Assembly (NCBI GenBank): GCA_963719985.1
Contig: CAVRDU010000005.1
Coordinates: 578,817-642,816, forward strand
Origin: Candidatus Aminicenantes bacterium
Lineage (GTDB): Bacteria; Acidobacteriota; Aminicenantia; Aminicenantales; Saccharicenantaceae
Reading direction: 5' to 3'
DNA: 64,000 nt
Part shown: positions 1-64,000 of the stretch, piece after piece
Position numbering within the stretch: position 1 is the first letter of the stretch
How the letters are laid out: each line of letters opens with the position of its first letter
Position numbers and translations under genes: made by a program
The notes under the pieces: model-generated
Seen by the model: the letters and a program-made list of their open reading frames with translations, nothing else
Told to the model about the DNA's origin: nothing
The model's database searches: none

Positions 1-93
1 TGCCTCATTTTAATACAGGCGCGGGCGCATTTCAATGCGGGCCCTGGGCCGGGATTGACGGGCCGGGAAAGGCCGGGATAAGATGGGCGGGCC

Positions 94-1173
94 ATGACCA
101 CCCGCGAGAGGTTCAACAGGGTCTTCCGCCGGGAGAAGCCGGACCGCGTCCCGGACATGGAGTTCGGCTACTGGGACAAGACGATCGCCGTCTGGCACGA
201 ACAGGGATTGCCGCGGGAGTGCCGGACGAACGAGGACGTCGAGCGCCACCTCGGGCTGGAGGGGATCTCCATCATCCCCGAGGCGCCGATCCACAAGGGG
301 CTCTTCCCGGCGTTCGTGGAGGAGACGATCGAGCGGCGGGGAGACAGGCGCGTCGTCCGGACCAGGGACGGCGCGCTCACGGAGATGCTCGACTACGATT
401 CGTCCATGCCCAAGTTCCTCAAGTTCGCCGTCGAGACGCGGGCCGACTGGGAGAGGCTGAGGGACGAGCGGCTCGATCCGCGGCGCCCGGGGCGGGTCGG
501 CGATGTCGGAGCGGCCGTCGAAGCCGCCCACGCGGCCGGCATGCCCATCCTCTTCCATTGCGGCTCGCTCTACGGCTGGCTCCGGGACTGGATGGGCCTC
601 GAGAACCTGTCCATCGCTTTGATGACCGACCGGGACTGGGTCGAGGAGATGATGGAGCACGTCACCCGGATGGACCTTGAATTCATCGAGCGCCACATCC
701 CGGGCGGCGGCGAGGTCGACGTCGCCTGGTGGTGGGAGGACATGTGCTACAACCACGGCCCGCTCATGTCCCCCCGGCTCTTCGAGGAGCTCATGGTGCC
801 CCGCTACAAGCGGATCACGGACGCCCTTAAGGAGAAGGGGATCCTCGTCAACGTCCTCGACTGCGACGGCCGGATCTACGACCTCGTGCCCGGGTGGCTC
901 CGGGGCGGGATCAACTGCATGTTCCCCATCGAGTCCCTGCACACGGACCCGTGGAAGCTCCGGGAGGACTATAGGGATGAAGTTTTGCTTCTCGGCGGCG
1001 TCGACAAGATGGCCCTGATCGCGGGCCGGGAAGCCATCGACCGGGAGCTCGAGCGGCTCCACCCGCTCGTCGAGCGGGGCGGCTACCTGCCCTGCGTCGA
1101 CCACCGCGTCCCGCCGGACGTCACCTACGAGAACTACCTCTACTATCTGGAGAGAAAGAAGGCCATCCTCTAG
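94..1173 (+). CDS. Uroporphyrinogen decarboxylase (URO-D) family protein, possibly methyltransferase-associated
   Basis: 359 aa ORF with URO-D-like fold signature (MTTRERFNRVFRREKPDRVPDMEFGYWDK...). Ends with a conserved C-terminal block. Confidence 0.55.
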   Translation: MTTRERFNRVFRREKPDRVPDMEFGYWDKTIAVWHEQGLPRECRTNEDVERHLGLEGISIIPEAPIHKGLFPAFVEETIERRGDRRVVRTRDGALTEMLDYDSSMPKFLKFAVETRADWERLRDERLDPRRPGRVGDVGAAVEAAHAAGMPILFHCGSLYGWLRDWMGLENLSIALMTDRDWVEEMMEHVTRMDLEFIERHIPGGGEVDVAWWWEDMCYNHGPLMSPRLFEELMVPRYKRITDALKEKGILVNVLDCDGRIYDLVPGWLRGGINCMFPIESLHTDPWKLREDYRDEVLLLGGVDKMALIAGREAIDRELERLHPLVERGGYLPCVDHRVPPDVTYENYLYYLERKKAIL

Positions 1174-1181
1174 GACCGCGC

Positions 1182-2864
1182 TCAGGCCTTGGCGACCCGT
1201 TCCAGCCGCTTCATGATGGAGAACATGAAGGCGGCAGAGAGCAGGCAGGTGCCGACCAGGATGGCCCACACCGCCCAGAGGGGGACCCTCATCCAGAACC
1301 AGGCGATGACCCCGACGAGGTAGTTGCCGGCGGCCGTCGCCGCGAACCAGCCGCCTTGCATCGTGCCCTTGTACTTGGGCGGGGCGACGCGGGAGACGAA
1401 CGAGATGCCGATCGGGCTGAGGAAGAGCTCGGCGACCGTCAGCATGAAATAGGTCGAGATGAGCCAGTAGACGGAGACCTGGGACTCGGCCGGGGCGACC
1501 AGGCCGCCCAGGGCCTTCGGGCTGAGCAGGGCGATCGAGCCCAAGATCAGGATGGAGTAGGCCGCGGCCGTGATGAGCATGCCGATGCCGATCTTGCGCG
1601 GCGCCGAAGGCTCCTTGCCCTTGCGGTTCATCCAGCCGAAGAGGCCGATGACGATCGGCGTCAGGACGACGATGAAGAAGGGGTTGAAGTGCTGGAACAT
1701 CTGGGGTTGGAAGGGGTTCGTCGCCGCGTAGCCGCTGTAGCGGAGGTAGGCCAGGACGCCGAAGCCGGCGAACGAGGCCCCTCCCAGAAGCCTGGCCAAT
1801 CCTCCGGAGGCCTTCCTGACGAGGAAGAACAGGCCGAGGACGGACAGGAAGACGGGCAGGAGGCCGGTCATGTCGAACAGGAGATTGGCCGCCTTGCCGA
1901 CGCTGGGGACGGTGTAGTCCCGGGCGAAATAGGTCAAAGTGACGGCGCTCTGGTGGAAGGCCATCCAGAAGAAGATGACGACGCCGAAGACGAGGCCGAG
2001 GGCGACGAGCCGCTCGCGCGTCTGCTCCCGGGTGAGCTCGACGACCTGATCCTTGTGGGCCTCAGACTTGGCTTTCTGACGCTCGGTCAGGTCGGCCGTC
2101 TTGTAGTGCTTGCGGAAGGCCAGGAAGATGGCCATGGAGAGGATCAGGCTGACGCAGGCGACGCCGAAGCCGAAATGGTAGGACTTGCTCAGGGTATTGA
2201 CGTAGGTTTCCGAGAAGCCGCGCAAGGTGTCCAAGGTCACCGAGGCGTCCTGTCCCTGGGCGATGGCGAGATAAGACGAGGCGTCGGCCAGCTTGTCCTT
2301 GAGGAATTCGTTGGCCAGGGCCGGGATCCGGGCGTCGTACGCGAGATGGGCCTTGCCCAGGACCCAGTTGGACACGGCTTCCGAGGCCGACGGGGCGAAC
2401 ATGGCCCCGACGTTGATGCCCATGTAGAAGACATTGAAGGCCCGGTCGCGCATGGACGAGTATTTCGGATCGTCGTAGAGGTTCCCGACGAGCGCCTGCA
2501 GGTTGCCTTTGAACAGGCCGGTCCCCAGCGAGATGACGACCAGAGAGGCGATGATGAGGGGGAATCCCGTGTCCATGGCCGTCGGCAGGGTCAGCATGAC
2601 GTAGCCGACGAACATGACCACGATGCCCAGGGTGATCGTCCGCCCGTAGCCGAGGAAGCGGTCGGCCAAGAATCCGCCGAGCAGGGGGAAGATGTAGACC
2701 CCGACCATGAAGGTCGAATACATGAAGCCCGCCGACGCCGCGGACATGCCGTACTTCGCCTGCATGAACAGGACGAAGATCGAGATCATCGTGTAGAAGC
2801 CGAATCGTTCGCCCATGTTGGCGAAGAAGGCGACGAACAGGCCCTTGGGATGTCCTTTGAACAT
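1182..2864 (-). CDS. POT/PTR2 family proton-dependent di/tripeptide MFS transporter
   Basis: 560 aa polytopic membrane protein. The N-terminal motif GERFGFYTMISIFVLFM...GGFLADRFLG is typical of DtpA/DtpT-like POT transporters. Confidence 0.8.
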   Translation of the reverse strand: MFKGHPKGLFVAFFANMGERFGFYTMISIFVLFMQAKYGMSAASAGFMYSTFMVGVYIFPLLGGFLADRFLGYGRTITLGIVVMFVGYVMLTLPTAMDTGFPLIIASLVVISLGTGLFKGNLQALVGNLYDDPKYSSMRDRAFNVFYMGINVGAMFAPSASEAVSNWVLGKAHLAYDARIPALANEFLKDKLADASSYLAIAQGQDASVTLDTLRGFSETYVNTLSKSYHFGFGVACVSLILSMAIFLAFRKHYKTADLTERQKAKSEAHKDQVVELTREQTRERLVALGLVFGVVIFFWMAFHQSAVTLTYFARDYTVPSVGKAANLLFDMTGLLPVFLSVLGLFFLVRKASGGLARLLGGASFAGFGVLAYLRYSGYAATNPFQPQMFQHFNPFFIVVLTPIVIGLFGWMNRKGKEPSAPRKIGIGMLITAAAYSILILGSIALLSPKALGGLVAPAESQVSVYWLISTYFMLTVAELFLSPIGISFVSRVAPPKYKGTMQGGWFAATAAGNYLVGVIAWFWMRVPLWAVWAILVGTCLLSAAFMFSIMKRLERVAKA

Positions 2865-2933
2865 GGCTCAGCCTCCTCGGAAGGGATTTGATGGACGCCG
2901 GAAAGCCGTCAAAGCGGGGGGATTATATCATAC

Positions 2934-4466
2934 CTAGCGCTTGCCGCCGAGGATGGAACCGAGGACACCGCGCAGAATGGAACGCCCGAGCTGGCTGCCG
3001 ACCGAGCGGGCGGCGCTCTTGGCCATAGCCTCCATCAGGGTGTCCTTGGACCGCCCGGGGGCACGCCGCGGGGCCGGCGGGTAGCCGGCCTGGCCCCGCC
3101 GGGGAGCCGGCGGGGAGGGGTAACCGTAGGGCGCCTGCGCGGCCCTGGCCTGGGCCTCCGCCTGGGCCTGGGCTTCGGCCGCCGCCCTCTCGGCCCGCGC
3201 CTTGAGCATCTCGTAGGCCGAATCCCGGTCGACGGCCTTCTCGTAGTGCCCGTAGACGACCGAGCCCTGGATCGCGGCCTGCCGCTCCGGCGGCGTGATC
3301 GGCCCGATGCGGCTCCACGGCGGCAGCACGAGGGCCCGCTCGACGACCCCCGGCTGCCCCTTCTCGTCGAGGAAGGAGACGAGAGCCTCGCCGGTCCCGA
3401 GCTGGGTGATCACGGTCTCGACGTCGATCTTGGGGTTCTGGCGGAACGTCTCGGCCGCGGCCCGGACGGCCTTCTGGTCCCTGGGCGTGAAGGCCCGCAG
3501 GGCGTGCTGGACGCGGTTGCCGAGCTGCCCCAGGACGACGTCTGGGACGTCGAGGGGGTTCTGGGTGACGAAGTAGATCCCGACGCCCTTCGACCGGATG
3601 AGCCGGACGACCTGCTCGATCTTCTCGAGAAGGACCTGGGGGGCGTCCGTGAACAGGAGGTGGGCCTCGTCGAAGAAGAAGACGAGGCGCGGCTTGTCCC
3701 GGTCGCCGACCTCGGGCAGGCGCTCGAAGAGCTCGGCCATGAGCCAGAGGAGGAAGGTCGAGTAGGCCCGGGGCGACATCATCAGCTTGTCGGCGGCCAG
3801 GATGTTGATGATCCCCCGGCCGGCGCCGTCGGTCTGCATGAGATCGTCGAGGCCGAGGGCGGGCTCGCCGAAAAACCGGTCGGCCCCCTGGTCCTCGAGG
3901 GCGAGGAGGTTCCGCTGGATCGTCCCGATGCTGGCTGGCGAGATCCGGCCGTAGTCGGTCTCGAACTCGTCGGCGTGCTCCCCGGCGTACTGGGCCAGGG
4001 CCCGGAGGTCCTTGAAATCGAGGAGGTGGAGCCCGGTGTCGTCGGCGACGCGGAAGACGATGGTCAGCACCCCGCTCTGGACGTCGTTGAGATTGAGCAG
4101 GCGCGAGAGAAGGAGCGGCCCCATGTCCGACACGGTCGTCCGCACGGGATGGCCCTGCTCGCCGAAGATGTCCCAGAACGCGACCGGGCTCCCCTCGAAG
4201 GGGTGGTCGCCGAGCTTGAGTGTCCCGATCCGCTCCTGGATCTTCGGGCTGGCCATGCCGGCCTGGCTGACGCCGGCGAGGTCGCCCTTGACGTCGGCCA
4301 TGAAGACCGGGACGCCGAGCCGGCTGAAGCGCTCGGCCATGACCTGGAGCGAGACGGTCTTGCCCGTGCCCGTCGCGCCGGCCACGAGGCCGTGGCGGTT
4401 GGCCATCTTCGGGAGGAGCAACAGGTCCTTTTCCCCCCGGGCGATCAGCATCCCTTCGAGTGCCAT
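2934..4466 (-). CDS. HerA-like helicase/DUF853 (YjgR-like) P-loop ATPase with low-complexity Ala/Gln/Pro C-terminal tail
   Basis: Walker A GATGTGKT and Walker [11 protein letters not shown], with YjgR-like overall similarity. The track ORF 2934..5300 is over-extended; I take the start at the internal ATG (MALEGM) preceded by GGAGG. The C-terminal ~80 aa are [22 protein letters not shown] low-complexity. Confidence 0.75.
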
Positions 4467-4501
4467 GGTCCCCTCCTTATCGTCCGTCGGCCCGGGCCGT
4501 C

Positions 4502-5260
4502 TTACCAGCTCAGGCTCTCGCGAAAGAGCCCGGAAACGGAATGCTCCAGGGCCGCCCGGAACTTTTCGACGGTCGTCTTTTCCTCGCCCGTCCAGTGGTC
4601 CCGGATCCACAGCGGCGGGCCGACGTTGACCTTGATGGTCGCCGGAACGCCCCACATGATGTGCGTGCCGAAGATGGACATGGGTGTCACGGGCACGTCG
4701 GCCCCGCTCTCCTCGCGGAGGTTGTAGGCCATGATCGAGACGCCCCGGCGGAACCCCGCGACGTAGGGGTTCGCGTCCCTGGGCTGGACGCGGCCTCGGC
4801 CCTGCAGGGCGATGACGGCCCGGCCCTTCCGTAAATAGTCCTGGCACCTGAGGATGGACTCGCGCTTGCTGCCGTAGATGTCGACGGGGATCGTCCCGAT
4901 GCGCGCGATGTGCCCGGCGACGAAGTGGACCATGTAAGAGTAGAACGGGTTGAGGATGAGGTGGACGAAACCGCCGAAATTCCCCATATGGCGCCGCAGG
5001 TGGCGCATGACGAGCTCGCTCGCCTCCGCCCGGTTGAAGAACATCTTGTTCCCCGTGAAGTAGATCATCCGGGGCACGGTCCGGAGCAGGATGGAGACGT
5101 CCTTGTAGGCCCCGATGTGGTTTCCGATGATGACGTTCGGGCCCTCGCGGACGAAGTTCTCGGCGCCGCGCAGGTCGATCTTTTTGGGCAGGAGGAAGAG
5201 CTTCGTCACGACGGTGACGAACTTCTCGATGCGGCGGAATTCCTCTTCGAACGTGGCCAT
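4502..5260 (-). CDS. 1-acyl-sn-glycerol-3-phosphate (lysophospholipid) acyltransferase, PlsC family
   Basis: 252 aa with the HX4D acyltransferase motif (GNHIGAYKD) and a PlsC-like downstream PVDIYG block. Confidence 0.7.
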
Positions 5261-5384
5261 GGGCGAGGCGTATTCTACCCAATCCGCCCCGGAATTTCAA
5301 AGAAGGCCCCGGAGACCCCCCCCCGCTTGCGAACGCCCGGCAGGCATGCTACTTTAGCCCGGTCACCCGTTCGAGGAGGCGCCC

Positions 5385-6554
5385 ATGGTCACCCTGATCC
5401 GCGACGGAGAGGTCTTCGCCCCCGAGCCGCTCGGCCGGAAGGACGTCCTCATGGCCGCCGGCGCCATCGCCGCGGTGGCCGACCCGGGTTGCGTCCGCCT
5501 CGAAGGCATCGACGTCGAGGTCGTCGAAGCCGCCGGTAAGCGAGTCCTGCCCGGGCTCATCGACCCCCACGTCCACATCCTCGGCGGGGGCGGCGAGGGC
5601 GGGCCGGCGACGCGCGCCCCCGAGATCCGCGTCGAGGACATCGTCGCGAGCGGCGTCACGACGGTCATCGGCTGCCTGGGGACCGACGGCGTCACCCGCC
5701 ACATGACCTCCCTCCTGGCCAAGGCCCGGGCCCTAGAGATCGAGGGCGTCTCGGCCTTCATCTTCTCCGGCTCCTACGAGATCCCGGTCCGGACCCTGAC
5801 CGGAAGCGTCCGTTCCGACCTCATCCTCATCGACAAGGTCGTCGGCGCGGGCGAGATCGCTGTGAGCGACCACCGCTCCTCCCAGCCGACCTTCGACGAG
5901 ATCGCCCGCCTGGCGGCGGAGTGCCGGGTCGGCGGGATGCTCGGCGGCAAGGCCGGCGTCCTCCACCTCCATCTCGGCGACGGGAAGCGCCGGCTCGATT
6001 TCCTCTTCCGCCTAGTCCGCGAGACGGAGATCCCCGTGACCCAGGTCGTTCCGACCCACATCAACCGCAATCCCCAGCTCTTCGAGCAGGGACTCGAGTG
6101 GGTGGCCGCGGGCGGATCCGTCGACATGACCGTCGGGCCGGACCCGGCGCCGGACGATCCCGAGGTCCGGCCGGAGGACGTGATCGCCGCGTTCCGGGAC
6201 AAGGGCCTGCCCTTCACCCGCCTGATGGCCAGCTCGGACAGCAACGGCAGCCTGCCCGTCTTCGACGCCGAAGGGCGCCTGGTCCGCCTGGACATCGCCA
6301 GGGAGAAAGACCTCTTCCGCAAGTTCACCGACGTCCTCCGCCGCGGGCTCCTGCCGGTCGAGACGGCCGTCCGCGTCTTCTCGACCAACGCCGCCGACTT
6401 CTACAAGCTCGGGAAGAAGGGCCGCGTCGAGCCCGGTAGGGACGCCGACCTCATCGTCCTCGACGCCGATTTCGCGCTGAGCGAGGTCTTCGCCCGGGGC
6501 CGGCACATGATGGTCGGCGGGCGCGGCGTCGCCCGCGGCACTTTTAGCGCCTGA
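5385..6554 (+). CDS. iadA: Isoaspartyl dipeptidase (beta-aspartyl peptidase), amidohydrolase superfamily
   Basis: 389 aa, collinear with E. coli IadA (LIDPHVHILGGGGEGGPATRAPE, GCLGTDGVTRH, ISDHRSS, PTHINRN). RBS GAGGAGG precedes the ATG. Confidence 0.8.
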   Translation: MVTLIRDGEVFAPEPLGRKDVLMAAGAIAAVADPGCVRLEGIDVEVVEAAGKRVLPGLIDPHVHILGGGGEGGPATRAPEIRVEDIVASGVTTVIGCLGTDGVTRHMTSLLAKARALEIEGVSAFIFSGSYEIPVRTLTGSVRSDLILIDKVVGAGEIAVSDHRSSQPTFDEIARLAAECRVGGMLGGKAGVLHLHLGDGKRRLDFLFRLVRETEIPVTQVVPTHINRNPQLFEQGLEWVAAGGSVDMTVGPDPAPDDPEVRPEDVIAAFRDKGLPFTRLMASSDSNGSLPVFDAEGRLVRLDIAREKDLFRKFTDVLRRGLLPVETAVRVFSTNAADFYKLGKKGRVEPGRDADLIVLDADFALSEVFARGRHMMVGGRGVARGTFSA

Positions 6555-6601
6555 TCGGATTTTGGGGACTGTCCCTCTTGACGAGATAAAGGAGAGAGCC
6601 G

Positions 6602-8063
6602 ATGGCCGAAGAAGCACCCAAGCCGACCCCGTCACCGGCGCCGAGCGCGCCCCAGTCCCCCGCCGCCGGCCGACCGCCCAAGCTCGCCGTCGCCCTGATC
6701 CCGCTCATCTCCATGGCCCTGCTCCTCGGCGTCGGCTACGGCGTTTACAAGATCAAGGCCCAGGTCCTCCTCGTCGCCGCCGCGACGATCACCGGCTTCA
6801 TGGGCCTCGTCCTCGGCTTCAAATGGAAGGACATGGAGCGGGGCATCGTCGACAGCATCCACAAGGCCATGCCGGCCATCCTGATCATGCTCTCCGTCGG
6901 CATCCTCGTCGGCGCGTGGATGGCCAGCGGGACGATCCCCATGGTCATCTACTACGGCCTGAAGCTCATCTCGCCCAAGTTCTTCCTGGTCACGGCCTGC
7001 CTCGTCTCGTCCGTCGTCGCTGTCGCCTCGGGCACGTCCTGGGGCACGATCGGCACGGTCGGCGTGGCCTTCATCGGCATCGCCATGGGCCTCGGTATCC
7101 CGCTCGGCCCGGCCGCCGGGGCCGTCGTCGCCGGGGCCTACTTCGGCGACAAGCTGTCGCCGCTCTCCGACATCCCCAACCTGGCCACGGTCATCTCCGG
7201 CTCGAACCTGTTCGACCACATCAAGCACATGATGTGGTCGGCAGTACCGGCCTGGCTGGCCGGCCTGGCCATCTATTTCTTCGCCGGCCTGAAATACGGC
7301 GCGACCGCGGTCCAGTCGGAGACGCTCGACCTCATCCTCACGACCCTCAAGGCCAGCTTCCGCTTCAACCTCCTGCTCCTCCTGCCCATGGCCGTCATCT
7401 TCTATTTCGCCGTGGCCAAGAAGCCGACCATCCCGGCCATGGTCCTGTCCTCCCTCGTCGCGGCCGTCTCTGGCCGTCGTCGTCCAGAAGATCCCGCTGA
7501 CGACCGTGGCCACGGCCATGAACTCGGGTCTGCCGGCCCGGACCGGGGTCGAGCTCGTCGACCGGCTCCTGGCCAAGGGCGGCATGATGAGCATGATGGA
7601 GACCCAGCTCATCGCTTTCACCGCCTTCTCCTTCGGCGGCATCATGCAGAGGACGGGCTGCCTGGCCGTCATCCTGGAACGGGTGATGAAGTTCACCCGG
7701 CACGTCTGGAGCCTCGTCCTGACGACGATCGGCGCGGCCGTCCTCTCGGCCATGATCACCGGCAGCTCCTACCTGTCCATGATCCTGCCGGCCGACCTCC
7801 TGGCGCCGATCTACAAGAGGAAGGACCTGGCCGCCAAGAACCTGTCGCGCATCATCGAGGAGAGCGGGGCCATCATCGTCCCGCTCATCCCCTGGAGCAT
7901 GGCCGGCGTCTACATCACCGGCACCCTGGGCGTCTCGACCTTCTCCTACCTGCCCTGGGCCTTCATGAACTATCTCTCGGTCGCCATGCTGGCCCTCTTC
8001 GGCTTCACGAAGTGGACGATGGCCAAGCGGGTGCGGGAGGACGAAACGCAAGCCGGGAGCTAA
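6602..8063 (+). pseudogene. nhaC: NhaC family Na+/H+ antiporter interrupted by a single-base frameshift (~7470)
   Basis: The N-terminal half (frame of 6602) and C-terminal half (frame of 7506, MATAMNSGLP...) are both clean NhaC homologs. Removing one base near gccgtcTctggcc restores ...VAAVLAVVVQKIPLTTVATAMNSG. Probable indel error. Confidence 0.7.
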
Positions 8064-8347
8064 GTCTCCTCTTCCTCGCCCTTTTCGGCCTTTTCGAGCG
8101 CTTGCTTGAACAGCTCGTCGGCTTTGTTGTGCTTCTCTTTCTGCAATTCGAACGTGGCGTCGAACTTGCGGTCGAACTCGCTCTGCCGTTGGTGCTCTTT
8201 GACCAGGAGGTCGTCGAGCGAGCCCTTGGCTTTCTTGCCCTTCTCGGAACGCAGCACCGACCGCGTCCCGCCGTCGATCCACAGGGTCGCCCCGCAGCAG
8301 GGACAGGCGACGGAGAAGACGTTCCCTTCGTCCTTCGTCTCTGACAT
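8060..8347 (-). CDS. Hypothetical zinc-ribbon protein with charged helical C-terminus
   Basis: MSETKDEGNVFSVACPCCGATLWIDGG... has a CPCC motif followed by a Lys/Glu-rich tail. Sits immediately downstream of the sigma-54 activator on the same strand. Confidence 0.45.
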   Translation of the reverse strand: MSETKDEGNVFSVACPCCGATLWIDGGTRSVLRSEKGKKAKGSLDDLLVKEHQRQSEFDRKFDATFELQKEKHNKADELFKQALEKAEKGEEEET

Positions 8348-8422
8348 GGCCCGAATGTAGCACAAGGCGCCCGTGGTGTCACCTATGTATCTGAACCGGC
8401 CCGGGGGAACGCACTTATTCTC

Positions 8423-9874
8423 TCAAGGCGATCCGGAGACGTTCGATTTGGCGTCTATTCCGTGCTTTTTCAATAGCTTGAATAGGCCCTGACGGGTCAG
8501 GCCGACCTCGGCCGCGGTCCGGGTCCGGTGGTAGCGGCAGCGGACCAGGGCCTCGCGGAGGAAACGCCTCTCGAAATCGGCCTTGGCCTCGGCGAAGCAG
8601 TGCGTCGTCCGCGAATAGGTCTCCCCGGCCGGGTTGATCTTGGGCGAAAGGTACTCCTCGAGAATGAGCGGCCCGCCGTCGGCCATGATCAGGCACCGCT
8701 GGACCTCGTTCTGGAGCTCCCGGACGTTGCCCGGCCAAGGGTAGCGGAGGAGCATCTCCAGCGCGACCGGCGAGACGAAGGGCCGCGGCCGGCCCATCGA
8801 CCGCGAGTACTCGTCCAGAAAACGGTTGAGGAGAAGGAGCGCGTCGTCCGGGCGCTCGCGCAGGGGCGGCAGGTCGACGGCGATGATCTTGATCCGGTAG
8901 TAGAGGTCCTGGCGGAAGCGCCCCCGCTCGACCTCGTGGTCGAGGTCCTTGTTCGTGGCGCTGACGAAGCGGGTGTCGACGGGCCGGGGCCGCGTCTCCC
9001 CGATCCGGCGGACCCGCTTCTCCTCGAGGACGCGGAGGAGCTTGGACTGGAGGGCGAGCGGCAGGTCGCCGATCTCGTCGAGGAAGAACGTCCCGCCCGA
9101 GGCCTCCTCGACGAGCCCGGACTTGTCCCGGACCGCGCCGGTGAACGCCCCCCGGGCGTGGCCGAAGAGCTCGCTCTCGAGGAGGGTCTCGGGGATGGCG
9201 GCGCAGTTGACGGCGACGAACGGCCCCGTCCGCCGCCGGCCCGTGTCGTGGAGGATGCGGGCGGCCAGCTCCTTGCCCGTGCCGCTCTCCCCGGAGATGA
9301 AGACCGGGGCGTCCGTGTCGCGGACCCTTTCGAGCATGGTCCGGACGCGGCGGACCGAGGGGGCCTCGCCCATGAACGCGCAGTCCGGGGCGACGGCGGA
9401 CGGCGGCGCGGGCGGCAGGGAGGCCGCCTCCCCGGAAGCCCTGGCGCCGTTCCGGCGGAGAAGGAAGAGGAGCGGGGCCAGCGTCAGGGTCAGGAACTCG
9501 AGATCGCCCCTGTCGAACGGCCGTCCTCCGCCGTCGCGGGCCAGATAGACGAGCCCGGCCGGACGCCCCCGCATCGTCCAGGGGTAGGAGAGTACGCGCC
9601 GGGGGTGCCCGTTCGCGCCGAGCTCGAGGTCGGCGAAGAGCGGCTCCCTGTCGAGGTCCGCCACGAGGACGGGGCGGCCGATCTCGAGGGCGCGCCCCGC
9701 GATCGCCTCGTCGACGCCGTCCGAGGCCCCGGCCGCCCCCCGGGCGTTCCCGATGCCCCTCGAGGCCTCGAAGGCCCGGTCGCCCTTGCCGTCGAGCACC
9801 CGGAACAGGGCCCGGTCCGAGGCCATCTCGTCGAAGACGATCTCCGCGATCCGGGCCAGGAAGCGTTCCGTCAT
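8423..9874 (-). CDS. Sigma-54-dependent transcriptional activator (bEBP) with N-terminal GAF domain and C-terminal Fis-type HTH
   Basis: AAA+ sigma54-interaction domain (GESGTGKE, GAFTGA, RVLEEK..., PGNVRELQN) and C-terminal HTH. The track ORF 8423..11101 is over-extended; the start MTERFLARIAE is in frame at 9874. Confidence 0.85.
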   Translation of the reverse strand: MTERFLARIAEIVFDEMASDRALFRVLDGKGDRAFEASRGIGNARGAAGASDGVDEAIAGRALEIGRPVLVADLDREPLFADLELGANGHPRRVLSYPWTMRGRPAGLVYLARDGGGRPFDRGDLEFLTLTLAPLLFLLRRNGARASGEAASLPPAPPSAVAPDCAFMGEAPSVRRVRTMLERVRDTDAPVFISGESGTGKELAARILHDTGRRRTGPFVAVNCAAIPETLLESELFGHARGAFTGAVRDKSGLVEEASGGTFFLDEIGDLPLALQSKLLRVLEEKRVRRIGETRPRPVDTRFVSATNKDLDHEVERGRFRQDLYYRIKIIAVDLPPLRERPDDALLLLNRFLDEYSRSMGRPRPFVSPVALEMLLRYPWPGNVRELQNEVQRCLIMADGGPLILEEYLSPKINPAGETYSRTTHCFAEAKADFERRFLREALVRCRYHRTRTAAEVGLTRQGLFKLLKKHGIDAKSNVSGSP

Positions 9875-10021
9875 GGTCGTTGGCGGGCCGGGATCCCCGG
9901 CCTCATCATAACAACGCTCGGCCGGCTGCGGTTTTCTCATTCTTGCGGAGCCGGGCGTCGATACCCTAGAATAGGCCGACGGCCGGACAGTCCCGCCGTA
10001 CCACCCGTCGAGGAGGAGTCC

Positions 10022-12358
10022 ATGACCAAGATCGCCGCGGTTCTCGGCATCCTCTGCCTGTTCGGCAGCGCGTTCGCTTCCCAGCAGAAGCCCTCGGTCG
10101 CCGAGGCCTTGAAGAAGACGCGGGTCCTGGCCGTCCCCGGGAATGGGCGGCCGGTCGACAGGACCGTGGCCGAGGAGCTCCGCCGCGAGCTGGCCCCGCA
10201 GGCCCAGGTGCGGAGCGCCGGGCCGGACGAGGCGGCCGGGCCGGGCGTCGTCCGCATCGCCGTCGCCGACGAGAATCTCGCCGCCGGGCCTTCCCCCGAG
10301 GCGCGGCGCCGTGCGACCGGGAAAGATTGGATGTTCTTCAGGCTCGCCCCGGACGGCTCGGGCGAGCTCGTGACCTCCGCTCCCCACCTCCTCTACGCCC
10401 TGTATCGCCTGGTCAAGGACGACTGGGCCGGGCTCGACGCCGCCGGCTTCGAGAAAGGCAACGTCGTCTCGCCCGCGTTCTCCCGCCTCGAGGGCGGCGA
10501 CAACTACCTGGCCAATCCGAAGCGGGTGGCGGCGGGCTACGACGCCGAAACCTCGGTCCGCGAGCTGGCCCGGCTCGGCTTCAGCCACGTGCCCGTGAAC
10601 GCCCTGGCCAAGGACATGCCGGCCGAGCAAGGGCCGCCCGGGGAGATCTACTACCGCTTCTATTACTTCAGCCCCGACCTCGACCAGTTCGTCGAGACGC
10701 CGCTCAACGCCGGGGCCTACTCGCCCGAGTACCTCGAGGCCAATCTCACCCTGCTCAAGGAGAACGCCCGCCTGGCCGTGAAATACGGCCTGACGCCCGG
10801 GCTCAACATCAGCTCGCCGCGCTCGGTCCCCGACGCCGTCCTCGAGAAATACCCCTACCTCCGCGGCGCCCGGGTCGACCATCCCTTCAGGAGCTACCGC
10901 CCCCGCTTCACCCTGACCCTGTCGCACCCGGCCGTCCGCTGGCATTACGCCGAGCTCATGCGCCGGCTCATGCGCGAGGTCCCCGAGCTCGGCTACATCT
11001 ACCTCTGGACGAACGACAGCGGCTCGGGCTTCGAATATACGGCCAGCCTCTACGCCGGGCGCAACGGCGGCGCCTACCTCGTCCGCGAGTGGAAGTCGCA
11101 CGAGGCCGTCGCCAAGGCCGCGGCCGAGAACGTCCTGCGCTATTTCCGGACGCTGCGCGACGCGGCGGCCGAGACCCGGCCCGATTTCCGGCTCCTGTTC
11201 AACCTCTTCTCCTTCGCCAACGAAGAGGCGTTCATCCTCGACGGCCTATCCGAGGGCCTCGACCTCTGGGTCGCGCCGAAGGAGCTCGACGACTCGCCCC
11301 GCGGCCGCCGGCTCAAGTCCCTGCCGGGGAAAGGGAGCGAGATCTTCACGACGACACGGCTGCAGAACAACTATCTCCTGGGCATCCCCTCGCCGTGGCT
11401 CGCCGCCGAGGAGGTCCGCGCCCTCCGCGCGGCCGGCTTCGACAAGGCCCAGGTCACGGTCGACCCGCAGCCGCTCGCGCCTTACGACGTCAACCGCGAA
11501 GTGCTGAGGGCGCTCAACTTCGATCCCGACGCCAACGTCGATTCCGTCGTGATGGCCGCGGCCGCGCGCTTCGCCGGCAAGCGCGGCGCCCCGGCCCTCG
11601 TCCGGGCCTGGCGGCTCGCCGACGCGGCCGTGCGCGGCTTCCCCTCGATCATGCTCTACGGCGACAACAACTGGGGTTTCCCCTGGTACCGGCTCCTCGT
11701 CAGGCCCTTCGCCCCCGACATCGAGAAGATCCCCGAGCCGGAGCGGGCCTATTACGAGAAGTATATGACCGTGACCTTCAACAACCCCAACCTCGTCGAC
11801 CTCGGCGTGGACATCCTCTGGACGCTCATGAACACGGAACAGGCGGACGCGGCCGTGGCCCAGGCCGACGGCAAGACCTGGGCGCCGCTCGACCAAGCCA
11901 TCGCGGCCCTCGGCGAGGCCGTCGGGGAGACGGACGGCGCTCTCCAGGCCGTCTTCACGGACCAGCTCGACAGGCTCCGGGCCTTGCGCTGCTACTTCCG
12001 GACGCTCCGCAACACGGCCGCCTGGGTGGCCGGCGTCCACGGTTATATCGAGGCCAAGGACTCGGCCGAGAAAGCGAGGCGACGGGAGGCGGTGCGGGCC
12101 ATGGTCGACGACGAGATCCGGAACGCCCGGGACCTGGCCGCGCTCTTCGAGTCGTCGAAGACCCGGTTCATGCCCGTCGATCCGACCGGCGAGACCTTCA
12201 ACATGTACGGCGCGAACCTCCCCGAGCTCATCGGGAAGAAGGTCGCCCTCATGGAAAAGCACCGCGACGACGAGCCGCGGATCGACCCCGATTTCATGTG
12301 GAGGATGCCCCCGGACGCGGGCCTCGACCCCGCGGTGTATCTTAAATACCGGAAGTAG
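10022..12358 (+). CDS. Hypothetical secreted protein (~779 aa), possible glycoside-hydrolase-like fold
   Basis: Strong [12 protein letters not shown] then ATG, followed by a signal peptide MTKIAAVLGILCLFGSAFA. Upstream track ORF sequence is antisense to the regulator gene. No family recognised by eye. Confidence 0.5.
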   Translation: MTKIAAVLGILCLFGSAFASQQKPSVAEALKKTRVLAVPGNGRPVDRTVAEELRRELAPQAQVRSAGPDEAAGPGVVRIAVADENLAAGPSPEARRRATGKDWMFFRLAPDGSGELVTSAPHLLYALYRLVKDDWAGLDAAGFEKGNVVSPAFSRLEGGDNYLANPKRVAAGYDAETSVRELARLGFSHVPVNALAKDMPAEQGPPGEIYYRFYYFSPDLDQFVETPLNAGAYSPEYLEANLTLLKENARLAVKYGLTPGLNISSPRSVPDAVLEKYPYLRGARVDHPFRSYRPRFTLTLSHPAVRWHYAELMRRLMREVPELGYIYLWTNDSGSGFEYTASLYAGRNGGAYLVREWKSHEAVAKAAAENVLRYFRTLRDAAAETRPDFRLLFNLFSFANEEAFILDGLSEGLDLWVAPKELDDSPRGRRLKSLPGKGSEIFTTTRLQNNYLLGIPSPWLAAEEVRALRAAGFDKAQVTVDPQPLAPYDVNREVLRALNFDPDANVDSVVMAAAARFAGKRGAPALVRAWRLADAAVRGFPSIMLYGDNNWGFPWYRLLVRPFAPDIEKIPEPERAYYEKYMTVTFNNPNLVDLGVDILWTLMNTEQADAAVAQADGKTWAPLDQAIAALGEAVGETDGALQAVFTDQLDRLRALRCYFRTLRNTAAWVAGVHGYIEAKDSAEKARRREAVRAMVDDEIRNARDLAALFESSKTRFMPVDPTGETFNMYGANLPELIGKKVALMEKHRDDEPRIDPDFMWRMPPDAGLDPAVYLKYRK

Positions 12359-12395
12359 CGGCGATCCGAGGGCCTTTGGGGATCGGACGAAACCG

Positions 12396-12644
12396 TCAGT
12401 CAGTTCCGTAGAAGTGAGGATGGAGGTCCTGTTCAGGGATGAAACGGAGGGCTTGACGGTAGATCGCTTGGACCGTCCCGGGCGCGAGTTCCCGATGCAG
12501 GGGGACCGTCAGGATCTGTGAAGGCATGGTTTCGGTCTCGCGCTTCAGCTTGGCGTGGCTGCCCCGTATCGAAGCGGCCGAAAAGCCGAGCGCCCGGAGG
12601 ATCCGCAGGACCTGCTGGGCCGACAGGCGCCTAAGCCTCGCCAT
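12396..12644 (-). CDS. hicA: Type II toxin-antitoxin HicA family toxin (mRNA interferase)
   Basis: 82 aa YcfA/HicA-like (LRALGF...GSHAKL). Overlaps the upstream hicB by 14 nt. Confidence 0.8.
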   Translation of the reverse strand: MARLRRLSAQQVLRILRALGFSAASIRGSHAKLKRETETMPSQILTVPLHRELAPGTVQAIYRQALRFIPEQDLHPHFYGTD

Positions 12645-13182
12645 CGCCGGACAATCTTTCCTCGTAGGTCACGGCGATCCTCGGAGACGCCGAAAGGCCG
12701 AACTCGCCCGGGTCCTCGCCTTCGAGATGGAGCCGGACCGCTTGCCTGAGATTCCGCAGGAGCTCGTCGAGCGATCGGCCCTGTGTGACCAGGGCCAGCT
12801 CCAGGCTGTCGGCGACATAGAACCCTGCCGAACGGCGCACCACGACATGGATCGTGTCGCGCGCGGGGCCGGCCGGAGCGTAGGCCGACGGGCTCTCCGC
12901 GACCCGCTTCGGCGCTTCTTGTTTCACGTCATAGGGTGACAGGATCACATACTCGCCCCGGCCCACGCGCCGGAAATAGGCCCATTTGTGCGGATGGTTC
13001 TTGGGGGCGTTGACGCAGCACCGGCTGACGATATGGGTGCGGACCGAGCTCGGATTCAAGTGGGGGAGGGCGTGAACGACGTCCGCGACATGGAAGATCT
13101 TTTCCCCGCGTTCCCGGCAGATCCGCCTGGCCGTCGCAAGCACTTCCTCATGAATGGCCATGGCTTTAAACCTCGGGAGCAT
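12631..13182 (-). CDS. hicB: HicB family antitoxin (UPF0150 fold) fused to an uncharacterised ~110 aa N-terminal Cys/His-containing domain
   Basis: The C-terminal ~70 aa (IHVVVRRSAGFYVADSLELALVTQGRSLDELLRNLRQAVRLHLEGED) fit HicB. The N-terminal part (…HIVSRCCVNAPKNHPHKWAYF…) is unrecognised. Translationally coupled to hicA. Confidence 0.6.
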   Translation of the reverse strand: MLPRFKAMAIHEEVLATARRICRERGEKIFHVADVVHALPHLNPSSVRTHIVSRCCVNAPKNHPHKWAYFRRVGRGEYVILSPYDVKQEAPKRVAESPSAYAPAGPARDTIHVVVRRSAGFYVADSLELALVTQGRSLDELLRNLRQAVRLHLEGEDPGEFGLSASPRIAVTYEERLSGDGEA

Positions 13183-13418
13183 GATAACACTTGATAAATA
13201 TGCGTGTCAAGTTGATATATGAAGATGCGAGAGGGAAAACGAGAAGGGCCTAAAATCTCTTTCGGCTTCGCTTCACGGACGTGTTGGACGTTGACGGTGA
13301 CCCCACTTTGGCGGTCTATCAGGGCCTGGAACTCCCCGATCAAGCTCCGGCGTCCCGGCATTGACACTCCCGGGCGCCGGGGATAACCTTGGGCCATCCG
13401 TCGAGGAGGAGAGGTCCC

Positions 13419-15176
13419 ATGAGAATCCGCCCGATCGCCGCCATCACTTTGTGTCTACTGGCTCTGGGTGTCGCCGGCGCCGCCCCGGCCCCCTCACCCC
13501 CCGCCTCGGGCCAGGCTCAGGCCCATGCCCCCGACCGCCTGCAGTGGTTCCGCGAGGCCAAGTTCGGCCTGTTCATCCACTGGGGCGTCTACTCGATGAT
13601 CGGCCGCGAAGAATGGGCCCGCCAGATCCTTCAGATCCCGCTTAAGGAGTACCAGTACTACGCCGACAACTTCGACCCGGTCGAGTTCGACCCGGACGAG
13701 TGGGCCGCCCTGGCCAAGGAGGCCGGCGTCAAGTACGCCGTCATCACCTCGAAGCACCACGACGGCTTCGCCATCTACGACAGCGCCCACTCCGACTACG
13801 ACGTCATGCGCGCCAAGTACGGCCGGGACATCCTCGGGCCGCTCTCGGCCTCGATGAAGCGGGCCGCGATCCCGCTCGGGTTCTACTACTCGATCATGGA
13901 CTGGCACCACCCCGACTACCTCCCCCGCCGGGCCTGGGAGACGGACCGGACGGCCAAGGGCGCCGACTTCGGCCGCTACATGGACTTCGCCACGAACCAG
14001 ATAAAGGAGCTCGTCGCCAAGTACGACCCGGCCGTTCTCTGGTTCGACGGCGAGTGGGAGCACTCGAACGAGGAGCAGCGGGCCTTCGCCATCGGCGAGA
14101 TGCTGCTCGAGATGAAGCCCTCGCTCCTCATCAACGACCGCCTCTACCGGCGCGAGCCGGGCTACGGCGACTTCGGCACGCCGGAGAACTTCGTCCCGGC
14201 CACGGGCGTCCGCAACCCCGACGGCTCGCCCCGCCTCTGGGAGGCCTGCTACACGATGAACTGGAACGGCTGGGGCTTCAACCGTTACGAGACCGAGTTC
14301 CACAGCGCCCCCCAGCTCATCCGCCAGCTCGTCGAGATCGTCAGCAAGGGCGGCAATCTGCTCCTCAACGTCGGGCCGCAGCCGGACGGCAGGATCCAGG
14401 ACGACTTCGTCGCCCGCCTCCGGGAGATCGGCGTCTGGCTCAAGGCCAACGGCGAGGCTATCTACGGCACGACGGCCAGCGTCTTCGAGCGCCTGCCCTT
14501 CTTCGGCCGGTGCACGGTCAAGGGACAGACCCTCTACATCCACGTCATGGGCTGGCCGAACGACGGCCGGATCCGCTTGCCGGGTCTCCAGACCGACGTG
14601 AAGAAGGCCTATCTCCTGGTGGATAAGACGAAGGCCCTCCCGTTCCGGCGCGCCGGCCAGGACGTCGTCGTGACGCTCCCCGCGCGGGCGTCCGATCCCG
14701 ACGCGACCGTCGTCGTCGTCGAGCTCGAAGGCGAGCCCGTCGTCGAGCCGTACCGGATCGTCCCCGGAGAAGGACGGCCGCGTCGAGCTTCCCAGTTTTC
14801 CTCGCCGATGTTCAGTCCGCTATGGGCCAGCGCGCCTACGTCGACCATTTCCACAAGACGACGATGCTGGCCAACTGGCAGAACGTCAACGACTACCCGG
14901 AGTGGGTGTTCACGACGGCCAAGCCCGGCGACCTACGAGGTCCGGGCCTCCTACGCCAGCATGTGGGGCGGGAAGGCCGGTTACGAGGTCGAGGTCGACG
15001 GCCAGAAGCTCGCCGCCCAGACGGAGTCGTCGCCGAGCGTCTACGTCCCCAAGACGTTCACGGTCGGCACCGTCAAGCTCGAAGCGGGCGAGCACAAGCT
15101 CCAAGTCCGGATCACGTGCGTCACCAACAACCACGCCATGAACCTGGAGAAGGTGGTCCTTGTCCCGGCGAAGTAG
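13419..15176 (+). CDS. Alpha-L-fucosidase (GH29) with C-terminal carbohydrate-binding-like domain; two compensating frameshifts near 14778 and 14935
   Basis: Signal peptide MRIRPIAAITLCLLALG, then GH29 motifs (AKFGLFIHWGVYS, HHDGFAIYDS, WFDGEW). A ~150 nt segment (…VDHFHKTTMLANWQNVNDYPEWVFTTAKPGD) is encoded in another frame and rejoins as YEVRASYASMWGG. Confidence 0.75.
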   Translation: MRIRPIAAITLCLLALGVAGAAPAPSPPASGQAQAHAPDRLQWFREAKFGLFIHWGVYSMIGREEWARQILQIPLKEYQYYADNFDPVEFDPDEWAALAKEAGVKYAVITSKHHDGFAIYDSAHSDYDVMRAKYGRDILGPLSASMKRAAIPLGFYYSIMDWHHPDYLPRRAWETDRTAKGADFGRYMDFATNQIKELVAKYDPAVLWFDGEWEHSNEEQRAFAIGEMLLEMKPSLLINDRLYRREPGYGDFGTPENFVPATGVRNPDGSPRLWEACYTMNWNGWGFNRYETEFHSAPQLIRQLVEIVSKGGNLLLNVGPQPDGRIQDDFVARLREIGVWLKANGEAIYGTTASVFERLPFFGRCTVKGQTLYIHVMGWPNDGRIRLPGLQTDVKKAYLLVDKTKALPFRRAGQDVVVTLPARASDPDATVVVVELEGEPVVEPYRIVPGEGRPRRASQFSSPMFSPLWASAPTSTISTRRRCWPTGRTSTTTRSGCSRRPSPATYEVRASYASMWGGKAGYEVEVDGQKLAAQTESSPSVYVPKTFTVGTVKLEAGEHKLQVRITCVTNNHAMNLEKVVLVPAK

Positions 15177-15257
15177 AGATCAAGCCCACTTCTCCGGGGT
15201 CGGGGAGTTCCCTCTCTACGGCTTTGCTCGGGAATCAACAACGGCGTGGAGGAAGCT

Positions 15258-15956
15258 ATGAGAGTTACGGTCACAACGGTCCTATGGGGTCTGGTCATCG
15301 GCGGTCTCGTCGCCGGGGCGGCGCAGACGCCGGCCAAGAAGGGCTGGACCGACACGTTCGCCGTCGACAAGAAGGATTTCGTCTCCATCGGCGCGAACGA
15401 CTACTTCCGCCTCGAGCCGGGCTACGTCCTCGTCCTCGAGAAGGGCAAGGTCCGGTTGGTCATCACCGTGCTCGACGAGATGAAGCTCGTCGACGGCGTC
15501 GAGACCCGGGTCGTCGAGGAGCGGGAATCGAAGGGCGGCGAGATCGTCGAGGTCTCGCGGAACTACTTCGCCTTCAATACGGCCGACCGGGGCGTCTACT
15601 ATTTCGGCGAAGAGGTCGACATCTACAAGAATGGCCGGGTCGTCGACCACGAGGGCGCCTGGGAGTCGGGAAAGAAGGGGGCCCGCTTCGGCCTGATGAT
15701 CCCGGGCCGGCCCGCCGTCGGGGACCGCTTCTACCAGGAGGTCGCGCCCGGTATCGCCATGGACCGGGCCGAGATCGCCGCCCTCGATGCGTCGATCAAG
15801 ACACCGGCCGGCGAGTTCAAAGGCTGTCTCAGGTGCGTCGAGACATCGCCCCTCGAGCCCTTGGCCCGGGAGTCCAAGATCTACGCGCCGGGCATCGGGC
15901 TGGTCAAGGACGGCTCGCTGCTTCTCGTCGAGCACGGCCGCAAGGAGGAGAAATGA
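15258..15956 (+). CDS. Hypothetical secreted protein
   Basis: MRVTVTTVLWGLVIGGLVAGAAQ signal peptide. No family recognised. Confidence 0.45.
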   Translation: MRVTVTTVLWGLVIGGLVAGAAQTPAKKGWTDTFAVDKKDFVSIGANDYFRLEPGYVLVLEKGKVRLVITVLDEMKLVDGVETRVVEERESKGGEIVEVSRNYFAFNTADRGVYYFGEEVDIYKNGRVVDHEGAWESGKKGARFGLMIPGRPAVGDRFYQEVAPGIAMDRAEIAALDASIKTPAGEFKGCLRCVETSPLEPLARESKIYAPGIGLVKDGSLLLVEHGRKEEK

Positions 15957-18070
15957 GACAGCGAGTTCCCATCATCGCCCTGATCGCCGTCTTCGCCACG
16001 CTCATCGCGGGAACGGCTGGAACGAGGGCAGCAACGGGCGCCGAGAAGCCGTTCTCCCTCCAGGATGTCCTCGCGCCGGCCTATCCCATGGACCTCGTCT
16101 CGGCCGCCAAGGCCGACCGCGTCGCCTGGATCATGAACGACCGAGGCGCCAGAAACGTCTGGACCGCGGCCGGTCCGGACTTCAAGCCCGTCAACTTGAC
16201 CGGCTTCGCCCAGGACGAGGTCTTCGAGATCGACGAGGTCCTGCTCACGGACGACGGCCGGACCGCCGTCTTCGTCAAAGGCGGACGACCCAACGCCGCC
16301 GGCTGGGTGACGAACTCCGACAGCGACCCCGACGGGCGCGAGCAGGCCGTCTGGGCCGTCCTGACTGACGGGGGCAGACCCTGGAGGATCGCCTCCGGGA
16401 GCGGGCCGGTCCTCGCGCCGGACGGTCTTTCAGCGCTCCTCGTCAGGGAAGGGCTGATCTACCGCGTCCCGCTCGCTCCCCGCCAAGGCCCGGGCGAGGG
16501 CCCGGAGCCCGAGCTCCTGTTCCGCGCGGCCGGCCGCAACGGCCAGCCCCGCTTCTCCCCCGACGGCGGCCGCGTCGCCTTCGTCAGCGAGCGGGACGAC
16601 CACAGCTTCGTCGGCGTCTTCGACCTGGCCCGCCGACGGATCACCTGGATCGCCCCGAGCGTCGACCGCGACAGCGAGCCGCGCTGGTCGGCCGACGGGA
16701 CGCGCGTCGCCTTCATCCGCCGGGCCGGCCTGACGTTCGACGCGGCCGCCGCCTCCGAATTCCGCGGCCGGGGGCCGGTCGACCTGGCCGTCTGGGTGGC
16801 CGAAGCCGCCTCCGGTGAAGCGCGCGAAATATGGCGGACGCCCGAGGACGGGCCGCGGTTCCACGCCTTCCGGAACTTCGACCTCGCGGCGAACGGCCGG
16901 ATCCTCTTCACCGCCGAGCGGGAGGAGTGGAACCACGTCTTCTCCCTGCCCCTCGCGGGCGGGGCGCCCGAGGACATCACTCCCGGCGACGGGTTCGTCG
17001 AGCACCTCGGCCTCTCGGCCGACGGCGCGACCCTCTACTACTCGAGCAACCTCGGCGACCTCCACGGCCGGCGCGTCTGGAAGGTCGCGACCGCCGGGGG
17101 CAAGCCCGTCCCGCTCAGCCCGAGCGACGCCATCGGAACGTTGCCCGTCGCCCTCGCCTCGGGCCGCGGCGCGGCCTTCCTCTACGCCACGGCCGTCCAT
17201 CCGACCTCGGTGGCGACGATTGGCGCCGCCGACGGCAAGGTCGCGGTCGTCGCCCCGCGCGAGCTCCCGGCCGAGTTCCCACTGAAGGAGCTCGTCAAGC
17301 CGCAGCTCGTCGTCGTCAAGGCGGCCGACGGCCTCGAGGTCCCCTGCCAGCTCTTCCTGCCCAAGGGGGCCAAGGCCGGCGACCGCCGCCCGGCCGTCGT
17401 CTACACCCACGGCGGGCCCATCCGGCAGATGCTCCTCGGCTGGCACTACATGGAGTTCTACTCGGAGGCCTACGGCATCAACCAGTTCTTCGCCTCGCGC
17501 GGCTACGTCGTCATCTCCATCAACTACCGGAGCGGCATCGGCTACGGCCGGTCCTTCCGTGAGGCCCCGAACTGCGGGATGGAGGGCGCGGCCGAGTACC
17601 AGGACGTCCTGGCCGGCGTCGAGTACCTGCGGAAGAGGCCCGAGGTCGACCCCGAGCGCGTCGGGGCCTGGGGATTGTCCTACGGCGGGTTGCTCACGGC
17701 CATGTCGCTCTCCCGCGACTCCGACATCTTCAAGGTCGGCGTCGACATGGCCGGCGTCCACGACTGGTCGCAGATGCGCTGGGGACGGCTCGACGAGGCC
17801 CGGCGCAAGGTCGCCCGGGAGTCCTCGCCGGTCGCCTCGGTCGCGTCCTGGACCTCGCCGGTCCTGTTCATCCACGGCGACGACGACCGCAACGTCGCCT
17901 TCCAGCAGACGACCGACATCGTCCAGCGGCTGCGGGCCAAGGGGGACGTCACGGTCGAGCTGATGATCGCCCCCGACGAACCCCACGAGTTCTTGCTCCA
18001 CCGCAACCGCTTGGAGGCCTACGAGAGGACGTTCGCCTTCATCGACCGATTCATCGGCGGGAAGAGATGA
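15953..18070 (+). CDS. S9 family serine peptidase (prolyl oligopeptidase/dipeptidyl-peptidase type) with N-terminal beta-propeller
   Basis: Signal peptide, WD40/TolB-like propeller region, C-terminal alpha/beta hydrolase with GLSYGG nucleophile elbow plus Asp/His. The ATG overlaps the previous stop (ATGA). It is embedded in the chimeric track ORF 14822..18070. Confidence 0.8.
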
Positions 18071-18077
18071 GGCGCGA

Positions 18078-20162
<2,085 letters not shown>

Positions 20163-20171
20163 CCCCGGCCA

Positions 20172-20759
20172 TCAGTTCAGGACGACCTCGCACTCGCCGA
20201 CGAGCTCAGGATTCTTCTTGTCCCTGACCCTGATGGTCAGCGTGTCGCCCTTGGCGAAGCCGGGATTCTTGAAGTACAAAGGCGTCATGAACCCGTTCTG
20301 GCCGACCACGGAGCCCTCCGAGGCGGCCAGGGGCGCCGTCAAAGTCAGCGGGGGGAAGAAGTTGGATTCCTCCGGGAACTGGTAGAATCGGATCCAGGAC
20401 GAGGCGATGCCTTCTTTGCCGAGACGCTGGTAGAAGCTGACGTCGCGGATCGCGCCCCGGTATTCGCTCCGGAGCTCTTTCACCGAAGGCATGCGGTATT
20501 CTTCGCCCTTGAAAACCATGACCACGTCCTTCGCGGCGATGGTCAGGGATCGGCTTTTGTCCGCCGTCGCGAAAAAGCCGGCGAACATGACGTAGGGATT
20601 GTCCCGGTCCAGGTTGACGAGGGAGGCGTCGACGGCCACCAGGATGGCCCCGCTCTCGTTGGAGAAGGCCCCCAGCCCGAGGTCTTTCGTCTGGGTCTGG
20701 GCCGCGGCCGCGAGGACGAGAACCATTAACGCTATTTTCGCGATATTCGCGATTTTCAT
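20172..20759 (-). CDS. Hypothetical secreted protein
   Basis: 195 aa with signal peptide MKIANIAKIALMVLVLAAAAQTQ. Convergent with the preceding gene (9 nt gap). Locally AT-richer 5' end. Confidence 0.45.
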   Translation of the reverse strand: MKIANIAKIALMVLVLAAAAQTQTKDLGLGAFSNESGAILVAVDASLVNLDRDNPYVMFAGFFATADKSRSLTIAAKDVVMVFKGEEYRMPSVKELRSEYRGAIRDVSFYQRLGKEGIASSWIRFYQFPEESNFFPPLTLTAPLAASEGSVVGQNGFMTPLYFKNPGFAKGDTLTIRVRDKKNPELVGECEVVLN

Positions 20760-20962
20760 CGTGATCTCCTTTCTGGCTCGCTTTCGGCGTGCCGCTCAGG
20801 ATAAATGCAAGCATCGTGCCAAGCGACGATATGTCAGTCCGGCCAGGCAGGGCGGCACGCAAGGCCCCCGGAGACTGGGGCAAAGCGGTGTCCGAAGAGG
20901 AGGACAGGCTGTCCTATTTCCTACTAATTTAATAAGATTTGATCCTGTGGTATATTCGGACC

Positions 20963-21415
20963 ATGGACAAAAAGGTACTCACTGGATCCCTGGCCCTTAT
21001 CCTCATGGTCGGACCGCTCCTGGCCGCGCCTGAGAAAATGACCTTCCAGGAAGCCAAGTCCAAGGCCGCCGAACTCCATGGATCGCTCATCGGCTCGGCC
21101 TCCCCCGCGGTGAAAGCGCGTATCACCGCCTCGGCCCAAGCAGCCCGAAGCTACCTGGCCAAGTGCGGCGCGAAATGCGACCTGGGGACGTTCCTGTCCG
21201 CAGACTTGAAACGGCGCTTCACCCGCGTCCGGCCCGACGAGCTCCAGCTCCTCGAGACCCTCGCCTTTTCCGAGACGGTCTCCGACATGAGCCAGATGGA
21301 CCAATTGAAACTCCAGGATGCGATGCAGAAACAGGCCCAGATGATGCAGACGCTGTCCAACATCAGCAAGATGACCCACGACACGCTCAAAGGGATCATT
21401 CAAAATATGCGCTGA
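20963..21415 (+). CDS. Hypothetical secreted protein, Gln/Met-rich C-terminus
   Basis: MDKKVLTGSLALILMVGPLLAAPE signal peptide. C-terminal LKLQDAMQKQAQMMQTLSNISKM. No family recognised. Confidence 0.4.
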   Translation: MDKKVLTGSLALILMVGPLLAAPEKMTFQEAKSKAAELHGSLIGSASPAVKARITASAQAARSYLAKCGAKCDLGTFLSADLKRRFTRVRPDELQLLETLAFSETVSDMSQMDQLKLQDAMQKQAQMMQTLSNISKMTHDTLKGIIQNMR

Positions 21416-21538
21416 GCCCGCCGGGGGCGGGTTGAAATGGCCCTCCCCTTTCGCATAGAATCTCCCTATCGTGGGCGAGCGGAGAGCTTCCGACGTCCGT
21501 CCTCGAGCCGCCCCGAATCGCGGGACAGGAGGGTATCC

Positions 21539-22483
<945 letters not shown>

Positions 22484-22496
22484 AGAAGGAGAAGAA

Positions 22497-23774
22497 TATG
22501 AGCACGACAACGGACTGACGCGCAGGGACTTCATCAAGACGGCCTCGGCGGCCTCCATGGCCGCGCTGGTCGCGGGCGTTGCGGGCTCGGGCGGGCGCTG
22601 CGCCGCGGGCTCCGACGCGATCCGCGTCGGCGTCATCGGCTGCGGCGGCCGGGGCACGGGCGCGACCATCGACGCCGTGAACGCCGCCCCCGGAGTCGAG
22701 ATCGTGGCCCTCTACGATCCCTTCCAGGACCGTGTCGACAGCTGCCTCAAGCGGCTCCGGGAGAAGGTCCCGGACGCGGTCAAGGTCACGCCGGAGACGT
22801 GCTTCACCGGCCTCGACGGCTACAAGAAGCTCCTGGCCATCAAAAAGATCAACTATATCGTCACGGCCGCACCGCCCGGCTTCCGGCCCCTCCACCTCGA
22901 GGCCGCGGTCAAGGCCGGCAAGAACGTCTTCATGGAGAAGCCGGTCGCCGTCGACCCGGTCGGGGTCCGCTCCGTCATCGCCAGCTCGGAGCTGGCCGCG
23001 AAGAAGGGACTGGCCATCGTCGCCGGCACCCAGCGCCGCCACCAGCAGAGCTATCTCGAGACGATGAAGCGCGTCCACGACGGGGCCATCGGCGAGATCG
23101 TCGGCGGGCAGTGCTACTGGAACCAGGGCGACCTCTGGGTCATCAAGCAAACCCCGGAGATGAGCGACATGGAATGGCAGTGCCGCAACTGGCTCTACTT
23201 CACCTGGATCTCGGGCGATCACATCGTCGAGCAGCACGTCCACAACATCGACGTCATGAACTGGGCCTTCAACGCGACGCCGGTCAAGGTCATGGGCATG
23301 GGCGGCCGCCAGGTCCGGACGGCCCCCGAGTACGGCAACATCTTCGACCACTTCGCCGTCGAGTTCGAATACCCGAACGGCGCCCGTGTCATGAGCATGT
23401 GCCGCCAGACCAAGGGCTGCGCCGACCGGGTCGAGGAGAAGATCGTCGGGACCAAGGGCCACGCCTTCGGCTACGGCGAGATCTCCGGGCCGAACGCCTG
23501 GAAGTTCGAGGCCGAGGAGGCCAATCCCTACGTCGTCGAGCACACCGACCTGATCGCCAGCATCCGGGACGGGAAGCCCATCAACGAGGGCAAGCGCATC
23601 GCCGAGAGCACGCTCTGCGCCATCATGGGCCGGATGAGCGCCTACACCGGGCGGGCCATCTCCTGGGAGTGGGCCATGAACGCCTCCAAGCTCGACCTCT
23701 TTCCGGCCAAGCTCGAGTTCGGGCCGCACCCGGTCGATCCGGTCGCCGTGCCCGGCACGACGCCGCTCGTCTGA
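22497..23774 (+). CDS. TAT-exported Gfo/Idh/MocA family oxidoreductase
   Basis: GGAG then ATG (MSTTTD), then a 1-nt frameshift into LTRRDFIKTASAAS (TAT signal). Rossmann GVIGCGGRG and GFRPLH... plus the Gfo/Idh/MocA C-terminal domain. 476 aa in the track frame. Confidence 0.7.
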   Translation, partial: YEHDNGLTRRDFIKTASAASMAALVAGVAGSGGRCAAGSDAIRVGVIGCGGRGTGATIDAVNAAPGVEIVALYDPFQDRVDSCLKRLREKVPDAVKVTPETCFTGLDGYKKLLAIKKINYIVTAAPPGFRPLHLEAAVKAGKNVFMEKPVAVDPVGVRSVIASSELAAKKGLAIVAGTQRRHQQSYLETMKRVHDGAIGEIVGGQCYWNQGDLWVIKQTPEMSDMEWQCRNWLYFTWISGDHIVEQHVHNIDVMNWAFNATPVKVMGMGGRQVRTAPEYGNIFDHFAVEFEYPNGARVMSMCRQTKGCADRVEEKIVGTKGHAFGYGEISGPNAWKFEAEEANPYVVEHTDLIASIRDGKPINEGKRIAESTLCAIMGRMSAYTGRAISWEWAMNASKLDLFPAKLEFGPHPVDPVAVPGTTPLV

Positions 23775-23851
23775 GACGGAAGCGCGATGCCCGCGCCGCG
23801 CGCGATTCCCCGGCGCTCCGGCGCGTGTGAAGAACTGCACCAGGAGGGCGC

Positions 23852-25170
23852 ATGAATAAATACGGCCGAAGGCAATTTCTCAAGACCGCCGCCGCGGCCG
23901 GGGCCGCCGCCGTGGCCGGATTCCCGACCATCGTCAAGGCTTCGGCCCTGGGCAAGGACGGGGCCGTCGCGCCCTCGGACCGCATCGTCATGGCCGGCAT
24001 CGGCTTCGGCATGATGGGCCCGGGCAACATGTCGAGCTTCCTCGAGAAACCCGAGGTCCAATGGGTCGCCGTTTGCGACATCGACAAGGAGCCGCTGGCC
24101 ATGGCCAAGGGGATGGTCGACAAGAAGTACGGCAACAACGCCTGCGCGACCTACCACGATTTCCGCGAGCTCTACGCGCGCAAGGACCTCGACGCCGTGT
24201 CCATCGCCGTGCCCGACCACTGGCACGCGATACTGTCGATCGCCGCTCTTCGGGCCGGCCTCGACGTCTACGGCGAGAAGCCCCTGACCCACAACCTGCG
24301 CGAGGGCCGGGCCCTCTGCGACGCGGTCGAGCGCTACGGCCGGGTCTGGCAGACGGGCTCGTGGCAGCGCTCGGTCGAGAACTTCCACCAGGCCGCGGAG
24401 CTCGTCCGCAACGGCCGCGATCGGCAAGATCAAGCGGATCGAGGTCGGCCTGCCGTCGGGGCATTACGACTTCGCCCGGACCTTCGGCCAGGAGGCGCTC
24501 GTCGCCCCGCCGCCCAATCTCGACTACGAGTTCTGGGTCGGCCCGGCGCCCTGGTGGCCCTACTGCAAGGCCCGCGTCCACATGAACTGGCGCTGGAACA
24601 TGGATTTCGGCGGCGGCCAGTACATGGACTGGATCGGCCACCACCTCGACATCGCCCACTGGGGCATGGGCTGGGACGAGACCGGCCCGGTCGAGATCGA
24701 GGCGGAAGGCGAGTTCCCGACCTCGGGCATCTACAACTCGCCGACCCGTTATTACGTCAAAGCCAAGTACGCCGACGGGACGCCCATGGTCTTAGCGGGC
24801 GGGCACGACGAGATCTGGAGCGGGACGAAGTGGATCGGCGAGTACGGCTGGATCTGGGTCGACCGGGGCCAGTTCGAGACGGAGCCCGCGAGCCTGAAGC
24901 GACGAGGTCATCGGGCCGGAGGAGGTCCGCCTCACCAAGAGCCGGGACCACCACCAGAACTTCCTCGACTGCGTCCGCAGCCGGGGGAGGACGATCACCC
25001 CGGCCGAGACGGCCCACCGGTCGGCGAGCGTCGGGCACCTCGGCGTCATCGCCATGGAGGTCGGCCGCAAGGTCCGGTGGGACCCGGCGACCGAGACGAT
25101 CATCGGCGACCCCGAGGCGGAGCGGCTCCTCGGCCACTCCTACCGCAAGCCCTGGCAGCTGCCGGAGTGA
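23852..25170 (+). CDS. TAT-exported Gfo/Idh/MocA family oxidoreductase, two frameshifts (~24419, ~24900)
   Basis: MNKYGRRQFLKTAAAAGAAAVAG TAT signal, GIGFGMMG Rossmann, EKPL motif. Continues in the frame of 24582 (IGKIKRIEVGLPSGHYDF…) and a third frame (…DEVIGPEEVRLTKSRDHHQNFLDCV…WQLPE stop). Confidence 0.65.
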
Positions 25171-25181
25171 GGAGGGCGACC

Positions 25182-27188
25182 ATGAGAAGAATGAAGAAAA
25201 CCACCGTGGTCGCCGTCGCGGCGCTCGGCCTTTTCGCTTCCTTGGCGCTTGTTCCCCTCCCCGTGGCTGGGCAAATGACAGAACGGGTGAAGCAGGGCAT
25301 GGGACTCACCTACGAGTCGCTCGAGGCCATACTCGAGGACCTCCGGGCCTACGACTTCGCCGCCGGCGTCGGCGCCCCGTTGGCGCTCCGGGCCTACGTC
25401 TTCGCGCACAAGGACGATCCGCTGGCGCGGCGGGCGACCGAGGCGGCGCTCCTCGAGTTCATCCAGGCCTCCCCCGGGCCCGCGCCGGGGGGGCTGATGG
25501 CCGCGTGCCGCGCGCTCGGGCTCATCGGGGGGACGGACGCTGTTCCGGCGCTCGCCGGGCTCGTCGCGAAAGTTGAGACGACCGACGCGGCCCGATACGC
25601 CCTGGAGAGGATCCCGGGGACGGAGGCCGGCCAGGCGCTCATCGCCGCGTTGGACAAGACGCGGGGCGACGTCAAGCGCGGCCTCGTCTTTTCCCTCGGC
25701 GCGAGGCGGACGGCGGCGGCCGTCCCCGCGCTTTCGCGGCTGGCCGGCGGCAAGGACGCCGTCCTGGCGGCGGACGCGATCAAGGCCTTGGGCAGGATCG
25801 GCGGGACCGAGGCCGTGAAGGCGCTGACCGCGGCTCTCGGAAGATCCGGCCCGGCGTTGAAGTCGGAAGCCGCTTCGGCTCTGCTCGTCGCCGCGGAAGG
25901 ATCGCTCGAAGGCGGGGACAAGGCCGGCGCCGCCTCGATCTACGACAAGGTCTTCGCGTCGGGCGCTCCATCCATCGCGCGGCAGGCCGCGTTCAAAGGC
26001 AAGATCGCTTTAGCGGCCGACCCCAAGGGGACCATCCTCGCGGCCTTGGCCGGGAAGGAGACGCTCCTTCACTCCCCGGCGCTGGCCGCGGTCCCGACGC
26101 ATTTCGGCCCGCGAGAGATCGGAGAGGTCGCGGATCTCATGGCCCGCCTGCCCGAGGACACTCAGATCCAGCTCGCCGCCATCCTGGCGAAGTATCCCGC
26201 GGACGTGGCCAGGCCCACGCTCCTCGCGGCCGCGGAAGGCCCGTCCCTGAACTTGAGGCTGGCCGCGCTCCGGGCCATCGCCGCGGCCGGCGACGGCAAG
26301 TCGGTCCTCTTCCTGGCGAACAAAGCGGCCCGGACGGCCGGGGCCGAACAGGAGGCCGCGCGGGAGGCTCTGGCCCGGATGAAGGGCCTCGATGTCGACA
26401 CGGCGGTCCTCGAAAATCTCGCCAAGGCCACGGACGACGCGGTCAAGGCCGAGCTCGTCCAGGCCGCGAGCGTACGGCGTATCGCGGCGGCGAAGCCCGC
26501 TCTCATGGACCTGGTCGCGTCCGGCTCGCCGGCCCTCAAGACGCGGGCCGCGGCCGCTCTCCGGACGCTCGGCGGCCAGGCGGACCTCCCCGAGCTGCTC
26601 GACCTGCTCGGCGGGCTCGAGGACGAGACGGGCCGCGAGGCCATGCAGGACACGATCGCCGCGGTCGCCCGGACGAACCCGAGAGAGCTGGCCCGGGCCG
26701 GCGAGGTCAAGAGCCGGCTGGTCGCCGAGAAAGACCCGGCGAAGCGGGCCGACCTGCTCCGCGTCTTGGGCAAGATCGGCGACGACTCCGCCCTGGCCCT
26801 CGTCCGGGGCGCCCTCTCCGACCCGAACGCGGTCGTCGTCGACGCCGCGGTCCGGGCCCTCGCGGATTGGCCGACGGTCTCCGCCCGCGACGACGTCTTC
26901 GAGGTCGCCCGGACGTCGCTCGACCTCACTCACCGCGTCCTGGCCGCGCGGGCCTTCGTCCGGATGGTCGATCTCGAGCCGTACCGCTCGCCCGAAGGAG
27001 CGGCGGCAGATCTGCTCCGGGTCCTGGCCCTGGCCCCGCGGCCGGAGGAGAAGAGGCTCGTCCTGAGCGCGCTCGTGCGGTTCCCCTGCGTTACGGCCCT
27101 CAGGACGGCCGAGTCCCTGCTGGCCGATCCTTCCGTCGCCAAAGAGGCCCAGCTGGCCGCCGACCGCATCCGCAACGCGTTGAAATGA
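25182..27188 (+). CDS. Secreted HEAT/PBS-lyase-like repeat protein
   Basis: Signal peptide MRRMKKTTVVAVAALGLFASLA. About 668 aa of Ala/Leu-rich repeats (ALGRIGGTEAVKAL, VRALADW…). RBS GAGGAGG. Confidence 0.65.
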   Translation: MRRMKKTTVVAVAALGLFASLALVPLPVAGQMTERVKQGMGLTYESLEAILEDLRAYDFAAGVGAPLALRAYVFAHKDDPLARRATEAALLEFIQASPGPAPGGLMAACRALGLIGGTDAVPALAGLVAKVETTDAARYALERIPGTEAGQALIAALDKTRGDVKRGLVFSLGARRTAAAVPALSRLAGGKDAVLAADAIKALGRIGGTEAVKALTAALGRSGPALKSEAASALLVAAEGSLEGGDKAGAASIYDKVFASGAPSIARQAAFKGKIALAADPKGTILAALAGKETLLHSPALAAVPTHFGPREIGEVADLMARLPEDTQIQLAAILAKYPADVARPTLLAAAEGPSLNLRLAALRAIAAAGDGKSVLFLANKAARTAGAEQEAAREALARMKGLDVDTAVLENLAKATDDAVKAELVQAASVRRIAAAKPALMDLVASGSPALKTRAAAALRTLGGQADLPELLDLLGGLEDETGREAMQDTIAAVARTNPRELARAGEVKSRLVAEKDPAKRADLLRVLGKIGDDSALALVRGALSDPNAVVVDAAVRALADWPTVSARDDVFEVARTSLDLTHRVLAARAFVRMVDLEPYRSPEGAAADLLRVLALAPRPEEKRLVLSALVRFPCVTALRTAESLLADPSVAKEAQLAADRIRNALK

Positions 27189-27192
27189 AGAG

Positions 27193-27244
27193 GGGGTCAG
27201 ATCTACCTTTTACCCATTTTTGGGTAAAAGGTAGATCTGACCCC
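27193..27244. terminator. Perfect 24-bp inverted repeat with 4-nt loop (probable bidirectional terminator/structured element)
   Basis: ggggtcagatctaccttttaccca tttt tgggtaaaaggtagatctgacccc, 5 nt after the HEAT-repeat gene stop. Comparatively AT-rich for this genome. Followed by TTCT. Confidence 0.5.
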
Positions 27245-27277
27245 TTCTGAAAGACCGCCCCATATCGGGAGGATAAC

Positions 27278-28454
27278 ATGATCGAAGGACAGGCGTCGGG
27301 CGGCAAGGCGCAGAAGCTCCGTTATGGGATGATCGGCGGCGGCCAGGGAGCGTTCATCGGCGACGTCCACCGCAAGTCGATCGCCATGGACGGCAAGGCG
27401 GAGATCGTCTGCGGAGCGTTCTCGCAAAGCTACGACAACACCTTGGCCACGGGCGAGGCGCTCGGCCTCCCGAAGGAGCGCCTCTACCGGACCTTCGAGG
27501 AGATGATCCGGTCCGAGTCGAAGCGCCCCGACAAGCCCGACTTCATCAGCGTCGTCACGCCCAACAGCACCCACTTCCCGGCCGCCAAGCTGGCCCTCGA
27601 GCACGGCTTCTCCGTCGTCTGCGAGAAGCCGCTGGCCACGAGCTCGGCCGACGCCTCGGAGCTCGCCTGCCTCGTCCGCGAGACGGGTCTGCTCTTCTGC
27701 GTCACCTACGCCTACTCGGGCTACCCCATCGTCAAGCACCTCCGCGACTTGATCGCCTCGGGCGAGATCGGCGAGGTCCGCTTCGTCAACGGCGAGTATC
27801 CCCAGGAGTGGCTCATGACCAAGCTCGAGGACGACCGGCCAGAAGCAGGCCGCCTGGCGGACCGATCCCAAGCTCGCCGGCGCCTCCAACTGCGTCGGCG
27901 ACATCGGCAGCCACATCGAGTTCATGGCCGCCCACATGACCGGCCTCGAGATCGAGTCGCTTTGCGCCCGCCTGGACCGCTTCGGCGCCGGCCGCCCCCT
28001 CGACGACAACGCCACGATCATGGTCGACTTCAAGGGCGGCGCGAAAGGCGTCTACTGGAGCTCCCAGATCGCCGCCGGCCACGACAACGCCCTTCGCCTC
28101 CGCATCTACGGCACCAAGGGCGCCGTCGAATGGTTCCAGGAGACGCCGAACACGGCCCGCGTCTCCTTCCTCGACCGGCCGTCCGGGACGATCTCGCGCG
28201 GCCGCGACCCGATGTCGCCCCGGGCCCAGTCGCTCTCCCGCATCCCCTCGGGCCATCCCGAGGGCTACTTCGAGAGCTTCGCCAACGTCTACTCGACTTT
28301 CATCGCCGCCCTGGCCAAGAAGCTCCGCGGCGAGCCGCTCTCCGCCGCCGACCTCGACTTTCCCAGCGTCGACGACGGCGTTCGCGGCGTCCGCTACATC
28401 GAGAAGTGCGTCGAGAGCTCGGCCAAGGGCGCGATCTGGGTCGCGATGGAGTGA
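27278..28454 (+). CDS. Gfo/Idh/MocA family oxidoreductase (cytoplasmic, no signal peptide), one frameshift (~27830)
   Basis: GMIGGGQGAFIG Rossmann and CEKPLATS motif. The C-terminal domain continues in the frame of 27924 (…QKQAAWRTDPKLAGASNCVGDIGSH…). Confidence 0.7.
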
Positions 28455-28510
28455 GAGCCCGGCAGGATCGCTGGATCGGGCTCGAGGGGGAACACGCAAA
28501 GGGGGTATCT

Positions 28511-29698
28511 ATGAAAAAGCGCATCATGGTCCGGCCGGCCTGCTGCGGAGCGGTGCTGATCCTCGCCGTGCTTACTGTCTCGCGCTGCCGCGGGGAGAAG
28601 ACCTACGCGGTCGAGATCAGGGACGGCGTCCGGTACGTCCATAACATCAGGCCCGCGTCCGAGAAGCCCGTGGCCGGGCTGGTCTTTGTCGGCAAGATCG
28701 GGGAGCTCGAGTCGAAAGACCCGGACCGCCAGTTCGTCCGCCCCATGAGCGCCGACGAGGACGCCGCGGGGAATCTCTTCATCCTCGACGACAAGGAGTC
28801 CTGCGTCAAGAAGTTCGGCGCCCGCAGGGAATACCTGGGCCGTTTCGGCCGGAACGGCCAGGGGCCGGGCGAATTCCAATACGCGATGAAGGTCGCGGTC
28901 AGCGCGAGCGGCCAGGTCGTCGTCTCGACGATGTCCTCGGAATTCCACGTCTTCGGGAACGACGGGACCTATGTCGACCGCTTCCGGCTCCCTCCCTACA
29001 GGGGGATCAGCCCGGTCGTCCTCGGCGCGGACCGCGTCGCCGCCTACGCCTTCCTGGTCAACGGGGAGAATGACCGGGACAATCACGTTCTGGCCATCTT
29101 CGATTTCCAGGGACAGGTCCTCCATGAATTCGGGGAGCCCTATCTTCTGGACGCGACGAGGAGGACCTGGAACGCCAATTTCCTGAGCCTGGCCGTCGAC
29201 GGGGAAGAGAACATCTACGCGGCCTTCACCTCTCTCAACCGGATCGAGAAATATTCATCGGCCGGGCGGCTGCTCCTGTCGATCGACCGGGCCCTGCCTT
29301 ATGAGATCACGCACCGTTACAAGCAATCGTCGATGGACGTCGGCGGCCGGGTCGCCCTCGTCGACGAGCCGGATTTCACGCCGGTCAGCAGCGGGATCGG
29401 CATCGACCGCAGCGGCCGCATCTGGGTGCTGAGCGTCCAGAAGGCGATCAGCCAGTCCAGCCTGCCCAAGGATTTCAGGCTCCGGGACTACGTCGCCTTC
29501 GAGATCTACGGTCCGGAGGGCGTTCTCCTGTCGCGTCTGCCCTTCCCGCCCGAGGTCGTGAAATTCGACAACATGACGATGCGCGGCGATCACGTGTTCT
29601 TCGTGGACCCGTTCGACGAAGCCTGTGTCTACGAATACGCTGTCGTCGATCGTCGAGGACTGAAGGTCCTTCATGCCCCGGCCTCGGGTATGAGATAA
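28511..29698 (+). CDS. Six-bladed beta-propeller (NHL-like) repeat protein, secreted/lipoprotein-like
   Basis: MKKRIMVRPACCGAVLILAVLTVSRC signal. Repeated FGxxGxGPGEF-type blades. Paralogous to 51623..52777. Confidence 0.5.
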   Translation: MKKRIMVRPACCGAVLILAVLTVSRCRGEKTYAVEIRDGVRYVHNIRPASEKPVAGLVFVGKIGELESKDPDRQFVRPMSADEDAAGNLFILDDKESCVKKFGARREYLGRFGRNGQGPGEFQYAMKVAVSASGQVVVSTMSSEFHVFGNDGTYVDRFRLPPYRGISPVVLGADRVAAYAFLVNGENDRDNHVLAIFDFQGQVLHEFGEPYLLDATRRTWNANFLSLAVDGEENIYAAFTSLNRIEKYSSAGRLLLSIDRALPYEITHRYKQSSMDVGGRVALVDEPDFTPVSSGIGIDRSGRIWVLSVQKAISQSSLPKDFRLRDYVAFEIYGPEGVLLSRLPFPPEVVKFDNMTMRGDHVFFVDPFDEACVYEYAVVDRRGLKVLHAPASGMR

Positions 29699-29736
29699 TG
29701 AGGCCGCCGATCAACGCTGCGACTGAGGAGGGCATC

Positions 29737-30726
29737 ATGGCCCGACCGGTAACTCTGTTCACCGGCCAGTGGGCCGACCTGCCCTTCGAGGAGATCTGCA
29801 AGAAGGCCAAGGCCTGGGGCTACGACGGCCTCGAGATCGCCTGCTGGGGCGACCACATGGACGTCCGCAAGGCCGCCGCCGACCCGGCCTACGTCCGCGA
29901 CAGGAAGCGCATCCTCAAGAAACACGGCCTCAGCTGCTGGGCCCTCGGCGCCCACCTCGCCGGCCAGTGCGTCGGCGACGAGTACGACCCGCGCCTCGAC
30001 GGCTTCGCCCCCGACGCCGTCAAGGGCAAGCCCGAGGCCCTCCGCAAGTGGGCCGTCGAGGAGATGAAGACCGCGGCCAGGGCCGCCCGGGCCATGGGCT
30101 GCTACGTCGTCAACGGCTTCATGGGCTCGCCCATCTGGAAGGCCTGGTACTCCTTCCCGCCGACGACCGAGGAGATGATCGAGGCCGCCTTCCAGAAGAT
30201 CAAGGAGCTCTGGACGCCCATCTTCGACGAGTTCGACGAGCAGGGCGTCAAGTTCGCCCTCGAGGTCCACCCGACCGAGATCGCCTTCGACTTCTACACC
30301 ACCCAGCGCCTCCTCGACACCTTCAACGGCCGCCCGACCCTCGGCTTCAACTTCGACCCGAGCCACCTCGTCTGGCAGGGCATCGAGCCGCACCTCTTCA
30401 TCCGCGACTTCGCCGACCGCGTCTACCACGTCCACATGAAGGACGTGGCCGTGACCCTCGACGGGCGGGCCGGCATCCTGGGCTCGCTCCTGCCCTTCGG
30501 CGACACGCGCCGCGGCTGGAACTTCCGCTCGCTCGGCCACGGCGACGTCGACTTCGAGGCCATCATCCGCGAGCTCAACGCCGCCGGCTACGACGGTCCG
30601 CTCTCGGTCGAGTGGGAGGACAACGCCATGGACCGCGAGTTCGGCGCGAAGGAAGCGCTCGACTTCGTCCGCACGATGAACTTCTCGCCGTCCAAGGTCG
30701 CCTTCGACAAGGACATGAAGAAATAG
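29737..30726 (+). CDS. Sugar phosphate isomerase/epimerase (xylose isomerase-like TIM barrel)
   Basis: GAGGAGGG then ATG (MARPVTLFTGQW…). Conserved TIM-barrel His/Glu/Asp blocks (EVHPTEIAF, HVHMKD). Confidence 0.8.
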   Translation: MARPVTLFTGQWADLPFEEICKKAKAWGYDGLEIACWGDHMDVRKAAADPAYVRDRKRILKKHGLSCWALGAHLAGQCVGDEYDPRLDGFAPDAVKGKPEALRKWAVEEMKTAARAARAMGCYVVNGFMGSPIWKAWYSFPPTTEEMIEAAFQKIKELWTPIFDEFDEQGVKFALEVHPTEIAFDFYTTQRLLDTFNGRPTLGFNFDPSHLVWQGIEPHLFIRDFADRVYHVHMKDVAVTLDGRAGILGSLLPFGDTRRGWNFRSLGHGDVDFEAIIRELNAAGYDGPLSVEWEDNAMDREFGAKEALDFVRTMNFSPSKVAFDKDMKK

Positions 30727-33340
30727 GTCCGACCGGCGCCTGATTCAGCGGCCGCCGCGACGGGCCGGGCTGACCACCTGGAACCGTCCGCTCGAGCCGC
30801 CGGCCCTCCTCGTCCACGAGGACGATCCGGTGCGCGCCGGGCTCGGGGTTCAGGGCGATCTGGTGGAAGATCCGGGTCGACGCCACATAATCCTCGTCGA
30901 GATGCCAGTGGATGGTCGCCCCGCTCTCCCGGTGGACGGCCTCGAAGATGACCTCCCCCGCCCGGCCGTCGAGCCCGACCGGGACGTACACGGACATGTC
31001 GGGCTCGGGGTAGACGAGGCTCATCACCCGCGACCCGCGCTCGCCCGCCGGCCCGCCGCCGCAATCGGACCGGAACGGGGGCAGGGGCCGGTATTCGGGA
31101 TGTTCGGCCCGGTAGTAGTATTCCTGGATGGGCGGCAGGACGAACCACGCCTCGTGCCGCATGCGGTCGACCGGCTCGCAGCGGCTGTCGACCCGGAACC
31201 GGCCCGTGGCGTCGAGATGGACCGTCTGATGGAACGAGCACATCCGGTCGAAGCGGCTCTCCTCGGGGACCAGCACCGTCTCGGCCGGGCAGAGCTCCGT
31301 CGCCAGGAATCCCGAGTCCCGGCAGACCTTGATCTCCTTCAGCCCCGACCACGGCCGCTCGATCCGCCCGCCGCCGTCGACCGCGCCGATGAGGTCGAAC
31401 AGGACCGGGGCCGCGGCCGCGAGCCCGGTCAGGCCGGGCTTGCCCTCGCCGTCGGCGTTGCCGGCCCAGACGCCGATCGTGTAGTTCGGCATGACCCCGA
31501 TCGCCCAGGCGTCCCTCAAGCCGAAGCTCGTCCCGGTCTTCCAGGCCAGCCACTTCGAGGAGCTGAAGTTCCGCCAGAAGCCCTCCTCGTCGGGCCGGTT
31601 GACCGCGGTCAGGGCCTGGAGCGTCAGATAGGCGGCCGCCGCGCCGAGGTCCTTCATCTTCGACGGCGCCTCCCTCTCGTCCCGGAGAAGCCGGACCTCG
31701 CGTCCTCCTCCCGGCGCGCCCGACGCGAGCTGGGCCAGCTTGGCGTAGAGTGCGGCGACCTCGGAGAGCCGGCCCTCCGCCCCTCCCAGCACCAGGGTCA
31801 GGCCGTAGTCCTCCGGCGAGCGGTCGAGGGTCGTCATCCCCCACCGCCTCAGCCGGTGCTCGAACCGGGGGATGCCGTACTCGCGGAGCTCGCGCACGGC
31901 CGGGACGTTGAGCGACCAGGCCAGGGCCGTCCGGGCCGGGACGGCGCCGCGGAACCGCCGGTCGAAGTTCTCGGGCTTGAACCCCTCGAAGCGGACGGGC
32001 GTGTCGGCGACGAGCGTCACCGGCGTGAACCCGCCCTCCCGGACCATGGCGGCGTAGAGGAACGGCTTGAGGATGCTGCCCGTGCTCCTCCGGCTCCGGA
32101 GGATGTCGACGCTCTGGCCGAACTCCCCGCTCCGCTCGAGCCCGGCGTTCCCGACGTAGGCGACGACGGCCGCCCGGCGGTTGTCGATGACGACGGCGGC
32201 GACGTTCCGGATGTCCCGGCCGACGAGCCGCCGGCCGTGATCCTCGACGATCCTCCTCACGCTCCGCTGCAGGTCGGCGGCGACGAACGACCGGAACGGG
32301 GAAGCGGCGCCCCCGCGCGCCGCCAGGGTGTCGAGCAGATGAGGCGCCTCCCGGGGCACGGGCCGCGTCCCCCCCGGCATGGGCTCGGCCAGGGCCAGAC
32401 GGCACTCGAGCTCCGGCAGGACGCCCCTCGCCCGCAGCCGCTCGAGGAGACCGTCGCGCTTCCAAAGGAGGCGCGCCCGCCCCGCCGCGGACGCGAGGAG
32501 CCCCGGGTCGTTGGGCAGGACGGCCAGGTAGGCCGCTTCGGCCCAGCTCAGCTGTTCCGGGCTCCGGCCGAAGTACATCCACGACGCGGCGTCGAGGCCG
32601 ACGACGTTGCCGCCGAACGGGGCATGGGCGGCGAACAGGGCCAGGATCTCCTTCTTCGACCGCCCCGCTTCGAGCCTCAAGGCCAGGACCGCCTCCCGGG
32701 CCTTTTCGGCGTAGGTCCGCCTCCGGTTCTTGCGGGCCAGCCGCACGACCTGCATGGTGATCGTGCTCGCGCCGCTCTCGACCCTCCCGGAGCGCAAGTT
32801 CTGGCCGACCGCCCGGGCCACGGCCAGCGGATCGACGCCTGGGTGGATATAGAAGCGGCGGTCCTCGAAGCCGACCAGGACACGATAGAACCTCTCCGGG
32901 ACGCGCTCGCCCGCCGGGAACCGCCATTGACCGTCCGCGGCCGGCCGGGCCCCGAGAAGCTCGCCCTCGGCGCTGAAGAGCACGGGCGAGACGGGATCGT
33001 CGAAGCGGACGACGGGCAGGGCGAAGAAGAGGCCGAGGAGAAGAAGCGTCGCAATGCCAAAAGAGAAGAAGACGCGGCGCTTTGAAAAGGCTCTTCCGAT
33101 TCCGGAAATTTCCTCTCTCCGGCTTGGCTCGGGATATGCCTCTAGCTCCCCGGCCCCCCGGGAACCAGTCGTCCGGTTCCCCCCAGAGGGCCCCCCCTCC
33201 ACGGACGGGGATCTTCGAGGCATCATCCCTAGCCGCCGCGTGAGGATTCCCGGCAAAGGGAGAAGAACCCTTAAAAGGGGGACATGGACCCTTGGTGCGT
33301 GTCCCCGTTCGTTACCGGCCCGCCCCGTCTCTGACATCAT
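30575..33340 (-). CDS. pbpC: Penicillin-binding protein 1C (glycosyltransferase/transpeptidase)
   Basis: GT51 motifs (FEDRRFYIHPGVDP, GASTITMQ, RKxxE) and a transpeptidase domain. The start is ambiguous (ATGATG at 33340, 7 nt after the A2M stop, or ATGATG at 33226). The C-terminal ~50 aa and a 150 nt overlap with the convergent gene suggest a frameshift; an alternative frame ends …FQVVSPARRGGR near 30745. Confidence 0.75.
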   Translation of the reverse strand: MMSETGRAGNERGHAPRVHVPLLRVLLPLPGILTRRLGMMPRRSPSVEGGPSGGNRTTGSRGAGELEAYPEPSRREEISGIGRAFSKRRVFFSFGIATLLLLGLFFALPVVRFDDPVSPVLFSAEGELLGARPAADGQWRFPAGERVPERFYRVLVGFEDRRFYIHPGVDPLAVARAVGQNLRSGRVESGASTITMQVVRLARKNRRRTYAEKAREAVLALRLEAGRSKKEILALFAAHAPFGGNVVGLDAASWMYFGRSPEQLSWAEAAYLAVLPNDPGLLASAAGRARLLWKRDGLLERLRARGVLPELECRLALAEPMPGGTRPVPREAPHLLDTLAARGGAASPFRSFVAADLQRSVRRIVEDHGRRLVGRDIRNVAAVVIDNRRAAVVAYVGNAGLERSGEFGQSVDILRSRRSTGSILKPFLYAAMVREGGFTPVTLVADTPVRFEGFKPENFDRRFRGAVPARTALAWSLNVPAVRELREYGIPRFEHRLRRWGMTTLDRSPEDYGLTLVLGGAEGRLSEVAALYAKLAQLASGAPGGGREVRLLRDEREAPSKMKDLGAAAAYLTLQALTAVNRPDEEGFWRNFSSSKWLAWKTGTSFGLRDAWAIGVMPNYTIGVWAGNADGEGKPGLTGLAAAAPVLFDLIGAVDGGGRIERPWSGLKEIKVCRDSGFLATELCPAETVLVPEESRFDRMCSFHQTVHLDATGRFRVDSRCEPVDRMRHEAWFVLPPIQEYYYRAEHPEYRPLPPFRSDCGGGPAGERGSRVMSLVYPEPDMSVYVPVGLDGRAGEVIFEAVHRESGATIHWHLDEDYVASTRIFHQIALNPEPGAHRIVLVDEEGRRLERTVPGGQPGPSRRPLNQAPVGPISSCPCRRRPWTARSSSCGRSRALPSRRTRGPWRCPPTRPRADRRSRRR

Positions 33341-33347
33341 TCCTCGC

Positions 33348-36300
33348 TCAGACCCGTCTTAAAGAGGGACATCCCCTGCCGGGACAGTCCCATCGGACGA
33401 TCTCGATCCACTGTCCTTTCGTGTTGGCGTGCACGCTCGCGTCGTACATGGCCTCGACGGCGACGCCCGGCAGGTAATAGCGGCCGCGGTAGGACGCGTT
33501 CATGACGACGAGGAAGACCTTCTCCTGCCCCTTGTCCAGCCCGAAATAGTTGAAGACGCGGTCGTCGCGGATGTCCTGGTAGTCGACGTCGGCGGCCGCC
33601 CCGCTCTCGCCGCCGAACCTCGGGTTCTTGATCTGGAAGCCGGCGGCCACGAGGTGGGTCAGGACGAGGTTCCGCAGCTTCGCCGATCCCAGGTTCATGA
33701 CCCGGACCTCGGCCACGAGATCGAGCCCCTGCGTGATCTTGTCCATCGCCAGCGGGTTCATCTTCATGTCGCGATAGCGGACGTCGACCGAGAGGCCCTC
33801 GGACGACCCGGTCTCCGCCCCGGCCGGGGGCAGGCCCCGGCGATACACGCTGACGTAGAGCGTCAAGCCCCCGGTGTTCGTGACCGTGAGCTTGCGTCCT
33901 TGGGCCGGGAACGCAGGGAACTCGCGCCGGTCGATTGGCTTCGTCGCCTCGACGTCGACGGGCTTGTCGCCGTCCCAGGCGAAGCGGTAGCCGAAGGGCC
34001 TGACCTCGGCGCTGCCGTAGTAGGAGGACAGGGCCATCAGGCCGAACGACGTCTCCTGGGTCGAGAACCAGAGGTCCGAGGCCATGGCCTTGGAGATATC
34101 CTCGAGGAGCGGCCGGGCCTTGTCGGACCGCCCGATCAGAACGAACGCCCTCACGGCCAGGGCCTTGTCGCGGAAGTCGGAGCCGAAGGTCACGCCGTCG
34201 TCGCGGTAGGCCTTGAAGTCGGGCCGGGCGCGATCGGCCAGGTCGGCCGCAGCGTCGGCCTGACCGGTCATGTGGAAGGCCGCGGCGAGCGTCAGGCCGG
34301 CGAGTCCGGGGAGTCCGGGCGTCTCCCGGAGCCGGTTCATCGCCCCCAGGTCGGGGTCGCGAGCCAGAGCCAGGCCGAACAGGCGGAAGGCCTGGGTGAG
34401 CTCGGCCGCGTCGCCGCCCGTGACGTAATTGTTGGCCAGCGTTCTCTGGCTGGCCCGCCAGCCGTCGAGCATGGCCTGCGGCACGTGATAGCCGAGGCGC
34501 TGGGCCTCGAGCAGGAAATAGCCGGCGTAGGCCGTCGTCCACTCGTGTCCCGCAAAACCTCCGGGCCAGTAGGAGAAGGCGCCGTTGGCCATTTGGAAGC
34601 CGGCCATCTTCTGGATGGCCGCCTTGACGTGCTCCTCTATCCGCCGGGTTTGCCGCTCGTCGAGCCGGACCAGGTCCCTGAGGTAGAGCTGGGGCATGGC
34701 CGCGGACAGGGTCTGCTCCAGGCAGCCGTGGGGGAAATGGATGAGGTAGTCGAGCCTCTTCTCGAGGCCGAGGGGAGGCAGGGAGGAGGCCTCCAGCGTG
34801 ATCTGGTTCGTCCCCTCCAGCCCGAAGGGAACGACTTGCTCGCTTTGAGTCCGCCCCGGCGCGACCTCGAGCCGCGTCGTCTGGGTCACGACGGCGTTGG
34901 AGGCCAGGACGGGGATGGAGATGGCGTCCTCGACGCGCGCGGACCCGCCCGCCGCGCGGAACCGGACCTCGCCCTGTCCCAGAGCCCCTGTCGTCCGGAG
35001 CGCGAACGAGACGATGTCGTCGCCGGGCCGGGCAAACGCGACCGTCTTCGTCCGTTCGCCGACGACCTCGAGAAGCGCGTTCGTCTCGACGCTCACCGCG
35101 ACCTCCTTCAGCGCCGGGTCGGTGACGAACACGGCGATGGGCATGACCACGTCCTCGCCGGGCCGGACGACCCGCGGCAGGGTGGCCAGCGTCATCAGGT
35201 CGCGCCGGACCGGGACGGACTTCTCGGCCGATCCGAACGCGCCGCCGCGGCCGGCCACGACCATGACCCGGACGGCGCCGAAGTACTGCGGCATGAGGAG
35301 ATCGTGGACGCCGCTCGCGCCCGCCTTGAGCTCGAACGGCCCCTCGAACAGGACGACCGGCGGGAACCGCCGCGGCTTTTTGGCCAGGTCGGCCGACCCG
35401 GCGCCCTCGTCGCCGCCGATCGAGAGGATGCGGGCCATCTCGGCCCCGTAGGCCTCGGCGACGATGTCGAAGAGGTCCCAGGTCGCGACGCCGAGCGCCT
35501 CGCGGGCGTAGAAGCCCTGGCGCAGATCGGGCGTCGCGTACCGGGTCAGGCCGAGGAGCCCCTCGTCGACGACGGCCAGCGTATAGGTCATGGGCCGGCC
35601 GCCGCCCTCGCGGACCTCGACCCGGAACTTTTCCTTGGGCCGGATCTCGTCGGCCACCTTGAGCGCGGGCTCGAGGCGCGTCCCCCGGTCCTCGACGAGG
35701 AGGGGGATGGCCCCGTAGAGCCGGATCGGCGCGTCGCTCGTCTTGTCTCGGTGCGGCTGGATCAGGGTGACGTGGACGTAGACGTTGGGCGTCATGGCCG
35801 CGGTGACCGGGATCTCGAAGCGGTTCTCGCCCTTGACCGTGGACACCCACATCTTGTCGAGGACCGAGGTCCCGTTCTCGATGGAGACGAGGGCCCGGCC
35901 CTGGACGGCTTCGGGCAGGTAGATGACGGCCCGCTCGCCGACCGTGTAGCCGGGCTTGTCCGAGGTCAGAGTGAGCACGGTCGCGCCCGGCCCCGCCTCC
36001 TCGCGGGCCCGGCCGGCCCAGCCGGGCCAGTCGATGTAGACGATCCGGCCCGCGGCGTGGCCGCTCTCGGGGTCCTCGACCCGGACGAGATAGCGCCCCC
36101 AATCGGGGTAGCGGACCTGGAACGTCCACTTGCCGGCGCCGTCCTTCGTCGCGACCTCGCCCGTGAGCAGCGGCCGGTTCCGGACGTCGGAGACGTACTG
36201 GGCCAGCGATTCCCCGCTCTTGTCCCACCACCACTTCCACTCGACCTTGTAGAGAGAGACGAGGACCTTGTCCCGGGAGACGGGCCGGCCCGAGGGATCG

Positions 36301-38912
36301 ACGGTGGCGATCGCGACCTCGTGGTCCTTGTCGGTCAGGAGCATCCCCCGGACCGCGTCGCCCTTGGGCGCCTTCAGCCCGACGTAGGCGTCGTAGGGAT
36401 GGAAGGGCAGCGAGAAGGTGTCGACGCTGAAGTCGCCGCTGGCCTCGAAGACCCGGCTGGTGAACGCGGCGTCGAGAAGGCCCGGGCTCGCCTGCGGCGG
36501 GTCGATCTCGATCCGGGCCGTGCCCCGGCCTTGGGCGTCGAGGACCCCCTTGGCCACGTCGAGCGTCCCGCCCTCGAAATCGCGGGCCGGATCGTCGAAG
36601 ACGAAGTCCTGGAAGTGGTCGAACCGCGTCGGCCGGCGCGAGAGCCGGACCGAGACGTCGAAGGCCAGGTCGGCCGCCGGGGCCCCGTGGAGCCACTGGG
36701 CCGTGACCGCGGCGTCGAACGGCATGTCCTTGCGGGCCAGCGTCTCGCGGCCCGGGTCGAGCAGGATCTTGAGCCGGTTGGGTACGACGGTCTCGACCTT
36801 GATGGTCCTGCTGAAGGTCATGCCGCCGACGAGGACGCGGGCCTGCCAGTTGCCCGTGGGCGCCGACTCGTCCGTGGCGGCGACGAAGGCGTGGAAGGGC
36901 TCGACCGACCGTTCCGGCTTGAGCGTCCGGACGAGCTGGCCCTGGGGCGAGTAGAGCTCCAGGACGACCGGGTGGCCCGCCGGCAGGACCTTCTCCCGGT
37001 CGAACAGGGCGAAGGTCAGATAGAGGGTGTCGCCCGGCCGCCAGACGCCGCGCTCGCCGTAGAGGATGCCCTTGACGCCCTTCTCCGTCGTCTCGCCGCC
37101 GACGTCGAAGTGGCTCATCGGCAGGACGCCCTCGCCCGCGATCCGGAGATAGCCGGTGTCGCCACCGCCCTCCGCCGAGACGTAGAACGGACGGTCCTTG
37201 AGGCCGAGGAAGGCGAAGCCGTTGCCGTCGCTCGTCGTCTCGCCGAGGAGCTGGTTCTGGTAGTTGAAGGCCCGGACCCGGAGCCCGGAGAGCGGCCGGG
37301 CCGTCCCGAGGTCAGTCGTCACGACGTGGAGCCCGCCGTTGGCCTCGAGCTTGGCCACGAGGCCGATATCGGAGGCCAGGAAGTTCCGGCCGGCGACGGC
37401 CGCCCGGTTGTAGCGGGGCATGTAATAGGCGTCGGAGCAGGGGTTGTCGCGGTTGTACCAGTCCCGGCCGTCATAGGCATAGGACTCCTCGGCGTAGTCC
37501 CAGTTCGAATAGCGGTCGTAGCCCGCGTCGTCAAGGTTCCTGAGCGGCGCTTCGGCGACGACTGGCTTGTCGCTCGCCGGGCAGGGGTAGGTCGAGTTGC
37601 CGCGGTTGAACGACAGGACGATGCGGAAGAGGCTGCCCGGGCTCTCCCGGAAGAGCCGCGTGACGTCGAGCTCGTAGCGCGACCAGCGACCGGTCTGGGC
37701 CGGGTCGTCGGAGAGGGGGACCGTCCTGCGCCAGAGGTAGCGCCCGACCCGGGCCAGCTCGTCCGAGCCCTCGAGGCTGTTGACCTGGAAGAACTGGGCC
37801 ATGTTGCCCGGATAGATCTGGAAGGCCGCGACCTGGAGGGACCTGAGGTTGACGGCCTCGATAGGCACGGTCAGGCGGTCCTTGCGCGGCAGGATGAGGC
37901 CCCGGCCGACGAACCGCGCCGCGGGCCGGATCGACTCGAACGTGGCCTGGCGGCTCAAGCCTTCTTTGAGGCGGCGGTTGAAGGCGTTCCGGACGCCGGG
38001 CATGACTTGGACGGTGACGGTGCCGACGAACTCTTTGGTCGAATAGGCCCGGACGGCGTTTCCTTCGACCTCGAACGTCAGGGGCATGGTCCCGACCCGG
38101 ATGAGGCCCTGGAGGCTCTGGTCCCGGGCCAGGGGATCGGAAAAGCGCAACAGGACGTGCCGCGTCTCCCCGAGAACGGGCTCCACGGAGACGAGGGCGA
38201 ATTCTCCCAGGGCCGGGACCTCGACCTCGCGGCGCCCGCGCGCGTCGACGCGGAGCGGAGCGCCGTCCCACGAGAGGACGACCATAGAGGGCTCCTCTCC
38301 CCGCTCGACGTCCTTGACCGAGAAATAATGTGTCAGCCCATCCTGGGCGTGGCTCCATTCGATCGTGAGCGATCGGCCGCCCTGCCCGGCCTCGAGCACC
38401 TTTTCGACAAGGGTCTTCTCCTCCATGTCGGCCGTGACGACCCGGCCCCGAAGGACCTGGACCTGCGGCCGGCCCGCGTCCTCGGCGAAGAGGCCTTCCA
38501 AGCCGACCTCCATGTTCGGCCGGACGACGTCGAAGCCGAACTCGAAGCGGGCGAAGGCCTTCGGTAGGTCGAGGGCCTTGCCGACGTGCAGGACCGCCCT
38601 GTAGTTCTGGCCCGGCTTCAGCTCGCCCTTGGGCGTGAAGACGAGCTCGCGCGCGCTCTTCCACTCCGCGGTCCCGGCGATCGCGGGCGAGAACTCGAGG
38701 AGGCCGGCCGCGGCCGGGCCCGGGGCCCCGACGCTCGGCACGAACAGGACGCGGATGGGCGACCCGCGGAAGACCGTCCCCGTCGTGAACGCGCTGATGT
38801 ACCGGTACCATTCCTTCTCGGCGCCCGCCGGCTCCGGTTCTTTCGACTTGCAGGCGGCGAACGCGAGAACCCCAAGGACGATCAGGAGGCCGGACACGGT
38901 TCTCTTCGTCAT
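33348..38912 (-). CDS. Alpha-2-macroglobulin family lipoprotein (YfhM-like) with thioester motif
   Basis: 1854 aa. Lipoprotein signal (LAFAAC). Thioester CLEQ motif (FPHGCLEQT). Classic operon partner of pbpC. Confidence 0.85.
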   Translation of the reverse strand: MTKRTVSGLLIVLGVLAFAACKSKEPEPAGAEKEWYRYISAFTTGTVFRGSPIRVLFVPSVGAPGPAAAGLLEFSPAIAGTAEWKSARELVFTPKGELKPGQNYRAVLHVGKALDLPKAFARFEFGFDVVRPNMEVGLEGLFAEDAGRPQVQVLRGRVVTADMEEKTLVEKVLEAGQGGRSLTIEWSHAQDGLTHYFSVKDVERGEEPSMVVLSWDGAPLRVDARGRREVEVPALGEFALVSVEPVLGETRHVLLRFSDPLARDQSLQGLIRVGTMPLTFEVEGNAVRAYSTKEFVGTVTVQVMPGVRNAFNRRLKEGLSRQATFESIRPAARFVGRGLILPRKDRLTVPIEAVNLRSLQVAAFQIYPGNMAQFFQVNSLEGSDELARVGRYLWRRTVPLSDDPAQTGRWSRYELDVTRLFRESPGSLFRIVLSFNRGNSTYPCPASDKPVVAEAPLRNLDDAGYDRYSNWDYAEESYAYDGRDWYNRDNPCSDAYYMPRYNRAAVAGRNFLASDIGLVAKLEANGGLHVVTTDLGTARPLSGLRVRAFNYQNQLLGETTSDGNGFAFLGLKDRPFYVSAEGGGDTGYLRIAGEGVLPMSHFDVGGETTEKGVKGILYGERGVWRPGDTLYLTFALFDREKVLPAGHPVVLELYSPQGQLVRTLKPERSVEPFHAFVAATDESAPTGNWQARVLVGGMTFSRTIKVETVVPNRLKILLDPGRETLARKDMPFDAAVTAQWLHGAPAADLAFDVSVRLSRRPTRFDHFQDFVFDDPARDFEGGTLDVAKGVLDAQGRGTARIEIDPPQASPGLLDAAFTSRVFEASGDFSVDTFSLPFHPYDAYVGLKAPKGDAVRGMLLTDKDHEVAIATVDPSGRPVSRDKVLVSLYKVEWKWWWDKSGESLAQYVSDVRNRPLLTGEVATKDGAGKWTFQVRYPDWGRYLVRVEDPESGHAAGRIVYIDWPGWAGRAREEAGPGATVLTLTSDKPGYTVGERAVIYLPEAVQGRALVSIENGTSVLDKMWVSTVKGENRFEIPVTAAMTPNVYVHVTLIQPHRDKTSDAPIRLYGAIPLLVEDRGTRLEPALKVADEIRPKEKFRVEVREGGGRPMTYTLAVVDEGLLGLTRYATPDLRQGFYAREALGVATWDLFDIVAEAYGAEMARILSIGGDEGAGSADLAKKPRRFPPVVLFEGPFELKAGASGVHDLLMPQYFGAVRVMVVAGRGGAFGSAEKSVPVRRDLMTLATLPRVVRPGEDVVMPIAVFVTDPALKEVAVSVETNALLEVVGERTKTVAFARPGDDIVSFALRTTGALGQGEVRFRAAGGSARVEDAISIPVLASNAVVTQTTRLEVAPGRTQSEQVVPFGLEGTNQITLEASSLPPLGLEKRLDYLIHFPHGCLEQTLSAAMPQLYLRDLVRLDERQTRRIEEHVKAAIQKMAGFQMANGAFSYWPGGFAGHEWTTAYAGYFLLEAQRLGYHVPQAMLDGWRASQRTLANNYVTGGDAAELTQAFRLFGLALARDPDLGAMNRLRETPGLPGLAGLTLAAAFHMTGQADAAADLADRARPDFKAYRDDGVTFGSDFRDKALAVRAFVLIGRSDKARPLLEDISKAMASDLWFSTQETSFGLMALSSYYGSAEVRPFGYRFAWDGDKPVDVEATKPIDRREFPAFPAQGRKLTVTNTGGLTLYVSVYRRGLPPAGAETGSSEGLSVDVRYRDMKMNPLAMDKITQGLDLVAEVRVMNLGSAKLRNLVLTHLVAAGFQIKNPRFGGESGAAADVDYQDIRDDRVFNYFGLDKGQEKVFLVVMNASYRGRYYLPGVAVEAMYDASVHANTKGQWIEIVRWDCPGRGCPSLRRV

Positions 38913-39023
38913 GGTTTTCCCTCCCCTTGAAGGCGATGATCGGTCATGCCGGTATCGTCGGACAAGCTGGCCGGAAGCGTAGCTCCGGGGCCCGAAAAAG
39001 TCAACTCGGCGGCGGCCGGGGGC

Positions 39024-39059
39024 TTGACAAGCCCGCCTATTTGTGGATAATTATTCATT
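39024..39059 (+). promoter_or_regulatory. Sigma70-like promoter (TTGACA-16nt-GATAAT) overlapping an ARG box operator upstream of argR
   Basis: cTTGACAagcccgcctatttgtgGATAATtattcatt. The sequence tgtggataattattcatt matches the ARG-box consensus TnTGAATwwwwATTCAnw at 17/18. An additional ATTCAT…ATGAAT palindrome spans the start codon. Confidence 0.5.
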
Positions 39060-39063
39060 GATC

Positions 39064-39528
39064 ATGAATAAGCATCCAGCCGCCGAGCGCCGCCGCGTCC
39101 TTCGGGAGATCCTCCGGGACGAGCCGGCGGGAAGCCAGGCCGCGCTCTTGCGGGCCCTGCGCCGGCGCGGCCGGCGGGCCGCCCAGGCGACCCTGTCCCG
39201 CGATCTGCGCGAGATGGGCGCGGTCCGCGTCCGGACGTCCGAGGGGGCCTTCCGGTACGAGGTCCCGGCGGCCGGCCCGACACCCGGCCCGCCGCGGGAG
39301 AAGCTGCGGACGCTCTTCCGCTCCCTCGTCACCGGCCTCCGTGGGACGGGCTCCCTGGTCCTGGTCAAGACCACGCCGGGGAACGCCGCGGGGGTCGCCT
39401 CCCTGATCGACGCCCTCGGCCATCCGCACATTCTGGGCACGGTGGCCGGCGACGACACCATCCTCGTCGTCGTCGACGGCGAGGGACGTCGCCGCGGCGT
39501 CGAGAAGGAGTTCCATGATCTCCTCTGA
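39064..39528 (+). CDS. argR: Arginine repressor
   Basis: 154 aa with an N-terminal winged-helix (LREILRDE…SQAALLRALRRRG…ATLSRDLRE) and a C-terminal oligomerisation/arginine-binding domain (GDDTILVV). Confidence 0.85.
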   Translation: MNKHPAAERRRVLREILRDEPAGSQAALLRALRRRGRRAAQATLSRDLREMGAVRVRTSEGAFRYEVPAAGPTPGPPREKLRTLFRSLVTGLRGTGSLVLVKTTPGNAAGVASLIDALGHPHILGTVAGDDTILVVVDGEGRRRGVEKEFHDLL

Positions 39529-39649
39529 GTTCATCCACACCCGGGGGATGATCAAGCGCCGGGGCTCCCGGCGCGCCTGATCCCCCCGTCCCATCCCGGG
39601 CCTCGACGGCCCCCACCGAGACATCTCCGTCGATCGAAAGGACAAGAAC

Positions 39650-40906
39650 ATGGACAAAGTCATCCTCGCCTACTCCGGCGGGCTGGACACGTCGGTCATC
39701 CTCAAATGGCTGGCCGAAAAAGGCCTGACCGTCGTCGCTTACGTGGCCGACGTGGGCCAGAACGAGGACATGGCCGCCATCGCGGCCAAGGCCGAGGCCA
39801 CCGGCGCCGCCAAGGTCTATGTCGAGGACCTCAAGGACGAGCTCGTCACGGACTACGTGTTCGCGGCGATCAAGGCCAACGCTATCTACGAAGGCCGGTA
39901 CCTTTTGGGGACCTCCCTGGCCCGGCCGCTCATCGCCAAGCGTCAGATCGAGATCGCCCACAAGGAACGGGCCCCCTTCGTGGCCCACGGGGCCACGGGG
40001 AAAGGCAACGACCAGGTCCGGTTCGAGCTGAGCTACTTCGCCCTCGACCCCGCGATCAAGGTCATCTCCCCCTGGAAGGACCCCGAGTTCCTGGCCTCCT
40101 TCCGGGGCCGGCCGGACCTGCTCGCCTACGCCGCCGCCCACGGCATCGACGTCAAGGCTTCTCAGGCCAAGCCCTACTCCGAGGACGCCAACCTCATCCA
40201 CATCAGCCACGAGTCCGGGGTCCTCGAGGATCCCCAGACCGCGCCCGACGAGCACGTTTTCTCCTGGACGAAGCACCCGAAGGACGCGCCCGATGCAGAG
40301 ACCCACCTGGAGATCCGATTCAAGGACGGCGTGCCCGTCCAGGTCGCAGACCGCACCCGCGGCGTCACCCGGACGGGGCCCTACGAGCTGTTCGCCTATC
40401 TCAACGAGGTCGGGGCCGAGAACGCCGTCGGCCGCGTGGACATGGTCGAGAACCGCTTCGTCGGCGTCAAGAGCCGGGGCGTCTACGAGTCGCCCGGCAT
40501 GACCATCCTCCGGGCCGCCCACATGGACATCGAGGGCATCGCCATGGACCGCGAGGTCATGCGCCTGCGGGACATGCTGTCGCCCAAGTTCGCCGAACTC
40601 GTCTACAACGGCTTCTGGTTCTCGCCCGAGATGGACTTCCTGATGGCCGCCGTGGACAAGAGCCAGGAGGTCATCGACGGCGTCGTCCGCCTGACCCTCT
40701 ACAAAGGCAACGTCACCGTCACCGGGAGGGAGTCGCCGAGCTCGCTCTACGACAAGGACCTCTCCAGCATGGATATCGAGGGCGGATTCGACCAGCAGGA
40801 TTCGCGCGGCTTCATCGCCATCAACGCCATCCGTCTCAAGGCCCACAACGCCATCATGACGCGCCGGGGCAAGAAGGTGACGGATTTCATGAGGAACGGA
40901 CGATGA
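39650..40906 (+). CDS. argG: Argininosuccinate synthase
   Basis: [21 protein letters not shown]… is the PP-loop motif AYSGGLDTS. 418 aa. Confidence 0.9.
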
Positions 40907-42291
40907 GCGGCACGGTCTGGGGCCGCCGCTTCGCCGCGAGGAAGGGGCTCCCCGCCCTCGAGAGCTACAACGCGTCGATCGGCGAGGACGCCTTCCTGCT
41001 GGAAGCCGAGCTGGCCGCCTCCCGGGCCTACGCGCTGGCCCTGCGCTCGGCCGGCGTCCTCGACGGGGAGGAGGCCGCGGCCGTGCTGCGAGGCCTGGCG
41101 GCCGTCGCCCGGCGCGCCGCGGCCGGCGAGGACCTCTCCCGGTTCGAGGACGTCCATACGGCCGTAGAGCTGCTCCTCGTCGAGGAGGCCGGGGAGCCCG
41201 GTCTCAAGCTCCACACGGGCCGGAGCCGCAACGAGCAGGTGGTGACGGACGAGCGACTGTTCCTGAAATCCGCCCTGCCCGAGGCCGAGGCCGCCGTCGC
41301 GGCGGTCCAGTCCGCCCTCCTGGACCTGGCCTCGGCCGCTCCCGACGCCGCGCTCCCGGGCTACACGCATCTCCAGCGCGGCCAGCCCCTTCTCTTCGCC
41401 CACTACTGTCTGTCCTTCTTCTGGGCCCTGGAACGGAGCCGGGGCCGCCTGGCCGACGCCTTGAAGCGCGTCGACGTCTGCCCTCTCGGATCGGGGGCCC
41501 TGGCGGGATCGACCGTCGCCCTGGACCGCGAAGCCATGCGGGCCGAGCTCGGATTCGCGGCGGTATCGGAGAACTCCCTGGACGCCGTGGCCGACCGGAG
41601 CTTCATCCTGGAAAGCCTGGGCGCGCTGGGCCTCGTCCTGCTCGATCTGTCCCGTCTGGCCGAGGACTTCGTCATCTTCGCGACGGCGGAATTCGGCTTT
41701 ATAGCCCTCGGCGACGCCGCGGCGACCTCGAGCAGCCTCATGCCGCAGAAGAGGAACCCCGATGTCCTGGAGCTCCTGCGGGCGGCACCCGCGCGTCTCT
41801 TCGGTCACTACAGCCGCCTCTTTTCCGTCCTCAAGGGCCTGCCGTGGTCCTATAACAAGGACCTGCAGGAGGACAAGGAACCTCTCCGCCGCGGCGTCGA
41901 GGACGCCCTCCGGGCCCTCGCGGCCTGCCGGCTCGTCCTTCAGAACGTCCGGCCGGTCCCGGAGCGCATGGCCGCGGCCCTGGATGCGTCCGTCTATGCC
42001 ACCGATCTCGTCGACGTCCTCGTCGAAAAGGGCCTCCCCTTCCGCCGGGCCCACGGCGTCGTCGCCGAGGCCGTCCGCGTGGCCGAAAGCTCCGGCCGGG
42101 CGATCGACGCGCTGACCCCGGACGAGCGGAGGGCGGTCGATCCGGCCCTGGCCGACCTGCCGGACGGCTTGTTCGATCCCCAACGTTCGATCCGGCGGAA
42201 AAAGACCTCCGGGTCCACCCACCCGGACAGCGTCCGGCGTCAGCTCGAAAAGGCCCGGGCGATCCTCGGCGGGACCCGGGCTCGCGCCTGA
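40903..42291 (+). CDS. argH: Argininosuccinate lyase
   Basis: The ATG overlaps the argG stop (ATGA). Fumarate-lyase signature [12 protein letters not shown]. About 462 aa. Confidence 0.9.
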
Positions 42292-42356
42292 CTCTTCATT
42301 GGGAGGCCCGATCTATAGTATGATGAGGCGGCCTCAACCGAGAGAGGAGCGATCCC

Positions 42357-43726
42357 ATGGGCATCACGGTCAAGAAAGCGGCGGGACGGATCAGCCGCCG
42401 CGATTTCCTCAGGTCCTCGGCCGCGGCCGGGCTCGGCGTCGCACTGTCCGGGCCGGTCTTGTCCCAGGACCCGCCCCCGGCGGCGCCCGCCGCCGCCAAG
42501 TCCGCCGACGAGCTCCGCGTGGCCGTCATCGGCTGCGGCGCCCAGGGCCGTGTCCTCGTCGAGTCGATGCTGCGCGTCCCTTCCGTCCGCATCGTCGCCA
42601 TCGCCGACATCTGGTCCTACAGCCGCCAGTACACCGGCAACTACCTCAAGAAATACGGCCACGTCGCCAACGTCTACGAGGACTTCCGCGAGCTGCTCGC
42701 CGCCGAGAAGGACCTCGACGCGGCGGTCGTGGCGACGCCCGACTGGGTCCACGCCGAGCAGACCAACGCCTGTCTCCGGCGGGGGCTCCACGTCTACTGC
42801 GAGAAGGAGATGTCCAACTCGCTCGACCAGGCCCGGTCCATGGTCCTCACGGCCCGCGAGACGGGCAAGCTCCTTCAGATCGGCCACCAGCGCCGATCCA
42901 ACCCGCGCTACATCCACGCCATCGACCGGCTCATCCGCGAGCGCAACCTCCTCGGCCGCGTCACCGTCGCCTACGCCCAGTGGAACCGGGCCAAGGCCGA
43001 CCTGCTCGGCTGGCCGGAGAGGTACGCCATCGATCAGGCCACCCTCGACAAGCACGGCTACGGCTCCATGACCGAATTCCGCAACTGGCGCCTCTTCAAG
43101 AAGTTCGGCGGCGGCCCGATGGTCGACCTGGGCTCCCACCAGATCGACCTCTTCGGCTGGGTCCACGGGACACCCCCAAGTCGGTCGTGGCCAGCGGCGG
43201 CCTGGACTTCTACAAGGACTGGGAGTGGTACGACAACGTCATGGCCGTCTACGAGTTCGAGACCAAGGCGGGCACGGCCCGGGCCTTCTATCAGGTCCAG
43301 ACGACGACCCAGCACGGCGGCTTCTATGAGACGTTCATGGGCGAGAACGGCTCGCTCGTCCTGTCCGAGATCCCCCAGCGGGGCAACTGGGCCATGCGCG
43401 AGCCGCACGCCCCCGAATGGGACTCCCTGGCCAAGGCGGGCCTCCTCCAGTCCGAGACCGTGCCCATCCAGAAGTCGGCGACCAAGAACATCTATGTCGA
43501 CGTCCGGGTGACGGCCGAAGCGGGACGCTGGCCCCTGCCGGTGGAGCTGGCCAAGCCGGCCCACCAGCCCCATCTCGAGAACTTCTTCGACGCCGTCAGG
43601 AACAGGGCCCTGCTCAATTGCCCGGCCGAGCTGGCCTACGAGTCCTGCGTCGCCGTCCTCAAGACCAACGAGGCGGTCAAGGCCCGGAGGGTCCTGGAGT
43701 TCCGCCCGGAGCAGTTCAAGGCATGA
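42357..43726 (+). CDS. TAT-exported Gfo/Idh/MocA family oxidoreductase, one frameshift (~43168)
   Basis: SRRDFLRSSAAAGLGVAL TAT signal and VIGCGAQGR Rossmann. The C-terminal domain continues in the frame of 42299 (…KSVVASGGLDFYKDWEWYDN…EFRPEQFKA stop). Confidence 0.7.
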
Positions 43727-46080
43727 TCGGCGCCGGACGGACCTCCATCGGCGGGCTCGCGGGGGCGCTCCTCTTCGCCCTCGCCCTCTCCGCTTCCGCC
43801 CCGGCCCAGACGTCGGCGCCGGCCGCCTCCCCGGACAAGCACCTCGTCTGGAACGGCGACCGGACGGTGCCCGTCCATCTCATCCCGCTCCGCGACGAGA
43901 ACGACGAGCTCATCGTCCCGACCGAGACGAACCCCCTCCCCTACTCCGCCCGCTTCACCTGCGGGCCGTGCCACGACTACGGGACGATCGCGGCGGGCTG
44001 GCACTTCGGGGCGATGACCGCGGCGGCGAGCGGGCGCCCCGGCGAGCCCTGGATCCGGTCCGACCCGAAGACCGGGACCGTCCTCCCTCTCTCTTACCGG
44101 AGATGGGACGGGACCTACGATCCGCGGGCCCTAGGTCTGAGCGCCTGGGACTTCACCCTGCTCTTCGGCCGCCACCTCGCCGGCGGCGGCCCGGCCGCCC
44201 CCCCGGAAGAAGAGACCCTGGCCCACCCCGAGGCGCGCTGGAGCGTTTCGGGCAAGGCCGAGATCAACTGCCTGGCCTGCCACAGCCGGTCGGGGCGCCA
44301 GGACCACTCCGAGTGGGCCAAGCAGGTCCTCCGCGAGAACCTCCGCTGGGCGGCCACGGCGGCCGGCGGCGTCGGCGAGGTCGGCGGCATGGCCTCGCGG
44401 CTCAAGGAGACGTGGGACATCGTCGACGGGCCCAACCTCGACGACCACGAGTGGGCCGTCGCTCCCTTCGTCAAGTACAGGACCGTCGACTTCGACTCCA
44501 AGCACCGCTTTTTCTTCGACCTCGACCACCGGCCCCCGGACGACCGCTGCCTGGCCTGCCACTCGGTCTCGGCCAAGGACGCGGCCCAATGGAGCGCCGA
44601 CGCCGACGTCCACTCGGCGGCCGGCCTGAAGTGCGCCGACTGCCACCGCAACGACCTCGGCCACGCCATGGTCCGGGGCTACGAGGGCGAGGCGGCCGAG
44701 ACCGGCGACCGGGCCGCGGAGGCGTTCACCTGCCGCGGCTGTCACCTGGGGGAGAACGCCGAGGGCAAGAGGACGGTCGTCCCCGGCCGCCTCGGCGCGC
44801 CCTATCCCAGGCACGTCGGCGTCCCGCTCGTCCACTTCAAGCGGCTTTCATGCACCGTCTGCCACTCCGGGCCGAAGCCGCGGGACGGCTTCACAAGGGT
44901 CAGGACGTCGCGGGCCAACCGGCTCGGCATCTACGGCGTCGCGACCTGGTCGACGGACGCGCCCGCGGTGTTCGAGCCGGTCTACAAGAAGGACTCCGCC
45001 CATCGCATCGCCCCGCACCGGCTGGTCTGGCCGGCCTTCTGGGCCAGGAAAACGGGCCCGACCATGACGCCGCTCCTGCCCGAGGTCGTCGAGGCCGCCG
45101 CGGGCGAGGTCCTCGGGCCCGAGGAGAGGATCTCGCTCGTCCTCGCCGCGCTGGGCCAGGTCATGGCTGAGGATGAAACGCCCGTGCTCGCTATCGGCAA
45201 GTTCGTCTTCGCGCCGAACGTCGACGGCGGCCTCGACGCGGCGACCGAAGCCGGCGCCTCCGCGGACCGCGCCGCGTTTTGGGGCATCCGCGAGGGCGGC
45301 GAGATCCGGCCTCTCGTTCCCGATTTCGATCCGGCGGCGGAAGTCAAGGACCCGGACATCGAGACGCGCTTTCAGGAGTTCCTCCAGGCCCTCGGGACGG
45401 TCGCCGGGCGCCCCGGCGAACCCGCGATCGTGGTCCGGAAGACGCTCTACCGTTTCGCCGGGGGTTACCTCGACATCGCCGAGGCGCCGGAGGAGCTAGC
45501 GGGGGCCGCCGGCCCGGGCTGGCTCGCGCGAGGAAAGCTCCTGCCCCTGGCCGCGGACTTCGACCTGCGCACCGTCGCCGCCAAGGCCGGGACGGAGCGG
45601 ACGCTGACCGAGGAGCAGGTCGGGCTCGTCCTCGAGGCGCTGGCCGCGACCGCCGGCGACGCCGAGATCGTCTACATCTCCGGCGGCCGGATGTTCCGGC
45701 GGACGAAAGAGGGAACCCTCGCCGCCGATAAGCACCCGGCCGCGGCTCCGGCGGCCTGGCCGCTGGCCCACGACGTCCGGCCGGCCCAGCAGTCGCTCGG
45801 CTGGAAGGGCTGCACGGACTGCCACAGCGGCGGCTCGAACTTCTTCTTCGCCGGGCTCGAGGGCCAGGGCCCCCTGCTGACGAAGAAGGTCGGCAAGCTC
45901 TCCGCCGCGTCGTTCATGGGTCTCGGCGGGCTCTTCCAGCGCTTCTTCGGCCTCTCGTTCGTCGTCCGGCCGGCGTTCAAGGTCGTCCTGGCCGTCTGCG
46001 CGATCGTCGCCGGGTCCCTTCTCTTCCTGGCCGGGCTCTTCGCCCTCGGCCGGGTGGCCGGGTTCCTGGAGAAGAGGTAA
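43723..46080 (+). CDS. Multiheme (7x CxxCH) c-type cytochrome with signal peptide and C-terminal transmembrane anchor
   Basis: Motifs CGPCH, CLACH (x2), CADCH, CRGCH, CTVCH, CTDCH. The ATG overlaps the upstream Gfo/Idh/MocA stop (ATGA). C-terminal hydrophobic helix VVLAVCAIVAGSLLFLAGLFALG. Confidence 0.75.
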   Translation: MIGAGRTSIGGLAGALLFALALSASAPAQTSAPAASPDKHLVWNGDRTVPVHLIPLRDENDELIVPTETNPLPYSARFTCGPCHDYGTIAAGWHFGAMTAAASGRPGEPWIRSDPKTGTVLPLSYRRWDGTYDPRALGLSAWDFTLLFGRHLAGGGPAAPPEEETLAHPEARWSVSGKAEINCLACHSRSGRQDHSEWAKQVLRENLRWAATAAGGVGEVGGMASRLKETWDIVDGPNLDDHEWAVAPFVKYRTVDFDSKHRFFFDLDHRPPDDRCLACHSVSAKDAAQWSADADVHSAAGLKCADCHRNDLGHAMVRGYEGEAAETGDRAAEAFTCRGCHLGENAEGKRTVVPGRLGAPYPRHVGVPLVHFKRLSCTVCHSGPKPRDGFTRVRTSRANRLGIYGVATWSTDAPAVFEPVYKKDSAHRIAPHRLVWPAFWARKTGPTMTPLLPEVVEAAAGEVLGPEERISLVLAALGQVMAEDETPVLAIGKFVFAPNVDGGLDAATEAGASADRAAFWGIREGGEIRPLVPDFDPAAEVKDPDIETRFQEFLQALGTVAGRPGEPAIVVRKTLYRFAGGYLDIAEAPEELAGAAGPGWLARGKLLPLAADFDLRTVAAKAGTERTLTEEQVGLVLEALAATAGDAEIVYISGGRMFRRTKEGTLAADKHPAAAPAAWPLAHDVRPAQQSLGWKGCTDCHSGGSNFFFAGLEGQGPLLTKKVGKLSAASFMGLGGLFQRFFGLSFVVRPAFKVVLAVCAIVAGSLLFLAGLFALGRVAGFLEKR

Positions 46081-46084
46081 GGCC

Positions 46085-46819
46085 ATGCTGTTCACGCTCC
46101 TCACGGTCCTCGTTCTCGGCGGGACGTATCTCGGCCTGGCCTTCCACCGCTTTTGGACGACCCGCGAGGAGGCCCGGTCGACCATCCTCTATGCCGAGAT
46201 CCTCAAGAAGTTCCTGGCCTGGCTCGCCCTCCGGACGATCCAGATCGGCCGCGGGGCCACGACCACGTCGTCGTGGGAATTCCTCATGGCCCTGCCGCTC
46301 TGGAAAAAGCCCGTTCTGGATAGATGGCTCCTGATCGCGCTCTACGGAAGCTTTCTCTATCTCGCCGCGAGCGGCTTTGTCTTCGCCGTCTTCGTCCCCC
46401 GCGGTCTCTACGGCTTTCCGCTCATCGGGCACGTCATGGCCGGCGGCCTGTTCGCCGTCTCCCTGACCGCCCTGGTCCTCTTCAAAGGCCGCGATTTCAT
46501 CTCCGCGCCGAAGCCGGCTCCCCTTAGCCTGACGCTCCTCGATCTTCGGAAGATGGGCATCACGGCGGCCCGGGTCAAGCTCTGGTCCTTCTGGCTCTTT
46601 GCCGCGGCCGGGACCCTGCTCATCCTGTCGGCCCTCCTGCCCATGCTGCCTCTTCTGCGAACGGCGGGGCAGAGGCTCGTTTTCGAGCTCCATCGCTACG
46701 GCGCGCTCCTCTCGGCCGCGGCCGCGATGGTCTTCGCCGGCCTCACGCTTTTCGAGCCCGACCAGGCCTATCGTTCCCGGCCGCGCGAGGGGGACGCTCC
46801 CGCGCCGCCCTCGGCGTAG
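46085..46819 (+). CDS. Small polytopic membrane protein (possible b-type haem membrane anchor, DUF4405-like)
   Basis: 244 aa with about 4 TM helices and conserved His residues. Starts 5 nt after the cytochrome gene. Confidence 0.45.
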   Translation: MLFTLLTVLVLGGTYLGLAFHRFWTTREEARSTILYAEILKKFLAWLALRTIQIGRGATTTSSWEFLMALPLWKKPVLDRWLLIALYGSFLYLAASGFVFAVFVPRGLYGFPLIGHVMAGGLFAVSLTALVLFKGRDFISAPKPAPLSLTLLDLRKMGITAARVKLWSFWLFAAAGTLLILSALLPMLPLLRTAGQRLVFELHRYGALLSAAAAMVFAGLTLFEPDQAYRSRPREGDAPAPPSA

Positions 46820-47880
46820 ATCGTCTGCGTGGGATAGGCGAACGCGATCCCTTCCTTCTCGAACCGGCGGAAAAGGCCCAGGTTGATGGCCTGCTGGACG
46901 TCCATATAGACTTCGTAATCCGGAGCGGTCACGAAATAGACCGTTTCGAAATTGAGGGAAAAATCCCCGAACGCGGCGAAGTGGGAGCGGTCGAAGCGGC
47001 AGTTCTCCTGGGCCTCGACGACCTCGCGGACGATCGCGGGGATCCTCTCGAGCTTCTCCGCCGGGGTCTGATAGACCACGCCGACCGTGAACGCGATCCG
47101 CCGCTCTTCCATCCGCTTGTAGTTCCGGACCCGGCTCTTGAGCAGGTCGCTGTTGGCGAAGATGATCTGCTCTCCCCCGAGGCCGCGGACGCGGGTCGTC
47201 TTCAGGCCGATGTGCTCGACCGTCCCCTTCAGATCGTCGACGACGATGAAGTCGCCGATGACGAACGGCTTGTCCATGACGATGGACAGCGAGGCGAAGA
47301 GGTCCCCCAGGACGTTCTGTATGGCCAGGGCGACCGCGATGCCGCTGACGGCCCCTCCGGCGACGAGGGCGGTGACCTTGACCCCCAGGTTGTCCAGGGC
47401 CAGGAGCAGGACCAGTGACCAGAGAACGAGCCGGAAAATGAACCCGAGGGCCGCGAGCTTGGTCTTGTCCTCCCCCTCGGCTCCCGGCTTTCCGTCCTTG
47501 GCCCGAGCGAGCACGTGGTCGAAGATGGCGCTGCCCCAAACCGCCCCCTGGAAGATCATGGCGATGGTAACGAGCTTGGCCAGGATATCGTCGGCCCCTC
47601 CGGACAGGCGGAGGACCTTGGAGCCCAGGAAGACGGACACGGCCAAGAGGAAAAAGAACTTGATCCGCCCGATGAGATCGGCCACGAGATCGTCGACGTC
47701 GGTGGAGGTCGTGGCCGACAGGGTCTTGAGCCTGCGGTGGAAAACGGCCTTCACGACCCGCAGGACGGTGTAGATGGCCATGACCACGGCCAGGGCGATG
47801 AGCCACGTCTTGACGCTGTTGCCGAGATAGATCCTGTTCAACATGCCTATAAACTTACCATCTCGGAACGGGACAGTCAA
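46768..47880 (-). CDS. Mechanosensitive ion channel, MscS family
   Basis: TM3/beta-domain signature (GGAVSGIAVALAIQNVLGDLFASLSIVMDKPFVIGDFI…GTVEHIGLKTTRVR). Confidence 0.8.
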   Translation of the reverse strand: MTVPFRDGKFIGMLNRIYLGNSVKTWLIALAVVMAIYTVLRVVKAVFHRRLKTLSATTSTDVDDLVADLIGRIKFFFLLAVSVFLGSKVLRLSGGADDILAKLVTIAMIFQGAVWGSAIFDHVLARAKDGKPGAEGEDKTKLAALGFIFRLVLWSLVLLLALDNLGVKVTALVAGGAVSGIAVALAIQNVLGDLFASLSIVMDKPFVIGDFIVVDDLKGTVEHIGLKTTRVRGLGGEQIIFANSDLLKSRVRNYKRMEERRIAFTVGVVYQTPAEKLERIPAIVREVVEAQENCRFDRSHFAAFGDFSLNFETVYFVTAPDYEVYMDVQQAINLGLFRRFEKEGIAFAYPTQTIYAEGGAGASPSRGRER

Positions 47881-47913
47881 AGGCCCCGCGGCGGGGGCCG
47901 CGCGATCGAGCGC

Positions 47914-49252
47914 TTATTTCGTCCGCGGAGAGGGCTCGCGCCTGCCGTCGTCGTAGAGGCCGACGAGCTCGACGGCCCGGCCGTCCTTGACCGTGAACTC
48001 GATCCGGAAGTAGTCGAGGCCCTCGACGGCGAACAGCGTGGCGGACATCGGGACGAGCCGGTATTTCGGCCCCGTGCGCTGGTAGTGGAGGGCGCCGTTC
48101 TCCACCGTGACCTTGCGCTCGCCGTAGACGCCGGCGTAGCTCTTCAGTGTCGCCTCATCGAGGCGCCGCGGGACCTTCTTGGCCCTCTCTGCGGCCAGGA
48201 TCCACTCGTATTCGGCCTTCCGGGCGGGATCGGTCGCCTTGGCGGCCAGCTTCTCGACGGCCATCGCGTAGGCCCGGTCGAACGCCTCGGCGGCGGGGAC
48301 GTCGATATCGGGCGAGACGCCCGTGCCTTCCCAGTTCGTCTTGGAGTAGGGGTTGATGGCCCGGGCGAAGGGGACCCGGAGGACGAAGTCGCGCTGGACG
48401 ATCCTCGTCGCCGTCGGGTGCGCGCCGCCGCCGGTCGTCTCGCCGATGACGGTCGCCCGCTTGAGGTTCTTCATGTTGTAGGTGAATTCCTCGGCCCCCG
48501 AGAAGGTCCGCGAGCTCGTCAGGATGTAGAGGTCGGCGCCGGAGGCCCGGGGCCCGGGGACGTAGGGCAGGGTCCAATAGTGCTCGGTCCGATCCGCGGC
48601 CCGGGCGTAGAGGTCGTTGAGGTGGACCGGCTCGTCGAAGAAATAGGTGCTGATGAGCTGGATCTGGGCCGGGTCGCCGCCGCCGTTCTGGCGCAGGTCG
48701 ACGATGACGGCGTCGCAGTGGGCCAGGAAGCTCATCGCGGCGATGGCCGTCGGCCCGGCCTGGTCGGGCGAGGCGAACATGCGGAAGTCGATGTAGCCGA
48801 CGTTCCCCGCGAGGCGCTCGACCTTGCGGAAGCCGAAGTTGTTCCGCCGGGCCTCGAGGTCCCGGCGCGCGCGGACCTTGGCCGCCTCCTCCTCGCTCTG
48901 GCCCTGGAGACGCCTCATGTCCTCGGCCAGGGCCGGATTGTAGGCGAAGCCGATGTGCCCGTCCTTGCTGACCATGGAGAGGACCGTCGAAACGGCCTGG
49001 GCGAAGGCCGGGGCGGTAGCGGCCTTGTCGAAGCTCCCGCTCTTGAGCTGAGCGCGCAGGGCCTCCTCCATCTTCTTGGCCGTGTCGGCGAAGACGTATT
49101 CCCTGTTGAGGAGCGCCGAGACTTCGTCGACGATGGCCTGCTTGCCTCGCGGCGTCGAGGGCCGGCGCCGCCGCCTCCTGGGCGAATACGGTCCCGGCCC
49201 CGAAGGCCAGAATGGCGATGACGATGACGGTATCGCGGAGCGTCTTGGACAT
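47914..49252 (-). CDS. S41 family peptidase (C-terminal processing/tail-specific protease-like), one frameshift near the signal peptide (~49190)
   Basis: Signal peptide MSKTLRDTVIVIAILAFGAGTVFAQEAAAP in the frame of 49252. The rest is in the frame of 49071, with S41 blocks (ILTSSRTFSGAEEFTYNMKNL, GETTGGG). Confidence 0.7.
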
Positions 49253-49263
49253 GTCGTGCCTCC

Positions 49264-50763
49264 TCAGCGCGCCTTGACCCGGGCCAGGATCGTTCCTATC
49301 TTGTTGGCCAGGGGCGAGGCGCCGTTGTCATAATTGCACATCGCGGCCACGATGTAGCCGGAATCGACGTAGATATCGAGCTGGGAATTGATGCCCGGGA
49401 AGCCGCCGCTGTGCCCGACGGCCTTGCCGCCCGGGCCCTGGACCACCGTGAACCCGTAGCCGTAGTTGGCGCCCTTGAAGTCCGTCCACATCAGGTCCCG
49501 CGTCTTGGGAGAGACCAGCTTGCCGGAGAGCAGGGCCAGGGCGAACCGGTGGAGGTCCTTGACCGTGGAGAAGCCGCCGCCGGCCGGCCCGCCCTTGATG
49601 ACATGCTTGTAGAGGTTGTTCTGCCACTTGTAGGGGCTCCCGAAGTCGGGGCTGTAGCCGATGGCCAGGTTCTCGACGGGGCGATCCATCTCGTAGCAGT
49701 CGGAATCGGTCATCCCGGCCGGGGCGTGGACGGCCTTGCGGATGTGGTCGAAATAGTCCTCGCCCGCGACCTTCTCGATGACGACCCCGAGGAGGAACAT
49801 GCCCGTGTTGCTGTACTGGAACCGGTCTCCCGGGGTGAAGGCGGGCTTGTCGTCCTTGATGAGCGGCTTGTAGTCGTCGAGCTTGCGGAAAAGGGCCCGC
49901 GAGCTCTTCTGATAGACGTCGTTGAAGTAGCTGCCGAGCCCGGAGGTGTGGGTGATGAGGTGGCGGACGGTGATCCGGCTCGTGACGTCCTTGGGCAGCC
50001 AGGTCTCGTCGACCCACTTGCCGATCGGATCGTCGAAGGAGAGCTTGCCGGCTTCGACGAGCCGCGCGACGGCGACGGACGTGAACATCTTGTTCATCGA
50101 GCCCAGGTTGAACTTGGTGTCGATGTTGATGGGGGCGTGGAAGGCCTTGCTGGCCTCCCCGGCGAAATCGGTCAGGAGGACCGTGGGCCCTTTGGCGACG
50201 AGCGCGGTCCCCGAGTACCAGTCCTTCTCCTTGATCCCGGCCAGGAGGGACCGGATCTCGGCGATGGCCTCCTTCTCGGTGAGCGGCGGCTCGACGACGC
50301 CGGAAGGCGGGCGCGCGGGGCCCATCCCCAGACCGGCGACAAGGAACTGGGGCGCTCCGCCGAAGCGAAAGGTCAACCCCCACCATCCTCCGAGGACGCG
50401 GTCCTTGACGATGACCACGGTCGCGCCCGGCCGCTCGGGAGTGTAGGTCCGGACCGAGTGGAACTGGATGCCGCCCGTGTCCCTATGGAATCCGAGAGCG
50501 GTGGAGATGTGGTCGTCGACCGGCACCATCTCCCGGAATTCCTTCGTGCATTCCTCTGCGAGGAAGCGCTTGACCCGCTCGGCGTCGCCGGAGCTCATGA
50601 CCTCGATCAGGGACTTGACGCGGGCCCCGACCGGGCCTTCGGGCAGGACCGTCGTGTCCTTGAACGCCGGAGCGGGCGGCTGTTGCGGAAGCGCGTCCGG
50701 GCCGGAGAGAGCCGCGATAACACAGGAGAGAAAGATGATCCGCTTGGCGGTCGTTCGGAACAT
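49264..50763 (-). CDS. Serine hydrolase, beta-lactamase/transpeptidase-like family (class C beta-lactamase-related)
   Basis: GGAGG then ATG (MFRTTAKRII…) with a signal peptide. Contains SMNK (SxxK) and YSN motifs. Confidence 0.8.
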   Translation of the reverse strand: MFRTTAKRIIFLSCVIAALSGPDALPQQPPAPAFKDTTVLPEGPVGARVKSLIEVMSSGDAERVKRFLAEECTKEFREMVPVDDHISTALGFHRDTGGIQFHSVRTYTPERPGATVVIVKDRVLGGWWGLTFRFGGAPQFLVAGLGMGPARPPSGVVEPPLTEKEAIAEIRSLLAGIKEKDWYSGTALVAKGPTVLLTDFAGEASKAFHAPINIDTKFNLGSMNKMFTSVAVARLVEAGKLSFDDPIGKWVDETWLPKDVTSRITVRHLITHTSGLGSYFNDVYQKSSRALFRKLDDYKPLIKDDKPAFTPGDRFQYSNTGMFLLGVVIEKVAGEDYFDHIRKAVHAPAGMTDSDCYEMDRPVENLAIGYSPDFGSPYKWQNNLYKHVIKGGPAGGGFSTVKDLHRFALALLSGKLVSPKTRDLMWTDFKGANYGYGFTVVQGPGGKAVGHSGGFPGINSQLDIYVDSGYIVAAMCNYDNGASPLANKIGTILARVKAR

Positions 50764-50800
50764 GGGGAACCTCCAGACTATCATCCGTTCGCCCCGTCCT

Positions 50801-51430
50801 TCATCGCGTCCAGCTGGCCTGGCGAGTTGGACAGGTCAAAAGCCCTTTTATAAGCAGGTCGGCGATATGCCCGACTTGGCTCTCGAGCTCCTCCCGCCGG
50901 CCGAGCTCCCGGGCCGAGAGGTTGAAGGGAAGGTGGGAATTCGTGCTCTGGATGAGGACGGATGCCGTCGCGCGCGGATCGGGGCAGTCGAGCTCCCCGA
51001 GGCGGGCCCCCTCGCGCAGGACGTCTTCGAAGACCGCCGCCTCCTTCTCGAAATAGGCCTGGCGCCGGATGAGCAGGGGCGCCCGGACCGACGACAGGAG
51101 TTCGCCGAGGCTCTGGGAATAATGGGCGACGCTGTCGAAGCGATGAAGGACGCGGAGGACGAGCATGCGGCGAAGGCGCCTATCGACGGGATCGGGCGAG
51201 CCGGCCAGCTCCCGGAGCTTGCCGACGACGGTCTCGGCGATGCGGTCGATATGGGCCAGAACGAGCTCCTCCTTCCCCGGGAAGTGGAGGTAGATCGTCC
51301 CTTTGCCGATCCCGACCTCTCTGGCCACGTCCTCCATGGTCATTTTTTTATAGCCGAACCTGGCCAAGAGGGAATCGACGGCGTCGAGGATCAGGTCACG
51401 GATGTTTTCCTGCCTGGCTATTTTGCCCAT
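50801..51430 (-). CDS. TetR/AcrR family transcriptional regulator
   Basis: N-terminal HTH (ITMEDVAREVGIGKGTIYLHF). 209 aa. Confidence 0.85.
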   Translation of the reverse strand: MGKIARQENIRDLILDAVDSLLARFGYKKMTMEDVAREVGIGKGTIYLHFPGKEELVLAHIDRIAETVVGKLRELAGSPDPVDRRLRRMLVLRVLHRFDSVAHYSQSLGELLSSVRAPLLIRRQAYFEKEAAVFEDVLREGARLGELDCPDPRATASVLIQSTNSHLPFNLSARELGRREELESQVGHIADLLIKGLLTCPTRQASWTR

Positions 51431-51622
51431 AATGACTCTTGACCGCTATTATATTCTGGTCATTTGCATTTGTCAACTGCGGCGCAATTGAACACCCGGA
51501 GGATCTTTCGAACGCTGCGCGTCCAGCCCCGCAGTTGACACGCTCTGCCGAAAGTCCCACAATGGGACCAGGGGTTGTTATCGGAAGGGTCTCCTTTCGG
51601 GTATCACGAAAAGGAGGCGCTC

Positions 51623-52777
51623 ATGAGCATGAAGAAAGACTTGCCGGTCCTTGCTTTCTGTTGTCTGATCGCCACCGGGGACGTAGGCGCCAACGCCAAT
51701 GGGGCGCCTACTTCTGGATCCGTCCCGGCTCAGAAGATCGACATCCGGACCCAGGATGGCGTCATCGTCGTCCGCAATCCCAGGGCTCCCGTCCCTCAGC
51801 CCGGGGGGCCCTCCCAGCTCCTGCTGACCCAGGACCTTGTCCTCGGCAAGGATCCCGCCGGAGGTCCCGCGATCATCGCGGAGCTCCGTTCGGTCGGCGT
51901 CGACGACCAGGAGAACATCTGGACCCTCGATTGGGAGGACATCAAGGTCCGCGTCTTCGACAAGACGGGAAAACTCGTCAGCGAGTTCGGCAAAAAAGGC
52001 CAGGGGCCCCGGGAGTGGCAGAACCCCAGCCGCATGGTCGTCCTCCCCGGCGGGACGGCTGTCGTCCTCGACGTCAACAAGCTGACTTTCTATTCCCTCG
52101 ATGGGACCTGCCTCAAGGAGCTCTCGACGGCCCGGTCCCGCCTGGCCAGGTTCAGGTTCGACTCCCGAGGGAACATCTACGGGGACTCCTTCGATTTCGC
52201 CCCTCCGAAGCTGAAGCTAGGCCTGGTCAAGTACGATCCGTCGTTGGATCCCATCCAAACCCTCGCCGAGGTCGAAGAGTCCCTGCCGGCCGGGGGTGGA
52301 TTCAATGCGTTCACGACATTGCTCTACCATCACATCACGGCGGACGACCGCATCGTCTGGCTGGTGACATCGAAGTACGAGTTCCGCGTCCTCGACGCGC
52401 AGGGGAGCCTTATCCGGCGCATCATCAAGGCGTACGAGCCCATGAAGGTCACGGCCTCTGAAAAAAAGCGCCTGCTCGAGGAGCGCTATGGCAACTCGTT
52501 GGTCCGCGATCGGATCGTCTTTCCCGAAGTGTTCCCGCCCGTCTCGTATTTTATCGGCGACGCCGAGGGCCGGCTTTACGCCCAGACCTACGAGACCGAC
52601 GACAAGGGCTGGCTCCTTTATGACGTTTTCGACGCCGAGGGCCGATGCATCGCCAGGTTCTCCCTGCCCCGCGAGGAAATGCCGTTCGTCGTCAAGAAGG
52701 ACAAGCTCTACGCACTGATCATCGAGGACGAGGAAGGATTCCCGCTCGTCAAGCGCTATACCCTAGCCTGGAGGTAA
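51623..52777 (+). CDS. Six-bladed beta-propeller (NHL-like) repeat protein, lipoprotein-like; paralog of 28511..29698
   Basis: GGAGG then ATG (MSMKKDLPVLAFCCLIATG). Repeated FGKKGQGPREW-type blades. Divergent from the TetR gene. Confidence 0.5.
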   Translation: MSMKKDLPVLAFCCLIATGDVGANANGAPTSGSVPAQKIDIRTQDGVIVVRNPRAPVPQPGGPSQLLLTQDLVLGKDPAGGPAIIAELRSVGVDDQENIWTLDWEDIKVRVFDKTGKLVSEFGKKGQGPREWQNPSRMVVLPGGTAVVLDVNKLTFYSLDGTCLKELSTARSRLARFRFDSRGNIYGDSFDFAPPKLKLGLVKYDPSLDPIQTLAEVEESLPAGGGFNAFTTLLYHHITADDRIVWLVTSKYEFRVLDAQGSLIRRIIKAYEPMKVTASEKKRLLEERYGNSLVRDRIVFPEVFPPVSYFIGDAEGRLYAQTYETDDKGWLLYDVFDAEGRCIARFSLPREEMPFVVKKDKLYALIIEDEEGFPLVKRYTLAWR

Positions 52778-52825
52778 CTTCCTCCCTCGCGGCCGGGCGG
52801 CCCGGCCTCGGTCCTCCGGACGCCC

Positions 52826-54691
52826 CTACGAGACGATGATGATGGCCTCGCCGGCGACCGCGTCGAACTTGCAAACCTCGTAGCAGGAGCGGCACTTGAT
52901 GCACTTGCTCTGGTCGAGGTTGTGCGGCTGCGAGCGGGGGCCGGAGATGGCCTTGGTCGGGCAGACCTTGACGCACATCTGACAGCCCGTGCAGCGGTCG
53001 GGGATGATCCGGAAGGTGACCAGCTCGCGGCAGACGGTGGCCGGACACCTCTTGTCGACGACGTGGGCGATGAACTCCGACCGGAAATACCGGAGCGCCG
53101 TCAGCACCGGGATGGGGGCGGTCTGGCCAAGCCCGCAGAGCGAGCTCGCCCGGACGATCTCGCCGAGCCGCTCCAGCTTGTCCAGGTCCGCTTCCGTCCC
53201 CCCGCCCGTGGCGATCTTGTCGAGCAGGCCCACCATGTGGCGCGTGCCGACGCGGCAGGCCACGCACTTGCCGCACGATTCGCCCTGGACGAAGGACAGG
53301 AAGGTCCGGGCGGCGTCCACCATGCAGGTCTCCTCGTCCATGACCATGATGCCGCTCGAACCCATGATGCCCCCCGCTTCCGTGAGCGAGTCGAAGTCTA
53401 GCGGGGTCTCGATCTTTCCTCCCGGCAGGAACCCTCCCGACGGACCACCGATCTGGACGGCCTTGAGGCCCTTCTTGTCGGGGATGCCGCCGCCGATCTC
53501 GTAGATCAGCTTGGAGAGGGGGGTCCCCATGGGGACCTCGGCGACGCCGGAGTTGGAGACCTTGCCGGTGAGCGAGACGACCACGGTCCCCGGGCTTTTC
53601 TCCGTGCCGACGGAGGCGAACCAGGCCCCTCCCCGCGAGACGATCGGCGGGACAGAGGCCAGGGTCTTGATGTTGTCGACGACCGTCGGCTTCCCCCAGA
53701 GGCCGCTCGTCGCGGGAAAGGGCGGCCTGCTTCGGGGCATGCTCCGCGCGCCTTCGAGGGAGCTCAGGAGGGCCGTTTCCTCTCCGGACACGAACGTCCC
53801 CCCGCCCTGGAAGATCTCGACATCGAAGGCGAAACCCGTGCCCATGACCCGGGCCCCGAGATAGCCCTTCCCGTAGGCCTGATCGAGGGCCGCCTGGGCG
53901 CGCCGTGGCGGCCAGGGAGTACTCCGCGCGGCAATAGATGAAGCCCCGTTGGACGCGCCGACCGCGTAGCCGAGAAGGGCCAGCCCCTCGATGACCGAGT
54001 GCGGGTCCGCCTCGAGCAGGCTCCGGTCCATGAACGCGCCCGGCGAGCTCTCGTTGGCATTGCAGATGACGTATTTCTCGTCGCCGGGCTGACGGCGGCA
54101 GAGGTCCCACTTGACCCAGGTCGGGAACCCCGCCCCGCCGCGGCCACGCAGGCCCGCGCGCTTGACTTCGTCGACGACCCGCTCCGGCGTCATGGACGTC
54201 ACGGCCTTCTTCAGGCCGCCATACCCTCCCCGCTCCTCGGCGTCCTCGATCCGCTCGGGATTGACGAAGCCGCAGTTGCGCAGGATCAGCCGATACTGGT
54301 TCTTGTAAAAAACGATATCCTCGTAGCGGGGCACGGCCTCCTTGGTCACCGGGTGGCGGTAGAACAGGCGCTTGACCGGCTCCCCGCCGGGCCGGAGGGA
54401 CGCGGCGATGTCTTCCGCGTCGCCGGGCTTCACCTGGCAGTAGAAGATCCCCTCCGGCTCGACGACCACGATCGGCCCCTTCTGGCAGAAGCCGTGGCAG
54501 CCCGTGAAGCCGACCTTCACCCTGTCTGCGAGGTTCAGCCGGCCCACGGCGGCCTCGAGGCCGGCGCGGATCTCGGCCGACTTAGAGGAGGCGCAAGCCG
54601 TGCTTTCGCAGACAAGGATCCTCGTCGTCGCGGCGGCCGCCTTCGGCCGCGCCGCGGACTGCCCGGAGGCCTTCGGTCGACGGGCGCTCAT
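52826..54691 (-). CDS. NuoF-like NADH-binding flavoprotein subunit (HndC/HydB type: N-terminal 2Fe-2S thioredoxin-like domain, FMN/NADH domain, C-terminal 2x[4Fe-4S])
   Basis: Motifs GRGGAGFPT, GEETALLSSLEG, ESCGKC plus a C-terminal CxxCxxCxxxCP ferredoxin pair. The start MSARRPK overlaps the nuoE-like stop. A compensating frameshift pair lies near 53890 to 53920 (GFIYCRAEYSLAA in an alternate frame). Confidence 0.8.
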   Translation of the reverse strand: MSARRPKASGQSAARPKAAAATTRILVCESTACASSKSAEIRAGLEAAVGRLNLADRVKVGFTGCHGFCQKGPIVVVEPEGIFYCQVKPGDAEDIAASLRPGGEPVKRLFYRHPVTKEAVPRYEDIVFYKNQYRLILRNCGFVNPERIEDAEERGGYGGLKKAVTSMTPERVVDEVKRAGLRGRGGAGFPTWVKWDLCRRQPGDEKYVICNANESSPGAFMDRSLLEADPHSVIEGLALLGYAVGASNGASSIAARSTPWPPRRAQAALDQAYGKGYLGARVMGTGFAFDVEIFQGGGTFVSGEETALLSSLEGARSMPRSRPPFPATSGLWGKPTVVDNIKTLASVPPIVSRGGAWFASVGTEKSPGTVVVSLTGKVSNSGVAEVPMGTPLSKLIYEIGGGIPDKKGLKAVQIGGPSGGFLPGGKIETPLDFDSLTEAGGIMGSSGIMVMDEETCMVDAARTFLSFVQGESCGKCVACRVGTRHMVGLLDKIATGGGTEADLDKLERLGEIVRASSLCGLGQTAPIPVLTALRYFRSEFIAHVVDKRCPATVCRELVTFRIIPDRCTGCQMCVKVCPTKAISGPRSQPHNLDQSKCIKCRSCYEVCKFDAVAGEAIIIVS

Positions 54692-55158
54692 GAGGGCTTC
54701 TCCGGGGTGTCGAGGGATTCGACGAGCCGCATGAAGGTGACCCTGTTCATCCTCCCATGGACCTCGTTGTCGACGACGACGACGGGGGCGTTGGCGCAAC
54801 AGCCCAGGCATCCGACGGCTTCGAGACTGAGCTCGCGGTCCGGAGTCGTCTGGCCGTGGACGAGGTTCCTCTCGATCTTCATGGCTTCCATGAAGTTCGG
54901 CGCTCCGCCGACGTGGCAGGCGTTGCCCAGGCAGACCTGGATGTGGTGCCGCCCGGGCGGCGCGAAGCGGAACTGGGGGTAGAACGAGGCCACTCCGTAT
55001 ATCTCGTTCTCGGAGACGCGGAGCTCGCGGGAGATGCGCCGGACGGTCTCCCGCGAGAGATATCCTTCGGTCTCCTGGGTCCTTTTCAACAGGGGGAGGA
55101 GGCTTTTCCGCCGCTCCCGGGACCTCTGTCGAACGGTCTCGGGCAAGCTCACCGCCAT
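54688..55158 (-). CDS. NuoE-like [2Fe-2S] subunit (HndA/HydC type)
   Basis: 156 aa. The four-Cys thioredoxin-like motif spans CLGNACHVGG … CLGCCANAP. Confidence 0.85.
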   Translation of the reverse strand: MAVSLPETVRQRSRERRKSLLPLLKRTQETEGYLSRETVRRISRELRVSENEIYGVASFYPQFRFAPPGRHHIQVCLGNACHVGGAPNFMEAMKIERNLVHGQTTPDRELSLEAVGCLGCCANAPVVVVDNEVHGRMNRVTFMRLVESLDTPEKPS

Positions 55159-55182
55159 GTCGTCTCCTCTCAGGGGCCGGCC

Positions 55183-56502
55183 TCAGCGCGCGCGCCGATC
55201 GTGCTCCGGCCTCCTTCTGATATAGATGTCCCTCAGGGCGTCGATCCGGTCCTTGGAGAGGAACACGCACTCCCCGATCTGGTCCCGGCCGGCGGCGGCG
55301 TCCTCCGCGTGGCTCTTGCAGGTCGGGGCCCCGCACAGGCCGCAGTTCAGGAGCGGCAGGGCCCTCAGGAGCTCGGCCGCCCGCTTCTTCCGCTCGACCC
55401 GCTCCCGCAAGCCGACGCCCTTGCCCTCGGTGTTCCTGGGCCGGAGCGGGGCCCGCAGCGCGAACTCCTCCTGCGCGAACCGCCGGTCGACCTCGCTCAG
55501 GAACGCGGGCCTGGGCTCCGACCGGGCGGCGACCAGGCGGAGGTACTTGCTGCGGGCCACATAGATGTTCTCCACGGTCAGGTTGCCGCCGATGCAGGCG
55601 CCCTGACAGGCATGGCACTCCAGGAACTCGACGTTCCGGATCTTGCCCTTCTCGACGTCGTTGAGGACCTTGATGATGTCCGAGAGGCCCTGGAGCGGCA
55701 GGTAGTGCTCGCGCGACAGGCTGGGGAACTCACCCTCGGGCGAGCCGGAGAAATACCACCCGGCCGTCCCGCCCTCGGGCCTCGCGCCGTCGGCGTTCGG
55801 CGGGCCCTTGCGCATGATGGCCAGCAGATCGTTGTAGATCTGCGAGATGCCGACGGCGCCGTCGAGGTGGCTGCCCGCGCCCTCCGCGGGGTGGAGGATG
55901 GAGATCGTCTTGGCCTGGCAGGGCGCGATGTAGATGGCCGCGACCTCCTCCGGCTCGACGCCGACCGCCCGGGAATAGTGGCGCTTGAGCTCCCGGCCGG
56001 CGACCTCCCGGGGGGCCTCGATCCGGATGAGCTGGTCGACCATCGTGGGGTAGACGACCTGCACCAGGCGGACGACGACGGGACAGGAGTTGGAGATCAA
56101 GGGGAAGGGCCCGGACCACTTCTGCACGTAGTCGCGGATGGCCCGGTCGATCAGCTCGATGTCGACGGCGTATTCCCAGACCGCGTCGAAGCCGAGCGCC
56201 AGGAGGGCCTGGCCGACCTGGGCGGGGGTGTCCTTCAGGCCGAACTGGGTGAAGAGGGCGGGCGAGGCCACCGCCACCTTGAACTTGAAGCGGTCGAGCT
56301 CGTCGAAGGTGATGGTCGTCGCCGCGATGGCCCCCGGGGCGCACACGCCGAGGCAGGAGCCGCAGTCGATGCAGAGCTCCGGTATGACCGTCGCCCGGCC
56401 CTTCTTGACCCGGACGGCGTGCGTCGGGCAGGCCCGCATGCAGGCCATGCACCCGGTGCACTTCTCCGGGACGATCCGGAAGCCGTGCGTCAGCTCAGTC
56501 AT
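55183..56502 (-). CDS. [FeFe]-hydrogenase-like protein with degenerate H-cluster motifs (HydS-type putative sensory hydrogenase, no PAS domain)
   Basis: N-terminal 2x[4Fe-4S] domain. Motif L1 reads SNSCP instead of TSCCP; L2 reads APCQAK; L3 reads ECHACQGACIGG. A C-terminal extra 4-Cys motif (NCGLCGAPTC…GEC) is present. Confidence 0.7.
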   Translation of the reverse strand: MTELTHGFRIVPEKCTGCMACMRACPTHAVRVKKGRATVIPELCIDCGSCLGVCAPGAIAATTITFDELDRFKFKVAVASPALFTQFGLKDTPAQVGQALLALGFDAVWEYAVDIELIDRAIRDYVQKWSGPFPLISNSCPVVVRLVQVVYPTMVDQLIRIEAPREVAGRELKRHYSRAVGVEPEEVAAIYIAPCQAKTISILHPAEGAGSHLDGAVGISQIYNDLLAIMRKGPPNADGARPEGGTAGWYFSGSPEGEFPSLSREHYLPLQGLSDIIKVLNDVEKGKIRNVEFLECHACQGACIGGNLTVENIYVARSKYLRLVAARSEPRPAFLSEVDRRFAQEEFALRAPLRPRNTEGKGVGLRERVERKKRAAELLRALPLLNCGLCGAPTCKSHAEDAAAGRDQIGECVFLSKDRIDALRDIYIRRRPEHDRRAR

Positions 56503-56932
56503 GGGCGTCCAGCCTGATCTTGGCGAAGACCGCGGTCCCCTTCCCGACCTCGGTCTCGACCCTGAGGTCGTCGGAGTTCTTCCGCATGTTCGGCAGGCCC
56601 ATGCCGAAGCCGAAGCCGAGCTCGCGCATCTCGTCCGAGGCCGTCGAGTAGCCCTCCTGGAACGCGAGCTCGAGGTCCGGGATCCCCGGCCCCTCGTCCC
56701 GGACCTCCAGGTTGACCTCGTCCTCCGACAGGATGAAGGTCAGCGTCCCCTGCCGGGCGTACATGACCACGTTCATCTCGGCCTCGAAGGCGACGACCAC
56801 GATCCGTCTCAGCGAGGACGCCTCGATGCCGAGGTCCCGGAGAGTCGTCTTGATCTCCCCCGAGACCTCGCCGGCGGTGTCGAAGTTCCCGCCCTGGATC
56901 GCGTAGCTCTCCCGCATCAGCTCGGCCGCCAT
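56495..56932 (-). CDS. Histidine-kinase-like ATPase (anti-sigma regulatory factor / serine kinase fold)
   Basis: The start MAAELMRE is in frame inside the over-extended track ORF. GHKL-like motifs (NVVMYARQG, RDEGPGIPD, GFGFGMGLP). Confidence 0.7.
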   Translation of the reverse strand: MAAELMRESYAIQGGNFDTAGEVSGEIKTTLRDLGIEASSLRRIVVVAFEAEMNVVMYARQGTLTFILSEDEVNLEVRDEGPGIPDLELAFQEGYSTASDEMRELGFGFGMGLPNMRKNSDDLRVETEVGKGTAVFAKIRLDAHD

Positions 56933-57276
56933 CAGGACACGCCCTTCAATCCCTTGTTGTAGAGGACCGCGCAGATGTCGAACATGACCATGCGGGTCGC
57001 CAGGACGGGGATCCCCTTCTTCTTGGCGAACTCGACGACCCGAGCGTCGGGGCGCTTGCCGCGGCAGAAGACGATCGCGCTGACGCCGGCGATGTCGGCC
57101 GTCCGGACGGCCTGGATGTTCGTCAGGCCGGTGATCATCAGCTCCCGGGACCTGGCGAAGGCCAGGATCTCGCTCATGCCGTCGGAGGCCACGACGAACT
57201 GGACGTCCAAGCCGAGGTCGTCGCCCTCCGTGAGGACCTCGCACTGAAGGATGTCCCGGATCTCGTCCAGCGTCAT
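56932..57276 (-). CDS. DRTGG domain protein
   Basis: 114 aa (MTLDEIRDILQCEVLTEGDDL…MITGLTNIQAVRTA…). Start and stop are overlapped by the neighbouring genes. Confidence 0.7.
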   Translation of the reverse strand: MTLDEIRDILQCEVLTEGDDLGLDVQFVVASDGMSEILAFARSRELMITGLTNIQAVRTADIAGVSAIVFCRGKRPDARVVEFAKKKGIPVLATRMVMFDICAVLYNKGLKGVS

Positions 57277-57277
57277 G

Positions 57278-58703
57278 TCATTCCTGGCCCGTCAGATACT
57301 TGTGGATGGAGGCGGCGGCGATCCGGCCGTCCCCCATCGCGCTGATGACGGTGGCCGCCCCTCGGACGACGTCCCCGCCGGCCCAGACCCGGGCCCTGGA
57401 CGTCAGGGCGGTCGGCGGGATCGGTCGCGAGCCCGCCCTTCTTGCTGAGCTCCAGCCCCTGCGTCGTCATCGGGATGAGGGGATTGGGGCTGTTGCCGAT
57501 GGCGATGACCACGGCGTCGGCGGGCATGAGGAACTTCGAGCCCTTGACGGGGACCGGCCGGCGGCGGCCCGAGTCGTCCGGCTCGCCGAGCTCCATCTCG
57601 CAGGCACTCCATCTCCTTGAGCCAGCCGTGCTCGTCGCCGATGAGCCGGACGGGCAGCGTGAGGAGGTCGAAGATGACCCCCTCCTCCTCGGCGTTCTCG
57701 ACCTCCTCGAGGCGGGCGGGCAGCTCCGTCCGGCCGCGGCGGTAGACGAGGTGGACCTCGTCGGCGCCGAGGCGCAGGGCCGTGCGGGCGGAGTCCATGG
57801 CCACGTTGCCGCCGCCGACGACGGCCACGCGGGCGGGCTGCTTGACCGGCGTGTCGTACTCGGGGAACCGGTAGCCCTTCATCAGGTTGCACCCGGGTGA
57901 GGTACTCGTTGGCCGAGTAGACGCCGTTGAGGTTCTCGCCCGGGATCTCCATGAACCAGGGCAGCCCGGCGCCCGCGCCGACGAAGACGGCGTCGAACTC
58001 CTCGAGGAGCTCGTCGACCGTCCGGGTCTTGCCGACGATGTAAGTCCATCTCGATCCTGACCCCCAGCGCTCTGCACGTAGTCCACCTCGCGGCTGACGA
58101 TGCTCTTGGGCAGCCGGAACTCGGGGATGCCGTAGATCAGGACGCCCCCCGCACTCGTGCAGGGCCTCGAAGATCGTCACGTCGTGGCCGAGGATGAGCG
58201 AGGTCGTTGGCCACGGTGACGCCGGCCGGCCCCGCGCCGACGATGGCCACCTTCTTGCCCGTCTTCGGGGCCAGCTTCGGGATCTCGATCTTGCCCCGTT
58301 CGGCCTCCCAGTCGGCCAGGAAGCGCTCCAGCCGGCCGATGGCGACGGGCTCGCCCTTCTTGCCCAGGACGCACATCTTCTCGCACTGCTCCTCCTGGGG
58401 GCAGACGCGGCCGCAGATCGCCGGCAGGGCGTTGGTCTCCTTGATCTTCCGGATCCCCGGCGGCGAAGTCGCCCTCGACGATGCACTGGATGAAGCCGGG
58501 GATGTCGATGCCGACGGGACAGCCCTTGTTGCACAGCGCGGCTTCTTGCAGTCCAGGCAGCGCGAGGCCTCCTCCCGCGCCGTCGCGACGGGATAGCCGA
58601 GGGCGACCTCGTCGAAGTTCTTGACCCGCTCGTAGGGGTCCTGCTTCGGCATGGGCCGCCGCAGGAGGTCCAGCTTCTTCTTGGTCGTCTGTTCGTCAGC
58701 CAC
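57278..58703 (-). CDS. GltD/SfrB/NfnB-like NAD(P)H-dependent FAD/FeS oxidoreductase (glutamate synthase small-subunit family), at least 4 frameshifts
   Basis: GTG start after GGAG (…TTKKKLDLLRRPMPKQDPYERVKNFDEVALGY). Fragments in three frames include CLDCKKPRC, EEQCEKMCVLGKKGEPVAIGRLERF, KKVAIVGAGPAG, RVAVVGGGNVAMDSAR and the C-terminal …AMGDGRIAAASIHKYLTGQE. Confidence 0.6.
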
Positions 58704-58740
58704 TTTTCGCTCCCTTCTCCCGCGAGGCGCGCGCCCCGGC

Positions 58741-59578
58741 TCAGAAGTGCGAGGCGCAGCTGCTCCGGCGCAGCGGATCGACCTCTTCGGGATTGTAGCT
58801 CTTGCGCCGGGCCAGGAACTCTCCCAGTCGATCTCGTGCCCGTCGAAGTCGGGCCCGTCGACGCAGGCGAACTTCATCTTCCCGCCGACGGACAGCCGGC
58901 AGACGCCGCACATCCCCGTCCCGTCGATCATGATCGGGTTCATGTTGACGATGGTCTTCCAGCCCAGCGGCCGGGTCAGCTCCGACGTCCGCATCATCAG
59001 GAACGTGCAGCCGTTGACGATGATCAGGTCGGGGGCGATCCCGGCCGCCGCCAGCATGTCCGGCATGTCGCCGATGTGCCCCTTCTGGCCCTTCGTCCCG
59101 TCCCGCGTGGCGACGAACAGCCCGTTCGGACGTCGCGGCCAGCTTGTCCTCCCAGTAGAGCAGAAAGGCTCCGCGGGCCTCGAGGAACGTATAGACCGTG
59201 TTGCCGGCCTCCTTGAGGGCCCGGGCGACGGGGTAGATGCGAGCCGATGCCGTAGCACCCGCCGACGCACAGGACCGTCCCGAAGCTCTCGATCTCGGCG
59301 TGCTCTTGCCGAGCGGCCCGGCGTAGGTCGGAATGGTCTGGCCGGGCTTCAGGCGGGCCAGCTTGGCGGTCGAGGCGCCGACCTGCATGAAGATCGACGT
59401 CACCGTCCCGCTCTCCCTGTCCCAGTCCGCGACCGAGAGGGGGATCCGCTCGCCCTGGTCGTCGGGGCGGACGATGACGAACTGGCCCGGCTTGACGGAC
59501 CGGGCCACGGCCGGCGCCTCGAACGGTGAGCTCGTGGAGGTTCGGGACGATCATGCGCCGCTCGATCACCTCATACAT
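58741..59578 (-). CDS. NfnA/SudB/PyrK-like FAD-binding electron-transfer subunit with C-terminal [2Fe-2S], at least 3 frameshifts
   Basis: MYEVIERRMIVPNLHELTV start. Fragments include VKPGQFVIVRPDDQGERIPLSVAD, YPVARALKEAGNTVYTFLEARG, TGMCGVCRLSVGGKMKFACVDGPDFDGHEIDW. Confidence 0.55.
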
Positions 59579-59613
59579 TCCAGCCTCCCTCCAGCGCCCG
59601 AAGGGGCCCGCGC

Positions 59614-62098
59614 TCAAGCTCCATGACGCGCCACCTTGACGCGGGCCGGGTTCTCCCCGAGGCGGACGAGCGGCCGCAGCCCGCTCCGGCCTTCGAGACC
59701 TCCCCAGACGACCGGCCGCGCGAGGTACACGACTCCCCGGGGGCACTCCTCGTCCGCCCTGACGGCGCCGACGCCGCCCGGCCGGCCGCCGTCGGGCGAC
59801 AGGGCCGCCAGGTCGCCGGCGCGGAGGCCCAGGGCTTCGAGGTCCTGGGGGTTCATCCTCAGTCCTTCTTCGAGGGCCAGCTCTTTGAGCCCCCCGACCT
59901 TGGACGAAAGGTCGACGCCCCGATGACGGTAGCCGGAGGGGGCCGCGACCAGCAGGAACTCCCCCTCACCGGCGGTCGCGGGCTCCGACCTCGATCCCGC
60001 GGCGGCGCCGTCCGCCGAAAGCCGGCGCGGCCTCCGGTTGATCCCGGCCGGGAATCCGGGGACCGACCGGCGGATGTCCTTGAAGACGTCCCGGGGCGAC
60101 TTGTAGTTCATCAGGTGACAACCCATGGCGTTGGCGAGGTCGGAGAAGATCCTCCAATCCGGCCGCATGAACCCGTTCTGGGGGCTCTCCGGCTGGTCCT
60201 CGATCCTGACGACCTCCTGGACGCGGCCCTCGAGATTGACGAGGGTCCCGCCGGCCTCCGCGAAGGACGCGGCCGGGAGGAAGACGTCGACCGGGAACGG
60301 CGGAAGGTAGGTGTCCTGGACGATCAGGAGATCGCAGTCGGGCCTTTCCGGGAACGGGACGTCCCCGACGAGATAGAGGACCTTGGGCCGCGGCGAGGCG
60401 GCGAGGAGGCCGTCGAGCCCGGCCGGGACCTTGTCCTGATAGAGCCCCAGCTCGAGGGCCCCGCGAGCGTTGGCCCCGAAATAGAGAGGGATGACATTCG
60501 TGTTCTTGCGCTTCGCGAGCGTCCTCAGGCCTTCGACGAGCGCGTCGGTCGCTCCGTAGTGGAACGCTTGGGGCCCGACGATGACGGCCAGGCGGTCGCT
60601 GGAAGCGAGGACCTTCGCGGCCCTGTCGAGGGAGGACGCGTCGACGCGGGCGTCCTTGGCCGCGGCCGCGAGAGAGGTCTTCCCGTCCTTCCCGGCCGAC
60701 GCCAGCGCTCTCAGGAGCGACCCCTCCCGGCCGGGAAGGGGGCGCAGCCAGTCGTCGGTGTAGCGGGCCAGGTTGCTGTCCCTGGGATCGATGGTGACCA
60801 GCCGCGCGCCGGCGTTGATGGCCTGCCTGACCTTCGTCCCGACCACGGAGAAGTCGAAGCGGCTGTCGAGCCCGACGGCCAGGATCGTGTCGGCCCGGAG
60901 GATGTCCTTGATGGAGACCGGCAGGGAGAACAGCCACGTCCAGAGGCCCGGGCCCCCGGGAAGCTCCAGCCGGGCCGTGGAGTCGACGTTCTCCGAGCCC
61001 AGGCAATCGCGGACGAACTTCCGGGCGGCGAACAGGCTCTCGTTGGTGAGGTCGGGCGAGACGAGCATGGTCATGCCGCCGGGACCGGCCGCTTGGAGCT
61101 CGCCGGCCACTTTGGTCAGGGCCTCCTCCCAGGCCACCTCCCGGAAGAACTCGCCTTTCTTGAGCATGGGCTTCCGCGCCCGGCTGAAATGGTGCGTCGT
61201 CTCGGGAAGGCCGAAGCGGCCCTTGACGCAGAGCTGCCCGTCGTTGACCTCCGGGTCCAGGTGGGCCTTGACCCGGGTCAGTCGGCCGTTCTTGTGGTGG
61301 ACCTCGATCTGGCAGCCGACGGCGCAGATCGGGCAGGTCGAGACGTGGACCCCGTCCGACTTCCCCTCCCACTTCGAGGCCTTGTCCGAGAGGGCGCCCG
61401 TCGGGCAGACGTCGACGCAGGCGCCGCAGAACTCGCAGCCCGCTTCGATGTGGCTCCGGCCGAAGGCCGGCCCGATCTTCGTCTTGGAGCCGCGCTGGGT
61501 GAAGGCCAGGACCGCGGTGCCGCGGACCTCCTGGCACATCCGGACGCACCGGCCGCAGAGGATGCAGATGTTGTAGTCCCGGTCGTAGAAGGGGTCGTCG
61601 TGCTCCGGCTCGAAGCCGTGATACAGGATGGGGTAGTCGAAGTCCGCCGAGGCCGACGCGGTCGATGACGTCCTGCAGCTCGCACTGGCCGTCGTTGGGG
61701 CAGAAGCGGCAGCCCGTCGTCACGCCCGTCTTCCGGATGGTCCCCTGGTAGGTTCGGCAGGCCTCGCTCTCGTCGCAGATGAGGCAGCTCGAGGGGTGCT
61801 CGCTCAAAATGAGCTTGAGCATCTCCTGGCGGAACGCCCTGAGCGCGTCCGTCTCCGTCCGGACCTTCATCCCCTCCTCGGCGGCCGTGGTGCAGGACAG
61901 GGGATAGCCGCGCAGCCCCTCGATCTCCACCATGCACAGCCGGCAGCCGCCGAACGGCGACAGGTCCTTGTGGGAGCACAGGGAGGGGATGGAGACGCCG
62001 TTGATCTCGGCCGCGCGGAGGACGGTCACGCCTTCGGGGAAGGGGACGGTCCGCCCGTCGATCTCCATGGTGAAAGTGCGAGGTTCGCGGAGAGCCAT
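59614..62098 (-). CDS. NuoG/SfrA-like subunit: N-terminal 2Fe-2S and 4Fe-4S domains plus molybdopterin-oxidoreductase (MopB) domain with Glu at the formate-dehydrogenase Cys/Sec position; one frameshift (~61655)
   Basis: MEIDGRTVPFPEGVTVLRAAEINGVSIPSLCSH… (2Fe-2S), CVRMCQEV…CEFCGACVDVCPTGAL, and the MopB Fe-S motif CPICAVGCQIEVHH…VNDGQLCVKGRFG. The aligned VDNCARxU/CH block reads VDSTARLELPGG. Confidence 0.7.
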
Positions 62099-62141
62099 GG
62101 TTCACCCTCGTCGGTTGGGATGCGGGGTCACGGGCGCGATC

Positions 62142-62468
62142 CTATCGGACCCCGAGCTCGTAGAGGCTTTTGGCCAGCGTCCAGGTGTCCTTGTCGTACC
62201 CGAGAAGCCGGATCTTGGCCCGGTTGGCCAGGGCGACGACGTCTTCGGGAGGGACCTTGCCCCGGGCGTAGACGACGGCGGAGACATCGACCAGGTTGGC
62301 CGCGGCGATCAGGTTCTTGTGGGTCTGCAGGGTGACGAGGAGGTTCCCTTCCTTGATCCCGATGATGTCGCTGACCATGTCGGAGATGTAGACGCCCCGG
62401 ATCTCCTTGTCGCTCTGCTCGTTGAATGTCTTGAGGCCCAGCCGTTGGACGAGTTCGGAAGTGTTCAT
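62142..62468 (-). CDS. DRTGG domain protein (second copy)
   Basis: 108 aa (MNTSELVQRLGLKTF…LLVTLQTHKNLIAAANLVDVSAVVYARGK). Confidence 0.7.
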   Translation of the reverse strand: MNTSELVQRLGLKTFNEQSDKEIRGVYISDMVSDIIGIKEGNLLVTLQTHKNLIAAANLVDVSAVVYARGKVPPEDVVALANRAKIRLLGYDKDTWTLAKSLYELGVR

Positions 62469-62496
62469 GTGGATCCTATCCCTTCATTGTTTATTA

Positions 62497-63024
62497 TTAA
62501 TAGAGCTCCGTCAGGCCGACGTCCGCGAGGACGATGCCCTGGCACGAATCCACTGACCGCCGGAGCCGGCAGGGGACGACCTTGATCCGCCGCGGCTCCC
62601 GCGGCCCTCCCTGATAGTATTCGTTGAGGGCCCGGATGCCCGCCTCCGGGACGCATGTCTGGGACGCGTGCGAGGTGTCCGCGCACAGGGCGACATAGAC
62701 CCACGCCCTCTCCCCCTGTTCGAGCTCGGCGGCCTTGGAGACGCCGCACTCCGGGTCGCAGCGAACGCAGAGCATCAGGGCCATGAGCTCCTTCAGCGGC
62801 ACGACCTGGCCGCACGCGTCGCACCGGAGGTCGAACTTGGTGGCCTGGGCGCTGCCGAGGTAGTTCCAGAAATGGTCCCCCTCGTGGTAGGACTCGATGG
62901 GCGGGACAGGCTCTCCCGAGAAAAAGGAGATCCGGTTCAGGCAGTGATAGCACCCCTCGGTGACCAGGTATCCGTCGCGGATATCGGCCATCGCCCACTT
63001 ATGACGGCAGACGGACTCGTTCAT
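62497..63024 (-). CDS. Hypothetical Cys-rich (multiple CxxC) protein at head of redox operon
   Basis: 175 aa with motifs C6, CYHC, CDAC, CVRCDPEC, C…C. No family recognised. Confidence 0.45.
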   Translation of the reverse strand: MNESVCRHKWAMADIRDGYLVTEGCYHCLNRISFFSGEPVPPIESYHEGDHFWNYLGSAQATKFDLRCDACGQVVPLKELMALMLCVRCDPECGVSKAAELEQGERAWVYVALCADTSHASQTCVPEAGIRALNEYYQGGPREPRRIKVVPCRLRRSVDSCQGIVLADVGLTELY

Positions 63025-63220
63025 GGGGACCGCACCTCTCTAGGGAAATCCCGGGTCCGGAAGGCGGTCGAAGCGAGACCGGCCGCGACAGACCTGTCCA
63101 CCGCCTTCATTTTCCCCTGTCATACGTCATCAGACCTCGTTCTCGACTCGGCCTGGTCGTTACGTTTGGGCGCACTATACCATCGGGCCCGAATCCCTGT
63201 CAACGATTTTTGGCCGGCGG

Positions 63221-64000
63221 TTATCGAGCTCTGACGAGCAAGATGAAGGCGGCGGCCAGGGCCAGGGCGAGGGAGCCGGCGACGATCTTCCAGAGAGGGG
63301 CCCGCCGCCGCTTCTCGTCCTCACGGATCTCCATGACCGAGCCCAGGAGGAAGCCCGCGGCGAAGCCGCCGGCGTGGGCGAAGTTGTCGGCCCGGACGAA
63401 GAGCCCGAAGACGAAAGCGTAGAGGGCCCAGCGGAGCATGAAGGCCCGGATGTCCCGGCCCCGGGCGCTCCCCTCGCGGCGGTAGTAGGCGACGGCGAAC
63501 CCGATCAGGCCGAAGATGGCCCCCGAGGCGCCGGCCGAGACGACCCGCGCGTGGAGAAGATAGGAGGCCGCCGATCCGCCCAGCCCCGAGAGCATGAACA
63601 ACGAAAAATACCGGGCCGAGCCGATCTCGGCCTCGAGGAAGCTCGAGACGCTGAGAAGGGCGTAGAGGTTGAAGAGGACGTGGATGACCCCGATGTGGAC
63701 GAAGACGCACGTCAGGAGCCTCCACCACTCCCCCGCGGCCACGAGGCGCGTTTCCAGGGCGCCGGCCCGTACGAGCGACTCGAGGCCCGGAGAGAGGAGC
63801 GCCCTTCCGCCCGAGGACGTCACCTGGAGGAGGAAGCCGATCCCGATGAGGGCGGTGAGCAGGGCGGTCACCGGGGAGACGCCGGGCATGATCAGGCCGA
63901 AGACCCTGTAGAGGAACTGCCCCGCCGCGGACGGCAGCCGGGCCCCGCAGATGGCGCACCGCTTATCGCCGGCCCCGGCCAGGGCGCCGCATTTCCGGCA
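63221..64000 (-). CDS. Rhomboid family intramembrane serine protease with N-terminal zinc-ribbon; 5' end beyond window
   Basis: GASGAIFG (GxSG) and AHAGG (His) motifs with multiple TM helices. The in-frame upstream sequence CRKCGALAGAGDKRCAICGARL continues to the window edge. Confidence 0.75.
   Translation of the reverse strand, partial: CRKCGALAGAGDKRCAICGARLPSAAGQFLYRVFGLIMPGVSPVTALLTALIGIGFLLQVTSSGGRALLSPGLESLVRAGALETRLVAAGEWWRLLTCVFVHIGVIHVLFNLYALLSVSSFLEAEIGSARYFSLFMLSGLGGSAASYLLHARVVSAGASGAIFGLIGFAVAYYRREGSARGRDIRAFMLRWALYAFVFGLFVRADNFAHAGGFAAGFLLGSVMEIREDEKRRRAPLWKIVAGSLALALAAAFILLVRAR

Follow-up and report, generated by a model that had tools for sequence, protein, structure and literature searches.

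Introduction

What does a homologue of sensory [FeFe] hydrogenases do in an operon of redox enzymes in which it is the only H-cluster-type protein? The question is raised by a conserved cluster of ten genes, encoding a Cys-rich protein, DRTGG proteins, NuoG-like and NfnA/B-like proteins, a HydS-like protein and NuoE/F-like proteins, and located in a 64-kb stretch of DNA (64,000 nucleotides), the whole of which is called the window here. The only characterised enzyme of group D (M2e) is TamHydS, a putative sensory [FeFe] hydrogenase from Thermoanaerobacter mathranii. It has a low turnover and a high affinity for H2 and undergoes H2-induced changes in secondary structure (PMC8163306, PMC13104023). 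Its partners and signalling route were stated to be unknown, and finding both to be critical (PMC13104023). An earlier note on the present locus had described the HydS-like protein as translationally coupled to two candidate partners. The three genes are:

56932..57276, minus strand: DRTGG protein "b", first gene of the trio, 114 aa; Pfam DRTGG, E 1.5e-9
56495..56932, minus strand: GHKL-type ATPase, SpoIIAB/RsbW/RsbT-like, middle gene of the trio, 145 aa; HATPase_c and HATPase_c_2
55183..56502, minus strand: HydS-like protein, putative M2e-type [FeFe]-hydrogenase homologue, 439 aa, intact open reading frame; Pfam, HMMER, homologue alignments, AlphaFold, Foldseek

Results

Cofactor ligands and fold of the HydS-like protein

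Pfam detected Fe_hyd_lg_C (E 8e-24), two Fer4 motifs at residues 9-60, corresponding to an N-terminal pair of [4Fe-4S] clusters, and PF04060 (FeS) at residues 382-414, but no PAS domain. The C-terminal motif read C387-x2-C390-x4-C395-x16-C412, that is Cx2Cx4Cx16C, in agreement with the four-Cys motif without PAS described earlier. In the HMMER alignment with the D. desulfuricans enzyme, FTSCCP was matched by ISNSCP, MPCxAK by APCQAK and EYMACPGGC by ECHACQGAC. All four H-cluster ligands (CpI C300, C355, C499 and C503) are therefore retained as C140, C195, C299 and C303, and the proton-relay Cys is replaced by Ser139. The earlier note had read the first two loops as SNSCP and APCQAK, with the ligands kept and the proton-transfer Cys lost, and this is borne out; the loss of a ligand, which it had named as the finding to look for against its reading, was not seen. 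The four H-cluster Cys, seven Cys of the N-terminal clusters and likewise the four C-terminal Cys were invariant in 109 diverse homologues; within the 32 sequences of the subfamily, the same held for the L2 Lys and for both Glu proposed for proton relay. Ser at CpI position 299 was nearly invariant within this subfamily, whereas the position was highly variable across the wider HydS-like family. The change had been equated with the one reported for HydS proteins. The relay Cys is indeed missing, but in groups C and D it is mostly replaced by Ala (PMC10407848) and not by Ser. CpI Met353 corresponds to Ala193 in the window protein; its closest relatives likewise have Ala, and most of the subfamily has Thr.

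The structure could be modelled, as the earlier note had proposed. A first prediction, from 32 close homologues, reached a pLDDT of 57 and was replaced by an AlphaFold model from the 109-sequence alignment, with a pLDDT of 91.4. The top 50 Foldseek matches of the latter in the PDB were [FeFe] hydrogenases without exception (E about 1e-17, TM about 0.62), and the fold of this confident model is that of a hydrogenase. A PAS domain concealed by a frameshift, which had also been considered, could be ruled out since the HydS stop lies 24 nt before the NuoE start, GC3 follows one frame without a break throughout the gene, and the protein is matched in length and architecture by more than 100 homologues. 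The dN/dS of the gene was 0.34. We saw no hydEFG maturase genes within the 64-kb window, and a heuristic motif scan found no HydF or radical-SAM maturases within 10 kb of any related locus. HydEFG genes are often unlinked from hydA genes.

Class and nearest relatives

For TamHydS, we reconstructed the reference from a machine-read coding sequence given in the PMC13104023 supplement and checked it against 22 published residue numbers. It aligned with the window protein from end to end (34% identity, E 2e-83; 435 versus 439 aa). Three of the four residues proposed for the group D proton path, S249, E252 and E289 of TamHydS, are retained as S252, E258 and E295 (PMC10407848, PMC13104023); the fourth, D265, is Gln271, at a position that varies within the subfamily. 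Next to the C-terminal cluster, the Glu-Asp pair E400/D401 is kept as well, and both proteins lack the proton-relay Cys. They differ at position 299 (Ser here, Ala in TamHydS), 353 (Ala here, Ser in TamHydS) and 497 (His here, Leu in TamHydS). The layout by which group D is defined (2x[4Fe-4S] and Cx2Cx4Cx16C, no PAS; PMC8163306) was found in the window protein as in TamHydS, with the H-domain in between. Regarding two other traits of the group, Cys299 is not conserved (Ser139), whereas the replacement of Met353 by a hydroxyl residue (Ser/Thr) is not seen (Ala193).

The closest relatives of the protein came from Aminicenantes MAGs, and the nearest ones outside its own subfamily were all PAS-less M2e-type proteins. 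P0146, the representative closest to TamHydS, ranked 26th of 5452 matches. In a crude midpoint-rooted NJ tree, built without group A, B and C references, the subfamily formed a separate deep clade. The phyla from which the window protein comes do not appear among the 70 published group D members. The Thermotoga HydS, suggested earlier as the frame of reference, belongs to group C and carries a PAS domain; the correct frame is group D/M2e, with TamHydS. Membership of group C/M2f was rejected given the absence of a C-terminal PAS (Pfam) and the next gene being only 24 nt off. An identity as prototypical or bifurcating HydA of group A was likewise rejected, with SNSCP instead of TSCCP and scores far below the cut-offs of TIGR02512 (80 versus 406 bits) and NF040763 (69 versus 765). 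IMG annotates the HydS-like family as RnfB-like.

Conservation of the trio

The 145-aa GHKL protein (HATPase_c, E 1e-11 in Pfam) had the anti-sigma F factor SpoIIAB as its best PDB homologue (E 7e-10). Its N, G1 and G2 ATP-binding boxes (EAEMN, DEGPG, GFGFGMG) were conserved in 78 orthologues, as were the SDxxSxI and ITG motifs of DRTGG "b" in 77. The coupling of the three genes noted earlier was confirmed: the GHKL stop and the HydS start overlap by 8 nt (ccATGACTGAg), the DRTGG "b" stop and the GHKL start by 1 nt (TGATG). The order DRTGG, GHKL ATPase, HydS was kept in 119 of the 122 related loci with room for it, from at least 8 phyla, and the 8-nt overlap recurred in 95 of these 119. Natural fusions exist as HydS-DRTGG, DRTGG-HydS and HATPase_c-HydS (P0152 for the last one), and in ten long representatives examined none joined HydS to NuoG/E/F-like domains. 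All genes of the trio are under purifying selection (dN/dS 0.13-0.34). In distant members, the trio stands alone as a three-gene unit or adjoins CheW or PHP instead of a redox complex, and it therefore behaves as an autonomous unit. Judged from these genomic data, DRTGG-GHKL-HydS is a real and widely conserved unit. Its fixed gene order, recurrent 8-nt overlap and natural fusions point to the GHKL ATPase and the DRTGG proteins as candidate signalling partners of group D-type HydS.

The surrounding operon

The other elements of the operon are, from its head:

63174..63203, minus strand: putative TG-extended promoter-like site, TTGACA-18 nt-TATAGT, upstream of the operon's first gene by roughly 150 nt
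62497..63024, minus strand: Cys-rich protein at the operon head, 175 aa, without Pfam or NCBIfam family
62142..62468, minus strand: DRTGG protein "a", paralogue of the trio DRTGG protein, 108 aa; Pfam DRTGG, E 1.2e-5
59614..62098, minus strand: NuoG-like/BfuA-like protein, an Fe-S conduit whose molybdopterin-type domain is inert; frameshifted once, near 61646
58741..59578, minus strand: NfnA-like, PyrK/SudB-like FAD/[2Fe-2S] gene, broken by small indels; three-frame reading
57278..58703, minus strand: NfnB-like gene (GltD/SudA-like, FAD/2x[4Fe-4S], NADPH-binding), interrupted by small indels
54688..55158, minus strand: NuoE/HydC/BfuC-like [2Fe-2S] thioredoxin-like protein, 156 aa; Pfam 2Fe-2S_thioredx, E 3e-42
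52826..54691, minus strand: NuoF/HydB/BfuB-like flavoprotein, 621 aa; Pfam Complex1_51K, SLBB, NADH_4Fe-4S

The promoter-like site agrees with the consensus at 11 of 12 positions, a consensus match only, with 2 such sites observed against 0.8 expected in shuffles. No RNA element was found between 50 and 64 kb of the window. The Cys-rich gene and a second DRTGG gene were located at the operon head, where the earlier note had placed them. The Cys-rich protein had no informative match in Pfam, NCBIfam or the PDB and a weak zinc-ribbon-like similarity at residues 64-93; about 12 of its Cys were conserved in 52 orthologues, and its gene (dN/dS 0.17 versus L082) was found in most related loci. The gene of DRTGG "a" always came after it, and this protein shares 27% identity with DRTGG "b" (E 3e-10).

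The intact NuoG-like orthologue of locus L002 (827 aa) contains Fer2_4, NADH-G_4Fe-4S_3, Fer4_Nqo3, Molybdop_Fe4S4 and Molybdopterin domains. Best PDB matches of the NuoG-like protein were FdsA and subunit A of NiFe-HydABCSL (7t2r, E 2e-58). TCARVCHSPTG of FdsA aligned to STVRM-ELPGG, which lacks the catalytic Cys-His of formate dehydrogenase; with the Mo/W-ligating Cys/Sec and the His missing, formate dehydrogenase activity was rejected. Intact orthologues of the NfnA-like (277 aa) and NfnB-like (471 aa) proteins passed NF004862 (NCBIfam; 331 bits, cut-off 220) and TIGR01316 (588 bits, cut-off 472), respectively. In the NuoF-like protein, Pfam placed an N-terminal 2Fe-2S_thioredx at 21-99 and two C-terminal Fer4 at 561-611. 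The neighbours have the domains by which Bfu enzymes are recognised (BfuB, NuoE-like BfuC, NuoG-like BfuA; PMC9304861), and bifurcation is predicted from them. The trio had been likened to the one seen beside bifurcating hydrogenases. It is indeed conserved, but does not stand beside such a hydrogenase: neither the 64-kb window nor any of 82 related loci had an H-domain gene of the canonical HydA type (TSCCP/MPCxxK). Rarely, a Bfu/Nfn core occurs without the trio (L137, L145/L146), in these cases also without the pair of Cys-rich and DRTGG "a" genes, and all of these are therefore accessory to the core. In the literature searched, which does not prove absence, we found no described complex of NuoEFG-like, NfnAB-like and HydS/GHKL/DRTGG proteins.

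Small indels in the redox genes

The nfnAB-like genes of the window contain 15 small indels, 14 of which are insertions at non-homopolymer sites. The NuoG-like gene has a 1-nt insertion relative to L002 and L082, and in the NuoF gene a +2/+1 pair of insertions scrambles 14 residues (GFIYCRAEYSLAA). The nfnAB-like indels are probably assembly errors.

Discussion

A proposed regulatory module for the redox complex

We propose, with a probability of roughly one half, that the trio is a module by which a complex of the Bfu/Nfn type is regulated in response to H2 or redox state. Taken as a whole, this reading would have the 439-aa protein as a deep-branching M2e-type [FeFe]-hydrogenase homologue (group D in the broad sense) that forms a self-contained three-protein module with the GHKL ATPase and DRTGG; the module would be built into the operon of a Bfu-type and NfnAB-like NADH/ferredoxin/NADPH oxidoreductase without hydrogenase subunit. 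We infer an H-cluster whose proton path (Ser139, Glu258, Glu295) is slow and which would bind H2 as the signal; this binding would lead to reduction of the N-terminal [4Fe-4S] clusters of HydS. A bound GHKL ATPase might then read the redox or conformational change and act in an ATP-dependent manner, probably as a Ser/Thr kinase or by partner switching, on the DRTGG protein or proteins as presumed target. In this way, the co-encoded redox complex would be tuned to the ambient H2 or redox level. The observation that H2 does not reduce TamHydS's C-terminal cluster (PMC13104023) counts against a role as a sensor. Also against this reading stand the lack of any DNA-binding, sigma-factor or STAS protein in the operon as an output, the Ala at Met353 where M2e enzymes typically have Ser/Thr, and the result that no HydEFG maturase was seen in the window or, by the heuristic scan, within 10 kb of any locus.

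Sensor or catalytic subunit

It is less likely, though possible, that the HydS-like protein instead activates H2 as the catalytic subunit of a Bfu-type [FeFe] hydrogenase that is split into multiple subunits. It would then dock on the NuoG-like BfuA in the manner of S/L in NiFe-HydABCSL or of HytA in the Fdh/Hyt complex of C. autoethanogenum, and H2 would be linked to NAD(H) and ferredoxin as well as, by way of NfnAB, to NADP(H), with GHKL and DRTGG as built-in regulators. Being the sole H-cluster protein of the cluster, and with its gene beside Bfu/Nfn genes in nearly all loci of the subfamily, HydS would be well placed for such a role, and co-translation within the operon suits a structural subunit equally well. 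The NuoG-like protein, in which the Fe-S domains are complete and the pterin-type domain is catalytically dead, also resembles the conduit subunit A of NiFe-HydABCSL, as seen above; a separate H-cluster subunit feeding BfuA has a precedent (PMC9304861), and TamHydS is a competent and reversible, though slow, hydrogenase (PMC8163306). However, the trio stands apart from any nearby redox complex in distant members, the Bfu/Nfn core occurs without it and, with its NADPH site, already has three substrates. Moreover, fusions in the ten long representatives involve GHKL or DRTGG and never NuoG/E/F-like domains, and the canonical proton pathway is absent from the HydS-like protein.

A generalisation of this alternative, which we consider rather unlikely, would make the M2e-type proteins of this clade H2-activating subunits, not sensors, of an unrecognised split [FeFe] hydrogenase. 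The H-cluster protein on the NuoG-like conduit would couple H2 to NADH, ferredoxin and (via NfnAB) NADPH, and the bound GHKL kinase and the DRTGG proteins would gate the enzyme in place. If this holds, split [FeFe] hydrogenases would occur widely among uncultured anaerobes, Aminicenantes, Planctomycetota and Acidobacteriota included.

In another reading, HydS carries no [2Fe] subcluster in this organism. With Fe-S clusters only, it would be a redox sensor of the ferredoxin or NAD(P)H pool or an electron-transfer protein for GHKL/DRTGG. That maturase genes were not seen in the window or, by the heuristic scan, near any locus would fit this idea, as would the RnfB-like label in IMG and scores far under all curated NCBIfam hydrogenase cut-offs. 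We nevertheless hold it to be improbable: invariance of the four ligands in 109 divergent sequences, and of the L2 Lys and the proton-relay Glu pair in the subfamily's 32, is hard to account for without a [2Fe] site, and HydEFG genes are commonly unlinked from hydA. That the operon is a decaying relic, with nfnAB-like, NuoG-like and NuoF pseudogenes and the trio on its way out, is suggested by the indels described above but is hardly credible, as substitution levels are equal in the broken stretch and its intact neighbours, GC3 stays above 0.9 in every shifted frame, the 14 non-homopolymer insertions look technical and not biological, the HydS, GHKL, DRTGG and NuoE genes are free of indels with dN/dS below 0.35, and all genes are intact in the close relatives L081, L082 and L002.

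Comparison with known systems

The DRTGG-GHKL-HydS gene arrangement of the proposed regulatory module is also present at P0146, a 50%-cluster representative with 54% identity to TamHydS. The TamHydS gene, however, lies upstream of a HydABC hydrogenase, whereas the partner operon here is without HydA. TmHydS from Thermotoga maritima (group C/M2f) resembles the window protein in its N-terminal 2x[4Fe-4S], an H-domain without proton-relay Cys, a C-terminal four-Cys cluster and its proposed role in H2 sensing (PMC10055695), but has a C-terminal PAS domain that was found neither here nor in the ten longest related representatives.

Among Bfu enzymes, those whose catalytic subunit is separate, namely NiFe-HydABCSL from Acetomicrobium mobile and the Fdh/Hyt complex from Clostridium autoethanogenum, come closest to the operon. 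They share the NuoE/NuoF-like core, a BfuB with N-terminal [2Fe-2S] and C-terminal 2x[4Fe-4S], and a NuoG-like conduit protein that itself lacks a catalytic site (PMC9304861); the additional genes here are the NfnAB-like pair and the HydS/GHKL/DRTGG module. Similarity to NfnAB (NfnSL) extends to orthologues of both NfnA-like and NfnB-like proteins passing curated family cut-offs. Nfn-Bfu/Stn (NfnABC) likewise combines a NADPH-binding GltD-like module with NuoE/F-like subunits, but there the GltD-like domain is fused to BfuA and NfnA is absent, whereas here NfnA and NfnB are encoded by separate genes, always after the NuoG-like one.

The GHKL protein has the size (145 aa), the fold family and the conserved ATP-binding boxes of SpoIIAB, RsbW and RsbT, SpoIIAB being its closest solved homologue. 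It remains, however, under the equivalog cut-off of TIGR01925 (48.5 versus 135 bits), and no STAS, sigma-factor or DNA-binding protein is found among the ten operon genes; DRTGG proteins occupy the position of the STAS partner. A conceptual likeness exists with the regulatory [NiFe] hydrogenase HoxBC and its histidine kinase HoxJ, where a slow hydrogenase is bound to a kinase of the GHKL type and reports H2 (PMC8163306), although metal site and protein families are unrelated to those of the HydS trio, and HoxJ contains PAS and HisKA domains and acts on a response regulator that is known.

Conclusion

On the reading preferred here, that of a regulatory module, a HydS module can attach to a non-hydrogenase redox complex. 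Conservation of the trio offers testable signalling partners for the little-studied group D class of proteins. M2e-type proteins are extended to at least 8 phylum-level lineages outside the published group D set. Public pipelines label the proteins of these lineages "RnfB", and H2 sensing or H2 metabolism is therefore probably under-counted in metagenomic surveys.

Results

ORF reading placed the three genes of the trio on the minus strand, precisely where the earlier note had put them:

56932-57276, minus strand: DRTGG protein (DRTGG-b), 114 aa, Pfam DRTGG
56495-56932, minus strand: GHKL-type ATPase, 145 aa, Pfam HATPase_c and HATPase_c_2
55183-56502, minus strand: HydS-like protein, 439 aa, Pfam Fe_hyd_lg_C (E 8e-24)

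The proposed coupling by overlapping stops and starts could be read directly: the DRTGG-b stop and the GHKL start overlap by 1 base (TGATG), and the GHKL stop sits 8 nt within the HydS-like gene (ATGACTGA). Third-position G+C followed one clean frame across DRTGG-b, GHKL, HydS-like and NuoE in this genome of 68% G+C. Elsewhere in the window two very long ORFs on opposite strands, 8423-11101 (minus) and 8528-12358 (plus), overlap, with high third-position G+C in both.

In the HydS-like protein, Pfam detected two ferredoxin-type 4Fe-4S motifs at residues 9-60, the PF04060 'putative Fe-S cluster' domain at 382-414 and no PAS domain. A HMMER alignment matched FTSCCP, MPCxAK and EYMACPGGC of the Desulfovibrio desulfuricans enzyme to ISNSCP, APCQAK and ECHACQGAC, respectively. 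Since these motifs align, the four H-cluster cysteines are present (C140, C195, C299 and C303); as the earlier note had claimed, no ligand is lost. Its other observations on this protein stood as well: Ser139 replaces the proton-relay cysteine, the C-terminal motif reads C387-x2-C390-x4-C395-x16-C412, and PAS is absent. A PAS domain hidden by a frameshift was ruled out, because NuoE starts only 24 nt after the HydS stop, and more than 100 homologues have identical length and domain list. In a diverse alignment of 109 relatives the invariant columns were all cysteine, 15 in number: seven N-terminal cluster residues, the four of the H-cluster and four C-terminal ones. All metal ligands are conserved. 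The second cysteine of the first ferredoxin motif (residue 18), retained in the window protein, is Arg in most homologues (CxGRMxCMRACP), where the first cluster would therefore have three Cys ligands only.

An AlphaFold2 model from the 109-sequence alignment was confident (pLDDT 91.4, pTM 0.91); it superseded a poor one from 32 close homologues (pLDDT 57), which was set aside. The best 50 Foldseek matches in the PDB were all [FeFe] hydrogenases (E ~1e-17, TM ~0.62). In NCBIfam the protein scored far under all curated hydrogenase cut-offs.

Group D (M2e) is defined by two N-terminal [4Fe-4S] motifs, an H-domain without Cys299 (CpI numbering), a C-terminal Cx2Cx4Cx16C motif and no PAS domain (PMC8163306), and the HydS-like protein has this entire architecture. 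It is not a member of group A and, having no PAS, is excluded from group C. For comparison we used TamHydS of Thermoanaerobacter mathranii, a putative sensory hydrogenase and the one group D enzyme characterised so far. Its sequence was rebuilt from the coding region given in the supplementary material of PMC13104023 and agreed with the published numbering at every residue checked (22/22). BLASTP aligned both proteins end to end over 419 residues with 34% identity (E 2e-83), giving the following correspondences.

Residues of TamHydS and their counterparts in the HydS-like protein
A137: S139
Met353 position (Ser): A193
Met497 position (L291): H297
S249: S252
E252: E258
D265: Q271
E289: E295
C379: C387
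E392/D393: E400/D401

The proton path proposed for group D comprises four residues (PMC10407848), and by this mapping three of them are retained. The group D hallmark exchange of Met353 for Ser/Thr, however, is not found: the window protein has Ala, although most of its subfamily has Thr. Judged by its sequence, the HydS-like protein is built like group D/M2e and would work like it.

Scanning 1.84 billion cluster representatives with HMMER returned 5452 relatives, of which 262 had E <= 1e-30; the HydS-seeded search matched 323 species representatives. The best matches outside the protein's own subfamily were PAS-less proteins of 420-450 aa with 30-44% identity, and the representative nearest TamHydS (P0146, 54% identical to it) ranked 26. 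Position 299 was highly variable (A, S, F, T, H, L and others) across relatives and Ser in nearly all of the window subfamily. In a crude, midpoint-rooted NJ tree without group A, B and C references, this subfamily formed a deep clade apart from the TamHydS crown group. Its members stem from MAGs of Aminicenantes, Krumholzibacteriota, Planctomycetota, Acidobacteriota, Desulfobacterota, Actinomycetota, WOR-3 and Eisenbacteria; the published group D list (70 members) is confined to Firmicutes, Bacteroidetes, Synergistetes and Coprothermobacter. IMG labels near-identical HydS-like relatives 'RnfB' and DRTGG proteins 'HPr serine kinase', and GHKL relatives appear there as 'anti-sigma regulatory factor' or 'RsbT', so that name-based surveys miss these genes as hydrogenase homologues. 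One match, P0181, is a predicted protein of 4122 aa with 13 separate H-domain-like stretches.

Among proteins of solved structure, the GHKL ATPase is nearest to SpoIIAB, the serine kinase that acts as anti-sigma F factor (E 7e-10); spIIAB is also its top NCBIfam match, under the equivalog cut-off. In 78 orthologues the nucleotide-binding boxes N, G1 and G2 are kept. DRTGG-b has a paralogue, DRTGG-a, in the same operon (27% identical, E 3e-10).

The trio recurs elsewhere. Among 122 related loci with enough upstream sequence, seeded with either the HydS or the NuoG-like gene, 119 hold the DRTGG-GHKL-HydS order, 95 of these with the 8-nt GHKL/HydS overlap. Ten long HydS relatives, none with a PAS domain, include fusions with a C-terminal DRTGG (P0141, P0143, P0201, P0204, P0250), a DRTGG-HydS (P0131) and a HATPase_c-HydS protein (P0152). 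In distant members the trio also occurs in other surroundings: as CheW-DRTGG-GHKL-HydS in a spore-former (P0146 locus), as a bare three-gene unit (P0158 locus), and together with a PHP protein and one additional gene each of the DRTGG and GHKL kinds (P0125 locus). Against a 95%-identical relative, dN/dS was 0.13-0.34, i.e. purifying selection on all three genes. By gene order, fusions, other surroundings and selection, DRTGG, GHKL and HydS are one unit. Two actinomycete MAG loci (L073 and L075, 9998-11290) carry orphan HydS-like genes of 48% identity with no GHKL or DRTGG nearby; in L073 the gene lies near those for an MFS transporter, an FG-GAP/TIG protein and, on the opposite strand, a triple-PAS HD-GYP protein.

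The co-inherited trio is inserted in a minus-strand Bfu/Nfn-type operon of ten genes: Cys-rich 175-aa protein, DRTGG-a, NuoG-like, NfnA-like, NfnB-like, DRTGG-b, GHKL, HydS-like, NuoE and NuoF. The Cys-rich protein and a second DRTGG thus head the operon, in agreement with the earlier note. Its association of the trio with a neighbouring bifurcating hydrogenase failed: the operon is without HydA, and neither the 64-kb window nor any of 82 related loci contains an ORF with a TSCCP-type L1 followed by an L2 motif. Upstream of the first gene, in this 68% G+C genome, lies a promoter-like site of sigma-70 type that is close to consensus (63203-63174, minus strand; TTGACA-18-TATAGT, TG extension, 11/12), followed by a leader of ~150 nt. 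The Cys-rich protein (62497-63024, minus strand; ~12 conserved Cys) matched no Pfam, NCBIfam or PDB family except for a weak zinc-ribbon-like match at residues 64-93; its gene always precedes the first DRTGG gene and is missing wherever the HydS trio is missing.

In NuoF, Pfam recognised an N-terminal [2Fe-2S] and a C-terminal 2x[4Fe-4S] domain, the pattern that typifies the BfuB subunits of bifurcating enzymes (PMC9304861). Besides a complete set of Fe-S domains, the NuoG-like protein has a molybdopterin-type domain; among solved structures it best matches FdsA and subunit A, the conduit, of NiFe-HydABCSL. Formate dehydrogenase activity of this protein was rejected, the Cys-His of these enzymes being absent. 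Intact NfnA-like and NfnB-like orthologues exceed the curated NCBIfam cut-offs. Four gene blocks (Cys-rich and DRTGG-a; NuoE and NuoF; NuoG-like, NfnA and NfnB; the trio) are reshuffled between lineages yet remain together. Where NuoE/NuoF follow the first DRTGG gene (e.g. L007 vs L006), they are 45-55% identical to the window's, the other genes 65-85%, which suggests that this cluster has taken up NuoEF genes of two distinct lineages. Three metagenomic loci (L137, 7695-14789; L145, 3840-10431; L146, 52-5898) hold 'naked' NuoE-NuoF-NuoG-NfnA-NfnB clusters between unrelated genes, with neither the trio nor the Cys-rich/DRTGG-a pair. The redox core can therefore exist alone, the other five genes being an accessory set, and these clusters point to an independent Bfu/Nfn-type enzyme of five subunits.

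Discussion

With a probability of roughly 0.5, the HydS-like protein reads H2 or redox state and relays it via GHKL and DRTGG to the redox complex. In this reading the protein would carry an H-cluster served by a slow proton path (Ser139, Glu258, Glu295), and H2 would reduce its N-terminal clusters, as reported for TamHydS (PMC13104023). A bound GHKL ATPase would sense this redox state and either phosphorylate the DRTGG protein(s) or engage them in partner switching; this action would in turn tune the co-encoded complex. The GHKL neighbour was already noted for TamHydS (PMC8163306); our literature searches found no paper describing the DRTGG partner, HydS fusions or the Bfu/Nfn context.

The near-obligate co-location with Bfu/Nfn genes within this subfamily speaks for the main alternative, in which HydS is the H2-activating subunit of the complex and is attached to the NuoG-like conduit in the manner of the S/L subunits of NiFe-HydABCSL. 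This alternative is possible and clearly the less probable: trios stand alone elsewhere, naked redox cores exist, and the HydS fusions among the ten long relatives are to signalling-type domains only. That the HydS-like protein is an Fe-S-only redox sensor appears rather unlikely, and a decaying relic, with all three genes under purifying selection, very improbable.

In the window sequence, genes of the presumed client are broken. The comparison with L082, a related locus of ~95% DNA identity, showed 15 small indels in nfnA/nfnB (57413-59519), of which 14 insert 1-2 nt and one is a deletion; a further indel lies in the NuoG-like gene at 61646. In NuoF the conserved GFIYCRAEYSLAA motif is lost to a +2/+1 pair (53950/53905) that scrambles 14 conserved residues; no indels were found in 54688-57276. 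They lie away from homopolymers, substitution levels match those of intact neighbours, GC3 is high in each shifted frame, and ~95% identical relatives have every operon gene intact. The indels are probably assembly or sequencing errors. If they were real, the presumed client of the trio would be inactive in this strain.
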